A stretch of 64,000 nt of DNA from positions 105,182-169,181 of the forward strand of contig JBFPLN010000005.1 in NCBI GenBank assembly GCA_051971635.1, given 5' to 3'. Source of the DNA: Candidatus Atelocyanobacterium thalassae (GTDB lineage: Bacteria; Cyanobacteriota; Cyanobacteriia; Cyanobacteriales; Microcystaceae). The translations under genes and the position numbers were made by a program. The notes under the pieces were generated by a model. It was not told the origin of the DNA. It worked only from the letters and a program-made list of their open reading frames with translations, and searched no databases. Shown here piece after piece: positions 1 to 64,000 of this stretch. Positions within the stretch are counted from its first letter, which is position 1, and every line of letters begins with the position of its first letter.

Positions 1-219
1 GGACAAACTTTATTTGAAATGGCTGATAAAGATCCTTCACTTGAATATGTTTGTGATTATTATTTAAATATTGCAGATCAGTTACTAGCAATGCCTGAAG
101 GAGTTATACCTAATGATGCTCAAGATAGAGAACTATTTACGTTATTGTCCGACTTTTATCTTAATCCTGAGCAATCCTCAGGTACTCAAAATCAAGAATT
201 AGATCTAATGATGGTTTAG
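1..219 (+). CDS. chlL: Light-independent protochlorophyllide reductase iron-sulfur ATP-binding subunit, C-terminal part (5' end outside window)
   Basis: Frame is open from base 1: [56 protein letters not shown] matches the ChlL C-terminus; directly upstream of chlN. Confidence 0.93.
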
Positions 220-226
220 ATTTATA

Positions 227-268
227 GTGCACTTTATAAAATATTTTTTAAAGAAATTTAAAGTGCAC
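227..268 (+). terminator. Inverted repeat after chlL (terminator or mRNA-stability hairpin)
   Basis: gtgcacttta (227-236) / taaagtgcac (259-268), perfect 10-bp arms just after the chlL stop. Confidence 0.45.
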
Positions 269-369
269 ATCTTAAATCTTGACAAAAATTTTACAGAGAT
301 ATCTCATTAGATTATCTTTAAGTGCAAAAAAAAATATTTTATATAAAACTCAAAATAGGGGCAATCTAA

Positions 370-1770
<1,401 letters not shown>

Positions 1771-1982
1771 GCTGGTTAAACAGTCTTAGTAGAAAATATT
1801 AGATTTTTGTGAACAAAATTCTAATTAATACTCTAAAACTGTAGGGAAATGAGAAACATGATAGTTTTATATTTTTTATTTCTCTACAAAAAATATAAAA
1901 TTTTATATTTAGCACAATATACGTTTTATATATGCACTATTGAAAGTTTAGATATTTATATACCCAAGAGTTGTACTAAGCA

Positions 1983-2222
1983 TCACCATCCTGTGTCAGT
2001 GTATAGGCTAATATTTAAGAACTCATTTCCTGAAGGAATTGAACTAATACAAGCACAAATGCTATTACCTTCCTCTAACTCTATCTCGCACGCATGACAG
2101 TATCCCATTAAGCATCCAGTAGGAATGTTAATACCAGCACGTTTCGCCACTTCAAGGATTGGCTCTCCTGCTTCAGCTTCAATATTAATATTATTAGGTA
2201 AAAAACTGACTTGAACTTTCAT
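1983..2222 (-). CDS. Small 2Fe-2S cluster-binding protein
   Basis: IPTGCLMGYCHACEIE...ICACI cysteine pattern; usual position after cobQ in cyanobacteria. Confidence 0.88.
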   Translation of the reverse strand: MKVQVSFLPNNINIEAEAGEPILEVAKRAGINIPTGCLMGYCHACEIELEEGNSICACISSIPSGNEFLNISLYTDTGW

Positions 2223-2240
2223 AAGGTGTTTTTTAAGTAG

Positions 2241-3725
2241 CTATTTCAATAATGGTGTTAAATCTACAAAATTTTCAACCAAATCTGCTATGTCATCAAG
2301 CGCTTTTTCTCTTTGTTTTAAATAGTTTTCAACGTTAGTTGAAAGGAGAGGTAATTTTTTCCTTCTTCTTAAACTATTTAACCACATTCTCCTCCATGTA
2401 CCATTGTCAAAAATTCCATGTAAGTAACATCCCCATATAGATAAACTTTTATTAACGATTCCTAGTGTGGGATCACTAAACATATGATACAGTTCCTTGT
2501 CCTTTGCAATATCTTGATCTTTTAAAAAATTTGTAACTCCTTGGTGTATTTCATAACCTGTAACATTAGAACCTGTATAAGGATAAGCTGAGATAGTTTC
2601 TCTCCTACATATTATTTTTTTAGAAGTTATCTTAGTTTCCATAGGTAATAAATTAAGACCTGAACATACTTCATTTTCTCCCTCTATTCTATAAGGATCA
2701 AAAATTGTTTCTCCTAACATCTGAAATCCACCGCAAATTCCTAAAACAACTCCTCCATTCTTAAAATATTCTTTTATTTGTGTTGCCATATTACTCTTAT
2801 GAAGAGCTATTAAGTCATGAATAGTAGTTTTTGATCCTGGAATAATTAAAACATCAGGATTCCCTATATTCTGATTTAAATCTAGATACTCCACTTTAAT
2901 AGTTTTCTCATATGTTAAAGGTTCAAAATCTGTAAAATTGGCTATATGTGGTAATTTTATAATTGCAATATTAATATCTTTTGAACTTTTTTCCTGATTT
3001 CTATCTAATAGGTCTAAAGAGTCTTCAGCAGAAAATACAATATCCGTCCAAGGAATCACGCCTAAAACAGGGATTTTAGTATAGCTCTCTAACCATTTAA
3101 TCCCTGAACTTAAAAGTGATCGTTGTCCTCTAAATTTATTGATAATAATACCTTTAACCAGAGAACGTTCGGCTTTATCTAGTAACTGTAGTGTCCCTAT
3201 GATATGAGCAAATGCTCCTCCTCTATCGATATCTACTATTAGTACAGTATGAGCATCTAAGTATTTAGCAACCCTCATATTTGTTAAATCTCTATATTTA
3301 AGATTAATCTCTGCTGGACTTCCTGCACCTTCACATATACAAAAATCAAACTCTGTTTTTAAATTTTTTAAAGATGTCGTTATAGCTTTCCAGCCTACTT
3401 TAAAATAATTCTGATAGTAATCTCCTGCTGATGTTGTTCCAACCATTTCACCATTAAGGATAACTTGTGATACCATATTTCCTTGTGGCTTTAACAAAAT
3501 TGGATTAATGTCTACTCTAGGCTCAATTTTTGCGGCCCAAGCCTGTACTGCTTGAGCATAGCCAATCTCTTTTCTGTCTTTGGTAACATAAGCATTAAGT
3601 GCCATATTCTGTCCTTTAAATGGTGTTACTTTCCATCCTTGACGAACTAAAATTCTACAAATGGCAGCGGTGAGAAAAGACTTTCCTGCATGAGATGTAG
3701 TCCCTACAATCATAATGGTCTTCAT
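2241..3725 (-). CDS. cobQ: Cobyric acid synthase
   Basis: IMIVGTTSHAGKS, PFKGQNMALN, EGAGSPAEINL, glutaminase GICGGFQMLG and YLHGIF. Confidence 0.97.
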   Translation of the reverse strand: MKTIMIVGTTSHAGKSFLTAAICRILVRQGWKVTPFKGQNMALNAYVTKDRKEIGYAQAVQAWAAKIEPRVDINPILLKPQGNMVSQVILNGEMVGTTSAGDYYQNYFKVGWKAITTSLKNLKTEFDFCICEGAGSPAEINLKYRDLTNMRVAKYLDAHTVLIVDIDRGGAFAHIIGTLQLLDKAERSLVKGIIINKFRGQRSLLSSGIKWLESYTKIPVLGVIPWTDIVFSAEDSLDLLDRNQEKSSKDINIAIIKLPHIANFTDFEPLTYEKTIKVEYLDLNQNIGNPDVLIIPGSKTTIHDLIALHKSNMATQIKEYFKNGGVVLGICGGFQMLGETIFDPYRIEGENEVCSGLNLLPMETKITSKKIICRRETISAYPYTGSNVTGYEIHQGVTNFLKDQDIAKDKELYHMFSDPTLGIVNKSLSIWGCYLHGIFDNGTWRRMWLNSLRRRKKLPLLSTNVENYLKQREKALDDIADLVENFVDLTPLLK

Positions 3726-3773
3726 TAAAAACTTTTAGCTCCGTAACTTAAATTATTTTCTTTATATTAGATA

Positions 3774-4169
3774 TTAAATGAAGGAATTTAGATAGTATAA
3801 AAATTCGTCAGACATACGATCCAGTAATGATAATCTGGGGATATCTAGTTTATTAATTTGCCATTTTTCTACTATTTTTTTCCCTAAAGGAGTTAAACGA
3901 AAACCATCGGTAATACCTTGTCCGTCAACTTCTCTTCTTAATATTCCTACTTTTATTAGCCATATTAATCTTTGGTCTATTTGTTGTTCAGATAAAAATT
4001 TGAGACCATATCTCTTTTTTGTTACCCATGTGTCAATAATCGTAGAAAAGGAAACACTTTGTTTTTTCATTGCAATAAACAATTCTAAAGGGAAAGGAGA
4101 ACATAGTAATGCTCTTTCTGCTCGAAATGTTGAATTATTGGTGTCAAAATTACTAAAAAATAAGGCCAC
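3774..4169 (-). CDS. Conserved cyanobacterial protein (Npun_F0494 family)
   Basis: WLIKVGILRREVDGQGITDGFRLTPLG signature; upstream of cobQ. Confidence 0.85.
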   Translation of the reverse strand: MALFFSNFDTNNSTFRAERALLCSPFPLELFIAMKKQSVSFSTIIDTWVTKKRYGLKFLSEQQIDQRLIWLIKVGILRREVDGQGITDGFRLTPLGKKIVEKWQINKLDIPRLSLLDRMSDEFLYYLNSFI

Positions 4170-4280
4170 AATTTTTATTACTATTAATTAAAAAGAGACT
4201 TTTTATTATGAAAGGTTTTCTATCTTCGTGTAAAGTTTTATATTTAGACTAATAACTTTATTACTTATGAATAAAATATT

Positions 4281-4715
4281 ATGACTTTAGCCATTAAAAC
4301 TATTGCACCTAATTTTACCGCTCTTGATGAGGAAGGAAAAGAGATTAGCCTATCAGATTATAGAGGCAAAACTGTTGTCCTATATTTTTACCCAAAAGAC
4401 GATACTCCTGGCTGTACACAAGAAGCTCAAAGTTTCCAGAATAATTATGAAGAATATCAAAATAGAGATATAGTTATTTTTGGTGTTAGTATGGATAGTC
4501 AAGAATCTCATAAAGCCTTTAAGAAAAAATTTAATTTACCTTTTCAACTTTTAGTAGACGAGGAAGGACTTTTAACTACACTTTACGATGTTGCAGGAGG
4601 GAATTTCTCTAGACGTGTTACATATATTATTAATGAAGAAGGTGTTATTTCTCACATTGACGAAAAGATAAGTACTAAAACTCATGCACAGGACGTTTTA
4701 AATAAAATAAGCTGA
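4281..4715 (+). CDS. Peroxiredoxin Q / BCP-type peroxiredoxin
   Basis: VVLYFYPKDDTPGCTQEAQSF peroxidatic motif. Confidence 0.93.
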   Translation: MTLAIKTIAPNFTALDEEGKEISLSDYRGKTVVLYFYPKDDTPGCTQEAQSFQNNYEEYQNRDIVIFGVSMDSQESHKAFKKKFNLPFQLLVDEEGLLTTLYDVAGGNFSRRVTYIINEEGVISHIDEKISTKTHAQDVLNKIS

Positions 4716-4958
4716 CTTAAATACATCCAAACAACTAAATTATTTTAGAAAAAATAAGTAGTTATTATTTTTATAGTATAGTTTCTAGTTAATTACTATA
4801 TAAATAATGCCTGATCTTTCAGAAACATTATTTATATAGTATTAAGTTTCTTATCTGAGCTTATTTATTTTCTTAACCTTGCAAATTTAGCAGAAATATG
4901 AGATTATAATAGCTTGTGTATAAATATAAACTAATAGCTTGAGTTGTTAGGTTAAATT

Positions 4959-5153
4959 ATGGCTAGTAAAAAAGGTGTTCGGCTTATAATCACTCTTGAG
5001 TGTACAGAATGTCGAACAAATACAACAAAGCGCTCACCTGGGGTTAATCGTTATACTACCAGTAAAAATCGTCGCAATACCACCGCGCGATTAGAACTTA
5101 AAAAGTTTTGTCCCCACTGTAACAAACATACTACTCATAAAGAAATTAAGTAG
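4959..5153 (+). CDS. rpmG: 50S ribosomal protein L33
   Basis: [12 protein letters not shown]...[34 protein letters not shown]. Confidence 0.98.
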
Positions 5154-5185
5154 TATCTTAATAAAAAATATAAAGAAAGTTAAGC

Positions 5186-5401
5186 ATGAGCTATTATCGT
5201 AAACGTCTTTCTCCTATTCCGCCTAAGCAGCCAATAGATTACAAAGATACTGAATTGCTTAGGAAGTTTATTACTGAACGAGGTAAGATTCTTCCTCGAC
5301 GCATTACGGGTCTAACAGCAAAGCAGCAAAGGGCACTGACAACAGCAGTTAAACGTGCAAGAATTCTAGCCTTATTACCTTTTGTTAATAAGGAAGCCTA
5401 A
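5186..5401 (+). CDS. rpsR: 30S ribosomal protein S18
   Basis: [26 protein letters not shown]. Confidence 0.98.
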
Positions 5402-5422
5402 TGTTATCTTTTATTTAGATAT

Positions 5423-5466
5423 TAGGGGTTGATATTTCAGAATGTCTCTCAAAAATTAACCCCTTA
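5423..5466 (+). terminator. Hairpin after rpsR
   Basis: aggggtt...aacccct inverted repeat between rpsR and rnb. Confidence 0.45.
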
Positions 5467-5553
5467 AATATCAAAGCAAATTCCGGAAATTCATTGAAGG
5501 CATGAAATTATAAATAATTAAAGACAAATATTAAAATTTAAGGCACGAAGCGG

Positions 5554-7569
5554 GTGGAAAAAGGCAAACTAATCGAGTTTAGAATCAACGGAGAACGTCG
5601 CTTAGCTGTCGTTGATCGTCCAGAAGGGAAAAAGGATTGGATTGTAGTTGATAGTGAAGGAAGCTCATACAAGTTAAGACAACAAAGAGTAGAATATGAG
5701 GTGATAGGCGGATCCTATGTTTCTAGCCAAATCCCTAAATTTATTTCAGATACTAAGTCTTATCTGGATCCATCTAATTTAGAAATAGCCTGGGAACTAT
5801 TAATAGAAGAAAAGAGAACTTTTACGCCGGAAGAAATGGCAAATTTTCTTTTTTCTGCATGTTCTCCTGTAATTTGTTATGCCACTTATCGATTACTTTC
5901 TGATGATAAAATTTATTTTAAGAAAAAAGGAGATAGTTATGAAGCCCGATCTCCTGGACAAGTCGAAGAAATTAAGCATCAAATTGAAATTGAGAATCAA
6001 CGCCAGCAAGATAAAAAGTTTTTCTTAAATAATATTCATCGTAAAATAGCTGGAGAAGAAATAATATGGACTGAGAAGGATTGTAGTAAATTAGAATTAT
6101 TAGAAAAATTTGTTTTACAACCCGATCAAAATCATCGAAACGCACAAGATCTTCTTAAAGAGCTAGGGCAGATTATAAGTCCAAATGCTGCATTCGATTT
6201 CTTAGTAAGTATTGGATGGTGGAGCCCAAATGAAAACTTATTTTTAAAGCGTAGCTCTTATCCTATTAACTTCCCCAAAAAGGTACTAGATATGGTTTCT
6301 TTTTCTCTACAAAACCTACCCTTTAATACTGATAATGAACGAATGGATCTAACTCATCTAAAAGTTTATACCATAGATGATGACAGTACTGAAGAAATAG
6401 ATGATGGTTTAAGTGTAGAAGTTTTAGAAAATAATATTGTTAAATTATGGATACATATAGCAGATCCTACCCATTTAGTTAAGCCAGGAGATGAGCTTGA
6501 CTTAGAAGCAAGAAAACGAAGTACAACCTTGTATTTACCTACAGGAATAATCTCCATGTTTCCTGCAGAATTAGCGACTGGACCTATGAGCTTAAGACAA
6601 GGTCAAATCTGTCCTTCATTAAGTTTTGGAGTAATTTTAAATGAACACGGTGCTGTTCTCGATTATTCCATTCATACCAGTATTATTAAACCTACTTATC
6701 GTTTAAGCTATAATGATGTTAATGAAATCTTGCAATTAGGTATAGTCGCTGAATCAGAATTAGCTATCTTAGCTAAAGCGGCAAAACAGCGATATTGTTG
6801 GAGGAAATCTCAAGGATCAATTACCATAAAGATGCCGGAGGCATCTATTAAAGTCATATCTGAAGATGAAATTATAATTGATTTACTAGAAACCTCTGTT
6901 TCTCGCCAATTAGTAGCAGAAATGATGATTCTTGCTGGTGAAGTGGCTGGTAATTATTGTCAAAAGAATAGTATCCCTGTCCCTTTCAGAGGACAACCAC
7001 AACCAGATTTACCTTCAGAAGAAGAGTTACTATTATTACCTGCTGGTCCAGTTAGATCATGTGCTTTACGCCGTTGCATGCCTAAAGGTGAAATCGCAAC
7101 CATTCCAAATCGTCACTCAAGTCTAGGGTTAAATTACTATACTCAAGTGACTTCTCCTATACGACGTTATACAGATTTGTTGACTCATTTTCAAATTAAG
7201 GCTCATCTTCATAACCAGCCATTACCATTCACATTAGATGTAATGCAGAATATATTATATGGTGTTACTCTCTCTGCACAAGAGGCATCATTCTTAGAAA
7301 GGCAAACCAATAGATATTGGGGATTAGAATTTCTACGACGTAATGCTGATCAGATGTGGCAAGGATTGGTATTACGTTGGTTGCGAGAAGATGAAGGATT
7401 AGGAATAATTTTACTGGAAGAATTGGGCTTAGAGCTTCCTCATTATTTTGAACGTGCAGTTAAATTAGGTGATCGAATTAATGTTCAAGTTAGTCGTTCT
7501 GACCCACATCGAGACGAAATTCGCTTCCGTGAAGTGCTAGCCAATGAAATTAATATAGAAAAAATTTGA
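5554..7569 (+). CDS. rnb: Exoribonuclease II (RNB domain)
   Basis: YTIDDDSTEEIDDGLS catalytic motif, HIADP, YTQVTSPIRRYTDL; GTG start; rpmG-rpsR-rnb synteny. Confidence 0.95.
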   Translation: MEKGKLIEFRINGERRLAVVDRPEGKKDWIVVDSEGSSYKLRQQRVEYEVIGGSYVSSQIPKFISDTKSYLDPSNLEIAWELLIEEKRTFTPEEMANFLFSACSPVICYATYRLLSDDKIYFKKKGDSYEARSPGQVEEIKHQIEIENQRQQDKKFFLNNIHRKIAGEEIIWTEKDCSKLELLEKFVLQPDQNHRNAQDLLKELGQIISPNAAFDFLVSIGWWSPNENLFLKRSSYPINFPKKVLDMVSFSLQNLPFNTDNERMDLTHLKVYTIDDDSTEEIDDGLSVEVLENNIVKLWIHIADPTHLVKPGDELDLEARKRSTTLYLPTGIISMFPAELATGPMSLRQGQICPSLSFGVILNEHGAVLDYSIHTSIIKPTYRLSYNDVNEILQLGIVAESELAILAKAAKQRYCWRKSQGSITIKMPEASIKVISEDEIIIDLLETSVSRQLVAEMMILAGEVAGNYCQKNSIPVPFRGQPQPDLPSEEELLLLPAGPVRSCALRRCMPKGEIATIPNRHSSLGLNYYTQVTSPIRRYTDLLTHFQIKAHLHNQPLPFTLDVMQNILYGVTLSAQEASFLERQTNRYWGLEFLRRNADQMWQGLVLRWLREDEGLGIILLEELGLELPHYFERAVKLGDRINVQVSRSDPHRDEIRFREVLANEINIEKI

Positions 7570-7797
7570 GACCATAGGATAAAAATTAATCACTAATAAA
7601 TGGATATTTTTTCTATATAAACTAGTAAAAAGAAACTTTTATAAAGTCTCAAATATAATGATTCCTATCATCTAAATGTTTCTAAACTCAAATATGCAAG
7701 GATAGCATAATATAGTTATTTTCTACTAGGGATAACTTTTTATACAAGAAAATATTAACAAAGGTTAATTTACGTGAGAATGTTTATGTCTTTATAA

Positions 7798-7867
7798 AAA
7801 ATAAAGAGGAAATCCAAGACTTTCCATGTTTCGTCTTAATTTCCTCTCTTAATTAACTCTTCACACC
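7798..7867 (-). ncRNA. yfr2: Yfr2-family cyanobacterial small RNA
   Basis: Minus strand reads GGTGTGAAGAG-TTAATTA-AGAGAGGAAATTAAGAC-GAAACATGGAAA-GTCTTGGATTTCCTCT-TTATTTTTT: single-stranded 5' leader, long hairpin with 12-nt GAAACAnGGAAA loop, then a U-rich tail; -10-like TACACT about 7 nt upstream. Confidence 0.75.
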
Positions 7868-7949
7868 ATATATCAGTGTATATGAAAATTCTGATCTTAA
7901 AGTATTATTTAAGTCTTTTTTAATTTTAGAGGTAATTACAAAGCATATC

Positions 7950-8870
7950 TTAAACTCTATTGAAATATACTTTTTGTAACAAACTCTGTGTAATGATTAT
8001 TAAGTTTAATCTTGCTTGTAGTTTTTTCATACTTTCCAATTCTTTAGAAGAAAAAATACGACAAGAACGCTCAAACTCTAACAGACAATAGCTAAGTATT
8101 AAGATTTGTTTGGTATTATCTTCTTTGCATTTATGCATTTCAGAGTCTAACATCATGAAAATCTGAGAAATTAACTGCCTTTCTGTATGAGAATTTAATA
8201 GTAATTCTTCAAATTCCATATCGTACGAAAAAATATACCTTTCTTTATTTAAAGCTTTTTCATTATTTAGAGATTTAACGTTTAGCTTTGCTGTTATACC
8301 TTGTTCTTTCGCTAAATGTATCAGATGACAACAACGCAGATAAGCATATTGAACAATATACAAAGAATCATACGATTTACTATCATAAGTAGTGCAATGT
8401 GTTAATAACTGGGAAATGTCTTGATTTTGTAACCATAGAAACAAATACTTATCATCTAACGTAAATTCTAGCCAGCCTGGTTCAATTAGTTTAAGGATAA
8501 AACCTATACACGGTATATCCGAATAATGTTCTATCGTTATTTGTTCATTTTCCATTAACAAACAAGAACAAGTTTGTTTTATTAACTCAAAAATTTCCTC
8601 AGCTATTACTATTGCCGGATAAGATGATCTACTAGCTAACTCAAAAGCTACAGTACAACGATAGGTAATTAAATAGGGATAGGATATGAGAGTATAATTT
8701 AAACGATTAACAGGAATAAATTTTTCTAAGTAAATAAAATCAACATCTTTTATTTTCTTGAGCTTTACTAGTTGAGAGTATATGAAAAATTTAAGTTGCT
8801 GCTGAATTGAGATCTTGGTCTGTTTGATAAATATAGGATAAATTGCTCTTATAACTTTATCATCCTTCAT
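7950..8870 (-). CDS. Stand-alone DALR anticodon-binding domain protein (ArgRS-like, no catalytic core)
   Basis: AFELASR..AEEI..PGWLEF resembles the ArgRS N-domain; VQYAYLRCCHL and FERSCRIF...QARLNLI resemble the DALR domain; no HIGH/KMSKS. Confidence 0.7.
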   Translation of the reverse strand: MKDDKVIRAIYPIFIKQTKISIQQQLKFFIYSQLVKLKKIKDVDFIYLEKFIPVNRLNYTLISYPYLITYRCTVAFELASRSSYPAIVIAEEIFELIKQTCSCLLMENEQITIEHYSDIPCIGFILKLIEPGWLEFTLDDKYLFLWLQNQDISQLLTHCTTYDSKSYDSLYIVQYAYLRCCHLIHLAKEQGITAKLNVKSLNNEKALNKERYIFSYDMEFEELLLNSHTERQLISQIFMMLDSEMHKCKEDNTKQILILSYCLLEFERSCRIFSSKELESMKKLQARLNLIIITQSLLQKVYFNRV

Positions 8871-9137
8871 ATATATCGCGAGTTAACTAACATAGTTGAA
8901 AATTAATATCCATATTCTTTACTATTATTAAATAATATATATTTATATTAAGAATTTATTTCTTTACTCAGAAACAGTAATATACAGTTATGCTATAGTG
9001 GATGTTGTAAGCTCATTGAATGGCTAAAGCTAACCATAACAGTCCAACACTTTGTGAATATTCTCCAAACACAAAATCCATTAGCTAAATTGGCAACTGT
9101 TCTGAGAAATAATTATTTAATAGGAGACTTTCATTTG

Positions 9138-9281
9138 ATGAATTACCTAAAAGAAATTATAGAAAAGCTTAAAGAATTAGCACAAAAATTAATTGAAACA
9201 CTTTTAGAGCCTAATAAAGAACCAGAAATAGAACTTATACCTATACCAGTTGATGATCCACAAGATTATTATGGTAGTTGA
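9138..9281 (+). CDS. Small conserved cyanobacterial protein (47 aa) upstream of aroQ
   Basis: AGGAGA RBS before ATG 9138; LKELAQKLIETLL-EPxxEPExELIPIPV; I prefer this start over the ORF-track GTG at 9054. Confidence 0.7.
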   Translation: MNYLKEIIEKLKELAQKLIETLLEPNKEPEIELIPIPVDDPQDYYGS

Positions 9282-9729
9282 TAACTCAAAAAGAATTAGC
9301 ATATTAGTAATTCATGGACCTAATTTAAACTTATTAGGAAAACGTCAACCTACAGTTTATGGTTCTATTTCGTTAAGGGAAATTAATATTTTACTACATA
9401 AAAAAGCTTTAGCTTTAGGACTAAAAATATCAATAGTTCAATCAAATTACGAAGGTACTATTGTTGAATTAATTCATCAGTCTTTGGGACAGCATCAGGG
9501 ACTATTAATTAATGCTGGAGCATATACACACAGTAGTCTAGCTATAGCTGATGCTCTTCTCGCTGTCGAAATTCCAGTAGTAGAAGTACATTTGAGCAAT
9601 ATATACAAAAGAGAAAACATACGTCATCACTCTTATATTGCTCCTATTGCTATTGGTCAAATAACTGGATTTGGTGTTAACAGCTATTTACTAGGTTTAA
9701 ATGCTTTATTTGATTACATTCATCAATAA
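9271..9729 (+). CDS. aroQ: Type II 3-dehydroquinate dehydratase
   Basis: ILVIHGPNLNLLGKRQPTVYG, EVHLSNIYKRE; likely start is ATG 9271 (ORF track gives TTG 9250). Confidence 0.95.
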   Translation: MVVDNSKRISILVIHGPNLNLLGKRQPTVYGSISLREINILLHKKALALGLKISIVQSNYEGTIVELIHQSLGQHQGLLINAGAYTHSSLAIADALLAVEIPVVEVHLSNIYKRENIRHHSYIAPIAIGQITGFGVNSYLLGLNALFDYIHQ

Positions 9730-9872
9730 TAATAATTTTCTAATAAAAACTTATCATCAGTATATAACTATAGTGAGTTTATAAAAGCTTTGCAAAAACA
9801 TTTTTGATCATTATACGAAATAATATATTATTTCCAATATTGTTTTACAAATATTTTTAATCTATAAGCTAT

Positions 9873-9896
9873 TACTCTAATTTTTAAATTAGAGTA
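9873..9896. terminator. Inverted repeat between convergent aroQ and thrS
   Basis: tactctaattt-tt-aaattagagta, perfect 11-bp arms. Confidence 0.45.
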
Positions 9897-9946
9897 GCTT
9901 ATATTCTAAAATCGTTCAAATTATAATTAAATAATTACCCATTAGA

Positions 9947-11773
9947 TCAGAAGATTTCATGATTAGAAATAGTTTCTAACATATTATTTATAAAGTCATT
10001 AATAGGAATTAGACCTAATTCTCCCGATTGTCGAGTGCGAATATTTAAAGAATTGGTTTCCATTTCTTTTGAACCTATAATTGCCATAACAGGAATTTTT
10101 TGTTTTTCCCCCTTTCGAATCATTTTTCCAAGCCTTTCTCCTGAAGTATCAACCTCTGCTCTAATTTTTGATTTAAGCATGATTTGCGCCATATTTTTAG
10201 CATAGTCGAGATATAAATCACTGACAGGTAAGATACGTACTTGAACTGGAGATAACCATACAGGAAAGTCACCAGCAAATTCTTCAATTAGAATACCAAT
10301 TAAGCGTTCTAAAGATCCAAAAGGAGCTCGATGGATCATAATAGGCCTATGTCTATCGCCATTTTCTCCTACATACTCTAAATCAAATCTTTCAGGCAAG
10401 TTATAGTCAACCTGGACGGTTCCTAGCTGCCACTCTCTATCTAGGGCATCTTGAAAGATAAAATCTAATTTTGGGCCATAGAATGCTGCCTCTCCTTCTG
10501 CCTCAAAATAATCAATATTTAATAATTTAACTGCACGATAAATGGCATTTTGCGATTTTTCCCATACTTCATCGCTTCCAATATATTTATCAGAGTTAGG
10601 ATCTCGGAAGCTTAATCTTGCTTTAAATTTTTTAAGTTGCAAGTTTTCGAAGACTGAAAGGATTAAATTTACAACATTAAGAAATTCATCATCTAGTTGA
10701 TCAGGCTTAACAAACAGATGAGAGTCATCAACTGTAAAACTTCGTACACGAGTTAATCCACCTAGTTCACCTGATTTTTCATAACGATAGACAGTACCGA
10801 ACTCTGCTAATCGTACAGGTAAATCACGATAGGACCTTAGCTCACTTTTGTAAATTTGAATATGAAAAGGACAATTCATAGGTTTTAGAACAAATCCTAT
10901 CTCTTCATTTTTGGCATCTTCACTATCACTCATTAGAGGAAACATATCTTCTTTGTAATTTTGCCAATGACCAGAAGTTTTAAACAAGTCCACTTTTCCA
11001 ATATGAGGAGTTACTACTGGAAGATATCCTCGTTTCAATTGTTCTTCTTTTAAAAAGTTTTCTAAAACAGATCTGATTATAGTTCCTTTTGGAGTCCATA
11101 GTGGCAGACCAGGCCCTACAGAATTAGAAAAAATAAATAAGCCTAACTCCTTACCTAGTTTACGATGATCTCGTTTTAAAGCTTCTTCTTTGCGTTTTTT
11201 ATATGCTGCTAATTGTGCAGGGTTTTCCCAGGCAGTGCCGTAAATACGCTGCAATTGTGCTTTAGTCTCATCTCCTCTCCAATATGCTCCAGCTACTGAC
11301 TCTATTTCAAATGCTTTGGGATGTAGATCTGCAGTACTTTCTAAATGAGGACCACTACACAAATCCCACCATTCTTCTCCTAAATGGTACAAAGTAATAG
11401 GCGCTTGAATACTTTCAAGAATTTCTAGCTTATAAGGTTCCTGAGCCTCAATAATGCGTCTTTTAGCTTCTTCCAAAGTAATTTCTTCTTTTATTACTGG
11501 AAGCTTAGATTTAATGATCTTAATCATTTCTTTCTTAATACTTTTTAAATCTTGATCTAAAAAAGGCTTAGAAATATCAAAATCATAATAGAATCCTGTT
11601 TCTGTCCAAGGTCCGATTGTGACTTTTGCCTGAGGGAAAAGTTTTTGTACAGCCATAGCCATAATGTGAGAGGCAGTGTGGCGGATACATTTCAGTTTGT
11701 AAGACTCACTAGTACGGAGTAGCTTTATGGGTTGCTGCTCAGATTCTTCAATTAATATAGATTGTTTAACCAT
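9947..11773 (-). CDS. thrS: Threonine--tRNA ligase
   Basis: IRHTASH, RDHRKLG, LKPMNCPFH, EAAFYGPKLD, IHRAPFGSLER. Confidence 0.98.
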   Translation of the reverse strand: MVKQSILIEESEQQPIKLLRTSESYKLKCIRHTASHIMAMAVQKLFPQAKVTIGPWTETGFYYDFDISKPFLDQDLKSIKKEMIKIIKSKLPVIKEEITLEEAKRRIIEAQEPYKLEILESIQAPITLYHLGEEWWDLCSGPHLESTADLHPKAFEIESVAGAYWRGDETKAQLQRIYGTAWENPAQLAAYKKRKEEALKRDHRKLGKELGLFIFSNSVGPGLPLWTPKGTIIRSVLENFLKEEQLKRGYLPVVTPHIGKVDLFKTSGHWQNYKEDMFPLMSDSEDAKNEEIGFVLKPMNCPFHIQIYKSELRSYRDLPVRLAEFGTVYRYEKSGELGGLTRVRSFTVDDSHLFVKPDQLDDEFLNVVNLILSVFENLQLKKFKARLSFRDPNSDKYIGSDEVWEKSQNAIYRAVKLLNIDYFEAEGEAAFYGPKLDFIFQDALDREWQLGTVQVDYNLPERFDLEYVGENGDRHRPIMIHRAPFGSLERLIGILIEEFAGDFPVWLSPVQVRILPVSDLYLDYAKNMAQIMLKSKIRAEVDTSGERLGKMIRKGEKQKIPVMAIIGSKEMETNSLNIRTRQSGELGLIPINDFINNMLETISNHEIF

Positions 11774-11976
11774 TCACACCTATTTTCTATAATTTTTTGT
11801 TTAGTTTATTATGTACAAAGGAGTAAAAAAAAGATTGTGACATAATTGGTATAGTAATTCACTATAGTTTAAGTATAAAAATCTATTTTTTTTAAATATA
11901 AAAAGTTTTTATACTTTATGCCGTAAAATCAGCTATTCTAGCAGGAAGAGTTTTTATAATTAAAATTATACTATCC

Positions 11977-13260
11977 GTGTTAGACATTAAAAAAATACGA
12001 GAAAATCCAGAAGCAATACAAATTTTGCTTAATAGTCGTGAACCTTATCCGAAACATGATCTTAAACCTATCTTAAATTATGATAAACGTCAGAGAGAAT
12101 TAGAGGTTCTTCGTACTGAATTACAAACTAAAAGCAACGAAATTAGTAAACTAATTGGAAGCAAAATTAAAAGTGGGGCAGATCCAACAGCAGAAGAAAT
12201 TAACAAGCTCAGAGAACAAGGGAATAGTTTAAAAAAGAAACTTTTTGAATTAGAGCCTGAAGAGAAAAAAATAAAAGAGAAACTTGAAAATTTATTACTA
12301 CAACTCCCTAACTTACCCAGTTCCTCTGCACCCATAGGAAAAAATGAAACGGAAAACGTTGAAGTAAAAAGTTGGGGAGAAGAATATTTACCAAAAATAG
12401 AAGTATTACCTCATTGGGAAATTGCTGAAGAACTTGGTATCTTGGAAGTGGAAAAAGCTGTTAAAATAGCACAAAGTCGTTTTGTAGCATTGTTTGGAGC
12501 AGGAGCTGCACTGGAAAGAGCTCTAATAAGTTTTATGCTTGATCAGCATATAGCTTCAGGTTATTTAGAAGTTATGCCCCCTATTTTGGTCAATAGTAAT
12601 GCCTTAAGAGGAACAGGACAACTACCAAAATTTGCTGAAGAAAGTTTTTTTTGCCACGATGATGATTTATGGTTATCACCTACTGCCGAAGTTCCTTTGA
12701 TGAATCTCTATAGTAATGAAATTTTAGAAAAAGAAAAATTATCTATTAAGCATTGTGCCTTTACTCCCTGTTTTCGTCGAGAAGCAGGAAGTTATGGTAA
12801 AGATACAAGAGGCCTTATTCGACTTCACCAATTTAATAAAGTTGAACTAGTAAAAATTGTTCATCCTCAAAACTCAGAGGTAGAACATCAACAACTAGTG
12901 AAAGATGTGGAAGCTATCTTACAGGCTTTAAAGCTTCCATATCGGGTTTTAGAATTATGTACCGGAGATTTAGGTTTTGGCGCAGCAAAGTGTTACGACT
13001 TAGAAGTATGGCTACCTTCTTCTAATTCTTATAGAGAAATATCAAGTTGCTCTAACTGCTGGGATTTTCAAGCAAGACGTTCGAATATACGTTTTAGAGA
13101 GAAAGGTAAAAAAGGCACTACATATGTACATTCTCTAAACGGTTCGGGACTAGCTGTAGGAAGAACTATGGCGGCTATTTTAGAAAATTATCAGCAAGCT
13201 GATAAAACAATTAAAATACCTGATGTTTTACAGCCGTATCTAAAAAGAGAATTCTTATAG
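11977..13260 (+). CDS. serS: Serine--tRNA ligase
   Basis: [52 protein letters not shown] start. Confidence 0.98.
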
Positions 13261-13405
13261 TTGCTGATTAATTCTGCATTGTTTAATTTTTTTTTGAAGC
13301 TTAAGTGTTAATTCATTATTAATTTTCAAGAAAAAATCATCTTTTAAAGCCATTGTGTGAGCTTCAATATAAATTCTGAACAAGGTACATCTTGATTTGC
13401 AGAAG

Positions 13406-13885
13406 TTATGCTACAGAAAATTCTTGTAATTTTTTCAAAACGACTTCACCATGGTTTTTAATTTTTACATTAGACCAAATGTAAGCAATATTTTTATTTG
13501 AATCAACCAAAAAAGTAGAGCGAACAATTCCCATGTATTCTTTTCCCATGAATTTTTTCAGTTTCCAAACATCATACATTTTTGCAACTTCATGATTACA
13601 GTCGGACAATAATTCCAGAGATAAATCATGTTTGTTAATAAAGTTAATATGTGATTTCTCAGAATCTGGACTAATACCTAAGACTCGAGCGTCTAAGGCT
13701 TTGAACTGAGGCATTAATTCTGTAAATTCTTTAGCTTCTTTTGTACAGCCAGATGTATTATCTTTAGGATAAAAGTATATAATCAACCACTTTTTAGATA
13801 TATCTTGTAGATAAACTTCTTTGCTATCTTGGTTATTGATTTTGAAATTAGGGGCAGGATCTCCAATCTTTAATAGATTATTCAT
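13406..13885 (-). CDS. bcp: BCP / peroxiredoxin Q
   Basis: IIYFYPKDNTSGCTKEA, KKFMGKEYMGIVRSTF. Confidence 0.93.
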   Translation of the reverse strand: MNNLLKIGDPAPNFKINNQDSKEVYLQDISKKWLIIYFYPKDNTSGCTKEAKEFTELMPQFKALDARVLGISPDSEKSHINFINKHDLSLELLSDCNHEVAKMYDVWKLKKFMGKEYMGIVRSTFLVDSNKNIAYIWSNVKIKNHGEVVLKKLQEFSVA

Positions 13886-14197
13886 AGAAAAAGATAAAAT
13901 AAATACATTTATAAGCTAAGAAATATAATATGTAAATATACCTTTTTACAAAGATTTTATCAAAAAATATTTTCTACACCCTATTTTATGAATTGTAAGA
14001 TAAAGATTCTGCAGATGAATATTTTGATAATTTATTCTAAATACTACCTTTTTTATAAACGGAAACTGGTCTTAACTTTAATCTTAAAAAAATAATTATC
14101 ATTAGAATACGAATATTTAATTAGAGAAGTTCGAGACTGTTTTTTTTAACAGTTAGTTTAAATAAAAAAGAAATACTTACAAGAACAATATTATATA

Positions 14198-15469
14198 TTA
14201 ATAAAATTTTTTTCTTTGTCTATGCTTAGAGACTGACGCCACTAGTCCTAGTGCAATAAAGTTGGTTAGTAAAGCCGATTTTCCATAACTAAGCCAGGGC
14301 AAAGGAATACCTGTAATAGGTGCTAAACCTACTGTCATGCAAATATTAACAATTACCTGAAATGAGGTCATTGATAAGACGCCTATAGCTAATAGAGATC
14401 CAAAATTTTCTTCTGCTTGAGAAGCAACTACAACGTATCTAAAGCATATTAACCAAAATATTATTAGAACTCCTATAGAACCAATAAATCCAAATTCTTC
14501 ACCTATAACTGAAAAAATAAAATCCGTATGCTGTTCAGGAACAAAATCTAACTGTGTTTGAGTTCCCTGAAATAATCCTCGTCCCCATAGTTCTCCTGAA
14601 CCAATTGCAATACGAGATTGTATTAGTTGATAACCTCCACCTAGAGGGTTTTTTTCGGGTTCTAAAAATAAGGTTAAGCGATCTTTTTGATAATCTTTTA
14701 ATAGTCCCCAGAAAATATTGCTTAGTCTACCTACAGAAAAATTGATACCTATAATTCCTATTGTGGAAGCGGAACGGTAAGGTAATGTAAGCCAAGAGGT
14801 AATACCCATAATCATTGTCCAGAAGATCCAAGCAATAAAAGAAATATTGAATAAAATGGCTGAAATAATAGGAGACATTAGTAAAACCAACCAACTAGGA
14901 TGTATATTTGCCCAATAGAGCATTCCGAATGTAATTGCTCCAAATACTAATCCTGTCCCTAAATCAGGTTGACACATTATTAAAGCCCAAGGAACAAAAG
15001 TTATCCCTAAAACACGTAATACTGATATGCTCCTACTAGCATCATTGCGATGCAACAATGCGGCTAAAGTAATTATTAATCCAACCTTAGCAAACTCTGA
15101 AGGCTGGATATTAAATCCTCCAATTTTAATCCAACTTTGAGCTCCATTTGCAGTTACGCCAAGAACAATAACTGCTATTAATGAAATATTTGTTATGAAA
15201 TAAATTAACCAATGCCATATCATTAATTTTTTGTAGTTAAATCTAGCTATAAAAAGCATTATGATAAAGCCAATACTTCCTGATAATAAATGTTGTAAAT
15301 AATTAATAGAAGTTTCATTTAATTCAGTACTTTTAATAATCAGTCCGCCTAAACTAGTTAAACTAATTACAAGTATTAATAATAACCAATCAATTTCAAA
15401 AAAAAGAGATAGCCATGAATCAGAAAAGCGCTTATTTTTTTGAAAGTTGTATTTTTTGGACCTTAACAT
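14198..15469 (-). CDS. rodA: Rod shape-determining SEDS protein RodA
   Basis: IQPSEFAK, QPDLGT, GYQLIQSRIAIGSG, PEQHTDFIFS, TGIPLPWLSYG; mrp-rodA synteny. Confidence 0.95.
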   Translation of the reverse strand: MLRSKKYNFQKNKRFSDSWLSLFFEIDWLLLILVISLTSLGGLIIKSTELNETSINYLQHLLSGSIGFIIMLFIARFNYKKLMIWHWLIYFITNISLIAVIVLGVTANGAQSWIKIGGFNIQPSEFAKVGLIITLAALLHRNDASRSISVLRVLGITFVPWALIMCQPDLGTGLVFGAITFGMLYWANIHPSWLVLLMSPIISAILFNISFIAWIFWTMIMGITSWLTLPYRSASTIGIIGINFSVGRLSNIFWGLLKDYQKDRLTLFLEPEKNPLGGGYQLIQSRIAIGSGELWGRGLFQGTQTQLDFVPEQHTDFIFSVIGEEFGFIGSIGVLIIFWLICFRYVVVASQAEENFGSLLAIGVLSMTSFQVIVNICMTVGLAPITGIPLPWLSYGKSALLTNFIALGLVASVSKHRQRKKFY

Positions 15470-15558
15470 AATGATTGTGAAGATTGCTTACATAAACAAT
15501 ATATTTCTCTAAGGCAAAAATTTTAAAGCTTATACGAAATAAGATATTGTTACTTAGT

Positions 15559-16620
15559 TTATGCCAAAGCTGCCATCGATGTCTTACCAGCAATTTGTTG
15601 AGCAATAAGTCTTAAAGCTTTAGCTGAAGCTGACTGCGGGTGGGATATCGAAATAGGTACTCCCTTATCTCCCCCTTCTCTTAGAGACATTTCTAGAGGG
15701 ATAAGGCCTAATAAAGGAATCTTTAACTCTTGTGATGCTTTTACTCCTCCACCGGATCCAAATATATCATAGGAATGGTTGGGCAAATCTGGAGGAATAA
15801 AGTAACTCATATTTTCGACAATACCTAAAATATTAATTTTTAGCTGTTCAAACATTTTAATTCCCCTATATGCATCTACTAAAGAAACATTTTGTGGGGT
15901 GGTCACAATGACGGCTCCTGCCATAGGAACTGACTGTGCTAAAGTCAATTGCACGTCTCCTGTTCCAGGAGGCATGTCAACTATTAAATAGTCAAGTGAG
16001 CCCCAGTCAACTTGATATAAAAATTGGCGAACAATTCCATTTAACATGGGACCTCGCCAAACTACTGGTTGACCAGGATTGATTAAAAACCCCATTGATA
16101 CCATCTTAATTCCATGGCTGAAGATAGGTTCTAGAACATCTCCCTCTGGTCTTTTTTGAACTGTAACTTGATAATCCTCTACTCCAAGCATTGTAGGTGT
16201 ATTAGGTCCATAGATATCAGCATCAAGCAGCCCAACTTTTGCTCCCATCTGTGCTAAGGAAATAGCAGTATTAACTGCTACAGTACTTTTTCCTACGCCC
16301 CCTTTTCCACTAGAAACGGCAATTATATTTTTCACTCCTGATATAGACTTCTGAGTAGACAAAGCTTTTTGCATAGGAGTTTCTGACGTCACTTCTATTT
16401 CGACATCTTGAACTTCTGGTAATTTTTCTAGTGCTTGTTTACAGTCTTGAATAATTAGTTCTTTTAGAGGACACGCTGGGGTAGTTAATACTAAAGTAAA
16501 TTTAACTTTATTATCTTTTATTGAAACATTACGAATCATATTAAGGGCTATTAAACTCTTTTTTAATTCTGGATCTTGAACAGGCTGTAAAGCATCTAAA
16601 ACTGATTGATTATCAAGCAT
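15559..16620 (-). CDS. mrp: Mrp/ApbC (NBP35) Fe-S cluster carrier ATPase
   Basis: LTTPACP, AVSSGKGGVGKST, DADIYGP, DMPPGTGD, ENMS. Confidence 0.95.
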   Translation of the reverse strand: MLDNQSVLDALQPVQDPELKKSLIALNMIRNVSIKDNKVKFTLVLTTPACPLKELIIQDCKQALEKLPEVQDVEIEVTSETPMQKALSTQKSISGVKNIIAVSSGKGGVGKSTVAVNTAISLAQMGAKVGLLDADIYGPNTPTMLGVEDYQVTVQKRPEGDVLEPIFSHGIKMVSMGFLINPGQPVVWRGPMLNGIVRQFLYQVDWGSLDYLIVDMPPGTGDVQLTLAQSVPMAGAVIVTTPQNVSLVDAYRGIKMFEQLKINILGIVENMSYFIPPDLPNHSYDIFGSGGGVKASQELKIPLLGLIPLEMSLREGGDKGVPISISHPQSASAKALRLIAQQIAGKTSMAALA

Positions 16621-17137
16621 AATAATTTATTAATTTTTGTAGATTTCAATAAAGGCTTTTTATCGCATTTACTTATTAGATATTAGCTGGTTTTTACTTT
16701 ATGTGTTATTTTGCGTTTTATTGAAATAAAAACCAAATTTAAGAAATGCAAAAGGAATAATAAATATTAATAACAATAGCTGTTATTGATGTTTGTCTAC
16801 ATGGCAACTATGTATGTTGTCTACACAATGAATATTTACTACATAACTAAATAAGTTTCTACTTTTATTTTTTTGATAACAATATTTACACGATTTATAA
16901 GAAATAATAATTATGTTCATAAAAAACATATTATTTTAATGACTTTATATTTGAAATAAATAAAATACTTTTATCTTTAATAAGTAACATACTGACTGAA
17001 TTTTATCTGTCAAGAATATTATATTTGCTCATTATTTTATTTTAAACTCAGAACCTAAAAAACTTTTTTGATAACTGACAGAATTTCAATAAGCAAGATA
17101 TAATTTGTTATGAAGCTATTATTAAAAAAACTATCAA

Positions 17138-17443
17138 ATGAATAATTCTGTTCTTGAGGCCTTCTTTTTAGGCCGAGCATTTGCTGAAGTACTCGGTGAA
17201 AAAATCGAAGAATCTTTAACTAATACACTTAGTGAATTAAGTAAGTTAAGTGTTGAACAAAGAGAAAATTTAGATGATTTTTTTCAAGAAATACAAACAC
17301 GTGCAAAACAAAATTTAACACAAGATGATTCTAACAATATTACTGTAAATGATTTTTCATCTATAGATCTCCAAGAAACTATTGATGATTTAAGAGCAGA
17401 AATTGCTCGTCTTAAGACAGAACTGAGAAATTATCATAATTGA
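17138..17443 (+). CDS. Conserved cyanobacterial protein (Sll1769-like)
   Basis: AFFLGRAFAEVL...DLQETIDDLRAEIARLKTELRNY; paired with an ABC1 kinase. Confidence 0.8.
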   Translation: MNNSVLEAFFLGRAFAEVLGEKIEESLTNTLSELSKLSVEQRENLDDFFQEIQTRAKQNLTQDDSNNITVNDFSSIDLQETIDDLRAEIARLKTELRNYHN

Positions 17444-17517
17444 AAATGTTAATTTTTTAAATCTTTTCTAGAATTTTCATATATAAAGTTAAGTACAAAA
17501 TAGTTAAAATAAATCGA

Positions 17518-19248
17518 GTGCCTGCTCTACCTCAAAAAGTCAGTTCTTTTTCATCTACAAATATTCATTTATCTGTAAAAAGTAAAAAATATCGCTGGAA
17601 TAGTAATGATTATTCTAGTATTCATCGTCGTTTAGATATTTGGTTATTTTTTTTATCTCTTATGTTCAAACTATGGCTTAACAGTAAAAAATTTAGCTAT
17701 AGAGGAGAACGAACTCAAGCAAAACTAATTAAACGAAGAAGAGCATTAGCAGTCTGGATACGTGAAAAATTATTAGACTTAGGTCCAACTTTTATTAAAG
17801 TTGGACAGCTTTTTTCCACTCGTGCAGATCTTTTTCCTCCCGAATGTGTAGAGGAACTATCAAAACTACAAGATGAAGTTCCTGCCTTTAGTTACGATGA
17901 AGTGAAAAGAATTATTGAGAAAGACTTAGGAAAACCTTTGTCTCAAATTTTTTATTCTTTTAATTCTTTCCCTATTGCAGCTGCAAGTCTTGGACAAGTT
18001 CATAAAGCTACATTACATTCTGGAGAGGAAGTTGCTGTTAAAATACAACGTCCTGGTCTTAAAAAATTATTTACTATTGATTTAGCAATTCTGAAGCGAA
18101 TTACTTACTATTTCCAAAATAATCCTAAGTGGAACAGAGGCAAGGATTGGATTAGTATTTATAACGAATGTTATAAAATTCTCTGGTCAGAAACAGATTA
18201 TCTAAAAGAAGGAAAAAATGCAGATACTTTCCGTCGTAATTTTCAAAACAGGAATTGGGTTAAGGTACCGCGAGTCTATTGGCGCTACACTGCTTCTCAT
18301 ATCTTAACATTAGAGTACCTTCCAGGAATCAAGATCAATAATTATAAAGAGCTAGAAAATTTAGGATTAGATCGTAAAGTATTGGCTAAATTAAATGCAG
18401 AGGCTTATTTACATCAAATATTAAATGATGGCTTTTTTCATGCTGATCCTCATCCTGGAAATGTTTCAATTGACAAAAATGGAGCTTTGATATTTTATGA
18501 TTTTGGAATGATGGGAACTATTAATCCTGATGTTAGGAAAAAATTAATGAGTGCCTTTGTTGGTATTACCCAAAAAGACAGTGACAAAATAATATTTTCT
18601 TTAGTTGGATTAGATATATTAGATTCAAAAAGCGACATTGGTCCAGTTAGGCGTTCCATACAGTTCATGTTAGATAACCTCATGGATAAGCCTATGAAAG
18701 AACAGTCTATCGCTGCTATTAATGATGATTTATATGAAATTGCTTACAATCAATCTTTAAATTTTCCTGCTACATTTACTTTCGTAATGCGTGCATTTTC
18801 TATTTTAGAAGGTGTTGGAAAAGGTTTGGACCCTGAATTTAATTTTATGGAAGCTGCTAAGCCTTTTGTTTTAGATTTAATAAATTTTCTTACTAAAGAT
18901 ACTAACAATAATTTCCTAAATGAATTCTCTAATCAAATAATGGAACTTGGAAGCGTAACTTTAGGGCTACCAAGCTCCATTAACAGTACGCTTAGAAAAA
19001 TTGATCAGGGTGACATAAAATTAAGAGTTCGCTCAGTTGAGTCAAATAGAATTTTACAACGACTCAGCATGATACAAATGGCAACTTTTTGGGGAAGTTT
19101 CATTAGCTCACTGTTGATTTGTACAACTCTTTTATTTATCAATAATTATTTAAATATAGCCTTAGTAGTTATGGTAATCACATTAATTTTACTATGTATT
19201 TTAGTTAATCTTTTTTACCGTATAAATCGTTTAGATAAGCGATTTTAA
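17518..19248 (+). CDS. ABC1/AarF/UbiB family atypical kinase (Sll1770/SpkI-like)
   Basis: LGPTFIKVGQ, AAASLGQVH, VAVKIQRP, FFHADPHPGN, DFGMMG; C-terminal TM helices. Confidence 0.92.
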   Translation: MPALPQKVSSFSSTNIHLSVKSKKYRWNSNDYSSIHRRLDIWLFFLSLMFKLWLNSKKFSYRGERTQAKLIKRRRALAVWIREKLLDLGPTFIKVGQLFSTRADLFPPECVEELSKLQDEVPAFSYDEVKRIIEKDLGKPLSQIFYSFNSFPIAAASLGQVHKATLHSGEEVAVKIQRPGLKKLFTIDLAILKRITYYFQNNPKWNRGKDWISIYNECYKILWSETDYLKEGKNADTFRRNFQNRNWVKVPRVYWRYTASHILTLEYLPGIKINNYKELENLGLDRKVLAKLNAEAYLHQILNDGFFHADPHPGNVSIDKNGALIFYDFGMMGTINPDVRKKLMSAFVGITQKDSDKIIFSLVGLDILDSKSDIGPVRRSIQFMLDNLMDKPMKEQSIAAINDDLYEIAYNQSLNFPATFTFVMRAFSILEGVGKGLDPEFNFMEAAKPFVLDLINFLTKDTNNNFLNEFSNQIMELGSVTLGLPSSINSTLRKIDQGDIKLRVRSVESNRILQRLSMIQMATFWGSFISSLLICTTLLFINNYLNIALVVMVITLILLCILVNLFYRINRLDKRF

Positions 19249-19479
19249 ATGAAAAATATTAAATTAATATGCGATAGCTTCTTGGTAGCTTATATACTAT
19301 TTAAGACTATCAACTTTATATAGATTTGAATATAGTAAGTACATTTACTTAGTAAATACTTTTCAGGACTAAATTATATAAAATTCACACCGTAACCTAT
19401 TACAATAAAATTATTTATTAAAAATGTATCCTTAGGTTACAATAAGTTGTTTTTCGACTAAAATCACTTGAATCAAACT

Positions 19480-20169
19480 ATGAAAATTAATACTGATGAT
19501 AAAACTGTTGTTAAAGACTATTTCAATGCTATAGGGTTTGACAGATGGCAAAACATTTACGGTAATGGGAAAGTTAATAAAGTTCAAGAAGATATTCGCC
19601 TTGGACATCAACGAACTATTAATACAGTATTAGATTGGCTAAAGTCCGATAATGATTTATCTGGATTGATGATTTGTGATGCTGGATGCGGTGTAGGGAG
19701 TTTAAGTATTCCTCTGGCCAAAGAAGGAGCGATAGTTAGTGCCAGTGATATCTCAGACAAAATGGTTGTAGAAGCAGAAAAGAGAGCAAAGAATGTATTG
19801 GGTAACGTCAACAATATTGATTTTTATGTTCAAGATTTAGAAGAATTAAAAGGTAATTTCCATACAATAATTTGTCTTGATGTCTTAATTCACTATCCTA
19901 CTAATGACGCAGCTAAAATGATTAATCATTTAGCTTCATTGACTAATTGCAGAATTATCTTAAGCTTTGCCCCCAAAACTTTTTACTTAACTATTCTCAA
20001 GAAAATTGGTGAGCTTTTTCCTGGTCCTAGTAAGACAACTCGCGCTTATCAACATAGTCAAGATAGCATAATACAAACTTTAAAAGAGAATGGCTTTAAA
20101 GTTCATCGTAAAGGAATGACAAGTACTAAATTTTATTATTCTCAAATTATTGAAGCAATTAAAGAGTAA
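19480..20169 (+). CDS. chlM: Mg-protoporphyrin IX methyltransferase
   Basis: DKTVVKDYFNAIGFDRW, ICDAGCGVGSL, CLDVLIHYP, FPGPSKTTRAY; ATG 19480 or TTG 19468 start. Confidence 0.97.
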   Translation: MKINTDDKTVVKDYFNAIGFDRWQNIYGNGKVNKVQEDIRLGHQRTINTVLDWLKSDNDLSGLMICDAGCGVGSLSIPLAKEGAIVSASDISDKMVVEAEKRAKNVLGNVNNIDFYVQDLEELKGNFHTIICLDVLIHYPTNDAAKMINHLASLTNCRIILSFAPKTFYLTILKKIGELFPGPSKTTRAYQHSQDSIIQTLKENGFKVHRKGMTSTKFYYSQIIEAIKE

Positions 20170-21488
20170 ATATCGGATGTAATACGTTGCCTTGTTAAAT
20201 ATTTTGGGAAACATAAACATCTAGATACGTAATCTATTTTGAAAAGTCGACTCTAATTTGGAGCACTGAAAAATGATCTCATTCTTTATTAATACAATAA
20301 AAATATTAATTATCTATTGATATTTTTGTAGTAATGTTTCATTAAGAATAATTGCGTTTTTAATAATTACAAAACATCATAAGTATTGAATCTTTTACCT
20401 TTACAGTTAGATTTTTATTCATAATAACTACATTATACAAAAAATAATATTTTAATAAAACTGTTTTTGCCTATATCTATAGTGATTATTATAAAAACTA
20501 TTAATAGTTGAAGATTTATAACAATCTGATTCTATAATTATTATTTTTTTCAACGTAGATATCTATTCCAGTAGGATTTCTAGTTTTACTAGATTAATAA
20601 ATAAGATAGCTTTATTAACACTTTCTTACTAAGTAGAGAAACTTCCATTAGTACTGTATACAGTTATTTATTTTTGGTTCAATCATAAAGTAAAAGTTTT
20701 AGACTGCATTCGACTTAATTCATTTTTTATAAGCTTTTGAGCAAAACAAGTAATCACATCTTGATTATTAATCCTTGTTAAGCCAAGACAATAAGTTCTC
20801 TTAGAAATAACAATTAAAGTCATATCAGTATTAAACTCTTTATGTTATCTAACAAAATCACTATAATCTATAAGGTAAAAATTATCATTAAATATCTATC
20901 AATATTCTATTCATTAAACAGCCCAAAATATTACTAGATAGTATTTTCTATACCGAGAATTAGCTCAAATTCTCTTTTATTTTCTATGCTGCTAAAATTT
21001 TTACTAGTTTACTAACAAGAGAAACAAAATTGTGTATGCAGGTTGAATAAAAGTTTAATAAAACAGGATTAAAATACAAGTTGTCTATACTTATTTATTA
21101 ATAAAGTAACAGCTGTTTTTATTTTTAATTTAATTAAAGAATATAAATAATTATCTTCACTATCTTTTGGTGCAGTTACCAAAACTTGTTTTATACATAC
21201 TTCATGATTATTTTTTAAGCAAAATTTAAAGTTGAGGTAAAGAAATGAAAGAGATAATACAAATTATACATTGAAATTATTTTTAAGAAAGAAAGACTAT
21301 AACGCAAACAATAAAACCATCATCATAGGTAATAAAAGGAATGTTCCACGAAAATTAGTAACATTTGGTACTAATTACTATTGTAATCAAAAAAGTATTT
21401 CTATTTAAGAAACATAGAAAATTTTAGGAATAGTTATAATAGATTAAAGACGGTAAATTTATCAGTTATTTGTGATGGTAGTACTTCC

Positions 21489-23483
21489 ATGTATCAATTA
21501 AAAGCGCCTTTCAAACCCACAGGAGATCAGCCGAGGGCTATTGAAGAGTTAATATTATCTTTGCAAATAGGAAATAAATTTCAGACCTTATTAGGAGCAA
21601 CTGGAACAGGTAAAACATTTTCTATTGCCTCAGTAATTGAAAAAATCAAAAAGCCAGTCCTAATCTTAGCTCATAATAAAACTTTGGCAGCTCAACTATG
21701 TAATGAATTGAGAAATTTTTTTCCTAATAATGCTGTAGAGTACTTCATTAGCTACTATGATTACTATCAACCTGAAGCTTATATTCCTCTCAGCGACACT
21801 TATATTGAAAAGAGTGCTTCGATTAATGATGAAATAGATATGTTGAGGCATTCAGCTACTCGTTCATTGTTTGAACGAAAGGATGTAATTATTGTTGCAT
21901 CTATTAGCTGTATTTATGGATTAGGAATGCCTTCCGAGTATCTAAAAGCTTCTATTTCTTTACAAAGAGGGGTAGAGATTAACCAACGTCAACTTCTCAG
22001 AGATTTGGTTAATATTCAATATTCTAGAAATGATATGGAGTTAAAACGTGGAAATTTTAGAGTCAAAGGAGATATCTTAGAAATTGTTCCTGCTTATGAA
22101 GATCGAGTTATTAGAGTTGATTTTTTTGGGGATGAAGTCGATAGCATTCGATATCTACATCCTCTTTCAGGAAATATTTTAGAAGATCTTGACAAAATTA
22201 ACATTTATCCAGCACGTCACTTTGTTACACGGAAAGAAAAATTAGATGTTTCCTGTAAAGCCATTTCTGAAGAACTAGAGCAGCAAATTACTTATTTTGA
22301 AAAAGCAGGAAAACTTTTAGAATCACAGCGTATAAGCCAAAGAACGCGATATGACTTAGAGCTATTGCGTGAAGTAGGATATTGTAATGGTGTTGAAAAT
22401 TATTCTCGCCACTTAGCAGGAAGAGAACCTGGAGAACCTCCTGAGTGCTTAATTGACTATCTGCCTCAAGATTGGTTATTAATCATAGATGAATCTCATG
22501 TGACAATACCACAAATTCGGGGAATGTATAACGGAGATCAAGCAAGAAAAAAAGTTTTAATAGAGCATGGCTTTCGTCTCCCTAGTGCAGCTGACAATCG
22601 CCCTCTTAAATCAGACGAATTTTGGAGTAAGATTAAACAGTGTATTTTTGTTTCTGCTACCCCTGGTGAGTGGGAGCTTGAAAAGTCGAAAGGTAAAGTT
22701 GTTGAACAGGTAATCCGGCCAACAGGTATACTTGATCCAGAAATATTTGTAAGGCCCACAAAAAATCAAGTAGATGATCTATTAGGAGAAATTAAAGATA
22801 GAGTACAAAAGAAAGAGAGAACTTTAATTACTACCTTAACAAAACGTATGGCAGAAGATTTAACTGAATATTTTCAAGAAAGAGAGATTAAAGTTCGATA
22901 TCTGCATTCTGAAATTAAATCTATTGAGCGTATTGAAATTCTACAAGACTTAAGAGACGGTAAATTTGATGTCTTAATAGGAGTTAACTTACTAAGAGAA
23001 GGATTGGATTTACCAGAAGTCTCTCTAGTAGCTATATTGGATGCAGATAAAGAAGGTTTCTTAAGAGGTGAAAAATCATTGATACAAATTATCGGTCGTG
23101 CAGCTCGACATATTAACGGCCAAGCCATTTTATATGGAGATAAACTTACAGATAGTATGATTAGAGCTATAGAAAAAACAAAAAGAAGAAGACATATACA
23201 ATCACTACATAACAGCAGAAATAATATTACTCCCAAGTCTATAGTTAATCAAAGTGGTAATTCAATTTTAAATTATCTTGATATTTCTCGCAGTTTAGAT
23301 GCTGAGCAACTTGACAAAATTTATGCTCACGTAGAGGAAATATCTTTAGACAAAATACCTGATTTAATTAAACAATTAGAATCTAAAATGGAAGAATCTG
23401 CTAATCAATTAAATTTTGAAATAGCAGCAAAATATAGGGATCAAATAAAACATCTTAGAGATAAGATTTTAGGTGCATTTTAA
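21489..23483 (+). CDS. uvrB: Excinuclease ABC subunit B
   Basis: [41 protein letters not shown]-terminal UVR domain. Confidence 0.98.
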
Positions 23484-23526
23484 AAGTTATTTTCTTAATA
23501 TATGTGTATAAAAATATTAAGATTTA

Positions 23527-23607
23527 TGCGGATGGCGAGATTTGAACTCGCATGGCCTAAGCCACACGCCCCTCAAGCGTGCGTGTCTACCGTTCCACCA
23601 CATCCGC
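23527..23607 (-). tRNA. trnL: tRNA-Leu(GAG)
   Basis: Reverse complement GCGGATGTGGTGGAACGGTAGACACGCACGCTT-GAG-GGGCGTG...GCGAGTTCAAATCTCGCCATCCGCA; long variable arm; CCA not encoded. Confidence 0.96.
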
Positions 23608-23839
23608 AGAATCTATATCGTAACATAAACTAGATAAAAAACTTACAAAGTGCTATCAGTTATTTGTATATAAATCAAATTCTTGCATAAAAAAGTGAAA
23701 TTAAAAAATATCACATTAGAATTAAATTATTTACTTATAATTATCTACTTTGATTATATTCAATAAAATAAGTAGTTAATTAGTTCTCTGTTAAAAGGAC
23801 TAATATTTAGAAAATTTTACGAACCTTTCTTGAAATAGA

Positions 23840-24535
23840 TTAAATCCTACCATAATAAGCAACCTTTTTATCAGATTGCCAGGCCCATATTTGATCTCCT
23901 AGAGAAAAATGCCACCATTCATTAGGGTGTCTTAAAAATCCATAATTACCCATGACTTTATTTAAAATTTCTCTTCTCTGACTATAAGCTATTGCTTTAA
24001 AATTATTGTTTTGGGAATAATAGTAAGGCTGCGATTTTTCAGATAAGTCATCAATTTCACTGCCCATATCTAATAAGTTTCCTTTAGAATCAACTAAGGT
24101 TAAATCAATAGCTGCTCCAGTACTATGTGGTGGTGGAGTAGCATAGTCTTCAGAAGGAATGGCCCAAACCTTGTAGACTTGATCAAGAAGTTCTTTTCTT
24201 TCTAAAATAGATAATCGTCTTAAAATTAACTTTCTTTTTTTAATTAAACGAGAAAAAGTATAATCTACCATGAATTGTTGAACACTTATAGGACGATAAG
24301 CATCAAAGATATGGAGTTTCCACCCTCCATATCTTGTTTGTAAATGGTTTTGTACATCTTGAAGAGCTTTTAAAACTCCAGAACGCAAATAATAAGGTGA
24401 TTTGTTTTCATACATAGCTCCTAATCCTTTGTAAGGATGTGGATTTTGAACAGAAAAATATTTTAAAGGAATAGGAACAAGATCGTCTTGACAATCTTGA
24501 ATTAAGATATTGCTATAGTTTTTTATCGAGTTCAT
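23840..24535 (-). CDS. ddpX: D-Ala-D-Ala dipeptidase (M15D, VanX/DdpX-like)
   Basis: FDAYRP, PPHSTGAAIDLT, EWWHFS. Confidence 0.9.
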   Translation of the reverse strand: MNSIKNYSNILIQDCQDDLVPIPLKYFSVQNPHPYKGLGAMYENKSPYYLRSGVLKALQDVQNHLQTRYGGWKLHIFDAYRPISVQQFMVDYTFSRLIKKRKLILRRLSILERKELLDQVYKVWAIPSEDYATPPPHSTGAAIDLTLVDSKGNLLDMGSEIDDLSEKSQPYYYSQNNNFKAIAYSQRREILNKVMGNYGFLRHPNEWWHFSLGDQIWAWQSDKKVAYYGRI

Positions 24536-24647
24536 GTAAATTTTTTTTTATTATTTACTTATAACTTAAAAGATCATTTATTTCGCTATTACACAATCAT
24601 AAAAAAATTAATAGATATCAATTATGGAGAAAATTATTAATTAAAGA

Positions 24648-26312
24648 CTATTGATCTGTATCTTTGCTCTTAGAACGATTAATCGTCCAAAATGGAAATG
24701 TTTGATTTAAGTTAAAAATAGTTCCACTAATATTATTTTGAATAAATATATATTCTTTAGTTTGCCAAAGAGGAATATAAGGAACGTCTTCAACTAGAAT
24801 TTCCTGAATTTTAACAAAAACTTCTTCTCTTTTTCGTGAATCTAATATTTTCCGTTGTTGAATAATTAGTTGGTTCATTTTTTCATTATGATAAAATGAA
24901 CCTTGAACTTGGGAACTTCCTTCTATGCATCTTTGTTCTGCTGTTCCTTGGGTGCAACTTAAGAAAGGGTAAATATAATTATCTGCATCTAAAAAATCTG
25001 GATACCAACTAGAAAGAATTGACTGATAGGAACCTAGACTTAAATTTTTAAAAAAAGCTACTGAAGATATATTATTAGGAATAAACTTTAATAATCCTCC
25101 TAATTCTCTTTTTGCTAAGCTTTTAAGAATAGCGGCCGCTTGACTCATATTTACTGAATCAGAAGAGTACCATAGTTCAACTATAGCAGGATTTTTTTCA
25201 GAAAATCCTGCTTCAATTAAAAGTTGCTTAGCTTCATTTATATTATTAAGTTTATTTTTAAAAACAGGACGAGAAACGCTGAAAGATTCTGGGATTAAAG
25301 TATATACAGGTCTACTTTGTCCTCTAAAGATACGTTCGTTAAGCAGTTCTCGATCTATTAATGCTGCAATTGCTTGTCTGACAACTTTTTGATCAGTAAA
25401 TTCTGTATTGACATTTAAAGCCATAAAGGTGATATTCGTACTTAAGTTTTCGATAACTTTTCCTTTTCCCATACGAGATTCTTTTAATAAATGCTCAATT
25501 TGTTCAGTAGTGAGAGACTGATAAGCAATATCGATACTTTGAGTACGGAAAGCATTAAAAAGATTAGCTGCATTATTCGGATAAATTTGTAAATTAATGC
25601 CTTTGTTTTTAGGTTTTTCTCCCCAGTAATCATCAAAGATGTCTAATTCTAATAAACCAGTACGAAAATTTCTTAACCTATACGGCCCTGTCCCGACAAA
25701 ACTGTTTGGAGTAAATTTTCCTTTGCCTATTTGATAAGCTTTAGGAGATATTGCACAAATTCCAGGAAAAGCTAAAAGAGCAGGAAAAGCAGAAAAAGGC
25801 TCTTTTAATGTAATAATTAGCTCATAATCTCCATTAGTTTCTATTTTTTCAATAGTGTTAGTTAATAGAAAAGAGGGCTTTCCTCCATTAGCCATAAATC
25901 TCTCTAAAGAAAAAGCCATCGCTTCGGCATTGAAAGATGTCCCATCGTGAAATTTCACCCCTCTCCTGAGATGAATAGTATAAACAAGGCCATTCTTACT
26001 AATGGTAGGCATTTCTACAGCCAATTGGGGTTTTAAGTTAGTATTCCCTAACTCATAAGTGTAAAGAGTATCGCTTAAATTATAAATAATCATCATTCCA
26101 GATAACTCATAATTGTCTGCTGGATCTATGGTACGTGGCTGAAAGGTCGTGCCAATAGTGATGCGGTTATCGTTATCTTCGGACAGAGGAAAAAATACTG
26201 ATTCTGATCGCTGATTGCAACTTGTTGTTAATACTAAATAGGTACTGAGAAATGATAGGGTTATTAGCCTTCTTACCTTATGTGACTGTTTCCAAAACCC
26301 ATTTGTAATCAT
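24648..26312 (-). CDS. Peptide ABC transporter substrate-binding lipoprotein (family 5)
   Basis: Lipobox-like LTTSC, YTIHLRRGVKFHDGT, VGTGPY, VPYIPLW. Confidence 0.9.
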   Translation of the reverse strand: MITNGFWKQSHKVRRLITLSFLSTYLVLTTSCNQRSESVFFPLSEDNDNRITIGTTFQPRTIDPADNYELSGMMIIYNLSDTLYTYELGNTNLKPQLAVEMPTISKNGLVYTIHLRRGVKFHDGTSFNAEAMAFSLERFMANGGKPSFLLTNTIEKIETNGDYELIITLKEPFSAFPALLAFPGICAISPKAYQIGKGKFTPNSFVGTGPYRLRNFRTGLLELDIFDDYWGEKPKNKGINLQIYPNNAANLFNAFRTQSIDIAYQSLTTEQIEHLLKESRMGKGKVIENLSTNITFMALNVNTEFTDQKVVRQAIAALIDRELLNERIFRGQSRPVYTLIPESFSVSRPVFKNKLNNINEAKQLLIEAGFSEKNPAIVELWYSSDSVNMSQAAAILKSLAKRELGGLLKFIPNNISSVAFFKNLSLGSYQSILSSWYPDFLDADNYIYPFLSCTQGTAEQRCIEGSSQVQGSFYHNEKMNQLIIQQRKILDSRKREEVFVKIQEILVEDVPYIPLWQTKEYIFIQNNISGTIFNLNQTFPFWTINRSKSKDTDQ

Positions 26313-26609
26313 ATTCTATATTTTTTATAAGTAAATTTATCTTTTTTATGTTTAGGAGAAATGATTTTTTAAATTTTAAAAGTAAAAGTTCATAATTTAA
26401 TTATAAATATTTAATATTAGTTTGACTAAGGTTTTAATAAATTTTTAAAAAATAGAAATCATTAACACTATAAGACTATAAAATTATTTTTACTAAAAAA
26501 ATAAAAAAATATAGTTTTAATTGTAAGATTATTTATTTAGTTTATATAAGCTAAAGATTAGCAGAGCCTGTTACGATAGACTTTAGTAAGTTAAATTCTA
26601 ATTTTGAAA

Positions 26610-27773
26610 ATGACACATATAAGTAGTATTTTGCCTCATGGTGGTCAATTAGTTGATCGTATTGCATCTTCAAATAAAAGAGAAGAATTTTTATCTCAAA
26701 AAGATAGCTTACCAAGATTAGCATTAGAAGAACGTACTATTTCTGATCTCATTATGATAGCCATTGGAGGATTTAGTCCTCTCACAGGTTTTATGGGAAA
26801 AGATGACTACCAGTCGGTAGTTCAAAATATGCATTTAAATAACGGAATTCCTTGGTCAATTCCAATTACACTACCTGTTCAGGAAGACATTGCAAATTCT
26901 TTCAAAGAAGGAGAATTAATTAGGTTAGATAATTTGAATGGCGAATTTATCGGAGTTCTAGAATTAACTCAAAAATATGAATATGAAAAAAATAAAGAAG
27001 CCATAAACGTTTATAAAACTGAAGATGATAAACATCCTGGAGTCCAAGTATTATATAAACAAGGAAAAATTAATCTAGCTGGGCCTATATGGTTATTAAA
27101 ACGAAATGAGAACGAACTATTTCCAAAATATCAAATAGATCCCAAGGCATCTAGAAAATTATTTCAGGAAAAAAAATGGTCTACTATAGTCGGATTCCAA
27201 ACGCGTAATCCAATTCATCGAGCTCATGAGTACATTCAAAAATGTGCTTTAGAGATTGTAGATGGTTTATTTTTACATCCTTTGGTTGGTGCTACCAAGA
27301 GTGATGATATCCCTGCAGATGTCAGGATGAGGTGCTACGAAATTATGATAGATAATTATTTTCCTCAAGAAAGAGTCATATTAGCGATTAATCCATCAGC
27401 TATGCGATATGCAGGTCCTAGAGAAGCAATATTTCATGCAATTATACGTAAGAATTATGGTTGTACTCACTTTATAGTGGGTAGAGATCATGCAGGAGTT
27501 GGTGATTACTACGGGACTTATGATGCTCAAGACATCTTTAACGAATTTGATTCAAGTGCATTAGGTATCATCCCAATGAAATTTGAGCATGCTTTTTATT
27601 GCAAACAAACACAGCAAATGGCTACTAGCAAAACAAGTCCTAGCAAAGAAGATCAACGAATTCATCTATCAGGAACTAAAGTTAGGGAAATGTTAAGAAA
27701 TGGAGAAATGCCACCTACGCAATTTTCTCGCCCGGAAGTTGCTTCAGAACTCATAAAAGCAATGAACAATTGA
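26610..27773 (+). CDS. sat: Sulfate adenylyltransferase (ATP sulfurylase)
   Basis: [50 protein letters not shown] 26610 or TTG 26604. Confidence 0.97.
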
Positions 27774-27923
27774 AATTAATAAGTTAAAAGGAGTCAGAAT
27801 AAAGATTATTATTAATTTTTTAACTCACTCCTTAAAAACGTTATAATTACAGTATATAATTCAATCCATACATTGTAGAGTAAGTTTTATAGCGTTATTT
27901 CCCCAAGAGAGCAAATAGGAATC

Positions 27924-30152
27924 ATGAAATGGGATCGACGAACTTTTTTACAGACCTTACTCACCTGGGGGATTGCTCAGGGAAGTATTATATGGCCAAG
28001 CTACAATAGTAGACTTTATAAATACCATAAGGCCTTAGCAGAATCCACAAATCGTAAGTTAGCTTTATTAATTGGTATTAATACTTATACCAAAGGTCTT
28101 AGTTTGAAAGGCTGCCTAACCGATGTTGAGATACAAAAGGATTTATTAGTTAATCGTTTTGGCTTTCACCCAAAAAATATTCTTACCTTAGTTAATGAAC
28201 AAGCTACTTGTCAAAATATTAAGAATGCTTTTATAGAACATTTAGTGAATCAGGCCAAAGCAGGTGATGTTGTCTTAGTTCACTTTAGTGGTTATGGAGC
28301 CCAAGTTAAAATTCCTCAAAGTAGAATATCTACTGTTTCAAACCATCCAATTTTGACTCAAGGAATTATTCCTAGTATAGGTAACCAAACAACTAAGCAT
28401 ATAAATCTCACCAACAGTATTCTTCAAGAAACACTATGTTTATTTGGGAAACTAATAGATACAGAAAAATTAACTATGGTTTTTGATACTAGTTATCATA
28501 GTACTGGAGAAATCAATCAAGGAAATTTGAGAGTACGCTCACTACCATATCAATTATTAGAAACAGATATAGATGAGTTAATTCTGCAAACAGAATTAAA
28601 AAATAAAATCCAGAATGATAAAGTTTCAGCTAACTGTGGAATTATTTTATCTGCTGCTGGGAAAAATCAAATTGCTACAGAAATTAAAGGAAATGGTTTT
28701 AGTGCAGGGCTCTTCACATATGCATTAACTCAATATTTATGGTCAGTTACTCCTGCTAGTCAGATTAATATAGCTCTAAACAAAGCTACAGAAGAAATTC
28801 TTCCAATCATGGGAGAAAGCCAGAAACCAGAACAAAAAGATAGTGCTCAAAACTCTTTTCTTGCATATCATCTTTTGCCTACTAATTTCCAAGGAGCAGA
28901 GGCTTTAATTAGTCATGCTGAAGATCTTGACAATATTCAAATTATTTTTACTGGATTTTCGGCTAATATTCTTAGACATTATGGACTAAATTCTATTTTT
29001 CACACTATTTCTTCCAATTCATTATCTTTTTTTCAATTACATTCTCATGATGGATTGAAGGGTAAAGTACACCAAATTCTTAAAGGAGTAAAAAATTATC
29101 AACCTAGTCTAACAGGTCAATTATTACAAGAAGCAGTTCGTTGCTTACCACGCACATTAGGATTAACTGTTGCCCTTGATTCAAAGTTACAAAGAATTGA
29201 AAGAGTGGATGCTACCAGCGCTTTTTCTGTAATTGATATCGTATCAGATATTACTAATGATGAAGAAGAACCTGTTGATTGCATTTTAGGGCTACTTGTT
29301 TCATTTTCTTCTTCAACCTCTGATTCAAGACCTTTGACTTTATCAGAAAAATCAAAATACGGATTATTTCTTCCAGGTGGGGTTCAATTTCCTAATACTT
29401 CAGGTAAAACAGGAGAAGCTATTAAATCTGCCATCGAAAGATTACGTCCAAATCTGGAGAAACTTTTAGCAGTAAAATTACTAAGATTAACCGTTAATGA
29501 AGGTTCTTCTAAATTGCTTTGCTCCATAAAACTCGAAGGACTTAATCCTGAATCTTATCCAATAGATCAAAGAAGAACTACTAGAAATAAAATATTTACC
29601 TCCCAAGCAGGGGATGTTAAAGGCAACTCTCATGACGTAGCTACCCTTCAAGGATTGCCGAAGGTCGCTCGAGGTACTCGCTTACGCTGCTGCCTGTATA
29701 ATCAGGGTGACAAAAATCTTGATTTTATAATTTTCGGAATCAATAGCAACGGTAAAGTCATTGCCTATGTTCCTGCTCGCGAAGAAGGAATAGAATTAAA
29801 AACTCAAAATGCAAGTTTTTTAGAACCAGGAATAAAAAATATTATTCCTTCTATTTCAAGTGGCCTAAGTTGGACAGCATCAAGTACTAGAGGTTGGGAA
29901 CAGATCTTATCAATTGCCTCAATATACCCTTTTTACAATACCTGGCAAGCCTTAAAACAAATACCAGAATTTAAGATAGAAAAAGACCAAATTATCATTC
30001 TTGAAGATCCGTTAAGTATTGCTAAAGCGCTTCTAGAAGATTTGAATATGGCCAGTATAAAAACAAATAAGATGGTTACTTCAAGCTATGATACCTATAA
30101 CCTTGACGTTAAAACCTGGTCTACTCTGAGTTTTATTTATCAAATTATTTAA
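27924..30152 (+). CDS. Caspase-like (C14, orthocaspase-type) protein with Tat signal and substituted catalytic dyad
   Basis: MKWDRRTFLQ twin-Arg leader; RKLALLIGIN..LKGCLTDV; HFSGYG and FDTSYH where HxSGHG and DxCHS are expected. Confidence 0.85.
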   Translation: MKWDRRTFLQTLLTWGIAQGSIIWPSYNSRLYKYHKALAESTNRKLALLIGINTYTKGLSLKGCLTDVEIQKDLLVNRFGFHPKNILTLVNEQATCQNIKNAFIEHLVNQAKAGDVVLVHFSGYGAQVKIPQSRISTVSNHPILTQGIIPSIGNQTTKHINLTNSILQETLCLFGKLIDTEKLTMVFDTSYHSTGEINQGNLRVRSLPYQLLETDIDELILQTELKNKIQNDKVSANCGIILSAAGKNQIATEIKGNGFSAGLFTYALTQYLWSVTPASQINIALNKATEEILPIMGESQKPEQKDSAQNSFLAYHLLPTNFQGAEALISHAEDLDNIQIIFTGFSANILRHYGLNSIFHTISSNSLSFFQLHSHDGLKGKVHQILKGVKNYQPSLTGQLLQEAVRCLPRTLGLTVALDSKLQRIERVDATSAFSVIDIVSDITNDEEEPVDCILGLLVSFSSSTSDSRPLTLSEKSKYGLFLPGGVQFPNTSGKTGEAIKSAIERLRPNLEKLLAVKLLRLTVNEGSSKLLCSIKLEGLNPESYPIDQRRTTRNKIFTSQAGDVKGNSHDVATLQGLPKVARGTRLRCCLYNQGDKNLDFIIFGINSNGKVIAYVPAREEGIELKTQNASFLEPGIKNIIPSISSGLSWTASSTRGWEQILSIASIYPFYNTWQALKQIPEFKIEKDQIIILEDPLSIAKALLEDLNMASIKTNKMVTSSYDTYNLDVKTWSTLSFIYQII

Positions 30153-30495
30153 TTAAGCTTAGGATATATTAAAGCTAGAAAATTGAATTACTTAAATATA
30201 AGAACTTTTATTAAAAAATCATAAGGTAACTACTTATATTCCCTATGAGTAGTTAATATTTATATTAATTTTTCTCCTTAACTTTGTTAACCAATCTATT
30301 TTTTTAAATCAAATTAAAGTTATTCTAACCATAATTAGAAAATAAGATTTGATTTTAGGTTAGTTTAAACAAGGTGTGTTAACTTAGATGGGTAAAACGT
30401 ATAAGAATGAGACAAAGTCTGCTTCTGCTCATCTCCTCTTATCACGCTGCAAGTATCTGGTTCCTAAACCCTTGAGCTTGATATTATCAATTAAG

Positions 30496-32940
30496 ATGCT
30501 TTCATTTGTTCCACCACCTAATCTACCAGCCCAAGTCCAAGCAATTGTTACTCATGAAGAGAAACAATCTCAACCATTTTTGAATATCGATTCGCTATTA
30601 ATTAATTCAAAGAAATACAGTTCTTTACCAACCAAATCGAATGGTTCAAAAGATATACTATCTTCTAGAATTACCCTTAATAGTTTTAAGAATCAATTGA
30701 TTAACATAGAAAATTTTTCTGATTCAAAGGTTTTTGCCTTATCTTTATTGACAAAAAAAAATATTGATCAATTAGAAAAAGTTACTCAAAAAAAGAATTT
30801 TAATATCCTACAATCTTTCGAAAAAGATACTAATAGGTTACTAAAAAAACAAACTCCTAATGTAAGTAAAAACTTTAGTAAACAAGAAAAAAAAACATTT
30901 TTAAGTCTTGATTCAGAAAGTGAGAAACCACAACAATTAATTTCTAATATACTTATAAAAAATAAATCTTTTATAAGTCAACAAATTAAAACTGCATCTA
31001 AACTTACTCCTAAAAAAATAATTGGGGTAGTGGAATTAATTGCAGATCGTCAAGAATATGACTCTGAAAAAGAAATAGTATACGCAGAAGGAAAAGTCGT
31101 TATGCGTTTTACTAATGGAGTTTTATTAGCTGATCGTCTATGGATAAATCTCCCTAATAGGTTTGCCGTAGCTGAAGGTAATGTGGTCTTAGATCGAGGA
31201 GAACAAACATTACGAGGAGAGAGATTCGAATATTATTTTGTCCAGGATAGCGGAGTCATTCTCAATGCAAGCGGACAAATATATCAGCCCACAACAGGAC
31301 AGGATTTCACTCCTACTTTGCCTACTTCTGCTGATAGTAATTTAATTCCCAATCAAATTTTAAACGAAAGATTAGCCCTTGAACAACCATTGAAGAAAGT
31401 TACTAGGGCAGAAGGAATAAGTTATTCTTTTGGGTTATCACTAGAAGAGGATAACATTCAGAATATGGGAGCTAATGCAGGCCAACGGAATGGAGGACAA
31501 ATTAATAGAATTCGTTTTCAAGCAGAACGAATAGAATTTGATGCTAATGGTTGGCAAGCTACTAATGCTAGATTAACTAACGATCCATTTTCTCCTCCTG
31601 AAGTTGAAGTCCGTGCTGAAACAGCTACTTATAGAAATATAGCTCCTTTAATAGATGAGGTGAAACTCACTAACTCGAGAGTTGTTCTCGATCAAATAAA
31701 TTCTTTTCCAACTCAAGATCGCCTTATATTTGACCATAGAGATCGTCAACCAGGAGTTATTTCTTTTGGATTCGATGATCGCGATAGAGGAGGATTGTTT
31801 GTAGAAAGAGGATTCAATATTGTTGATACGGATAATATAAATTGGGAAATAACACCTCAATACTATATTCAGAAAGGTTTTTCTCCTCAAGGATTAACTG
31901 TTGATGATCAAAATACGGACCTGTTTCAAGAAGACAAAGATGATATCGATGTAATAAGTCCTCCTGCTTTCGGTTTGGTTAATGAAATTAACGCCAATTT
32001 AAATGAAAAAACTACGTTTTTTGCCAGAACTTCTCTTACAAGTTTAGAACTTGATGATATAGAAGATAGATTGAGAGTTAAAAGTTTTGCACAATATAGG
32101 ATTGGTAATCCAGCTACTCCCCATGATTTAAGATTTGAATATAACTATCGCGAACGTCTTTTTAATGGTTCTCTAGGATTCCAAACAGTTCGTAGTAGTG
32201 CTGGAATTCTTCTTGTTTCTCCTGATATTGCTTTGGATAAGTCAGGCCTTAGGTTAAGCTATCAAGGTTCGTTCCAAACTGTTAATGCTGATACAGATAG
32301 GCACAGTTTGCTTGGACTTAATTCTAGTGATAATCGAATTAGCTTGACTCGGCTTCAAGGGGCTGTCTCTTTAAATCGTCCATTTTTGTTATGGTATGGA
32401 AAAGCTCTTCCTCCTGATCCAGAACAAGGTTTGAAATATACTACAACTCCAGTTTTACCTTTCTTAGTTCTATCAACTGGAGTTACTGGAGTCACGAGTT
32501 TGTATGGTAATGGAGATTCTCAGCCTTCTATTTTAGGAAATATTAGATTATCTGGACAAGTTGGAAATTTTTCCAAACCATTCTTAGATTATACTGGATT
32601 TAATATTAGTTTTAGCCAAGCACTTCGAGGAGATCCCTCTCCATTTATGTTTGATCGTTTTGCAGATCTGAAAACTTTATCTTGGGGAATAAGTCAACAA
32701 TTATATGGCCCAGTTCGTCTTGGAGTACAAAGTTCTTACAATATAGATAGGGATCGCGAAATTAATACTGATTTATTCATTGAATACAGTCGTCGTACAT
32801 ATAGCGTTTTATTACGGTATAATTCAGTGTTGAAGGTTGGTTCTCTTTCCTTACGTATTAGCGACTTTAATTGGGGAGGAAATCCAGGCCCATTTGACGG
32901 TACAGGTATTAGACCTGTTATTCAAGGGATGCCTCGCTAG
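30496..32940 (+). CDS. LptD/OstA-like outer-membrane biogenesis protein (DUF3769 family)
   Basis: ELIADRQEYD, AEGKVVMRF, TNDPFSPPE, QQLYGPVRLG, EYSRRTY, RISDFNW; start MLSFVPPP at 30496 preferred (ORF open from 30388). Confidence 0.82.
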   Translation: MLSFVPPPNLPAQVQAIVTHEEKQSQPFLNIDSLLINSKKYSSLPTKSNGSKDILSSRITLNSFKNQLINIENFSDSKVFALSLLTKKNIDQLEKVTQKKNFNILQSFEKDTNRLLKKQTPNVSKNFSKQEKKTFLSLDSESEKPQQLISNILIKNKSFISQQIKTASKLTPKKIIGVVELIADRQEYDSEKEIVYAEGKVVMRFTNGVLLADRLWINLPNRFAVAEGNVVLDRGEQTLRGERFEYYFVQDSGVILNASGQIYQPTTGQDFTPTLPTSADSNLIPNQILNERLALEQPLKKVTRAEGISYSFGLSLEEDNIQNMGANAGQRNGGQINRIRFQAERIEFDANGWQATNARLTNDPFSPPEVEVRAETATYRNIAPLIDEVKLTNSRVVLDQINSFPTQDRLIFDHRDRQPGVISFGFDDRDRGGLFVERGFNIVDTDNINWEITPQYYIQKGFSPQGLTVDDQNTDLFQEDKDDIDVISPPAFGLVNEINANLNEKTTFFARTSLTSLELDDIEDRLRVKSFAQYRIGNPATPHDLRFEYNYRERLFNGSLGFQTVRSSAGILLVSPDIALDKSGLRLSYQGSFQTVNADTDRHSLLGLNSSDNRISLTRLQGAVSLNRPFLLWYGKALPPDPEQGLKYTTTPVLPFLVLSTGVTGVTSLYGNGDSQPSILGNIRLSGQVGNFSKPFLDYTGFNISFSQALRGDPSPFMFDRFADLKTLSWGISQQLYGPVRLGVQSSYNIDRDREINTDLFIEYSRRTYSVLLRYNSVLKVGSLSLRISDFNWGGNPGPFDGTGIRPVIQGMPR

Positions 32941-33019
32941 ACAAAATATCGTGATATAATAATAAGCTTGAGTTCAAAACTCATTAACACAATTCAAAGT
33001 ATAAGGACGTAAAGTTAGA

Positions 33020-33268
33020 ATGATTAAATTAAGATTAAAAAAATTTGGGAAAAAAAGAGAGGCCAGTTATAGAATAGTTGCTATAAAAAGCAGAGCTCGT
33101 AGAGATGGACGTCCTCTTGAAGAATTAGGATTTTATAATCCAAGAACTAATGAAACAAGGTTAAATATTCCTTCTATCCTAATTCGTTTAAAAAATGGTG
33201 CTCAACCAAGCGATACTGTTCGAGCTATTCTCGAAAAGGCAAAAGTTTTTGAACAAATTAATGCCTAA
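33020..33268 (+). CDS. rpsP: 30S ribosomal protein S16
   Basis: [35 protein letters not shown]. Confidence 0.98.
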
Positions 33269-33668
33269 GTCTCCTGACGCATTTAGTTCTCATAATCCTA
33301 AAACTCCTGACTACCTTAAATTGGTAGAGTTTTTAATTGAACCCTTACTAGAGTCTCCAAAATCTCTAAGTATTGATTGCGAAAAAACCAACAGTAGTCA
33401 GAAAGTTTGGATAAGATTAGCGATTGACGAAGTAGACAAAGGGCGAATTTATGGAAGAGGAGGACGTAATATTCAGGCGATTCATACTGTTCTGATTACA
33501 GCGGCAAGTACTGTAGGTCAGTCGCTTTATCTTGATATTCATAATATATCTGATATAAATATTGGTTCTCAAGCCTCCCAAAAAAATCAACTTGATCGTA
33601 AAATTGCTCGACAGAATTCTCATTCTAAAAGAGACAATACATTAAAGATTGCTCTTAAAGCTCGTTAA
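33261..33668 (+). CDS. KH-domain RNA-binding protein (KhpA-like)
   Basis: [35 protein letters not shown] 33261 overlaps the rpsP stop. Confidence 0.88.
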
Positions 33669-33676
33669 TAAGAAAA

Positions 33677-34936
33677 ATGAAGCCCATTGATATTCTAATA
33701 CTTTCAAATGGCCCAGGAGAAATAACTACCTGGGTCAGACCCGTTGTAGTTTCTTTGCGTAAACTTTTCGGAAATGACCGTTCTCAAGTTAGAATTTCAG
33801 TAATGTTATCTCCATGTCCTCACAGTACAGGACAAGAATCCCTTATCGTTGAAAACTATACTGAAGTAGATCGAGTACAATCTAGCGAGTCCTTTTTCCC
33901 TTTTATATTATTTGGCAAAACTTCTAATAACTGGGACTGGAGAGAAAAAGGGATTGTTTTATTTTTAGGTGGAGATCAGTTTTATACTTTACTTGTTAGT
34001 AAGAGATTAGGATACAAAGCTGTAACTTACGCAGAATGGGAAGCTAGATGGTATCGCTGGCTTGATAGTTTTGCTGTAATGAATCAGTCCGTCATTGATA
34101 AAGTTCCGCAAATATATCAAAGTAAATTTGTAGTTGTTGGAGATTTGATGGCAGACTTTGATCCAACTCCATTAGATATATTAAAAATGGTTGGTAATCC
34201 TACCATTGCTCTTTTACCTGGTTCTAAAAAAGGTAAACTAACTCAAGGAGTTCCGCTTTGTCTGGCTATTGCTAAATATATATATAAACAGCGACCTAAT
34301 ACTCACTTTATTCTTCCAGTTGCTCCTACATTAAATATTAACGACTTAGTCTACTATGCTCAATCTAACTATAATCCTCTCGTAAGAGAGATGGGAGGAG
34401 TAGAAGCTAGTTTGATAGTTAGAAATTTTGATAAGGTAAAAAAATACTTTTTACAGATCAACAATGGACCGGAAATAGAATTAATCAGTGACTCCCCAGC
34501 ACATGCTTACTTACGAAAATGTTGTCTTGCACTGACGACTGTAGGAGCTAATACTGCAGAGCTAGGAGCCTTAGGTATTCCAATGATTGTTTTGCTACCA
34601 ACTCAAAAACTAGATGCCATGAGGACATGGGATGGTATTCCAGGTATTTTATCTAGCTTGCCATTTATTGGAAGCAAGTTTGCAAAATTTATAAACGCAC
34701 AAGTTATAAAAAAAGGTCGCTTATTTGCGTGGCCTAACATATGGGCAAAAGAAAAAATTGTTCCTGAGCTAGTTGGAGAATTACAACCTGATCAAGTAGC
34801 TGAAAAAGTCTTAGATTTTTTAGATAATCCTTCAAAATTACAACAAATACACCGTAATTTACTTAAAGTTAGAGGGGATTCTGGAGCAGCTTTTCGAATT
34901 GCTAGCATTATTAAAGATCAATCAGACGACATCTAA
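33677..34936 (+). CDS. Lipid-A-disaccharide synthase-related glycosyltransferase (LpxB-like)
   Basis: DILILSNGPGE, ALLPGSK, TTVGANTAELGALG, AWPNIWAKEKIVPEL. Confidence 0.8.
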   Translation: MKPIDILILSNGPGEITTWVRPVVVSLRKLFGNDRSQVRISVMLSPCPHSTGQESLIVENYTEVDRVQSSESFFPFILFGKTSNNWDWREKGIVLFLGGDQFYTLLVSKRLGYKAVTYAEWEARWYRWLDSFAVMNQSVIDKVPQIYQSKFVVVGDLMADFDPTPLDILKMVGNPTIALLPGSKKGKLTQGVPLCLAIAKYIYKQRPNTHFILPVAPTLNINDLVYYAQSNYNPLVREMGGVEASLIVRNFDKVKKYFLQINNGPEIELISDSPAHAYLRKCCLALTTVGANTAELGALGIPMIVLLPTQKLDAMRTWDGIPGILSSLPFIGSKFAKFINAQVIKKGRLFAWPNIWAKEKIVPELVGELQPDQVAEKVLDFLDNPSKLQQIHRNLLKVRGDSGAAFRIASIIKDQSDDI

Positions 34937-35173
34937 TATTTAGTTATTCTTATCAAATAGAATTAACTTGTTCTAGAATAATATGAATACTCACTCAACT
35001 TTAAGTATGTATACAGCTCTAGGTACTCATGGTGAAGAAAATATACAAAATGAGATTTAGTAATTTGTGTATACTTTTTTACTGAGAAAATATTTTTTTG
35101 AATAGAGGAATAACTTACTATATAAATGGTAAGATCTTCTTGTCTGGCACAGTCACAATATTAAGGAAAAGCC

Positions 35174-35587
35174 ATGGTAGAAGAGACACAGCCTAAAGAA
35201 AAAAAAGAGAAAAAGGAAAAACCTCCTGCTATTGAAGATAAACCATTTACTGAATTTATAGAGCAGCATTTTGTACCTACTCTTAAAGAAAGTTTAAATA
35301 AAAAAGGGTTAACTGATATAGAGCTATCTTTTACTCAAGCTCCAATTTCTATTATTGGAGCAAGTACCAATAAGCCTTGTTCGCAAATTATTGGTACTTG
35401 GAGTAATGGTCAACGTAAATTTATAATTTACTTTCCCGAAGAAAGCATTAGTGGTCAAAAAGCCTTTTCTTATGGTCATAATGATAAGTTTTTTAGCACT
35501 CTTGAATCTTTTATGATAGATGAGCGAAAAGTTACTCTAGATCTTCTAATACTGTATACATTACAGCGTATTACTAGACAGAAATAA
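35174..35587 (+). CDS. ndhV: DUF2996 protein / NDH-1 subunit NdhV, C-terminus slightly shortened
   Basis: KKEKPPAIEDKPFTEFI, LESFMIDERKVTLDLLILYTLQR. Confidence 0.8.
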   Translation: MVEETQPKEKKEKKEKPPAIEDKPFTEFIEQHFVPTLKESLNKKGLTDIELSFTQAPISIIGASTNKPCSQIIGTWSNGQRKFIIYFPEESISGQKAFSYGHNDKFFSTLESFMIDERKVTLDLLILYTLQRITRQK

Positions 35588-35701
35588 TTTGCTAAATAAT
35601 TTAATTGAGTTGATTGATTATCCTAAATCACACAAGACTTCAACTCAAGAACAATAAAGATATAGCCCAGATTATCTTGATTGAGAAAGGTAAATATTTA
35701 T

Positions 35702-35745
35702 TGTGAGGATTAGCGATTCAAGAAGTAAAAGTGTTGATCCTCACA
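35702..35745 (+). terminator. 14-bp hairpin between convergent ndhV and murB
   Basis: tgtgaggattagcg / tgttgatcctcaca pair fully on the + strand RNA using G-U pairs. Confidence 0.5.
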
Positions 35746-35818
35746 TAGGCTATATATAATCATGAGAACATTCAAATTATAAAAAACAAGTCTTAGATAA
35801 TTTTTTCTTTTATTAAGA

Positions 35819-36754
35819 TTAGAGAGTAGAAAACTCTCCTAAAATTTTTACTTCTGGCTCAAGCAATAGTGACCAATGATCTTGGACTCTTTTCTGAACA
35901 TAGCGAATTAAACAAAAAATATCTTCTGCTTTAGCTTGGCCGCAATTTAATATAAAATTAGCGTGACAATGAGATATTTCAGCATCACCTACACGATGAC
36001 CTTTTAATCCTAATTGTTCTATCATCCACCCTGCTGAATGTGAGGAAGGATTACGAAACACACTGCCACAACTTGGTTTATCATAAGGTTGAGAACTTTT
36101 TCTTTTTTGAAGATTCTGTTGTGTTTTCCTTGTTATGTCCTCTTTAGTAAATCCTTTCTGTAGTTGAAAGGTTGCCTCAAGAACTAAATATTTTTCATTT
36201 TGCAAGGAAGAAGTTCTATAACCATAATTTAAGTCTTCAGGTGTTAAAGTTTTAACTTTACCATCATAAGATAAAACAACTACATTAACTAATGAATCAG
36301 CAATACATTCATTATGAGCTCCTGCATTCATAACAACTGCTCCTCCAACTGTCCCAGGGATACCGACAGCCCATTCCAAACCTAACCAACCTTTTTTAGC
36401 AGCTTGCCAGGCGACACTAACAATTGGCCTACCTGCAGCCGCAGTAATACATCCAGTCTCTTCGTTAAATTGATAATGGCGAAAATTACGTGTACTTAAA
36501 ACTAATCCTTTAATTCCTTTATCACTTATGAGAAGATTAGAACCAGCTCCTAGCAATGTTAATGATAAGTTTTGATCTGAGAACCATTCAAAAGTTGCTT
36601 GTAGTTCTTCCCAGTTATGAGGGGCTGCATACCATTGAGCTTCTCCACCTACTTTGTAAGAAGTGTAGGGGGCCAAAGATACATTACTGTGAATCTTTCC
36701 CATAGCACTATGTGATTTAACATATCCAGACAAAGAAGGAAATGGATGAGTCAT
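35819..36754 (-). CDS. murB: UDP-N-acetylmuramate dehydrogenase
   Basis: LGAGSNLL, GIPGTVGGAVVMNAGA, YGYRTS, PSCGSVFRNP, HANFILN, LEPEV. Confidence 0.97.
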   Translation of the reverse strand: MTHPFPSLSGYVKSHSAMGKIHSNVSLAPYTSYKVGGEAQWYAAPHNWEELQATFEWFSDQNLSLTLLGAGSNLLISDKGIKGLVLSTRNFRHYQFNEETGCITAAAGRPIVSVAWQAAKKGWLGLEWAVGIPGTVGGAVVMNAGAHNECIADSLVNVVVLSYDGKVKTLTPEDLNYGYRTSSLQNEKYLVLEATFQLQKGFTKEDITRKTQQNLQKRKSSQPYDKPSCGSVFRNPSSHSAGWMIEQLGLKGHRVGDAEISHCHANFILNCGQAKAEDIFCLIRYVQKRVQDHWSLLLEPEVKILGEFSTL

Positions 36755-36847
36755 AAACTATTTAAATTAATTAAGGTTTACTGAAAAGTAAGACTATTAG
36801 ATTAATAAATTGTTCCGTTTCGTAAACATAATACACGTTTGATTTAA

Positions 36848-38362
36848 TTATTGGTCAGCTTGACAAAGATTTATTATATGGGGAATGGTTTGATTTAAAT
36901 TACCTGCACCCAAAAACAGAACCAAGTCCTTAGGTTGTAATAATTTAGGAAGTCTCTGAGATAGAATGTCTAAAGATGGAAAATAGAATACACTAGGATG
37001 GTTTTTCTTGACTTCTCTTACTAGATCCTCGCCATATATATTATTAACATTAATCTCTCCAGCACTATAAATATCTGTTAAAACCACTAGATCTGCATCA
37101 TTAAAACAAGTGGCAAACTTTTCTAGTAGTGCAAAAGTACGACTATATCGATGAGGTTGAAAGATCACAACTACACGACTAACTAACTTATTGTCAACTT
37201 TAGATAGAGCTGCTGACAAGGTAGCCTTAATTTCACTTGGATGATGTGCATAGTCATCAATAAAAGTAATTTCATTGCAATAACCACGTTTTTCAAAACG
37301 CCTTTTTGGCCCTTGAAAATTTAATAGTGAATTTACAATAACGGAAAACTCTAAACCCAGTTGCCTTCCTACCGCAATAGTAGCAAGAGCATTACTGACA
37401 TTATGATTACCAGAAATAGCTAAGTTGATCTGTCCTAAACAAGTTCCTCTTTCCCAGATTTCAGCACTGGATCCTTTACTATCATTAATGAGATTTCTAA
37501 CTTTATAATCTGCTTGTTTTTCGAAATCTAAGCTATAAGTAATATGAGGTGAAAAATGCGAAGAAGTAATTTCACAATCAAGACAGCCAACTAAGATATC
37601 ACATTGCGCTGCAAAAATTTGAAATGTCTTAATAACTTCATCTAAGTCTTGATAGTGATCTGGATGATCTAACTCTATATTAGTTATAATACCAATATGA
37701 GGATGATGCTTAACTAGAGAACCGTCAGATTCGTCTACTTCAGCTACGAGGTATCCTTCTTTTTCACCTATTCTAGCATTGCCATCCCAAGCATTTACTT
37801 CACCTCCAATAATAATAGTGGGATCGGTACCTGCTTCAAGCAACATATATCCAATTAAGCTACTAGTTGTCGTTTTACCATGAGTACCTGCCACACCAAT
37901 ACTTTTATAGTCACTGATTAAAGCTGCCAAGATATCAGAGCGATGAAAAATAGGACAACCTTTTTCTTTCGCGGCAAGATATTCAGGATTGTCATTAGTA
38001 ATAGCTGTAGAACAAATTACTTGAGGTAAATATTTTTTACTCAATAAAAATTTATCTTTATTAAAAGTAAATTGTTCGTTTTGATTTTGAAAAGTTTTGT
38101 TATTACAGTTAGGACTAAAAATTTCTTCTAAAGTCTGTTTTTGGTTACAGTTAAACAATTCCAAATTTACTGCTTCTTGATGGTTGAAAATATGAACACC
38201 AACTTTTCGTAACCGCTCAATGATATGAGTTGAACATAAATCAGATCCAGAAACAGGAAGCTTACGCTTGGCCAAAATATATGCTAGAGCAGACATTCCA
38301 ATTCCGCCAATGCCAATAAAGTGAAAAGGCTGACCACTAAAGTCTATAGTTTTTCCCATCAT
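36848..38362 (-). CDS. murC: UDP-N-acetylmuramate--L-alanine ligase
   Basis: HFIGIGGIGMSALA, AGTHGKTTTS, EVDESDGS, DDYAHHPSE, FQPHRYSR. Confidence 0.97.
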   Translation of the reverse strand: MMGKTIDFSGQPFHFIGIGGIGMSALAYILAKRKLPVSGSDLCSTHIIERLRKVGVHIFNHQEAVNLELFNCNQKQTLEEIFSPNCNNKTFQNQNEQFTFNKDKFLLSKKYLPQVICSTAITNDNPEYLAAKEKGCPIFHRSDILAALISDYKSIGVAGTHGKTTTSSLIGYMLLEAGTDPTIIIGGEVNAWDGNARIGEKEGYLVAEVDESDGSLVKHHPHIGIITNIELDHPDHYQDLDEVIKTFQIFAAQCDILVGCLDCEITSSHFSPHITYSLDFEKQADYKVRNLINDSKGSSAEIWERGTCLGQINLAISGNHNVSNALATIAVGRQLGLEFSVIVNSLLNFQGPKRRFEKRGYCNEITFIDDYAHHPSEIKATLSAALSKVDNKLVSRVVVIFQPHRYSRTFALLEKFATCFNDADLVVLTDIYSAGEINVNNIYGEDLVREVKKNHPSVFYFPSLDILSQRLPKLLQPKDLVLFLGAGNLNQTIPHIINLCQADQ

Positions 38363-38948
38363 CTCTCCTTACAAACCACACAACTAGAACAAAATTAATA
38401 GATTACAGATTTATGGCCACTACATAAAAAGCTAATTTGTTGGTTATAAAGCAGACCAAGTCTAATAATAACTACATTTGATTTAAAGGTAAAGGTAAAG
38501 GTATTATATCTATCAAAAAGTGATGAAAAGACAATACCACAACTTTTAAATATTAAAACATCTGTTTTTAATAATTTCTATATTTACTAAGATATTTTAG
38601 AAGTAGACTAGTAAGAAACAGTATCTTAACAAAGATTGTTAAAGAAGAAATTGTAAGAAGTTGTTTATTTTCAAAAGTGATGGCCTAAATATGTGTAAAG
38701 ATTAGTCTTGAAAAGTTAATAAAGAATAAACTCATAGCTGCCGGAATTAGCTGTATTTCTAGTTTTTTTAGTAACAATCTTAATAATAATTTTTACTAAA
38801 AAACTTGAGTTATTTCTTGTATATACAAACCCCCTGTTTAATTCAACTCTAATCTATCAAATAATAAACGTGTTACGTGTTCGAAAAAATTATTAGTTGT
38901 ATTTTTTGAAAATTTTATATGTCATGATTTTTCCTTAATTGAAAATCC

Positions 38949-38981
38949 ATAATACCTTATTAATATTTAAGAAGGTATTAT
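38949..38981 (-). terminator. Inverted repeat at the 3' end of the peroxiredoxin pseudogene
   Basis: ataatacctt / aaggtattat, perfect 10-bp arms. Confidence 0.4.
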
Positions 38982-39548
38982 AGATTTTACAAAATCTAGG
39001 ATTATTCCTTTATCTCTTTCTTGTCAATCTACAGGATATACTTCTCCTGAGAATGTCATATCACTTTAAGAATACGTAATGTTTCGTTAATACTAAGTCC
39101 AAACGATAAATTATTAATCGTGATGTACTAAATGATTTCTTGCTTATTGATTATAAATAATCCCCTTGAAGAAGTACCAGATTTTGAACCTAAAACATTG
39201 AAAGCACTACTAATATCTTTTTTTCAGATCAGATAGCAAGGAATAATTAATATCAGCTACGCCACCATACATTAGGAGGTGTTTGGATCCAAGCTAAGTT
39301 AGAAAATTCTTTATCAACAGAGACTCCTAAAATTTGAGTATTGATTTGAGAGAATTCCCCATGCCAATCACTAAAAGTAATTACCTCTGTAGGACGAACA
39401 AAAGTAAAATTTAAAGGATAAAAAACAATACAGCATATTTCCCGAGGTAGTTAGAAAGTTTCTTTATCTGAAATTCCTGATCCACTATTCCCATAGCTAT
39501 AAAATTAGGAGCAACTTGTCCAACTTACTAACTCTCTTGTCTATTCAT
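38967..39548 (-). pseudogene. 2-Cys peroxiredoxin (AhpC/TSA) pseudogene
   Basis: Manual translation across frameshifts (/): [121 protein letters not shown]../ITINNLSFGLSINETLRILKVI*../EVYPVD*QERDK. Confidence 0.93.
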
Positions 39549-39766
39549 AATTTGATTTCCAATAATAAAATCATTTGAAATTTGTCTTTTTTATAGGCTT
39601 TTTGTAAGTAGTATTCATAGTAATTGTGATAATTGTATATGTTGGTTTTATATTAATTTACTTATTATCAAAATAAAGATTTTCAGAACAAAGTACATGT
39701 AATATTTATAGAAATTATGAATATATTCAGGTACTATCTTAAAAAAAATAGCAAAAGTACTTTAAA

Positions 39767-40522
39767 TTAATTCATAACCATTCCACCATCTATATTGATT
39801 ACTTGTCCTGTGATATAAGCTGCAGAAGGATCAGTTGCTAAAAACCTGACGAGTCCTGCTACTTCTCTCACTGTACCTAGTCTCCCTAAAGGAATAGATT
39901 GTAAGATATTATCTTTTTCTAGATCTTTCGTCATGTTAGTATCAATAAAGCCAGGGGCAATAGCGTTAACTGTTATAGAACGACTAGCAACTTCTTTTGC
40001 TACCGACTTAGTGAAACCTAATACACCTGCTTTAGCGGCACTGTAATTTGCCTGGCCTGGATTCCCTACTTCGCCTACTACAGAAGAGATATTGATAATA
40101 CGCCCACTCTTTTGTTTAAGCATAGTCTTTATAACTGCCTGAGTACAAAGAAAAACTCCTGTAAGATTTAAATCTATAACTGTCTGCCAATCCTTGGGTT
40201 TCATACGCAATAATAATTTATCTCGTGTGACTCCGGCATTATTAACTAAAATATCAATCCTACCAAATTTATTTAATGTAGTGTCAACAAGTTTATTTAT
40301 ATCTTCTGAATTAGAAACATCAGCTTGAACAGCTATAGCTTCCCCTCCATTCTCTATTATATCTTTCACAACTTCTGCTGCTTCTATTTCAGAACTAGTA
40401 TAGTTAACAACGACTTTTAATCCTAAACTACCCAATTCTATAGCGATAGCACGACCAATGCCTTGAGAAGAACCGGTAATAATAATAACTTTTGAAGCTA
40501 ATGGTGAGTTTGATTCCGACAT
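39767..40522 (-). CDS. fabG: 3-oxoacyl-ACP reductase
   Basis: ITGSSQGIG, LVNNAGVTRD, NYSAAKAG, NAIAPGFI, ITGQVINIDGG. Confidence 0.95.
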   Translation of the reverse strand: MSESNSPLASKVIIITGSSQGIGRAIAIELGSLGLKVVVNYTSSEIEAAEVVKDIIENGGEAIAVQADVSNSEDINKLVDTTLNKFGRIDILVNNAGVTRDKLLLRMKPKDWQTVIDLNLTGVFLCTQAVIKTMLKQKSGRIINISSVVGEVGNPGQANYSAAKAGVLGFTKSVAKEVASRSITVNAIAPGFIDTNMTKDLEKDNILQSIPLGRLGTVREVAGLVRFLATDPSAAYITGQVINIDGGMVMN

Positions 40523-40628
40523 CTTGTGTGTAAAACCTTATTATCTTAACTATTTATATTTTAAATTTTAGCTGTATAAATTAAGATAATATAGAAATTT
40601 TATAGATTTTTTGTTAAATTGTCTACTA

Positions 40629-42974
40629 ATGGATACTTCTCAAACTCAGTGGCAATCTTTACCATTTATAGATTTACCTTTGTCACTTACTAATTACCTT
40701 AATTCTTTTAATATTTCTCCTCAAGAAAATTGCATATCTCAGCTTTTATGGCATAGGAAAATTCGGAATTTAGATCAGCTTAAAAATTTTTTAGATCTTG
40801 ATTCTTATAAATCTCTAAGTATTTTGGAAGCTTGGAATGAAGTAATACCTTCTACATATAGGTTAAAAGAAGCAATTGATAACAAAGAGAAAATCATGAT
40901 TTGTGGTGGAGAGGGTATTAGTAATATTATTGGTACAAGTTTATTATGGGAAGGACTAGGGAACTTTTTAATTCCTTATGTTCAACTTAATTATTATATC
41001 CCTAGTTATAATACTAAATGCCATGGCTTCAATACTGTAGCAATAAGACAATTAGCTATGGAAGGAGTAAATTTAATTATTACTTGTGGCGTAAAGGATT
41101 TTAACCTGCAAGATCTTAATTATGCAAAATCTCTAGGCATTGATATTATTGCAATAGGTAGAAATCTTAGCATCAATAATATAGACAGTCCTGTTTATAT
41201 TATCGATCCTTGTTCTTTACCTCAAAATCATCCTTTTTTTGATTTTTCAGAAACTCCATTAGCATATAAGTTAATTGAAGCTATTCATACACAAGTATTC
41301 AATACGCCAAATAATAATTTAGATAATTTGCTAGATTTAGTAGCCATTAACTCAATCTCTACTTTATTAAGATTAAATACAGAGTTGAGATATCTAACGA
41401 AGAAAGGAATTCAAAATTTACAGAAACAATTGAGAAATCCTAGTAGACCTGGAATAGCTTATCTATTATATTTATGTAAATTATCTGGAAACCGTCCAAC
41501 TGATACTTGCTTTGGCATTGGTTCTAGAATTAATTCTATTTGTTGTATTAATAAAAGTCCTAGTTTTATTGTAGAGTTACTAACTAATAAGAATAAAGAT
41601 TATTCTGAGAAACTTGCTCTAGAAGCTGAGTTGTCGAATATCCGATGTAACAATCTACAACAATATATTATTCGGAATATTAGACAAACTTTGAAAGGTA
41701 TCGACCTATCCATAACTCAGGTCATTGTTTTAGAGGATCCTGAATGGGAAAGTGAGATATTGAAGTTGGTTGTTCAAAAAGTTTCACGCGAATACAATAA
41801 ACCAACAGTTTTATTGACAACTGCAGAGTGCAAAGAAAATAAGCAGCAAAATTTGAATTTTTCTAGAGGATATGCATTCTCTTCGAATATTATTGATGCT
41901 TACAAGTTAATATCTTCTCAACAAAATCTACTATACTCATTCTACGGAGAACAATATTCAGATTTAATTGATCTAAGTTTAAATACTGAAAATGTTCCTT
42001 TGTTTCGAGAAAGAATTAATCAATATTTACGACAAGAGCTTGCCGCAATTGATAGCCCAAAGTCTATTATTAAAGCTGATCTAACAGCTACAGTTTCTCA
42101 GCTTGGACAATCTTTGTTCAGAGAATTAAAAATTTTAGAACCTTATGGTATAGGCAATTTAGTACCTAAAATACTGGTCAAAAATTGTTGCTTTAAAATT
42201 TCAAAAAATCAAAATGGTAATCAGTTCCAAAATAATGCCTTGAAGTATATAAAAACTGAAGTCATCCTTTACGACTCTTCTTCTGAAAAAGGATTTCCTG
42301 GAGTTTGGTGGGGACATCATAGGGGAGAACTACAAATAGAAGAAAATAAACAATATGACGCTATCGTAGAACTAGGCTATAGTAAATTGCAACCTGGAAA
42401 TCATGAAGTACGTTTAATTGAAATTAAAGAAGCCTCACATTATCTTCATCCTTCTATAGTAGGAAAAATAGCAGTAAATTTATTGGATTATAGAAATAGT
42501 AATAAAATTTTTCCTAACAATATAAAAAATGAATCAGTTAGACTTTGTCCGGTTGATTGGCAGGAGTTATTGGAAATATATGGTAAAAGTTGTGAAAAAC
42601 AGAAAAATTTAGCTCTACTATATTCGTATAGTATTAACCTAAGTTCTACAGGTACAATTCAAAAAGCTATTGACATTGCTAATTTCTTATCTTTTAGTGA
42701 TAAAACAATTACGAAAAAAAAATTGCAGAAAACTTTATCTTTAAGCAAATTTAGTTTGATGCTAGTATTAAATTTTCTAGAAAACTTTGGGTTCTTGATT
42801 AACAAAAATAATGAAAAGTTATCTTTTACTCTTACAAAGAATACAAATAATGAGTATAAAATACTCTTACAAAAACTTATGGAGGTAATTGAAGAAGAGA
42901 ATTTTAAAAAAAAATATTTTACTCAAATCTCTATAGAAATATTAGAGAATTTTCTAGTTCATGGTAGTAATTAG
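40629..42974 (+). CDS. recJ: RecJ-family (DHH) ssDNA exonuclease homolog with degenerate active site
   Basis: Overall cyanobacterial RecJ layout (SLLWEGLGNF, YYIP, HGFN, LLDLVAI, RPTD..FGIGSRIN, LEPYGIGN, GVWWGH), but the catalytic motifs are replaced; ATG 40629 (ORF open from 40611). Confidence 0.8.
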   Translation: MDTSQTQWQSLPFIDLPLSLTNYLNSFNISPQENCISQLLWHRKIRNLDQLKNFLDLDSYKSLSILEAWNEVIPSTYRLKEAIDNKEKIMICGGEGISNIIGTSLLWEGLGNFLIPYVQLNYYIPSYNTKCHGFNTVAIRQLAMEGVNLIITCGVKDFNLQDLNYAKSLGIDIIAIGRNLSINNIDSPVYIIDPCSLPQNHPFFDFSETPLAYKLIEAIHTQVFNTPNNNLDNLLDLVAINSISTLLRLNTELRYLTKKGIQNLQKQLRNPSRPGIAYLLYLCKLSGNRPTDTCFGIGSRINSICCINKSPSFIVELLTNKNKDYSEKLALEAELSNIRCNNLQQYIIRNIRQTLKGIDLSITQVIVLEDPEWESEILKLVVQKVSREYNKPTVLLTTAECKENKQQNLNFSRGYAFSSNIIDAYKLISSQQNLLYSFYGEQYSDLIDLSLNTENVPLFRERINQYLRQELAAIDSPKSIIKADLTATVSQLGQSLFRELKILEPYGIGNLVPKILVKNCCFKISKNQNGNQFQNNALKYIKTEVILYDSSSEKGFPGVWWGHHRGELQIEENKQYDAIVELGYSKLQPGNHEVRLIEIKEASHYLHPSIVGKIAVNLLDYRNSNKIFPNNIKNESVRLCPVDWQELLEIYGKSCEKQKNLALLYSYSINLSSTGTIQKAIDIANFLSFSDKTITKKKLQKTLSLSKFSLMLVLNFLENFGFLINKNNEKLSFTLTKNTNNEYKILLQKLMEVIEEENFKKKYFTQISIEILENFLVHGSN

Positions 42975-43061
42975 CATAATGAAATAACTGGTTTTTTTAT
43001 GATTTAGAAAGTTGTATCATTTATGCAAATTTTATAATAACTAAATTTTTACTTAATTAAT

Positions 43062-43868
43062 ATGACTACTGAAATAACAAAAAACATTGGAATTATAACT
43101 AGTAGCTTCTTTGCAATTTATTCCATAATAAATGTAAACCTTGCTTTTGGAAAAGATACTGTAACAAAATCATATGAAGATAATGAATTATCCTCTGTTC
43201 ACTGGTACAACAAGGGTACTTTGAGTATAGAGAACAAAAATTATTATGAAGCAATCCTTTTTTTTACAACATCAATTAAACTAAATAAAAATGATCCAGA
43301 TTTTTATTACAATCGAGGTTATTCTTTTTTAGCTTTGGAACAATTTCATGAGGCAATTAATGACTACACTGAAGCTATTCAACTCAGATCTAACTTTTCT
43401 TATGCCTATGGAAATCGGTGTTATGCTTACTATCAGATAAAAAATTATGAAAAAGCTATTGAAAATTGCTCAATAGCCATTAATCTAGAACCTGATTATG
43501 CAGATTTTTATATTTACCGTGGAAATGCTAAAGATAACTTAAAAATGCATGAAGATGCAGCTATGGATTATAGCAAAGCAATCTATTTAAAAAATAATAA
43601 CTTTAAAACTTATTACAATCGAGCTCTAGCTTATAATCGCTTAGGGAAGTCACTTAAAGCAGTTCTGGATTACACAAAATCTATTGACCTCAACTCTAAC
43701 TACGCTAATGCTTACCATAATAGAGGTGTAACACAATATAAGTTAGGAGAAACAGATAAAGCGATTAAAGATTTAAAAAAGGCGGCTTTGCTGTTTCGAC
43801 TTCAAGGTCAACTTGATAAAAGTCAACACACCTTAAACACTTTAAGAGTTCTCCAAGACAAAAAGTAA
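43062..43868 (+). CDS. Tetratricopeptide repeat protein with N-terminal signal/TM segment
   Basis: Repeated YYNRG..A..DY.KAI.L units; ends AIKDLKKAALLF. Confidence 0.9.
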   Translation: MTTEITKNIGIITSSFFAIYSIINVNLAFGKDTVTKSYEDNELSSVHWYNKGTLSIENKNYYEAILFFTTSIKLNKNDPDFYYNRGYSFLALEQFHEAINDYTEAIQLRSNFSYAYGNRCYAYYQIKNYEKAIENCSIAINLEPDYADFYIYRGNAKDNLKMHEDAAMDYSKAIYLKNNNFKTYYNRALAYNRLGKSLKAVLDYTKSIDLNSNYANAYHNRGVTQYKLGETDKAIKDLKKAALLFRLQGQLDKSQHTLNTLRVLQDKK

Positions 43869-43877
43869 TATTTTATT

Positions 43878-45077
43878 TTAAGGATTAACAGGAAAATAAA
43901 ATTCTATACCTTTATCTATTAGATGTTGATTATTAGCTAAAATCTCTTTTTTAAAATTCCAAGCTAAAACATAGTAAATATCAGGTAATTCTTTTAATTC
44001 TTTTTCTATTAAAACTGGAATATGCATTCCTGGAGAGTAAAGTCCTCTTCTAAGTTCATTCTTTTCAATTAAATAATTTAAGTATTGTGTACCTACCCCA
44101 AAATAATTCAGCATTGTATTTCCCTTTACAGGTGCACCAAATCCCCAAATCTTTTTACCATCTTTTTTTGCTTGATCCAAAAATGCTAAGTTATCAATCC
44201 TCATCTTTTGAATTCTTTTTGCAAAATCTAAATAGGTTAAAAATTCATTACTTTTATTATCTACTTCTGCTTTACGCATTTTCAATAGACGTTCGCTAGG
44301 ATCTTTCTTATCCTTATGAGTAACAAATCCAATAATTGAGCCACCATGAATAGGAGATAGATAGGCATCAAACATTGATAAGCCATGGCGTTTTAGTAAA
44401 ATCTCTATCGTGTTAAGATTGTAATACAAGAGATGTTCATGATATATTTGGTCGAATGCTAGATTGTCTATAATCTTTTTCATGTAAAGAAATTGCACTA
44501 CAAAGACACCGTCTTCTTTTAGTGCTTCTTTTATGCCTTCAGTAACAGAGTGTAATTCTTCTAAGTGAAAAAAGACTCCTGCTGCATTGATAATATCGAA
44601 TTTTTCACCGATAGATTTTACTAAGTTCAGATTAAAAAAATCATTAACTGTCGGAACATCATTGTCATTAGCAATTTTTGCAGTTTTCTTAGATGATTCT
44701 ACTCCTAGTACTTTATAATTTAGAGCTTGAAAATGTTTTAATTGAGTTCCGTCGTTAGAACCTATATCTAGAATGGATTTATTACGAATGTCCTTAAAGA
44801 ATCTATTGTCGACTTCATGAGCGATATTTCTAAAATGTTCGCTTAGGGAATGTGTTACTCCAGATAAATAAGTATGATCTCCAAACATTATCTCTTTCTT
44901 GACAGTATAATCAAGTTGTGCGGTACCGCAGTCATGACAATACAATACTCTTAAAGGATAGAATGGTTCTTTCCCTATTGATTGAGATTCTAAGAAATTA
45001 TTACACCAAGGTTGATGTCCTAAATCAACAGCTAGCTCTAGATTGGTAGAATCACAGACACGACAAACATTATTCAA
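43878..45077 (-). CDS. NDP-sugar C-methyltransferase family (Zn-binding N-domain, SAM-dependent)
   Basis: CRVC..DLGHQP..YPLRVLYCHDC, LDIGSNDG, FDQIYHEH, IHGGSI, FGAPVKGNT, LAWNF; TTG start with AGGAGA RBS. Confidence 0.88.
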   Translation of the reverse strand: MNNVCRVCDSTNLELAVDLGHQPWCNNFLESQSIGKEPFYPLRVLYCHDCGTAQLDYTVKKEIMFGDHTYLSGVTHSLSEHFRNIAHEVDNRFFKDIRNKSILDIGSNDGTQLKHFQALNYKVLGVESSKKTAKIANDNDVPTVNDFFNLNLVKSIGEKFDIINAAGVFFHLEELHSVTEGIKEALKEDGVFVVQFLYMKKIIDNLAFDQIYHEHLLYYNLNTIEILLKRHGLSMFDAYLSPIHGGSIIGFVTHKDKKDPSERLLKMRKAEVDNKSNEFLTYLDFAKRIQKMRIDNLAFLDQAKKDGKKIWGFGAPVKGNTMLNYFGVGTQYLNYLIEKNELRRGLYSPGMHIPVLIEKELKELPDIYYVLAWNFKKEILANNQHLIDKGIEFYFPVNP

Positions 45078-45399
45078 AATTTTTTCTCCTAAATCAAATA
45101 TAGATTAAGTTAACTTAAAGTTTAAAAATATTTTTTACATACCACTTTAATAGCTTTTGTAATTCTTCTATCTTGAGGGAAGTAGACCGCGAAAAACTTC
45201 ATAAAGTGAGCTAATTATATTTTTAATTTTCTTAAAAAATAAATAAGATATGAATCATAATTCTATTTAAAAAATACTCATTTTTTAAATAGATTCTTAG
45301 ACAGTAAATATGTAAACTTTTTGTTTTTATTATAGAAGCAGTTGCTAAAATAATTACTATTAAATTATTTGTATGACTTAATTCATACAAATAATATAT

Positions 45400-46332
45400 T
45401 TACCTTTGCAAAAATCCTAATTTTTCACGTACTAAATATAAAGGACGATGTTTATCTTCACGATAAATTCTTCCAATATACTCACCTATAACTCCTAAGA
45501 ATACTAATTGAGTTCCACCGACAAATAGAGTCGCAATGAAAGATAAAGTCCATCCAGGTACCCAACTCAAAGTGAACAGTCTTACAAACAAAGCATAGAA
45601 TATACCAGTAACAGATAATGTAACAGTAAAGAGACCAGCCCAGGTTGCTAATCTTAAAGGGACTAAGGAAAATGATAAGATACCATCAGCTGCAAAACGT
45701 ATCATTTTAAAAAGCGGATATTTACTAACTCCGGCTAGACGAGGATTACGCTGATAAGGGATTGCTATTTGACGAAATCCTACCCAACTGACCATACCAC
45801 GTAAAAAACGGTCACGTTCTGGCATCATCTTGAGAACTTCAACAACACGTCGATCTATTAGCCGAAAATCTCCAGTATCAATAGGAATTGTTACGTCAGA
45901 CATACGATTCATCACACGATAAAAAGCTTTGGCACTCCATAATTTAAAGGCAGTTTCTCCTTGTCTATCAGTTCTTACACCATAGACAACATCATAGCCT
46001 TGGAACCAGTAACATAACATATCCTTAATAATTTCAGGAGGATCCTGTAAATCAGCATCAATCAAGACTACAGCGTCTCCTGAAGTATGATCTAAACCTG
46101 CAGTAACAGCCATTTGATGGCCAAAGTTACGAGATAAAAGAATTACTTTTACTCGATCATCATCATATTGTAATTCTCGTAAAATCTCTGCTGTTTTGTC
46201 TTGACTACCATCATCAACATAAACTAATTCAAACTCAGGATTTAAATTACTTAGGACAGTTACTAATTGATTATGAGCTTCTCGAATAACTTCTTGTTCG
46301 TTATAGCAGGGAATAACAATTGAAATAAGCAC
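45400..46332 (-). CDS. GT2 polyprenyl-phosphate glycosyltransferase (GtrB/ArnC-like)
   Basis: IVIPCYNE, VDDGSQD, SRNFGHQ, IDADLQDPP, TGDFRL, two C-terminal TMs, GEYIGRIY..RPLY. Confidence 0.92.
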   Translation of the reverse strand: MLISIVIPCYNEQEVIREAHNQLVTVLSNLNPEFELVYVDDGSQDKTAEILRELQYDDDRVKVILLSRNFGHQMAVTAGLDHTSGDAVVLIDADLQDPPEIIKDMLCYWFQGYDVVYGVRTDRQGETAFKLWSAKAFYRVMNRMSDVTIPIDTGDFRLIDRRVVEVLKMMPERDRFLRGMVSWVGFRQIAIPYQRNPRLAGVSKYPLFKMIRFAADGILSFSLVPLRLATWAGLFTVTLSVTGIFYALFVRLFTLSWVPGWTLSFIATLFVGGTQLVFLGVIGEYIGRIYREDKHRPLYLVREKLGFLQR

Positions 46333-46420
46333 TATTTACATCCTTTCAGGCTCTAAAAACTTTAAAACAACTAAATTATTTGTTTTAATATTAATGATTA
46401 AGTTATTTTCAAAATTATGG

Positions 46421-47293
46421 TTATTTTTTTGGTGGTATTCCATATAAAGTATGCTCTTCCATACTTAGGGTATAACCTAAGGAATATAGAAAAGGCTGAA
46501 TCGTAAGTAAAGATGATTTTCCAGTTTTTACATCAGCATGAATATCTATACAAAGATAAGGTAAATAAGCTTGTAAAGTTTTTTTCGCACCCTGCAGCGC
46601 ATAGAATTCAAATCCTTCAATATCAATTTTGATAGCTGATGGTTCTATTGATTTTTGAGCAATATACTCATCTAGCGTTATTGTTTCTACTGTATAAGTA
46701 GTAAACTTTGTATTTGTATGAATATTACTATTTACAGCTAGAGTTGATGTATCTGAAGCCCAGGATGAATTATTATCTTTATTATATTCAATAAATTCAG
46801 CAGATCCTGATTGATCAGAAATTGCATCAGGAACAATAATAACATTAGAAATATTATTTAAATTTAAAACTTTTTGTAAGATTTGTTGAGTATTTCTTGC
46901 AGGCTCAAAAGCGTAAACTTTTCCTTTACCTCCAACAGCTTGACTTAATGGTAGGCTAATCACTCCAAAAGATGCACCAATATCTAATACAGTATCTCCG
47001 TATTCGACTTTAGAACATAACCATTGTGCACAATGCTCTTCTACTAAGAAGTTAAGTTTTCTCTCTGGTAGAGGTAATAAACAATGTTGATAAGTTTGCA
47101 AAATTTCAATTGGAGATAAAAGTTCAATTGCATTTAAGGAACATTGGACTACACTTCCAGGCTTAATATTATCTAAAAGATCTTTGATCGTTTCACGTTT
47201 TTGATCTTTCAGTATTTGATCAAGAGCATTCAAAATATCAATAATTCCTATAACTTTACGTAACTTATTTATTAGATAATTTTTAGTTCCCAT
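46421..47293 (-). CDS. FkbM-family methyltransferase
   Basis: VLDIGASFG, VYAFEP, TLDEY, IKIDIEGFE. Confidence 0.9.
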   Translation of the reverse strand: MGTKNYLINKLRKVIGIIDILNALDQILKDQKRETIKDLLDNIKPGSVVQCSLNAIELLSPIEILQTYQHCLLPLPERKLNFLVEEHCAQWLCSKVEYGDTVLDIGASFGVISLPLSQAVGGKGKVYAFEPARNTQQILQKVLNLNNISNVIIVPDAISDQSGSAEFIEYNKDNNSSWASDTSTLAVNSNIHTNTKFTTYTVETITLDEYIAQKSIEPSAIKIDIEGFEFYALQGAKKTLQAYLPYLCIDIHADVKTGKSSLLTIQPFLYSLGYTLSMEEHTLYGIPPKK

Positions 47294-47431
47294 ACTTTCT
47301 TTAAGTTGCCAATTAGAATAAATCTAATACTATAGAGATTCATTAGAAGACTTCTAATTATATGTTCGAAGTTCCTTGAAATTAAAATAATTACTCTTTT
47401 TTCTATTTATATCTATCATGTATACGTATAG

Positions 47432-49255
47432 ATGCCGAAAATTAAGAATAAAATCATATTTATCAAACCAGATATGTATTCTAAAAACTTTAAACTTGAA
47501 AAATTTTCATCACAAATATTATTTGCGTTGTTGATAACTATATATTATCTAATTGGCTTTTATTTAATACAACAGACATCAATCACTTCAGATGAATCTG
47601 CTTATATTGGTGCTGCTTATTCTTACATGCAAGGTCTTGGATTAAACTGGGAACATCCTCTTTTCTTAAAGTTAATTGACTCAGTAATTTTTAAATTATT
47701 TTTTTCAAATCATGAAATATTAATACCTACTATTAATATCATTAGTGGACAAGAAAGTGTTGAAGCTCGTTTAGCTGCTTTTAATGTAGGCTATGAAATA
47801 CTTATGAAAGACCCTACAGCATTTCATAAAATAGTTTTTAGTTTGCGGTTTGTTCACCTTTTTTTCAACAGCTTAATTTTTTTATGGTTCTATTTATATA
47901 CTTTTACATTTCATGAAATTAATTCTACTATTTCTATAGTTTTTCTTACTTTATATACTTTCTCTCCTAGTTTTTATAGTCATAATTTTTTAGTAGCTTT
48001 TGATATTGGTGTTAGCTTATACGCATTATTATCCACTTTAAGCTTTGCTTTTCTTGTAAAGTCTCTTGTTCAGGAGAAAAGCAAATATTTAGTAGCACAC
48101 TTTATTTTATTTACTCTTCTTTTACTCATTGCTATTAATATAAAATTTAGTAATTTAATTCTTATACCAGTTATAGGACTAGTATATATTACTTATAGTA
48201 TTTATCTATTAGTCAAAAAACGTAAACAAAAATTTTTACAAATTACTTTTATAGGAAGTCTCATCTTATTATTACAAATTATTCTAACTACCTCAATGTA
48301 TAGTTGGGCATTTAGAAATTTGCCTAATAAATCTTTATTAAATATTCTAAATATTTATACTCACGGAATTGGAATGAATTTAAGTACAGCAAAAGGGATA
48401 AGAGAGCCGTTTGTGAATGGACAATTTGTATCAATAACAGCTATTCATTACTTATTAAATATTTTCTGGTTTAAGGAGAATTTAGCTTTTTTAATAATAG
48501 TAACTTTTCTTTTTTTCGTCTTAGCAAGCAAAATATTATTTGGAAGATATTCTATACAAGAAAAACTTAAGCTTTATCTTAGTAAAAAAATACTATTAGT
48601 CATTACCATAGTTTCCATGTATCCAATAATCTACTTATTGATAGGTCATAACAGTCGCTTTATTATTGGATATAGATACTTTTATCCTATTGTTATATTT
48701 ATTTACTTATTTATTTCTACTTTATTATTTCGTTTGCAATATAGGTGGAAAAAATACATTTTATTATGCTTAATGACTTTTTATATATATCTAGGAACTA
48801 TCGGAATTTCTCAATCTTTAAGTTATGTCAGCCCTATTTGGAATAAGGAAAAATGGAAGTTAACTGATGACTCTGCAATTAATTGGGGTCAAGAAACACA
48901 ACATGTAGTAGACTATTTACTACAAAATAGATTATTACCAGAAAATAATCAAAATACTCTTGTCTATCAGCTTTTTGGTGTTAATATTGGTTTTGTACAG
49001 TATCTTGAACTATTAAGTAAAAATTATAAATATCCTATTAATGTTCAATCTTATCGTCGATCTACACTCGATCTAAAAAATAAAGAGATTACTAAGTTAC
49101 CTTATAAGTATTTGCTAATCGACAGCACTGTGAAACAGCAGATATATGTAGAAAAGAATAATAATCTCGCTGCTTCTCATAATTGGGATTTTTTAATAAA
49201 AAGAAAGCCGATTTATTCACGCAATAATATTATTTATATCTATCAAATTAAATGA
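47432..49255 (+). CDS. Polytopic membrane GT-C-fold glycosyltransferase (ArnT/PMT-like)
   Basis: TM followed by ITSDESAYIGAAYSY..LNWEHPLFLK loop, many TMs, KFSNL, GYRYFYP, DSAINWGQ. Confidence 0.72.
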   Translation: MPKIKNKIIFIKPDMYSKNFKLEKFSSQILFALLITIYYLIGFYLIQQTSITSDESAYIGAAYSYMQGLGLNWEHPLFLKLIDSVIFKLFFSNHEILIPTINIISGQESVEARLAAFNVGYEILMKDPTAFHKIVFSLRFVHLFFNSLIFLWFYLYTFTFHEINSTISIVFLTLYTFSPSFYSHNFLVAFDIGVSLYALLSTLSFAFLVKSLVQEKSKYLVAHFILFTLLLLIAINIKFSNLILIPVIGLVYITYSIYLLVKKRKQKFLQITFIGSLILLLQIILTTSMYSWAFRNLPNKSLLNILNIYTHGIGMNLSTAKGIREPFVNGQFVSITAIHYLLNIFWFKENLAFLIIVTFLFFVLASKILFGRYSIQEKLKLYLSKKILLVITIVSMYPIIYLLIGHNSRFIIGYRYFYPIVIFIYLFISTLLFRLQYRWKKYILLCLMTFYIYLGTIGISQSLSYVSPIWNKEKWKLTDDSAINWGQETQHVVDYLLQNRLLPENNQNTLVYQLFGVNIGFVQYLELLSKNYKYPINVQSYRRSTLDLKNKEITKLPYKYLLIDSTVKQQIYVEKNNNLAASHNWDFLIKRKPIYSRNNIIYIYQIK

Positions 49256-51423
49256 TTCTAAACAATCTATCCAAATTTATAAATCAATTTATAAATAAAA
49301 ATCGCATAAGTCTTAAAATCATAATTTTATATTGTGTTATTGCGTTGTCACTAATGGCACCAATGGCCTCATCAACAATAATTCCTTCTATTAACGACAC
49401 TCCTTCCCATATAAGCTACATAGTACAGGCAAGAGATGCTATCAATGAAGGTCAATTTCCTCTTCGAATAGCTCCTTTAGAAAATAATGGTTGGAGATAT
49501 CCAGGATTTCAGTTTTACAGTCAATTACCTTATTTCATAGGTGGATGGTTCTATAAATTGCTTACGCCTAATAATCCATACTATGCATATAAGTTGGTTC
49601 TTATAATGGCTCTTGTTATGGGGGGATTGTATATCTACTTCCTAAGTCTTAAACTTACAAGATCTCGTATAGCATCTATTTTGAGTGGAGTTGCTTATAT
49701 GTCAGCTCCTTATTTTTTAAATAATATACACTCAAGAGGAGCTTTTACTGAAGCAGTCGCTCAGGGTATTCTCCCTGTTGTTATTTATTATGCTCTTGAA
49801 TGCTATCTGACCAGAAAAAAAGGCTACTTTATTTTAAGTGCATTGAGTTGGTTTTGCTTAAGTATTACTCACCTAATAACTTTTATTTACGGAACAATTT
49901 TTATTTTTTTTCTACTTACAATTGTTATCACTCAAACAAAGAAAAATAAATTTGATTTTCTCCCTCTTATAAGTTCAGTAAAAGCTTATGTCTTAGGTTG
50001 GTTATTAGGACTATATTTTCTTGCTCCTATTATTTTAGTTTCTCCGCATCTTTCTATTCGTAAACAAATTAAAGCCATAAATCCTTTTGGTACTAACACT
50101 TATACGCCTATAGCTAATTTACTTTCTCCTATATCTTTACCTGCTGAACCATCAGAAAATGGTTTGGCAGCTACTTATGGACTTCATCCAGCTATTGGCT
50201 GGATATTCCTAATTGCTTTTAGTGTCATAATATATTACACGTATTTTAGTTCTTTTAACCCTCCAAGACTAAAACCTATTCGTCCTTATATAAATGGATT
50301 ATTATGTGTGTTTCTCGTTGCTTTATTTTTAACTTGGAGCCCTGTTGATATCTGGAGTATCTTACCACGGCAATTCTGGGTAACTCAGTTCACGTTTCGT
50401 TTTATTACTCATATTATGTGGGCAGGAGCATTATTAACATCATATGCAATTGTTCTTATTTTTCGTGAAAGACTTGATCGCCGTCATCTAATTATTGGAA
50501 TATTATTAATTATCTTGGTGGGACGTTCTTGGATGCCAGCTCCAAGAGGAACTTTAACTGTTAACAAATTAATAGAAGAACCTCTATTTAAATATTCTGG
50601 ATCATTAGATTACTTATATCGCACTCCTGTCAAAACTATTTATGGTAAAAATGAATTACCTCTACTACATCCAGAATGGATTCCTGGATATAGTACATGG
50701 AATACCTTCGTTAATCATCCTTTAATTCTTGATGCAGAGCTACGGTATCCGATGTGGAAAGAAGAAGAAAGTCCTATAATATTCTTAGAAGCAGATATTT
50801 CTCCAGTAAATATTGAACAACCAACTATATTAGAAGCCTATATTGATGGTAGGAAGATAAGTTCCGTATCCCTTGATTCTCCTAAACTTAATTGGCAGAT
50901 TCCCTTGCCTAAAGTTTCACCGTCCAGTAATGATTTTGGACTAAAGTTTGCATTAAATAATTTTAATAAAGACAAACAAATTCCTAATATTAGAGTTAAT
51001 CGATTTTTCTTAGAAGGAATGTCTTCTGATAAAACAATAATACCAGTTTCAGAAACACAACAATATTGTAGGCAAGAAGGTGTTAATACTATTTGTGAAC
51101 TCTTAATTGGAGAAGAAGCTCATATAGCTCAACTTCCTGTTCTTTATTATCCAAACATGTTTAAGGTATGGGTTGACAACAAGTTATTTAAAGAAGCTTT
51201 CTCAGTTCACTACCGAGATTATAATCTAGTAGGTTTAAGGCTTAAAACAGGAAAACATGTAATAAGATCTACTTTTTATGGCTTAAGTTGGGCTAATTGG
51301 ATAAGTGGTTTAACTTGGCTTATTTTGGTCAGCTACATCAGCATACCTTTGTATAAAAATTTTAAAAAGGACAATCTGATATACCGAAATAATTTTTATT
51401 CTAAGAAATCAGAAAAGGATTAA
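49252..51423 (+). CDS. Polytopic membrane protein, PTPS-related/YfhO-like GT-C family
   Basis: DTPSH..GQFPLR..GWRYPGFQFYSQLPY, YMSAPY..RGAFTE, QFTFRF, LPVLYYP, terminal TM; ATGA overlap with the upstream gene. Confidence 0.7.
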   Translation: MILNNLSKFINQFINKNRISLKIIILYCVIALSLMAPMASSTIIPSINDTPSHISYIVQARDAINEGQFPLRIAPLENNGWRYPGFQFYSQLPYFIGGWFYKLLTPNNPYYAYKLVLIMALVMGGLYIYFLSLKLTRSRIASILSGVAYMSAPYFLNNIHSRGAFTEAVAQGILPVVIYYALECYLTRKKGYFILSALSWFCLSITHLITFIYGTIFIFFLLTIVITQTKKNKFDFLPLISSVKAYVLGWLLGLYFLAPIILVSPHLSIRKQIKAINPFGTNTYTPIANLLSPISLPAEPSENGLAATYGLHPAIGWIFLIAFSVIIYYTYFSSFNPPRLKPIRPYINGLLCVFLVALFLTWSPVDIWSILPRQFWVTQFTFRFITHIMWAGALLTSYAIVLIFRERLDRRHLIIGILLIILVGRSWMPAPRGTLTVNKLIEEPLFKYSGSLDYLYRTPVKTIYGKNELPLLHPEWIPGYSTWNTFVNHPLILDAELRYPMWKEEESPIIFLEADISPVNIEQPTILEAYIDGRKISSVSLDSPKLNWQIPLPKVSPSSNDFGLKFALNNFNKDKQIPNIRVNRFFLEGMSSDKTIIPVSETQQYCRQEGVNTICELLIGEEAHIAQLPVLYYPNMFKVWVDNKLFKEAFSVHYRDYNLVGLRLKTGKHVIRSTFYGLSWANWISGLTWLILVSYISIPLYKNFKKDNLIYRNNFYSKKSEKD

Positions 51424-51467
51424 ACATATAGCTGTTTGCTCTACAATCATTTCAAATATATTATATT

Positions 51468-52193
51468 TTATTGATCAAAGAGTACCTTAATCATAAATTT
51501 AGGAATTACTAACATACGTTTCCAGCGCCAAGGTTCCTGATAAAGTCTATATAGCCATTCTAAATTATTATTTTGTAGCCATAAAGGAGCACGTAATTTA
51601 TTGTTTGACCATATATCAAAACTTCCTCCAACTCCTATCCAGATAGATTCAGGGCATAAATTTTTGTTTTCATGAATCCATTGTTCTTGACGTGGTACTC
51701 CTAATCCAATCAGGATTAATTTAGGTTGTTTTATAAGCAATGTATTTTTCCATTCTTCTTCTTCTCTAGAAGATAAGTATCCATGGTTAGTTAAAATATT
51801 AGCTCCTGGCAACTTTGTTAACCATTTTTCTGCTGATTTTTTGGCTATCCCAGGCTTTCCACCATAAAATGCGATTGGATATCTATTTCCTTCACAACTT
51901 AATGCTCTAATTAAAATTTCTGCTAATTGAATGCCTGGGGAACGCTTTTGATATATTCCATTCAATCTTAAGGATAGAATTATTCCTGCACCATCAGGAA
52001 TGACTAATTGTGAATTTTTAATAATTTTTTCAAGCATACTGTTCTGTTTTGCTAACATTACCATTTCAGCATTGAGAGTGACAACATGGACCCCTTTATG
52101 TTCTTTTAGGCTTTTTATTAGCCATCCAGCATAATCAATAGAGAGATGAACAGGTAGACCAACAATTAGAAAAGATTTAAGAGATGATGGCAT
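51468..52193 (-). CDS. WecB/TagA/CpsF family glycosyltransferase
   Basis: HVVTLNAEM, IPDGAG, GLGVPRQE, IGVGGSFD, RAP, LEWLYRLYQEPWRWKR. Confidence 0.93.
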   Translation of the reverse strand: MPSSLKSFLIVGLPVHLSIDYAGWLIKSLKEHKGVHVVTLNAEMVMLAKQNSMLEKIIKNSQLVIPDGAGIILSLRLNGIYQKRSPGIQLAEILIRALSCEGNRYPIAFYGGKPGIAKKSAEKWLTKLPGANILTNHGYLSSREEEEWKNTLLIKQPKLILIGLGVPRQEQWIHENKNLCPESIWIGVGGSFDIWSNNKLRAPLWLQNNNLEWLYRLYQEPWRWKRMLVIPKFMIKVLFDQ

Positions 52194-52519
52194 GGATTTA
52201 TTAAGAGCAAAACTAAATTATCAATATACAGTAGGCCTTAAATAAAAACTCATTTATCAGTATAATCAAGCTAATGTTTGTTAATTTTGAGTTATTTTAA
52301 AATATTCTAAATGTTAGAAATCATTATTTAAACCGTAAAAATAATATAATTTTCTAAGAATTAGATTATTAATTAATACTGGTAGTAAAAAACATTATTA
52401 AATTTAATCCAATAATGTTGACATATAGCATTTTTTTTTGATATGGTGAGAATTTGTCAGCTATCTTGACTAATTGATAGTTTTTTTGGCATTTTCTCTC
52501 TAAATATAAAATTTATTTT

Positions 52520-52900
52520 ATGCCTACTATTCAGCAGTTAATTCGGAGTGAACGCTCCAAAGCGAAAAAGAAAACTAAATCTCCAGCTCTAAAGCAGTGT
52601 CCCCAACGCCGTGGGGTCTGTACCAGGGTTTATACTACTACCCCTAAAAAACCAAATTCTGCCTTAAGAAAAGTAGCCAGAGTCCGTTTAACTTCAGGGT
52701 TTGAAGTAACAGCCTATATACCAGGTATTGGACATAACTTACAAGAGCACTCCGTCGTTTTAATTCGTGGAGGTCGGGTTAAGGATCTACCTGGTGTCCG
52801 TTATCATATTATTCGCGGAACCTTAGATGCTCAAGGAGTAAAAGATAGAAAGCAAGGACGCTCTAAGTATGGAGCTAAACGTCCTAAGGCTAAGGCTTAA
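52520..52900 (+). CDS. rpsL: 30S ribosomal protein S12
   Basis: [34 protein letters not shown]. Confidence 0.99.
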
Positions 52901-52997
52901 GTTGTCAAGATTATGATCACTCAAGCCTACGGAACCTAAAAGTTTAAATTGATAGAATCGTTTAATAGCCTTAACTGTTTAAAAGGAAGAAATTATT

Positions 52998-53468
52998 ATG
53001 TCCCGTCGAGGAAACATTAAAAGGAAACCTGTACCGCCTGATCCTGTATATAGTAGTTGTTTACTTAATATGACTATTCGTAGGGTAATGAAAAGCGGCA
53101 AAAAATCTGTTGCTGCAGGTATTGTATATGATGCTATGAAAGTAATTGGAGAACGAACTGGTAAAGAACCTCTAGAAGTTTTTGAACAAGCTATAAAAAA
53201 CTTAACACCACTAGTGGAAGTTAAAGCCCGTCGTGTTGGAGGAGCAACTTACCAGGTACCAATGGAAGTTCGTCCCTCCAGAGGAACAACTTTAGCCTTA
53301 CGATGGCTAATTAAATATTCCAGAATTAGAGGTGGCCGCACCATGGCAGGAAAATTATCAAGTGAGATTATGGATGCTGCTAATGAAACAGGTGCAGCAA
53401 TGAAAAAACGTGATGAGACACATCGTATGGCTGATGCAAACAAAGCTTTTGCGCATTATCGCTACTAA
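52998..53468 (+). CDS. rpsG: 30S ribosomal protein S7
   Basis: [30 protein letters not shown]. Confidence 0.99.
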
Positions 53469-53622
53469 CGGATATTATTTCAGTAATTGTATTTAATACC
53501 TCCTTTCTAAAGTCAACTTCCCATAGATTTCTTGAAAGAGAAATATTAAGGTTACGACTAGTAAAAATTTAGTAAACGATGAAATGTATAAAAATACTTA
53601 GGTAAGCCATAAGGAGGACGTT

Positions 53623-55719
53623 TTGACACGTAATATCCCACTAGAGAAGGTACGAAATATTGGAATTGCCGCACATATAGATGCTGGTAAAACCACAACG
53701 ACTGAACGTATTCTTTTCTATACAGGAATCGCACACAAACTAGGTGAGGTCCATGAAGGTACTGCTATTATGGACTGGATGGTCCAAGAGCAAGAAAGAG
53801 GTATAACAATTACAGCTGCTGCTATTAGTACTAATTGGTTAGATCATCGAGTTAACATAATAGATACTCCGGGACATGTAGATTTCACAATCGAAGTTGA
53901 ACGTTCTATGAGAGTACTCGACGGAGTAGTAGCGATATTCTGTGCAGTGGGAGGTGTTCAACCGCAATCCGAAACTGTTTGGAGGCAAGCCAATCGTTAT
54001 AAAGTTCCCCGTATAGTTTTCATCAATAAAATGGATCGTACTGGAGCTAATTTCTTCAAAGTTTATAAGCAAATATGTGATCGCTTAAAAGCTAATATTA
54101 TTCCAATTCAAATACCTATTGGTAATGAAAGTGATTTTTGCGGTATCGTTGATCTCGTAAAGATGAGAGCTAAGGTTTATCAAGATGACCTAGGAGAAAA
54201 GATCGAAGATATTGAAATTCCTTCTGAATATTTAGAAAAAGCTCAGGAATATCGTACTAGGCTGATTGAAGCAGTTGCTGAAATTGATGAAACTTTACTA
54301 GAGAAATACTTAGAAGGAGAGGATTTAACGGAAGCAGAGATTAGAGAAGGCTTAAGAAAAGGTACTCTAGAACAGTCTATCATACCTCTGCTGTGTGGTT
54401 CAGCTTTTAAGAATAAGGGAGTCCAGCTGTTACTAGATGCTATTGTCGAATATCTACCTTCTCCTCTTGATGTTCCTTCAATTAAAGGATTGTTACCTGA
54501 TAACGTAGAAGGCTATCGTATAAGTTCCGATGAAGAACCCTTTTCTGCTCTTGTTTTCAAAATTGCTTCTGATCCTTATGGTCGCCTAACTTTTATACGT
54601 GTTTATTCTGGGATATTAAAAAAAGGAAGCTTTATTTATAATGCAGTAAAAAAGCAAAAGGAAAGAATTTCTCGTTTAATTATTCTTAAATCTAATGATC
54701 GTATTGAAGTAGATGAATTGAGAGCAGGAGATTTAGGTGCAATTATTGGTTTAAGAAAAACGACTACTGGTGATACTTTGTGTGATGAGAACCATCCTAT
54801 TCTTTTAGAATCCCTGTACATACCTGAACCAGTAATCTCTGTAGCCATAGAGACCCAAACTAAACAAGAACTTGATAAACTCTCTAAAGTTCTACAATCC
54901 TTATCTGATGAAGATCCAACATTTCGAGTTAATATTGATCCTGAAACCAATCAGACTGTTATTGCAGGAATGGGAGAATTACATTTAGAAATTCTCATAG
55001 ATAGAATGTTGCGGGAATATAAAATAGAAGCAAGCATTGGACAACCTCAAGTTGCTTATCGTGAGACTATCCTAAAGCTAGGTAAAGCAGAAGAAAAGTA
55101 CATCCGTGAAAATGGTGGTAAGAATCATTATGCTCATATCCTAATTCAGGTGGAGCCAACCGAAAGAGGTAATGGCTTTGAGTTTGTTTCAGCAATTGCT
55201 GATGGTATTATTCCAAAAGAGTTCATTACTTCAGCTGAGAGTGGTATTAGAGAAGCTTGTAATTCAGGGATTATAGCTGGTTATCCAGTAACTGATATTA
55301 AAGTAACTTTGCTAGATGGATCATTCAATGAAATTGATTCGTCAGAAATAGCTTTCAAAATTGCTGGTTCAATATCCATTCGTAATGCAGTCATAAAATC
55401 TTCTCCGACATTATTAGAACCTATGATGAAGATTGATGTGGAAATTCCTAACAACTTCTTAGGGGATATAATTGGAGATCTTAATTCTCGTCGAGGTCAA
55501 ATTAACGGAATGATCGCCGATGATGATCTTACGAAAGTCTCTGCAAATGTTCCTCTCGCAGAAATGTTTGGCTATGCGACTGACATGAGATCAAAAACAC
55601 AAGGAAGAGGAGACTTCTCAATGGAATTTAATCATTATGTAGAAGTCCCTCATAACATCGCTAAAGCGATAATTATGCAAAATACAGGGAACACTTATGA
55701 CAGTGAAGATTATCAATGA
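53623..55719 (+). CDS. fusA: Elongation factor G (str-operon copy, divergent domain IV)
   Basis: [49 protein letters not shown] start with AGGAGG RBS. Confidence 0.96.
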
Positions 55720-55771
55720 ATAATCAATGATAAAGTATTACTGTTTAAAACAACAAAGGAACTTTTAACTT

Positions 55772-57001
55772 ATGGCAAGAGAGAAATTTCAAAGAACAAA
55801 ACCTCATGTTAATATTGGAACTATTGGTCACGTTGACCATGGTAAAACCACTTTAACAGCTGCGATTACAATGACTCTAGCTGCTTCTGGCAATGCTAAA
55901 GCCCGTAATTATGAAGATATTGATGCAGCACCCGAAGAGAAAGCTCGCGGTATTACTATTAATACTGCCCATGTTGAGTATGAGACAGCAAATCGTCATT
56001 ATGCTCACGTCGACTGTCCTGGTCATGCTGATTATGTTAAAAACATGATTACTGGAGCAGCACAAATGGATGGTGGCATCCTAGTCGTATCCGCTGCTGA
56101 TGGTCCTATGCCACAAACACGTGAGCATATCTTACTAGCTAAACAAGTAGGGGTTCCAAGTTTAGTAGTTTTTCTAAACAAGCAAGATCAAGTCGATGAT
56201 GAAGAGCTCTTAGAACTTGTTGAACTAGAAGTTAGAGAATTACTAAGTGAATATGATTTCCCAGGAGATGATATTCCCATAGTATCTGGTTCAGCTTTAA
56301 TGGCAATAGAAGCACTTAAAGAAAACTCTACTCTTAAGCCAGGTGATAATCCTTGGACAGATAAAATCTTAGCACTTATGGAAGCTGTAGATTCCAGCAT
56401 CTCTGAACCAGAGAGAGAAATAGATAAACCATTTTTAATGGCAGTAGAAGATGTATTTTCAATCTCTGGTCGTGGAACTGTTGCTACTGGAAGAATCGAA
56501 CGTGGCAAAGTCAAAGTTGGTGAAACTGTTTCTATTATAGGTATTAGAGATACTCAATCTACTACTGTTACAGGTGTAGAAATGTTCCAAAAAACTCTTG
56601 ATGAAGGGTTAGCAGGAGATAATGTTGGTCTTCTTTTGAGAGGTACCAAGAAAGATGATATTGAACGAGGAATGGTAATAGCTAAAACTGGTTCTATCAC
56701 TCCTCATACTTTATTTGAAGGGGAAGTATATGTTTTAACAAAAGAAGAAGGTGGTCGTCATACACCCTTTTTCAAGAACTATCGTCCTCAGTTTTATGTA
56801 CGTACTACTGATGTAACAGGAACCATTCAAGATTATACTGCTGATGATGGTACAGCCGTAGAAATGGTAATGCCTGGAGATCGCATTAAAATGACTGTTG
56901 AATTAATTAGTCCTATTGCTATTGAGCAAGGAATGCGTTTCGCAATTCGTGAAGGAGGCCGTACAATCGGAGCAGGAGTTGTTTCTAAAATTCTTAAATA
57001 G
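55772..57001 (+). CDS. tuf: Elongation factor Tu
   Basis: [34 protein letters not shown]. Confidence 0.99.
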
Positions 57002-57013
57002 AACAACCAAATA

Positions 57014-57065
57014 GTAATAGTTGGCTAGAATAAAGGTAAAATATCTCTTACTAGTCAACTATTAC
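57014..57065 (+). terminator. Hairpin between tuf and rpsJ
   Basis: gtaatagttggctag / ctagtcaactattac, 15-bp stem with one G-U pair. Confidence 0.55.
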
Positions 57066-57112
57066 CCTTAAATTTTACTTGACTAATTACTGAACCTTGA
57101 AAATTAAACATT

Positions 57113-57430
57113 ATGGCCACTTTAGCACAACAGAAAATCCGTATTCGATTAAAAGCATTCGACCGTCGTTTATTAGATACCTCCTGCGAAAAAATTGTTG
57201 ATACAGCTAACCGTACTGATGCAACAGCGGTAGGGCCTATCCCTCTACCAACTAAGAAACGAATTTATTGCGTTTTGAGATCGCCTCACGTTGATAAAGA
57301 TTCAAGAGAACATTTTGAAACTAGGACTCATCGCCGCATTATTGACATTTATCAGCCTTCATCTAAAACTATTGATGCATTAATGAAGTTAGATTTACCT
57401 GCTGGTGTAGAAATCGAAGTCAAGCTTTAA
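57113..57430 (+). CDS. rpsJ: 30S ribosomal protein S10
   Basis: [31 protein letters not shown]. Confidence 0.99.
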
Positions 57431-57453
57431 TCCCAGAAATATAGAAATAACAT

Positions 57454-57487
57454 TTTAGATAGGAGTAAAAAATTTCTCCTATCTAAA
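57454..57487. terminator. Probable bidirectional terminator after rpsJ
   Basis: tttagataggag / ctcctatctaaa, perfect 12-bp arms between convergent genes. Confidence 0.65.
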
Positions 57488-57552
57488 TATCCAAGTTTTA
57501 AAAAATCAATCCAAATAATCAACAAAAAACATGTTTAAGTTGTTGAATTTAG

Positions 57553-58245
57553 CTAAAGTAACTGAAGATGGCAAACCCATATTAAGAGTATGAATCCAAA
57601 TACTCCGATATAGGCAGGTCGTGAAAACTCACTTAGTAATAAATTTTGACGACCATCTAAAACTGCTAGGAATGGAACTATAGAAGTCCTTTGTTTTATA
57701 TAAATAAATTGTTCCTTGTAAAGTTTTTCAAGACGATGATCACCATGCCATATTGCAAATAAATGATAAGCAATTAAACCTAAAGAGGTTATAACAGTAA
57801 AACTACTACCGATCCATAAAGTATGAGCAATGCACCATATTACTTGTCCTACCATTTGAGGATGACGACAGATTCTTAATATTCCTGTCTCATGTAAATG
57901 TATCTTAGGCTTATTAATAGCAGCAACTTCTAAAAGATTAAAAGTAGATGGATACAAGAAAAGAAATGATGTTGCAGAAAGTAACCAAACGATAATCTTA
58001 ACTGCTAAAAATTCTTGAAATTGCCATAAAATTAAGCCATCATAGCGGTGATAAAAAAAATAAACAATTAAGAAGATAGCCATAGGAAGATTTACTAAAA
58101 CAAAAAAGATTCTATAGAATCTTGCTCCAACTTTAGCTTCTCCCCATGTCCTCAAGGCCGCTAAACCACTATGAAAAATACTAAATACTAATAATAATCC
58201 CAACATAATTAAATGACTTGTTGTTAGCCAATCAGTTAACTTCAT
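57553..58245 (-). CDS. NnrU-family membrane protein / 15-cis-zeta-carotene isomerase (Z-ISO)-like
   Basis: HSGLAALR, HRYDG, FLYPSTFNLLEVAA, TGILRICRHPQMVGQ, WHGDHRL, RTSIVPF. Confidence 0.85.
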   Translation of the reverse strand: MKLTDWLTTSHLIMLGLLLVFSIFHSGLAALRTWGEAKVGARFYRIFFVLVNLPMAIFLIVYFFYHRYDGLILWQFQEFLAVKIIVWLLSATSFLFLYPSTFNLLEVAAINKPKIHLHETGILRICRHPQMVGQVIWCIAHTLWIGSSFTVITSLGLIAYHLFAIWHGDHRLEKLYKEQFIYIKQRTSIVPFLAVLDGRQNLLLSEFSRPAYIGVFGFILLIWVCHLQLL

Positions 58246-58451
58246 ATTTCTATAACCAATCCATATAATATTAAATTAATTTATCATTCTATTTTAAGAT
58301 CTTAGAATATATCAACTTCTATGTTATGTTACTGTCGTATTTGATTAAATTTTTCTATTCTTTGAAACTTTTACATTAAAAATATTATGTAACCGCTGAT
58401 TATTCTAGTCGCTCTTTATACTGACTTTTTAAATATTTTTTTGATGATCTT

Positions 58452-59453
58452 ATGTCAGACATTCCTTTCACTTTAGATCAATTGCGTATTCTCAAAGCAA
58501 TAGCTGCTGAGGGGAGTTTTAAACGGGCAGCTGACACACTTTACATCTCTCAGCCTGCAGTTAGTCTTCAAGTACAGAATTTAGAGAAACAATTAAACAT
58601 ACCATTATTTAATAGAGGAGGTCGCAAAGCACAGTTAACAGAAGCAGGACGATTGCTACTATCATATGGAGAAAAAATTATTACTCTCTGTAGAGAAACT
58701 TGTCGTGCAGTCGAAGACTTACAAAATCTTAACGGAGGTACTTTAACTATAGGAGCTTCAGAAATAACTGGAACTTACCTGCTACCCCGAATGATTGGAT
58801 TGTTTAGACAAAAATATCCTGATGTAGTAGTTCAGCTACAAATATATTCAACGAGAAGAACGGCATGGGGAGTTAACAATGGACAGGTTGATCTGGCCAT
58901 TATTGGAGGGGATGTTCCTAATGAATTACAAGATGTGTTAAAAGTAATTCCTTATATTAAGGACGAATTAGCATTGATACTACCAGCAAATCATCCTTTG
59001 TCAAAAGTAGAAACTATTCAAAAAGACGATTTATATCGTTTAAATTTTATTAGCTTGGATTCTCAGTCCACTCTTAGAAGAGTAATCGAAAAAAATTTAA
59101 ATTATTGCGGTATTAATACAAAACGTCTTAACATAGAAATGGAACTAAATTCGATAGAAGCTGTTAAAAATGCAGTTCAGGCCGGTTTGGGTGCGGCTTT
59201 TGTCTCAATTACTGCAATTGAAAAAGAAATAAAGACAAAAGAAATTTATGTAGCTAATATCGAAAAAGTAAAAGTTAAGAGAACATTGTCAGTCATAGTG
59301 AATCCTAATCGTTATTGTTCAAAAGCCTCGGAAACTTTTATCAAAGAGATATTACCAAGATTTTCAAGCTATTATGAAAAATCAACCCTAGAGTATTTCT
59401 CTACATCATCCAGTTACCTAGATGAAGTTAGTGAGAAAACTAGTTCAGTTTAA
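58452..59453 (+). CDS. rbcR: LysR regulator RbcR/Ycf30
   Basis: [57 protein letters not shown]; divergent from the NnrU gene as is typical. Confidence 0.9.
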
Positions 59454-59628
59454 ATTATTACAGGTTTGTAAATAATGGCTAACAGTTAGTTTTATTAGAT
59501 TAGCGACAAGCTATAAGTTAAATCAAATAGCTTGAAAAACAGCGCTATGTTACCTACACATTTGAATAAATATAAAAAAGGTATCAATATAAATTATTAT
59601 TTATAGCAATTAGTTTATTTTCTATTAT

Positions 59629-59997
59629 TTAGTCATCATCGAAAGGTAGTCCCAGCCTAATATTTCTTTTTCCATAATATTGTCCAAATTGTAATTCATA
59701 TACTTCATCTTCATCCTGAGTCTCTACCTCTAAATTCGACTTGGCATAACTTACGCATAAAAGAGCATAGCCTTTTTCTCTTAACTCGTGAGACAAACCT
59801 ATTGCTTCTTTTTGTTTAAGCTCTCCCGATAAAATTTTTACAGCACAACTAGTACAGGCTCCATTACGACATGAGAATGGAAGCTCATATCCCTGCTTTT
59901 CTGCACTGCGTAAAATGTAAGAATCATCAGGAACTTCAAAAGTATATTCATCACCTGTTTGACGCTGGTGTATGCGAACTGTGTAATGGTGGCTCAT
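59629..59997 (-). CDS. 2Fe-2S ferredoxin with C-terminal extension (Fed2/FdC2 type)
   Basis: LPFSCRNGACTSCA, GYALLCV, QDEDEVYELQFG..GLPFDDD. Confidence 0.9.
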   Translation of the reverse strand: MSHHYTVRIHQRQTGDEYTFEVPDDSYILRSAEKQGYELPFSCRNGACTSCAVKILSGELKQKEAIGLSHELREKGYALLCVSYAKSNLEVETQDEDEVYELQFGQYYGKRNIRLGLPFDDD

Positions 59998-60115
59998 AGA
60001 TAAATAATAAAAAACTAACTATAGGTGTTTTAAGCAATTAATCTTACGAAAACAAGGACCTCAAATATTTATACTATTTTTAGTTAAATATTGAATATGA
60101 AGCATAACTATAATT

Positions 60116-61288
60116 TTAATATTGAGGAATACTAGTATCAACTTCTTGACTCCAAGCATTAATACCTCCTTTGAGATTAGTTCCTATAATACCAAATTCT
60201 TCTAAAATATTTAGAGCTTTTCTTGACCGTCCTCCCATTTTGCAATGAACAATTAGGCGTTTATTCTTTATTAAATTTCTAATTTTTGGAATTCCTGTAC
60301 TGTCTTCTATACTCAGTAATGGTACCAAAATTGAGCCACTGATATGTGCAATTTCATACTCATTAATATTCCGAACATCAATTAGTACAAAAGATTCTGG
60401 TTTTAAGTCTATTAATTTTTTAAGATCTTGAACTGTTATTTCAGAAACCATAGTGTCATCTTTAATCTCAACTGCCGAGGGATTGGGAACGTTACAAAAT
60501 TCCTCATAATCTATTAATTTATCTACAATAGGACGATTAGGATTAGATCTTAGTTTTAATTCTTTAAAGGTCATATCCCAAGCATTATATAAAAGTAAAC
60601 GTCCACTTAGAGTATTCTTAGAACCTAGTATGATTTTAATAGTTTCCGTTGCTTGAATTGTCCCAATAATACCGGGTAATACTCCTAAAACGCCTCCTTC
60701 AGCACAAGAAGGAACCATTCCTGGTGGTGGAGGCTCTGGGAATAAATCTCTATAATTGGGACCTCCTTCATAATTAAAAACTGTTGCTTGTCCCTCAAAT
60801 CTGAAAATTGAACCATAAACATTAGGTTTGTCCAATAAAACACAAGCATCATTTGTTAGATATCGTGTAGGGAAATTATCTGTTCCATCCACAACTACAT
60901 CATAAGGTTTCAAAATTTGAATAGCATTTTCAGAGGAAAGACGACTTTTATATAAATCAACTTGACACGTAGGGTTTATTTCTAAAATTCTGTTTCTTGC
61001 TGATTCTATTTTTAGTTTTCCAACCCATGAGGTACCATGTATTATTTGGCGTTGCAAATTAGAGCTATCAACAATGTCAAAATCAACAATACCAATATGT
61101 CCTATTCCGGCAGCAGCCAAATAAAGCAATAAAGGCGAACCTAAACCTCCAGTTCCGATACAGACAACACTAGCAGCTTTTAATTTTTTCTGACCTTCTA
61201 GTCCAACTTCTGGGAGAATAATATGACGTGAATATCTTTCAATTTCTTCCTTGTTGAGTGTAATTGTTTCTAAATTAGGATTTATCAT
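60116..61288 (-). CDS. moeB: MoeB/MoeZ adenylyltransferase with C-terminal rhodanese domain
   Basis: RYSRHIILPEVG, GTGGLGSP, SNLQRQ, DGTDNFPTRY, PSCAEGGVLG, rhodanese HCKMGGRS. Confidence 0.93.
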   Translation of the reverse strand: MINPNLETITLNKEEIERYSRHIILPEVGLEGQKKLKAASVVCIGTGGLGSPLLLYLAAAGIGHIGIVDFDIVDSSNLQRQIIHGTSWVGKLKIESARNRILEINPTCQVDLYKSRLSSENAIQILKPYDVVVDGTDNFPTRYLTNDACVLLDKPNVYGSIFRFEGQATVFNYEGGPNYRDLFPEPPPPGMVPSCAEGGVLGVLPGIIGTIQATETIKIILGSKNTLSGRLLLYNAWDMTFKELKLRSNPNRPIVDKLIDYEEFCNVPNPSAVEIKDDTMVSEITVQDLKKLIDLKPESFVLIDVRNINEYEIAHISGSILVPLLSIEDSTGIPKIRNLIKNKRLIVHCKMGGRSRKALNILEEFGIIGTNLKGGINAWSQEVDTSIPQY

Positions 61289-61690
61289 ATCTGATCACAC
61301 CATGACGTTTAACTAAGAGTATAATTTTTTATATAAGGAAAGACTTATCTACGCTATTGTACCCAGTATTTATTTTAGATTTAAACTTAAGTTATTTATA
61401 CTTAACAAAAGTAATAATTAAACGTCTTATTTCAAAGCATTTATGTAAACGATAGAGCCTTAAGATATTTCTTGGGAATCGATCTTTCTTAGAGCTTTTA
61501 ATTTTTAACTTAGCTTACTTAAACTATCTATTATATATGTTGGATAATGTATATATATAATACTAGTATTTAATACTAAAGATTAATATTATCAATAGTA
61601 TTTGAAAATATTTTAAATGACATTCATAGAATCAATTTTTTACAAATTAATATATGTTCAAAATCTAAGTTATTAATTTTTGCATCTTAA

Positions 61691-63682
61691 CTATATAGGA
61701 TAGATATTTACTGTTCTTGATAAAGTATTAGTATTTTCAGAACTTTCCAAAGAAGGACAGTTGTCTTGATAAAGAGCTAGATCAAACCAAAAAGTTGTTC
61801 CAACGCCAACCTCGCTAATCAGATTAGTTTGACTATGATGTTTATTTATAATATTCGTGACAATAGAAAGTCCTAGACCAGTACCTTCAAGGGTATGAAC
61901 TCTATTCTCTACTCGGAAAAAGCGATCAAAAATTGCAGTTTGATCTTCAGGAGCAATCCCAATTCCAGTATCAGAGATTTCTACTCTAACAAATGACTTA
62001 TTATTAAATTGTTTAGATTTAACTTTAAAGTGATAGGCACGAACAACAATTGTTCCGCCAGAAGGAGTAAATTTAAGAGCATTACCAACTAAATTAGTTA
62101 TAACTTGTAGTAGTAAGTCATAATGCCCTAATACTAGTGGTAAAGTGGAATCAACCTCCTTATATAAAGTTAATTTTTTATCTTTTGCATTTAGTCTATA
62201 GGTTCTAATAGTTTGTTCAATTAACTGAGAAAGATCTACTGCACTTAGATAGTATGTTTTAAAAGATTCTAAACGGGATAAATCTAAAACATCGTTAACT
62301 AAACGAGTCAAGCGATCAGTTTCATGATTAGCCGTTTCTAGAAATTCTTTTCTTTCCATATCTGTTAGATCTTGTCCAAATTCAGTAAGAGTCTCAATAA
62401 AAGATTTTATGTTAAATAAAGGAGTTCTTAACTCATGAGATACGTTGCTTATAAATTGACTTTTAGCTTCATTCAGTCCTACCTCCCTAGTAATATCCTG
62501 CACTGTTATGGCGATACCTTTTAAATCTCTATGTTGATCAAAAACCGGGGTTAAGAGGACACGAACAATTTTTGATATTGGTTGCTGTAGTTTAATACGA
62601 TACTCTTCTGGATATATTCTGTGTTCTACATATGTATTATTAGCATGGTGGCTTTTCCGCATCATTTCTTGTAGTGGAAGCTGAAGCTGATTGGTTAACT
62701 CTTTAGGTAAAAGTTTTAAAACATTTTCGCCTATTAAATTTATCCTATTCCAATCAAACATACGTCTTGCTGTAGGGTTAACTAATAGAAGATCAAGATT
62801 AGTATCTAACAAGATTGCTCCATCAATAATTGTTGAAACTAAAGTATCTAATTTTGCTTTTTCAGCTGTTAATTCTTCAATATTGTGTTCTTCATGACTT
62901 TCAAGTCGCTTAGCCATTTCGTTGAAATTAAAAATTAATTCTCCCAACTCTCCACCAAACGGAAGATTAATACGTTGTTTAAAATTACCTGCTGAGATAT
63001 TTTTAACTCCAACCAATAATTCTTTAATAGGGCGCGTGATAGTTAAGGCATTAAACACTGCTCCTAAAATGACCATGACCCAAATAGCAACAAATACTGC
63101 AATAGTAACATCACGAGTTAGATTAGACGAATTAACAACAGTTGCATTTGGATTAATACCTATTGCTAAAAAGCCTAAGTCTCTATCTTCATGCTTTAAC
63201 GAAATGAAAACATCAGTAACTTTACCATTTGGACTCTTATGTTGTTGTATTACAGGTAAGTTATCGCCACTAAAAGCTGTATTTGGTAGTTTAATGCGAC
63301 GTTGAACGGTTAAACAGTTTTGAACTTCTGTTGATGAATAAGGAATTGCAAAAAATATATGTCCTTCTTTATCAGCATAAATCATGTAACGAACACTAGA
63401 AGTACTCTGATAAAATCTATTTGAGAAACGAGCGACTTCTGTTAAATTATCCTCAGCAATCAACGGAGCAACATTAGAGGCTAATAATAAGCCAAGATCT
63501 CTACCAAAACGTGTATCGTTTAATCGAGCATCTTTCTGAATAATATTAACTGCCCAAAAAGTTAAACCACTCATGAATAAAGAAACTGCTAAAGTTACAG
63601 TTGCCATTAATTTGGTTTGCAGTGTAAATTCTGACCACCAGTGTCTCATGATTTTTTTGACTGTATTTAAGGGGTTCAACAA
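61691..63682 (-). CDS. nblS: Sensor histidine kinase NblS/Hik33/DspA
   Basis: WWSEFTLQTKLMA, NDTRFGRDLGLLLA, HAMP, PAS, SNVSHELRTPLFNIKS, RVENRVHTLEGTGLGL. Confidence 0.95.
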   Translation of the reverse strand: MLNPLNTVKKIMRHWWSEFTLQTKLMATVTLAVSLFMSGLTFWAVNIIQKDARLNDTRFGRDLGLLLASNVAPLIAEDNLTEVARFSNRFYQSTSSVRYMIYADKEGHIFFAIPYSSTEVQNCLTVQRRIKLPNTAFSGDNLPVIQQHKSPNGKVTDVFISLKHEDRDLGFLAIGINPNATVVNSSNLTRDVTIAVFVAIWVMVILGAVFNALTITRPIKELLVGVKNISAGNFKQRINLPFGGELGELIFNFNEMAKRLESHEEHNIEELTAEKAKLDTLVSTIIDGAILLDTNLDLLLVNPTARRMFDWNRINLIGENVLKLLPKELTNQLQLPLQEMMRKSHHANNTYVEHRIYPEEYRIKLQQPISKIVRVLLTPVFDQHRDLKGIAITVQDITREVGLNEAKSQFISNVSHELRTPLFNIKSFIETLTEFGQDLTDMERKEFLETANHETDRLTRLVNDVLDLSRLESFKTYYLSAVDLSQLIEQTIRTYRLNAKDKKLTLYKEVDSTLPLVLGHYDLLLQVITNLVGNALKFTPSGGTIVVRAYHFKVKSKQFNNKSFVRVEISDTGIGIAPEDQTAIFDRFFRVENRVHTLEGTGLGLSIVTNIINKHHSQTNLISEVGVGTTFWFDLALYQDNCPSLESSENTNTLSRTVNIYPI

Positions 63683-63864
63683 AATTAATTTACATTTATA
63701 AATTTATAATTTGTGACTTTTAATTATATCTATGTTATCCCTATAAAGTTATTTTAGCTTGTTGAGATCATAGGAATAAATTAAATAGTCAATTTTTTGA
63801 GAATTATAGTTGAAAACTATAATTTATTATGTTATTATTAATTTCTGTTGGACAAATAGAAAAA

Positions 63865-63946
63865 GGGTCGATGCCCGAGTGGTTAATGGGGGCGGACTGT
63901 AAATCCGCTGGCTATGCCTACGCTGGTTCAAATCCAGCTCGGCCCA
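63865..63946 (+). tRNA. trnY: tRNA-Tyr(GTA)
   Basis: GGGTCGATGCCCGAGTGGTTAATGGGGGCGGACT-GTA-AATCCGC...GGTTCAAATCCAGCTCGGCCCA. Confidence 0.97.
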
Positions 63947-63952
63947 CCTTTC

Positions 63953-64000
63953 GCCCGTGTGGCTCAGTGGTAGAGCACACCCTTGGTAAGGGTGAGGTCA
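63953..64000 (+). tRNA. trnT: tRNA-Thr(GGT), truncated by the window end
   Basis: GCCCGTGTGGCTCAGTGGTAGAGCACACCCTT-GGT-AAGGGTGAGGTCA; usual trnY-trnT pair. Confidence 0.95.

Follow-up and report, generated by a model that had tools for sequence, protein, structure and literature searches.

A RecJ-derived protein whose entire active site has been exchanged is encoded in the window analysed here, i.e., a stretch of 64,000 nucleotides from Candidatus Atelocyanobacterium thalassae (UCYN-A), and it has quite probably been kept as a pseudo-nuclease with a non-catalytic role, most likely the binding of a partner through its OB fold and its terminal domains. UCYN-A is a nitrogen-fixing marine endosymbiont on its way to becoming an organelle. 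The original prediction had described an unbroken open reading frame of approximately 780 codons, homologous to RecJ, in which all of the metal-binding and catalytic motifs had been replaced, and the frame has 781 codons (Table 1). In the ORF list of the window, the uninterrupted frame spans 40611..42974 on the forward strand, which would yield 787 amino acids from a TTG start, and the ATG at 40629, which gives 781 amino acids, agrees with the starts of the orthologues in the alignment. The motif strings and their positions were recovered as first described, with an offset of only 1-3 nt.

Table 1. Coordinates in the window of the gene, its domains and its motif remnants (conserved columns are those at least 95% conserved in 117 intact homologues).
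Feature	Residues	Position	Strand	Description
Whole gene		40629..42974	+	781 codons plus stop; putatively inactive RecJcy (orthologue of the long RecJ paralogue of cyanobacteria)
N-terminal region	1-60	40629..40808	+	7/7 conserved columns kept in all three dead proteins
Former DHH domain	61-290	40809..41498	+	Motif I-IV remnants; 47/101 conserved columns kept
Motif I remnant ICGGEGISNI	91-100	40899-40928	+	
Motif II remnant ITCGVKD	151-157	41079-41099	+	
Motif III remnant IAIGRNL	174-180	41148-41168	+	
Motif IV remnant AINSISTLL	239-247	41343-41369	+	
Linker / helical gateway	291-345	41499..41663	+	F295 and R300-I-N kept
Former DHHA1 domain	346-475	41664..42053	+	Motif VI/VII remnants; 22/45 conserved columns kept
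Motif VI remnant RGYAFS	413-418	41865-41882	+	
Motif VII remnant FYGEQYSDLID	438-448	41940-41972	+	
OB-fold domain	476-600	42054..42428	+	26/34 conserved columns kept; comparatively well preserved
C-terminal domain	601-781	42429..42971	+	12/14 conserved columns kept; comparatively well preserved

The roles of the residues were taken from the accessible part of a study of the Deinococcus radiodurans RecJ (DrRecJ; PMC4846377) and mapped by phmmer alignments to the chain 5f54_A. In DrRecJ, the metal ligands are D79, D81, D83, D135, H159 and D223, the general base is assigned to D158 and H160 and the general acid to H397, while the 5'-phosphate pocket is made up of R109, R280, S371 and R373. All 13 of these residues (nine metal-binding or catalytic and four of the pocket) are replaced in each of three proteins, called dead here, which are the one encoded in the window and its orthologues in two sister genomes, and the same 13 are invariant in 117/117 intact representatives of the RecJcy family. 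The positions of D79, D81 and D83 read G/R/K, G and S/N in the three proteins, those of D135, H159 and D223 read G, R and T, those of D158, H160 and H397 read G, N and E, and those of the pocket read Y, C, Y and F/Y, respectively. The claim that every metal-binding and catalytic motif had been replaced was thus borne out at 9/9 residues. In the numbering of this protein, the D94, D96, D98 and D154 of the live orthologues have become G, G, S and G, D177, H178, H179 and D245 have become G, R, N and T, and R127 has become Y, and the former DHHA1 domain presents the changes S415 to Y, R417 to F, R437 to S and H441 to E.

This pattern is confined to the genus. The eight positions formed by the ligands of the DHH motifs I-IV and by D158/H160 are lost in 3/3 of the dead proteins and invariant in all 117 others, and the DHHA1 motifs VI and VII, the R280 of motif V, and R109, by which a RecJ would be recognized, are gone as well. 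The full replacement is found in 2/2 sister genomes and in 0/117 other family representatives, which include the free-living Crocosphaera and Cyanothece and the diatom endosymbionts, and degenerate motifs are thus not a trait shared with the free-living relatives. Among the population samples, 24 of the 28 listed cluster members have the full length and all six dead motifs. On the sequences compared, the active-site replacements are now fixed in the genus, and the protein would be devoid of the two-metal phosphoesterase activity of the DHH family.

The whole-protein models tell a similar story, given that the homology to RecJ is recognizable in a TIGR00644 match of 255.6 bits (with 255.1 and 259.5 for the sister proteins), yet this score is halved in relation to the live orthologues (500.3 bits in P0011 and 502.7 in P0038) and lies below the cut-off of 396.9, which places the protein outside the RecJ exonuclease equivalog of NCBIfam. 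The Pfam DHH score is 18.3 (cut-off 28.1), no match to Pfam DHHA1 was obtained at E<=0.1, and none of the family models other than recJ matches the protein.

The new residues at the old motif positions might be read as another active site, in which E95, D157, E441 and D448, all at or beside the former motifs and identical in the three lineages, would bind a different metal or substrate in a remodelled enzyme that is still catalytic. The former catalytic domains do have a dN/dS of 0.10-0.19 among the sisters (0.145-0.193 in the former DHH domain and 0.096-0.140 in the former DHHA1 domain), the lowest after the linker, which has the minimum of the gene (0.08-0.10), and among the 71 conserved columns that have changed in each of the three proteins, 50 share one identical new residue, for which the comparison is provided by the variable columns, where 318/553 hold an identical residue in all three. 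On the other hand, all six metal ligands, both histidines of the DHH motif, the acid histidine and the four 5'-phosphate residues have been lost, and in the available text of PMC4846377, the alanine substitution of even single metal ligands almost abolishes the activity of DrRecJ. Motif I also continues to vary among the three proteins (G/R/K at 94, S/N at 98), which would be unexpected in a new active site, and the only family model matched is that of recJ, all of which makes a remodelled enzyme very unlikely.

The gene belongs to the lineage of the long cyanobacterial paralogue, which is present beside a canonical recJ in 26 of the 28 larger relatives searched. The orthologues in the two sister genomes are 73% identical to the dead protein and those detected in larger genomes 35-44%, and over all the comparisons the dead protein has a full-length identity of 35-47% to the long paralogues vs 25-28% to the canonical copies. 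Its C-terminal part, an extension that is missing from the canonical RecJ of approximately 650 aa, aligns with that of nine free-living long paralogues, and its length agrees with the approximately 780 aa of this lineage. In the RecJcy tree, the dead clade is sister to a free-living, Crocosphaera-like genome (G004, support 0.965), and the same genome is the sister in the tree of the canonical RecJ (support 0.983), so the grouping agrees with the species tree. On the basis of these trees, the dead RecJcy is vertically inherited in the UCYN-A genus (Candidatus Atelocyanobacterium). The name recJcy was assigned by elimination, considering that each genome carries two recJ genes, of which the one of this lineage has the lower score with the E. 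coli-type model NF008290. The search for a second, intact recJ, suggested alongside the first reading of the gene, succeeded elsewhere in this genome (G000:C3), where a canonical copy scores 507.6 bits on TIGR00644 with all of the motifs present.

The known member of this lineage is the Synechocystis RecJcy of the sll1354 type (PMC5101192, PMC10653904), which has the same length, domain order and C-terminal extension as the dead protein. The free-living RecJcy keeps every catalytic residue, whereas the whole active site has been replaced in the UCYN-A orthologue. In the accessible parts of the genetic studies, the free-living protein behaves as a nuclease, and natural transformation or the maintenance of RSF1010 increases when sll1354 (PMC10667661) or recJcy (PMC10653904) is lost.

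The erosion of the protein has been uneven. The retention ratio is 0.78 in the OB fold and 0.84 in the C-terminal domain vs 0.55 in the former DHH domain and 0.60 in the former DHHA1 domain, and Pfam RecJ_OB scores 25.7 bits here (cut-off 27) and 28-29 bits in the sisters. The C-terminal domain has a helix and strand pattern of the winged-helix type. In solved RecJ structures, the N-terminal region packs against the C-terminal part. An AlphaFold2 model of the dead RecJcy has a pLDDT of 82.4 and a pTM of 0.70, with block pLDDT values mostly of 78-93 past residue 630 in the C-terminal domain, although 107 of the 110 rows of its input alignment were intact homologues, so the model is no proof that the dead protein folds. 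The predicted model has the RecJ fold and the domain order DHH, linker, DHHA1 and OB, and its best structural match is the S. aureus RecJ 8y30_A (Z 31.6, 679 aligned residues, rmsd 8.7, model range 5-780), followed by other full-length bacterial RecJ chains (5f55_A, Z 29.2; 2zxo, Z 29.1). The canonical bacterial proteins (5f54-5f56, T. thermophilus 2zxo and S. aureus 8y30) share the predicted full-length fold and architecture, but at an identity of only 18-19%, and they possess what the dead RecJcy lacks, namely the ligands of the metals, the general base, the general acid and the pocket for the 5'-phosphate.

A preserved OB fold (Table 1) would also suit a decoy or antagonist that binds 5' ssDNA ends or SSB and shields these ends from the active RecJ, and that would regulate resection instead of acting as a scaffold. 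Of the stacking positions, H132 and L246 are unchanged in 3/3 of the dead proteins and F295 in 2/3, the binding of DNA by RecJ is independent of metal in the available text of PMC4846377, and the genome carries two SSBs with acidic C-terminal tails. The fourth stacking position, F95, has nevertheless become E, the four pocket residues have been replaced, as have R306, R340 and K341 of the helical gateway (by C, C and N), a region in which two of the basic residues defined in DrRecJ are gone, so the stacking and gateway residues that contact ssDNA are not retained as a set. A complex predicted between the full-length protein and the C-terminal 50 residues of the 146-aa SSB scored 0.00 against a mark of 0.32, which, in a prediction without controls, counts neither for nor against such a contact. 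Because the pocket and the gateway residues have been replaced, the recognition of an end and its threading through the core are unlikely, and a decoy is very improbable. For the same reason, any binding through the former nuclease core is unlikely, and of the two roles proposed originally, ssDNA binding is weakened, whereas a scaffold or partner-binding role fits better.

The comparison of the sisters bears directly on whether the gene has been kept. The NG86 estimates of dN/dS for the three pairs are 0.180, 0.161 and 0.175 (bootstrap 95% intervals within 0.126-0.224) and those of YN00 are 0.163-0.190, at a dS near 0.88, which approaches saturation, and the values per domain range from 0.08 to 0.34, i.e., every domain is below 0.35. 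The indels among the three genes are all in frame and make up three gap blocks (of 3, 1 and 3 codons), and the nucleotide identity is 0.80-0.82, 0.86-0.87 and 0.68-0.69 at codon positions 1, 2 and 3, respectively. A dN/dS near 1 accompanied by frameshifts was thus not what the sisters presented. On these alignments, the gene is held by purifying selection, and is not decaying, in three species-level lineages, even though this constraint is weaker than that on most of its neighbours: its dN/dS is the 4th, 6th and 5th highest of 43 genes (medians 0.097-0.106) and approximately 1.7-fold the value of the canonical recJ (0.093-0.105).

The surroundings of the gene offer a measure of how dead DNA fares in this genome. 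The peroxiredoxin relic and the rapid decay of neighbouring dead DNA, both pointed out from the sequence alone, were found as described: AhpC-TSA matches lie at 39277-39438 and 39417-39524 on the reverse strand, in two different frames and spanning only the profile positions 1-80 of 124, and the non-coding spacer that bears this relic, compared between this genome (G000) and a sister (G002), has an identity of 75.8% and 16 gap events, 11 of which are not multiples of three. The same spacer measures 1404 bp in this genome vs 272 bp in the other sister (G001), from which it follows that dead DNA is deleted here. A dying gene, i.e., an inactive remnant that stops and deletions have so far spared, or one kept open because its truncated products are harmful, would account for its dN rank (2 of 43 genes in all three pairs), for the stem branch of the dead clade, longer than that of the canonical recJ by a factor of 2.3 (0.905 vs 0.391), for the one possible truncated allele (P0148, one of the 28 listed members, with 308 aa on a 16.7-kb contig, which matches residues 1-303 and then diverges, and which could be either a frameshifted allele or an assembly artefact), and for an ancestral restraint of incoming DNA that may no longer be needed (in a genome 99.74% complete, no ComEC was found, and the scores of DprA and RecQ fell under the cut-off), but is highly improbable in the face of the low dN/dS in all three independent pairs, the zero frameshifts beside the 16 gap events of a spacer of approximately 1.4 kb, the deletion of dead DNA, the full-length population members, and a neutral simulation of the 781-codon frame in which 0/2000 copies stayed free of stops even at 5% change per site. 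The original reading of selection for a non-catalytic role is therefore supported by the low dN/dS, the open frame and an active-site loss restricted to the genus.

The gene for a TPR protein begins at 43062, 87 bp past the stop codon, just as first noted. It is also present in G002, and lies downstream of a live recJcy in one free-living relative (L007). As an obligate partner of the dead RecJcy, this neighbour was rejected, since G001 retains the dead gene and lacks the TPR gene, and its position is probably incidental, judging from these gene orders. The N-terminus of the TPR protein has a hydrophobic, signal-like segment.

On the stem of the genus, the nuclease core lost its two-metal centre, the residues of the general base and the general acid, the pocket for the 5'-phosphate and most of the basic gateway residues, and from then on the whole 781-residue protein has been kept by purifying selection in the three lineages. 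The result is most likely a non-catalytic protein with the shape of RecJ, in which the former catalytic core would serve only as a folded framework and the domains that changed least, i.e., both termini and the OB fold, would bind a partner from DNA metabolism, while the nuclease activity is supplied by the intact canonical RecJ encoded elsewhere in the genome. The lack of activity, the partner-binding role and its tie to DNA metabolism are what we infer from this pattern.

RecJ folds without nuclease activity are known from other systems. In the part of PMC3307487 available, the inactivated archaeal RecJ proteins (arCOG00428, arCOG00432, RecJdbd) and Cdc45 are read as structural parts of the replication machinery, and in that of PMC4846377, CDC45 has no equivalents of D79, D135 and H159 or of R109, S371 and R373, so the metal centre and the 5'-phosphate pocket are the two sites lost both there and in the dead RecJcy. 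The gateway basic residues are said to be kept in CDC45, whereas they have been lost here. Chains of Cdc45 and archaeal RecJ-Cdc45 match the core of the predicted model with a Z of 13-20. The dead RecJcy therefore resembles Cdc45 in having lost its ligands and pocket while retaining a (predicted) fold under selection, which is a functional analogy rather than descent, as it represents an independent event in a bacterial paralogue, outside the archaeo-eukaryotic Cdc45/RecJ clade. To our knowledge, bacteria have neither MCM nor GINS. By analogy, the protein could be an independent Cdc45-like protein of UCYN-A and the nitroplast, a fixed structural subunit of the machinery of replication or recombination restart, and perhaps also a docking point for proteins imported from the host, although we consider this unlikely. 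Set beside this reading are the dnaA gene, which was not found in this genome, and a transcript that is high by day in one data set (PMC6315102). A link between the dead RecJcy and the loss of dnaA was weakened by the spheroid bodies of diatoms, which are also without dnaA in the accessible part of PMC6315102, and the RecJcy of the diatom endosymbionts keeps all of its motifs.

The transcript in question is that of UCYN_08160 of UCYN-A1, which the orthologue table of PMC6315102 sets beside cce_2425 and CwatDRAFT_5509 and which is presumed to be the orthologue of the dead RecJcy because the only other recJ-like gene there is the 650-aa UCYN_05290. It has expression values in the array data sheet of that paper, in which 365/1194 UCYN-A1 genes reached detectable transcript levels, and its transcript is high by day, like those of replication and division genes, with a diel FDR of 0.126. 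It also appears in the "Detected_genes" sheet of a second array study (PMC10153697), where it is marked "Diel: no", so the day rhythm was not repeated. For the present genome, the RNA evidence consists of four contigs (151-245 nt) that match the window exactly within 40747-41328 and come from two oligo-dT runs of one study, the only public runs with a small share of its words (0.17 and 0.09); these contigs could be of DNA origin and do not suffice for a claim of transcription here, and the parts that they leave uncovered bear no weight either way. The term RecJ is absent from the PDF supplement of PMC13104995, searched for evidence at the protein level, and neither the literature found on cyanobacterial and UCYN-A recJ and on the nitroplast proteome nor a term look-up in the accessible parts of PMC12234771, PMC12903740, PMC13104995 and PMC8679911 yielded an account of a dead RecJ in UCYN-A.

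Finally, public annotation and surveys of gene content call this gene RecJ or a DHH phosphoesterase, and pathway tables place it in homologous recombination, by which the repair capacity of the UCYN-A genomes is overstated. The retention of a 2.3-kb gene in a 1.47-Mb genome that deletes its dead DNA makes it likely that the gene has a function, one that is absent from the models of UCYN-A. A RecJ that became a structural component is already familiar from the replisome of archaea and eukaryotes, in the form of Cdc45, and if the same conversion has also occurred here, it would be a second, recent, datable and bacterial case, visible at an early stage, in which the intact orthologues of close free-living relatives would allow a direct comparison.

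The open frame of about 780 codons put forward in the original prediction is present without interruption in the ORF listing, and comprises 781 residues when read from the ATG at 40629, a start that agrees with that of the aligned orthologues. The motif strings quoted in that prediction lie where it placed them, with an offset of at most 1-3 nt, and its two neighbors were also recovered, i.e., a TPR gene downstream from the stop codon and a broken peroxiredoxin relic nearby. The TPR gene is also found directly downstream, on the same strand, beside the intact gene of the free-living relative G005 (L007) and in the sister genome G002, and is absent from the other sister, G001. The product of the window gene, here called dead RecJcy, scores 255.6 bits against TIGR00644 recJ (cut-off 396.9), 18.3 bits against Pfam DHH (cut-off 28.1) and 25.7 bits against Pfam RecJ_OB (cut-off 27), with no match to Pfam DHHA1 at E<=0.1, and, with scores of about half, is a RecJ homologue.

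Coordinates of dead RecJcy and of the other features discussed (window positions unless a genome and contig are named)
Feature	Position	Strand	Remark
murC-fabG spacer	38363-39766		1404 bp; contains the AhpC-TSA relic
AhpC-TSA (peroxiredoxin) relic	39277-39524	-	two frames; profile positions 1-80 of 124 only
dead RecJcy, open frame	40611..42974	+	single, uninterrupted
TPR protein	43062-43868	+	268 aa; hydrophobic N-terminal segment; ORF 87 bp downstream of dead RecJcy
Fastest-evolving ORF	7953-8870	-	
SSB genes (L043, L044)	G000:C4:73999-74292 and G000:C3:400621-400908		
Canonical recJ match of G009	C101:44190-45938		two in-frame stops (1 TAG, 1 TAA); ends early

As described for D. radiodurans RecJ (PMC4846377), the metal ligands are D79, D81, D83, D135, H159 and D223, the catalytic pair is D158/H160 with H397 as the acid, the 5'-phosphate pocket comprises R109, R280, S371 and R373, the stacking residues are Y80, Y114, V224 and F269, the helical gateway is made up of R280, R313, R314 and K353, and R393 is the exit residue. 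Residues were mapped through phmmer alignments of dead RecJcy and a Crocosphaera orthologue to chain 5f54_A, and the columns were counted in an alignment of the best 120 of 475 family representatives (E<=1e-20; 7999 scored candidates). Free-living relatives do not share the degeneration, given that all 117 of the other proteins among these best 120 retain D94, D96, D98, R127, D154, D177, H178, H179, D245, R306, R340, S415, R417 and H441. The three dead proteins, from the window's own genome (G000) and its two sisters, have in the same order G/R/K, G, S/N, Y, G, G, R, N, T, C, C, Y, F/Y and E, so that the predicted replacement of all the catalytic motifs extends from the window gene to both sister orthologues. 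Still kept are H132 (His throughout the lineage), L246, the R300-I-N tripeptide and, in two of the three, F295. Dead RecJcy is a RecJ-fold protein that has lost every residue required for two-metal catalysis and for gripping a 5'-phosphate. Since the 117 intact proteins include, together with Crocosphaera and Cyanothece, the diatom endosymbionts of Rhopalodia and Epithemia, genome reduction alone does not explain the loss.

An AlphaFold2 model, built from a 110-row alignment of mostly intact homologues, which does not in itself prove that the dead form folds, has a mean pLDDT of 82.4 and a pTM of 0.70. Foldseek puts the full-length bacterial RecJ 8y30_A (E 6.9e-42) ahead of archaeal RecJ-Cdc45 and Cdc45 chains. 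With VIA-align, the model superimposes on 8y30_A with Z 31.6 over 679 aligned residues (rmsd 8.7, model range 5-780), on 5f55_A with Z 29.2 and on 2zxo with Z 29.1, with Z falling to about 20 for archaeal RecJ-Cdc45 and to 13-16, over the core only, for eukaryotic Cdc45. Given the full-length match to 8y30_A, the long C-terminal part is common to long firmicute-type RecJ rather than an invention of this lineage.

The G000 genome (1.47 Mb in six contigs, about 31% G+C, 99.74% complete) has two recJ-like genes, dead RecJcy and a 650-aa canonical copy, which reaches 508 bits on TIGR00644 with DHH, DHHA1 and OB all found; the second, intact recJ that the original prediction proposed to look for is therefore present. 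Two SSB genes also occur, encoding proteins of 121 aa and 146 aa, both with an acidic, aromatic-terminated tail, and no match to Bac_DnaA was obtained in this genome. The orthologues of dead RecJcy in both sister genomes (1.4 and 1.5 Mb) are 73% identical open frames of 793-794 codons, whose cluster members are named Candidatus Atelocyanobacterium thalassa (UCYN-A) by the sources and annotated as 'DHH family phosphoesterase', 'RecJ' or 'hypothetical protein'. Of 28 larger genomes searched within the family and order, 26 carry the long paralogue at full length (35-44% identity) beside the canonical copy, two of these matches having one in-frame stop; G018 (81% complete) gave no match, and G009 (2.9 Mb, same family) is the only one with the canonical type alone. 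With its canonical match also interrupted, G009 may be losing both recJ genes.

The second cyanobacterial copy is known as 'recJcy', type sll1354, in reviews and genetic work (PMC5101192). Synechocystis lacking this copy shows increased natural transformation (PMC10667661, citing Kufryk et al. 2002), and in S. elongatus its absence favors both transformation and the maintenance of RSF1010 (PMC10653904). Dead RecJcy is assigned to this lineage by elimination, given the existence of two copies per genome and its lesser likeness to the E. coli-type model NF008290. In FastTree gene trees built from eight genomes, the free-living G004 is the sister of the reduced clade both for the long paralogue (support 0.965) and for canonical recJ (0.983), and descent of the gene is vertical.

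Selection was compared with decay in orthologue triplets of 43 genes, comprising canonical recJ and 42 of the 49 ORFs of 100 aa or more in the window; ORFs (the TPR gene included) were dropped unless both sisters gave a reciprocal best hit at 70% coverage. Rather than a dN/dS near 1 with frameshifts in the sisters, dead RecJcy has NG86 ratios of 0.180, 0.161 and 0.175 in the three pairs (bootstrap 95% intervals within 0.126-0.224; YN00 0.163-0.190), and length differences consisting only of in-frame blocks of 3, 1 and 3 codons. These ratios rank 4th, 6th and 5th from the top of the 43 (medians 0.106, 0.101 and 0.097), with canonical recJ at 0.105, 0.093 and 0.097. All the domains are constrained (0.08-0.34; ex-DHH 0.145-0.193, ex-DHHA1 0.096-0.140), and identity at codon positions 1, 2 and 3 is 0.80-0.82, 0.86-0.87 and 0.68-0.69. 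In the murC-fabG spacer, the local neutral yardstick, G000 and G002 (1482 bp) share 75.8% identity overall and 85% in the part covering the relic, their alignment has 16 gap events of which 11 are not multiples of three, and in G001 the spacer has shrunk to only 272 bp. Random substitution at 5%, 12% or 24% of the sites of the dead RecJcy frame produced means of 8, 18 and 32 stops, and none of 2000 runs at each level was stop-free. Two clusters list 28 population variants, of which 24 have the full length and all six dead motifs, and three are end fragments on short contigs; in P0148 (G001-type cluster, 308 aa, from a metagenome contig of 16.7 kb), the match to residues 1-303 is followed by five divergent residues, which could reflect a frameshifted allele or an artefact of assembly. 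Purifying selection thus conserves dead RecJcy across the three lineages.

For synonymous divergence, dS of the gene between G000 and G002 is 0.879 (median 0.564; rank 2 of 43) and is equal in all three pairs (0.87-0.88), though most genes place G000 nearer to G002, and in its tree G000 groups with G001 at weak support (0.742). This may reflect relaxed codon constraint, a mutation rate that is locally higher, or old recombination. The fastest-evolving of the 43 ORFs encodes a protein 59-65% identical to those of the sisters, with dN/dS of 0.25-0.27.

On the stem of the reduced clade, branch length is 0.905 substitutions per site, against 0.391 for canonical recJ, and this ratio of 2.3, compared with 1.4-1.9 on free-living branches, indicates a moderate acceleration, which persists in the crown. 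Erosion, as judged from 228 columns with conservation of at least 95% among the 117 intact proteins, is uneven across the domains, and the diatom endosymbionts have no comparable drop in retention. Where conserved columns were replaced in all three dead proteins, the new residue is identical in 50 of 71, compared with 318 of 553 variable columns, which dates the replacements to the common stem, with maintenance since then.

Erosion by domain (retention is the identity to distant relatives, as a ratio to that of Crocosphaera)
Domain	Conserved columns retained (by all three dead proteins)	Retention
N-terminal	7/7	0.63
DHH	47/101	0.55
Linker	15/27	0.62
DHHA1	22/45	0.60
OB	26/34	0.78
C-terminal	12/14	0.84

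The gene UCYN_08160, presumed to be the orthologue of dead RecJcy, is transcribed in a sister lineage. A diel array study of natural populations, in which 365 of 1194 UCYN-A1 genes had detectable transcription, gives its expression in the UCYN-A1 data sheet (on a log scale, 6.0-6.3 during the light and 4.6 at mid-night), includes it in the periodic list (FDR 0.126), and pairs it with cce_2425 and CwatDRAFT_5509 in the orthologue table; replication and division genes likewise peak by day, and UCYN_05290 is the 650-aa canonical gene (PMC6315102). A second array study places UCYN_08160 under 'Detected_genes', not diel (PMC10153697). For G000 itself, only four short RNA contigs, from two libraries of one study, are identical to the window, and no proteome evidence for dead RecJcy was found in the supplement of PMC13104995.

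The evidence for the pseudo-enzyme state is solid, and no description of a dead RecJ was found in the literature searched on recJ in cyanobacteria and UCYN-A. The best parallels are offered by Cdc45 and by archaeal RecJ homologues whose DHH domains are inactivated, which have been interpreted as dedicated structural parts of replication complexes (PMC3307487). CDC45 also lacks the same two sites, the metal ligands and the 5'-phosphate pocket (PMC4846377), but dead RecJcy, which arose independently in a bacterial paralogue, differs in that gateway residues have been lost as well.

Dead RecJcy probably no longer cuts DNA and would be retained in a non-catalytic role. With the 5'-phosphate pocket and three basic gateway residues gone, RecJ-like threading of DNA through the core is unlikely. 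As context rather than proof, the ancestral task of restraining incoming DNA may be moot here, given that ComEC was not found in the G000 genome, and that DprA and RecQ were below the cut-offs. The OB fold and the N- and C-terminal parts have stayed nearest to the ancestral state, and in D. radiodurans RecJ it is the C-terminal domain that makes protein contacts, with the SSB tail (PMC4846377) and, according to the title of PMC4663267, with HerA. On this basis, the favored proposal is that dead RecJcy acts as a partner binder in DNA metabolism, in which the old core would serve as the framework.
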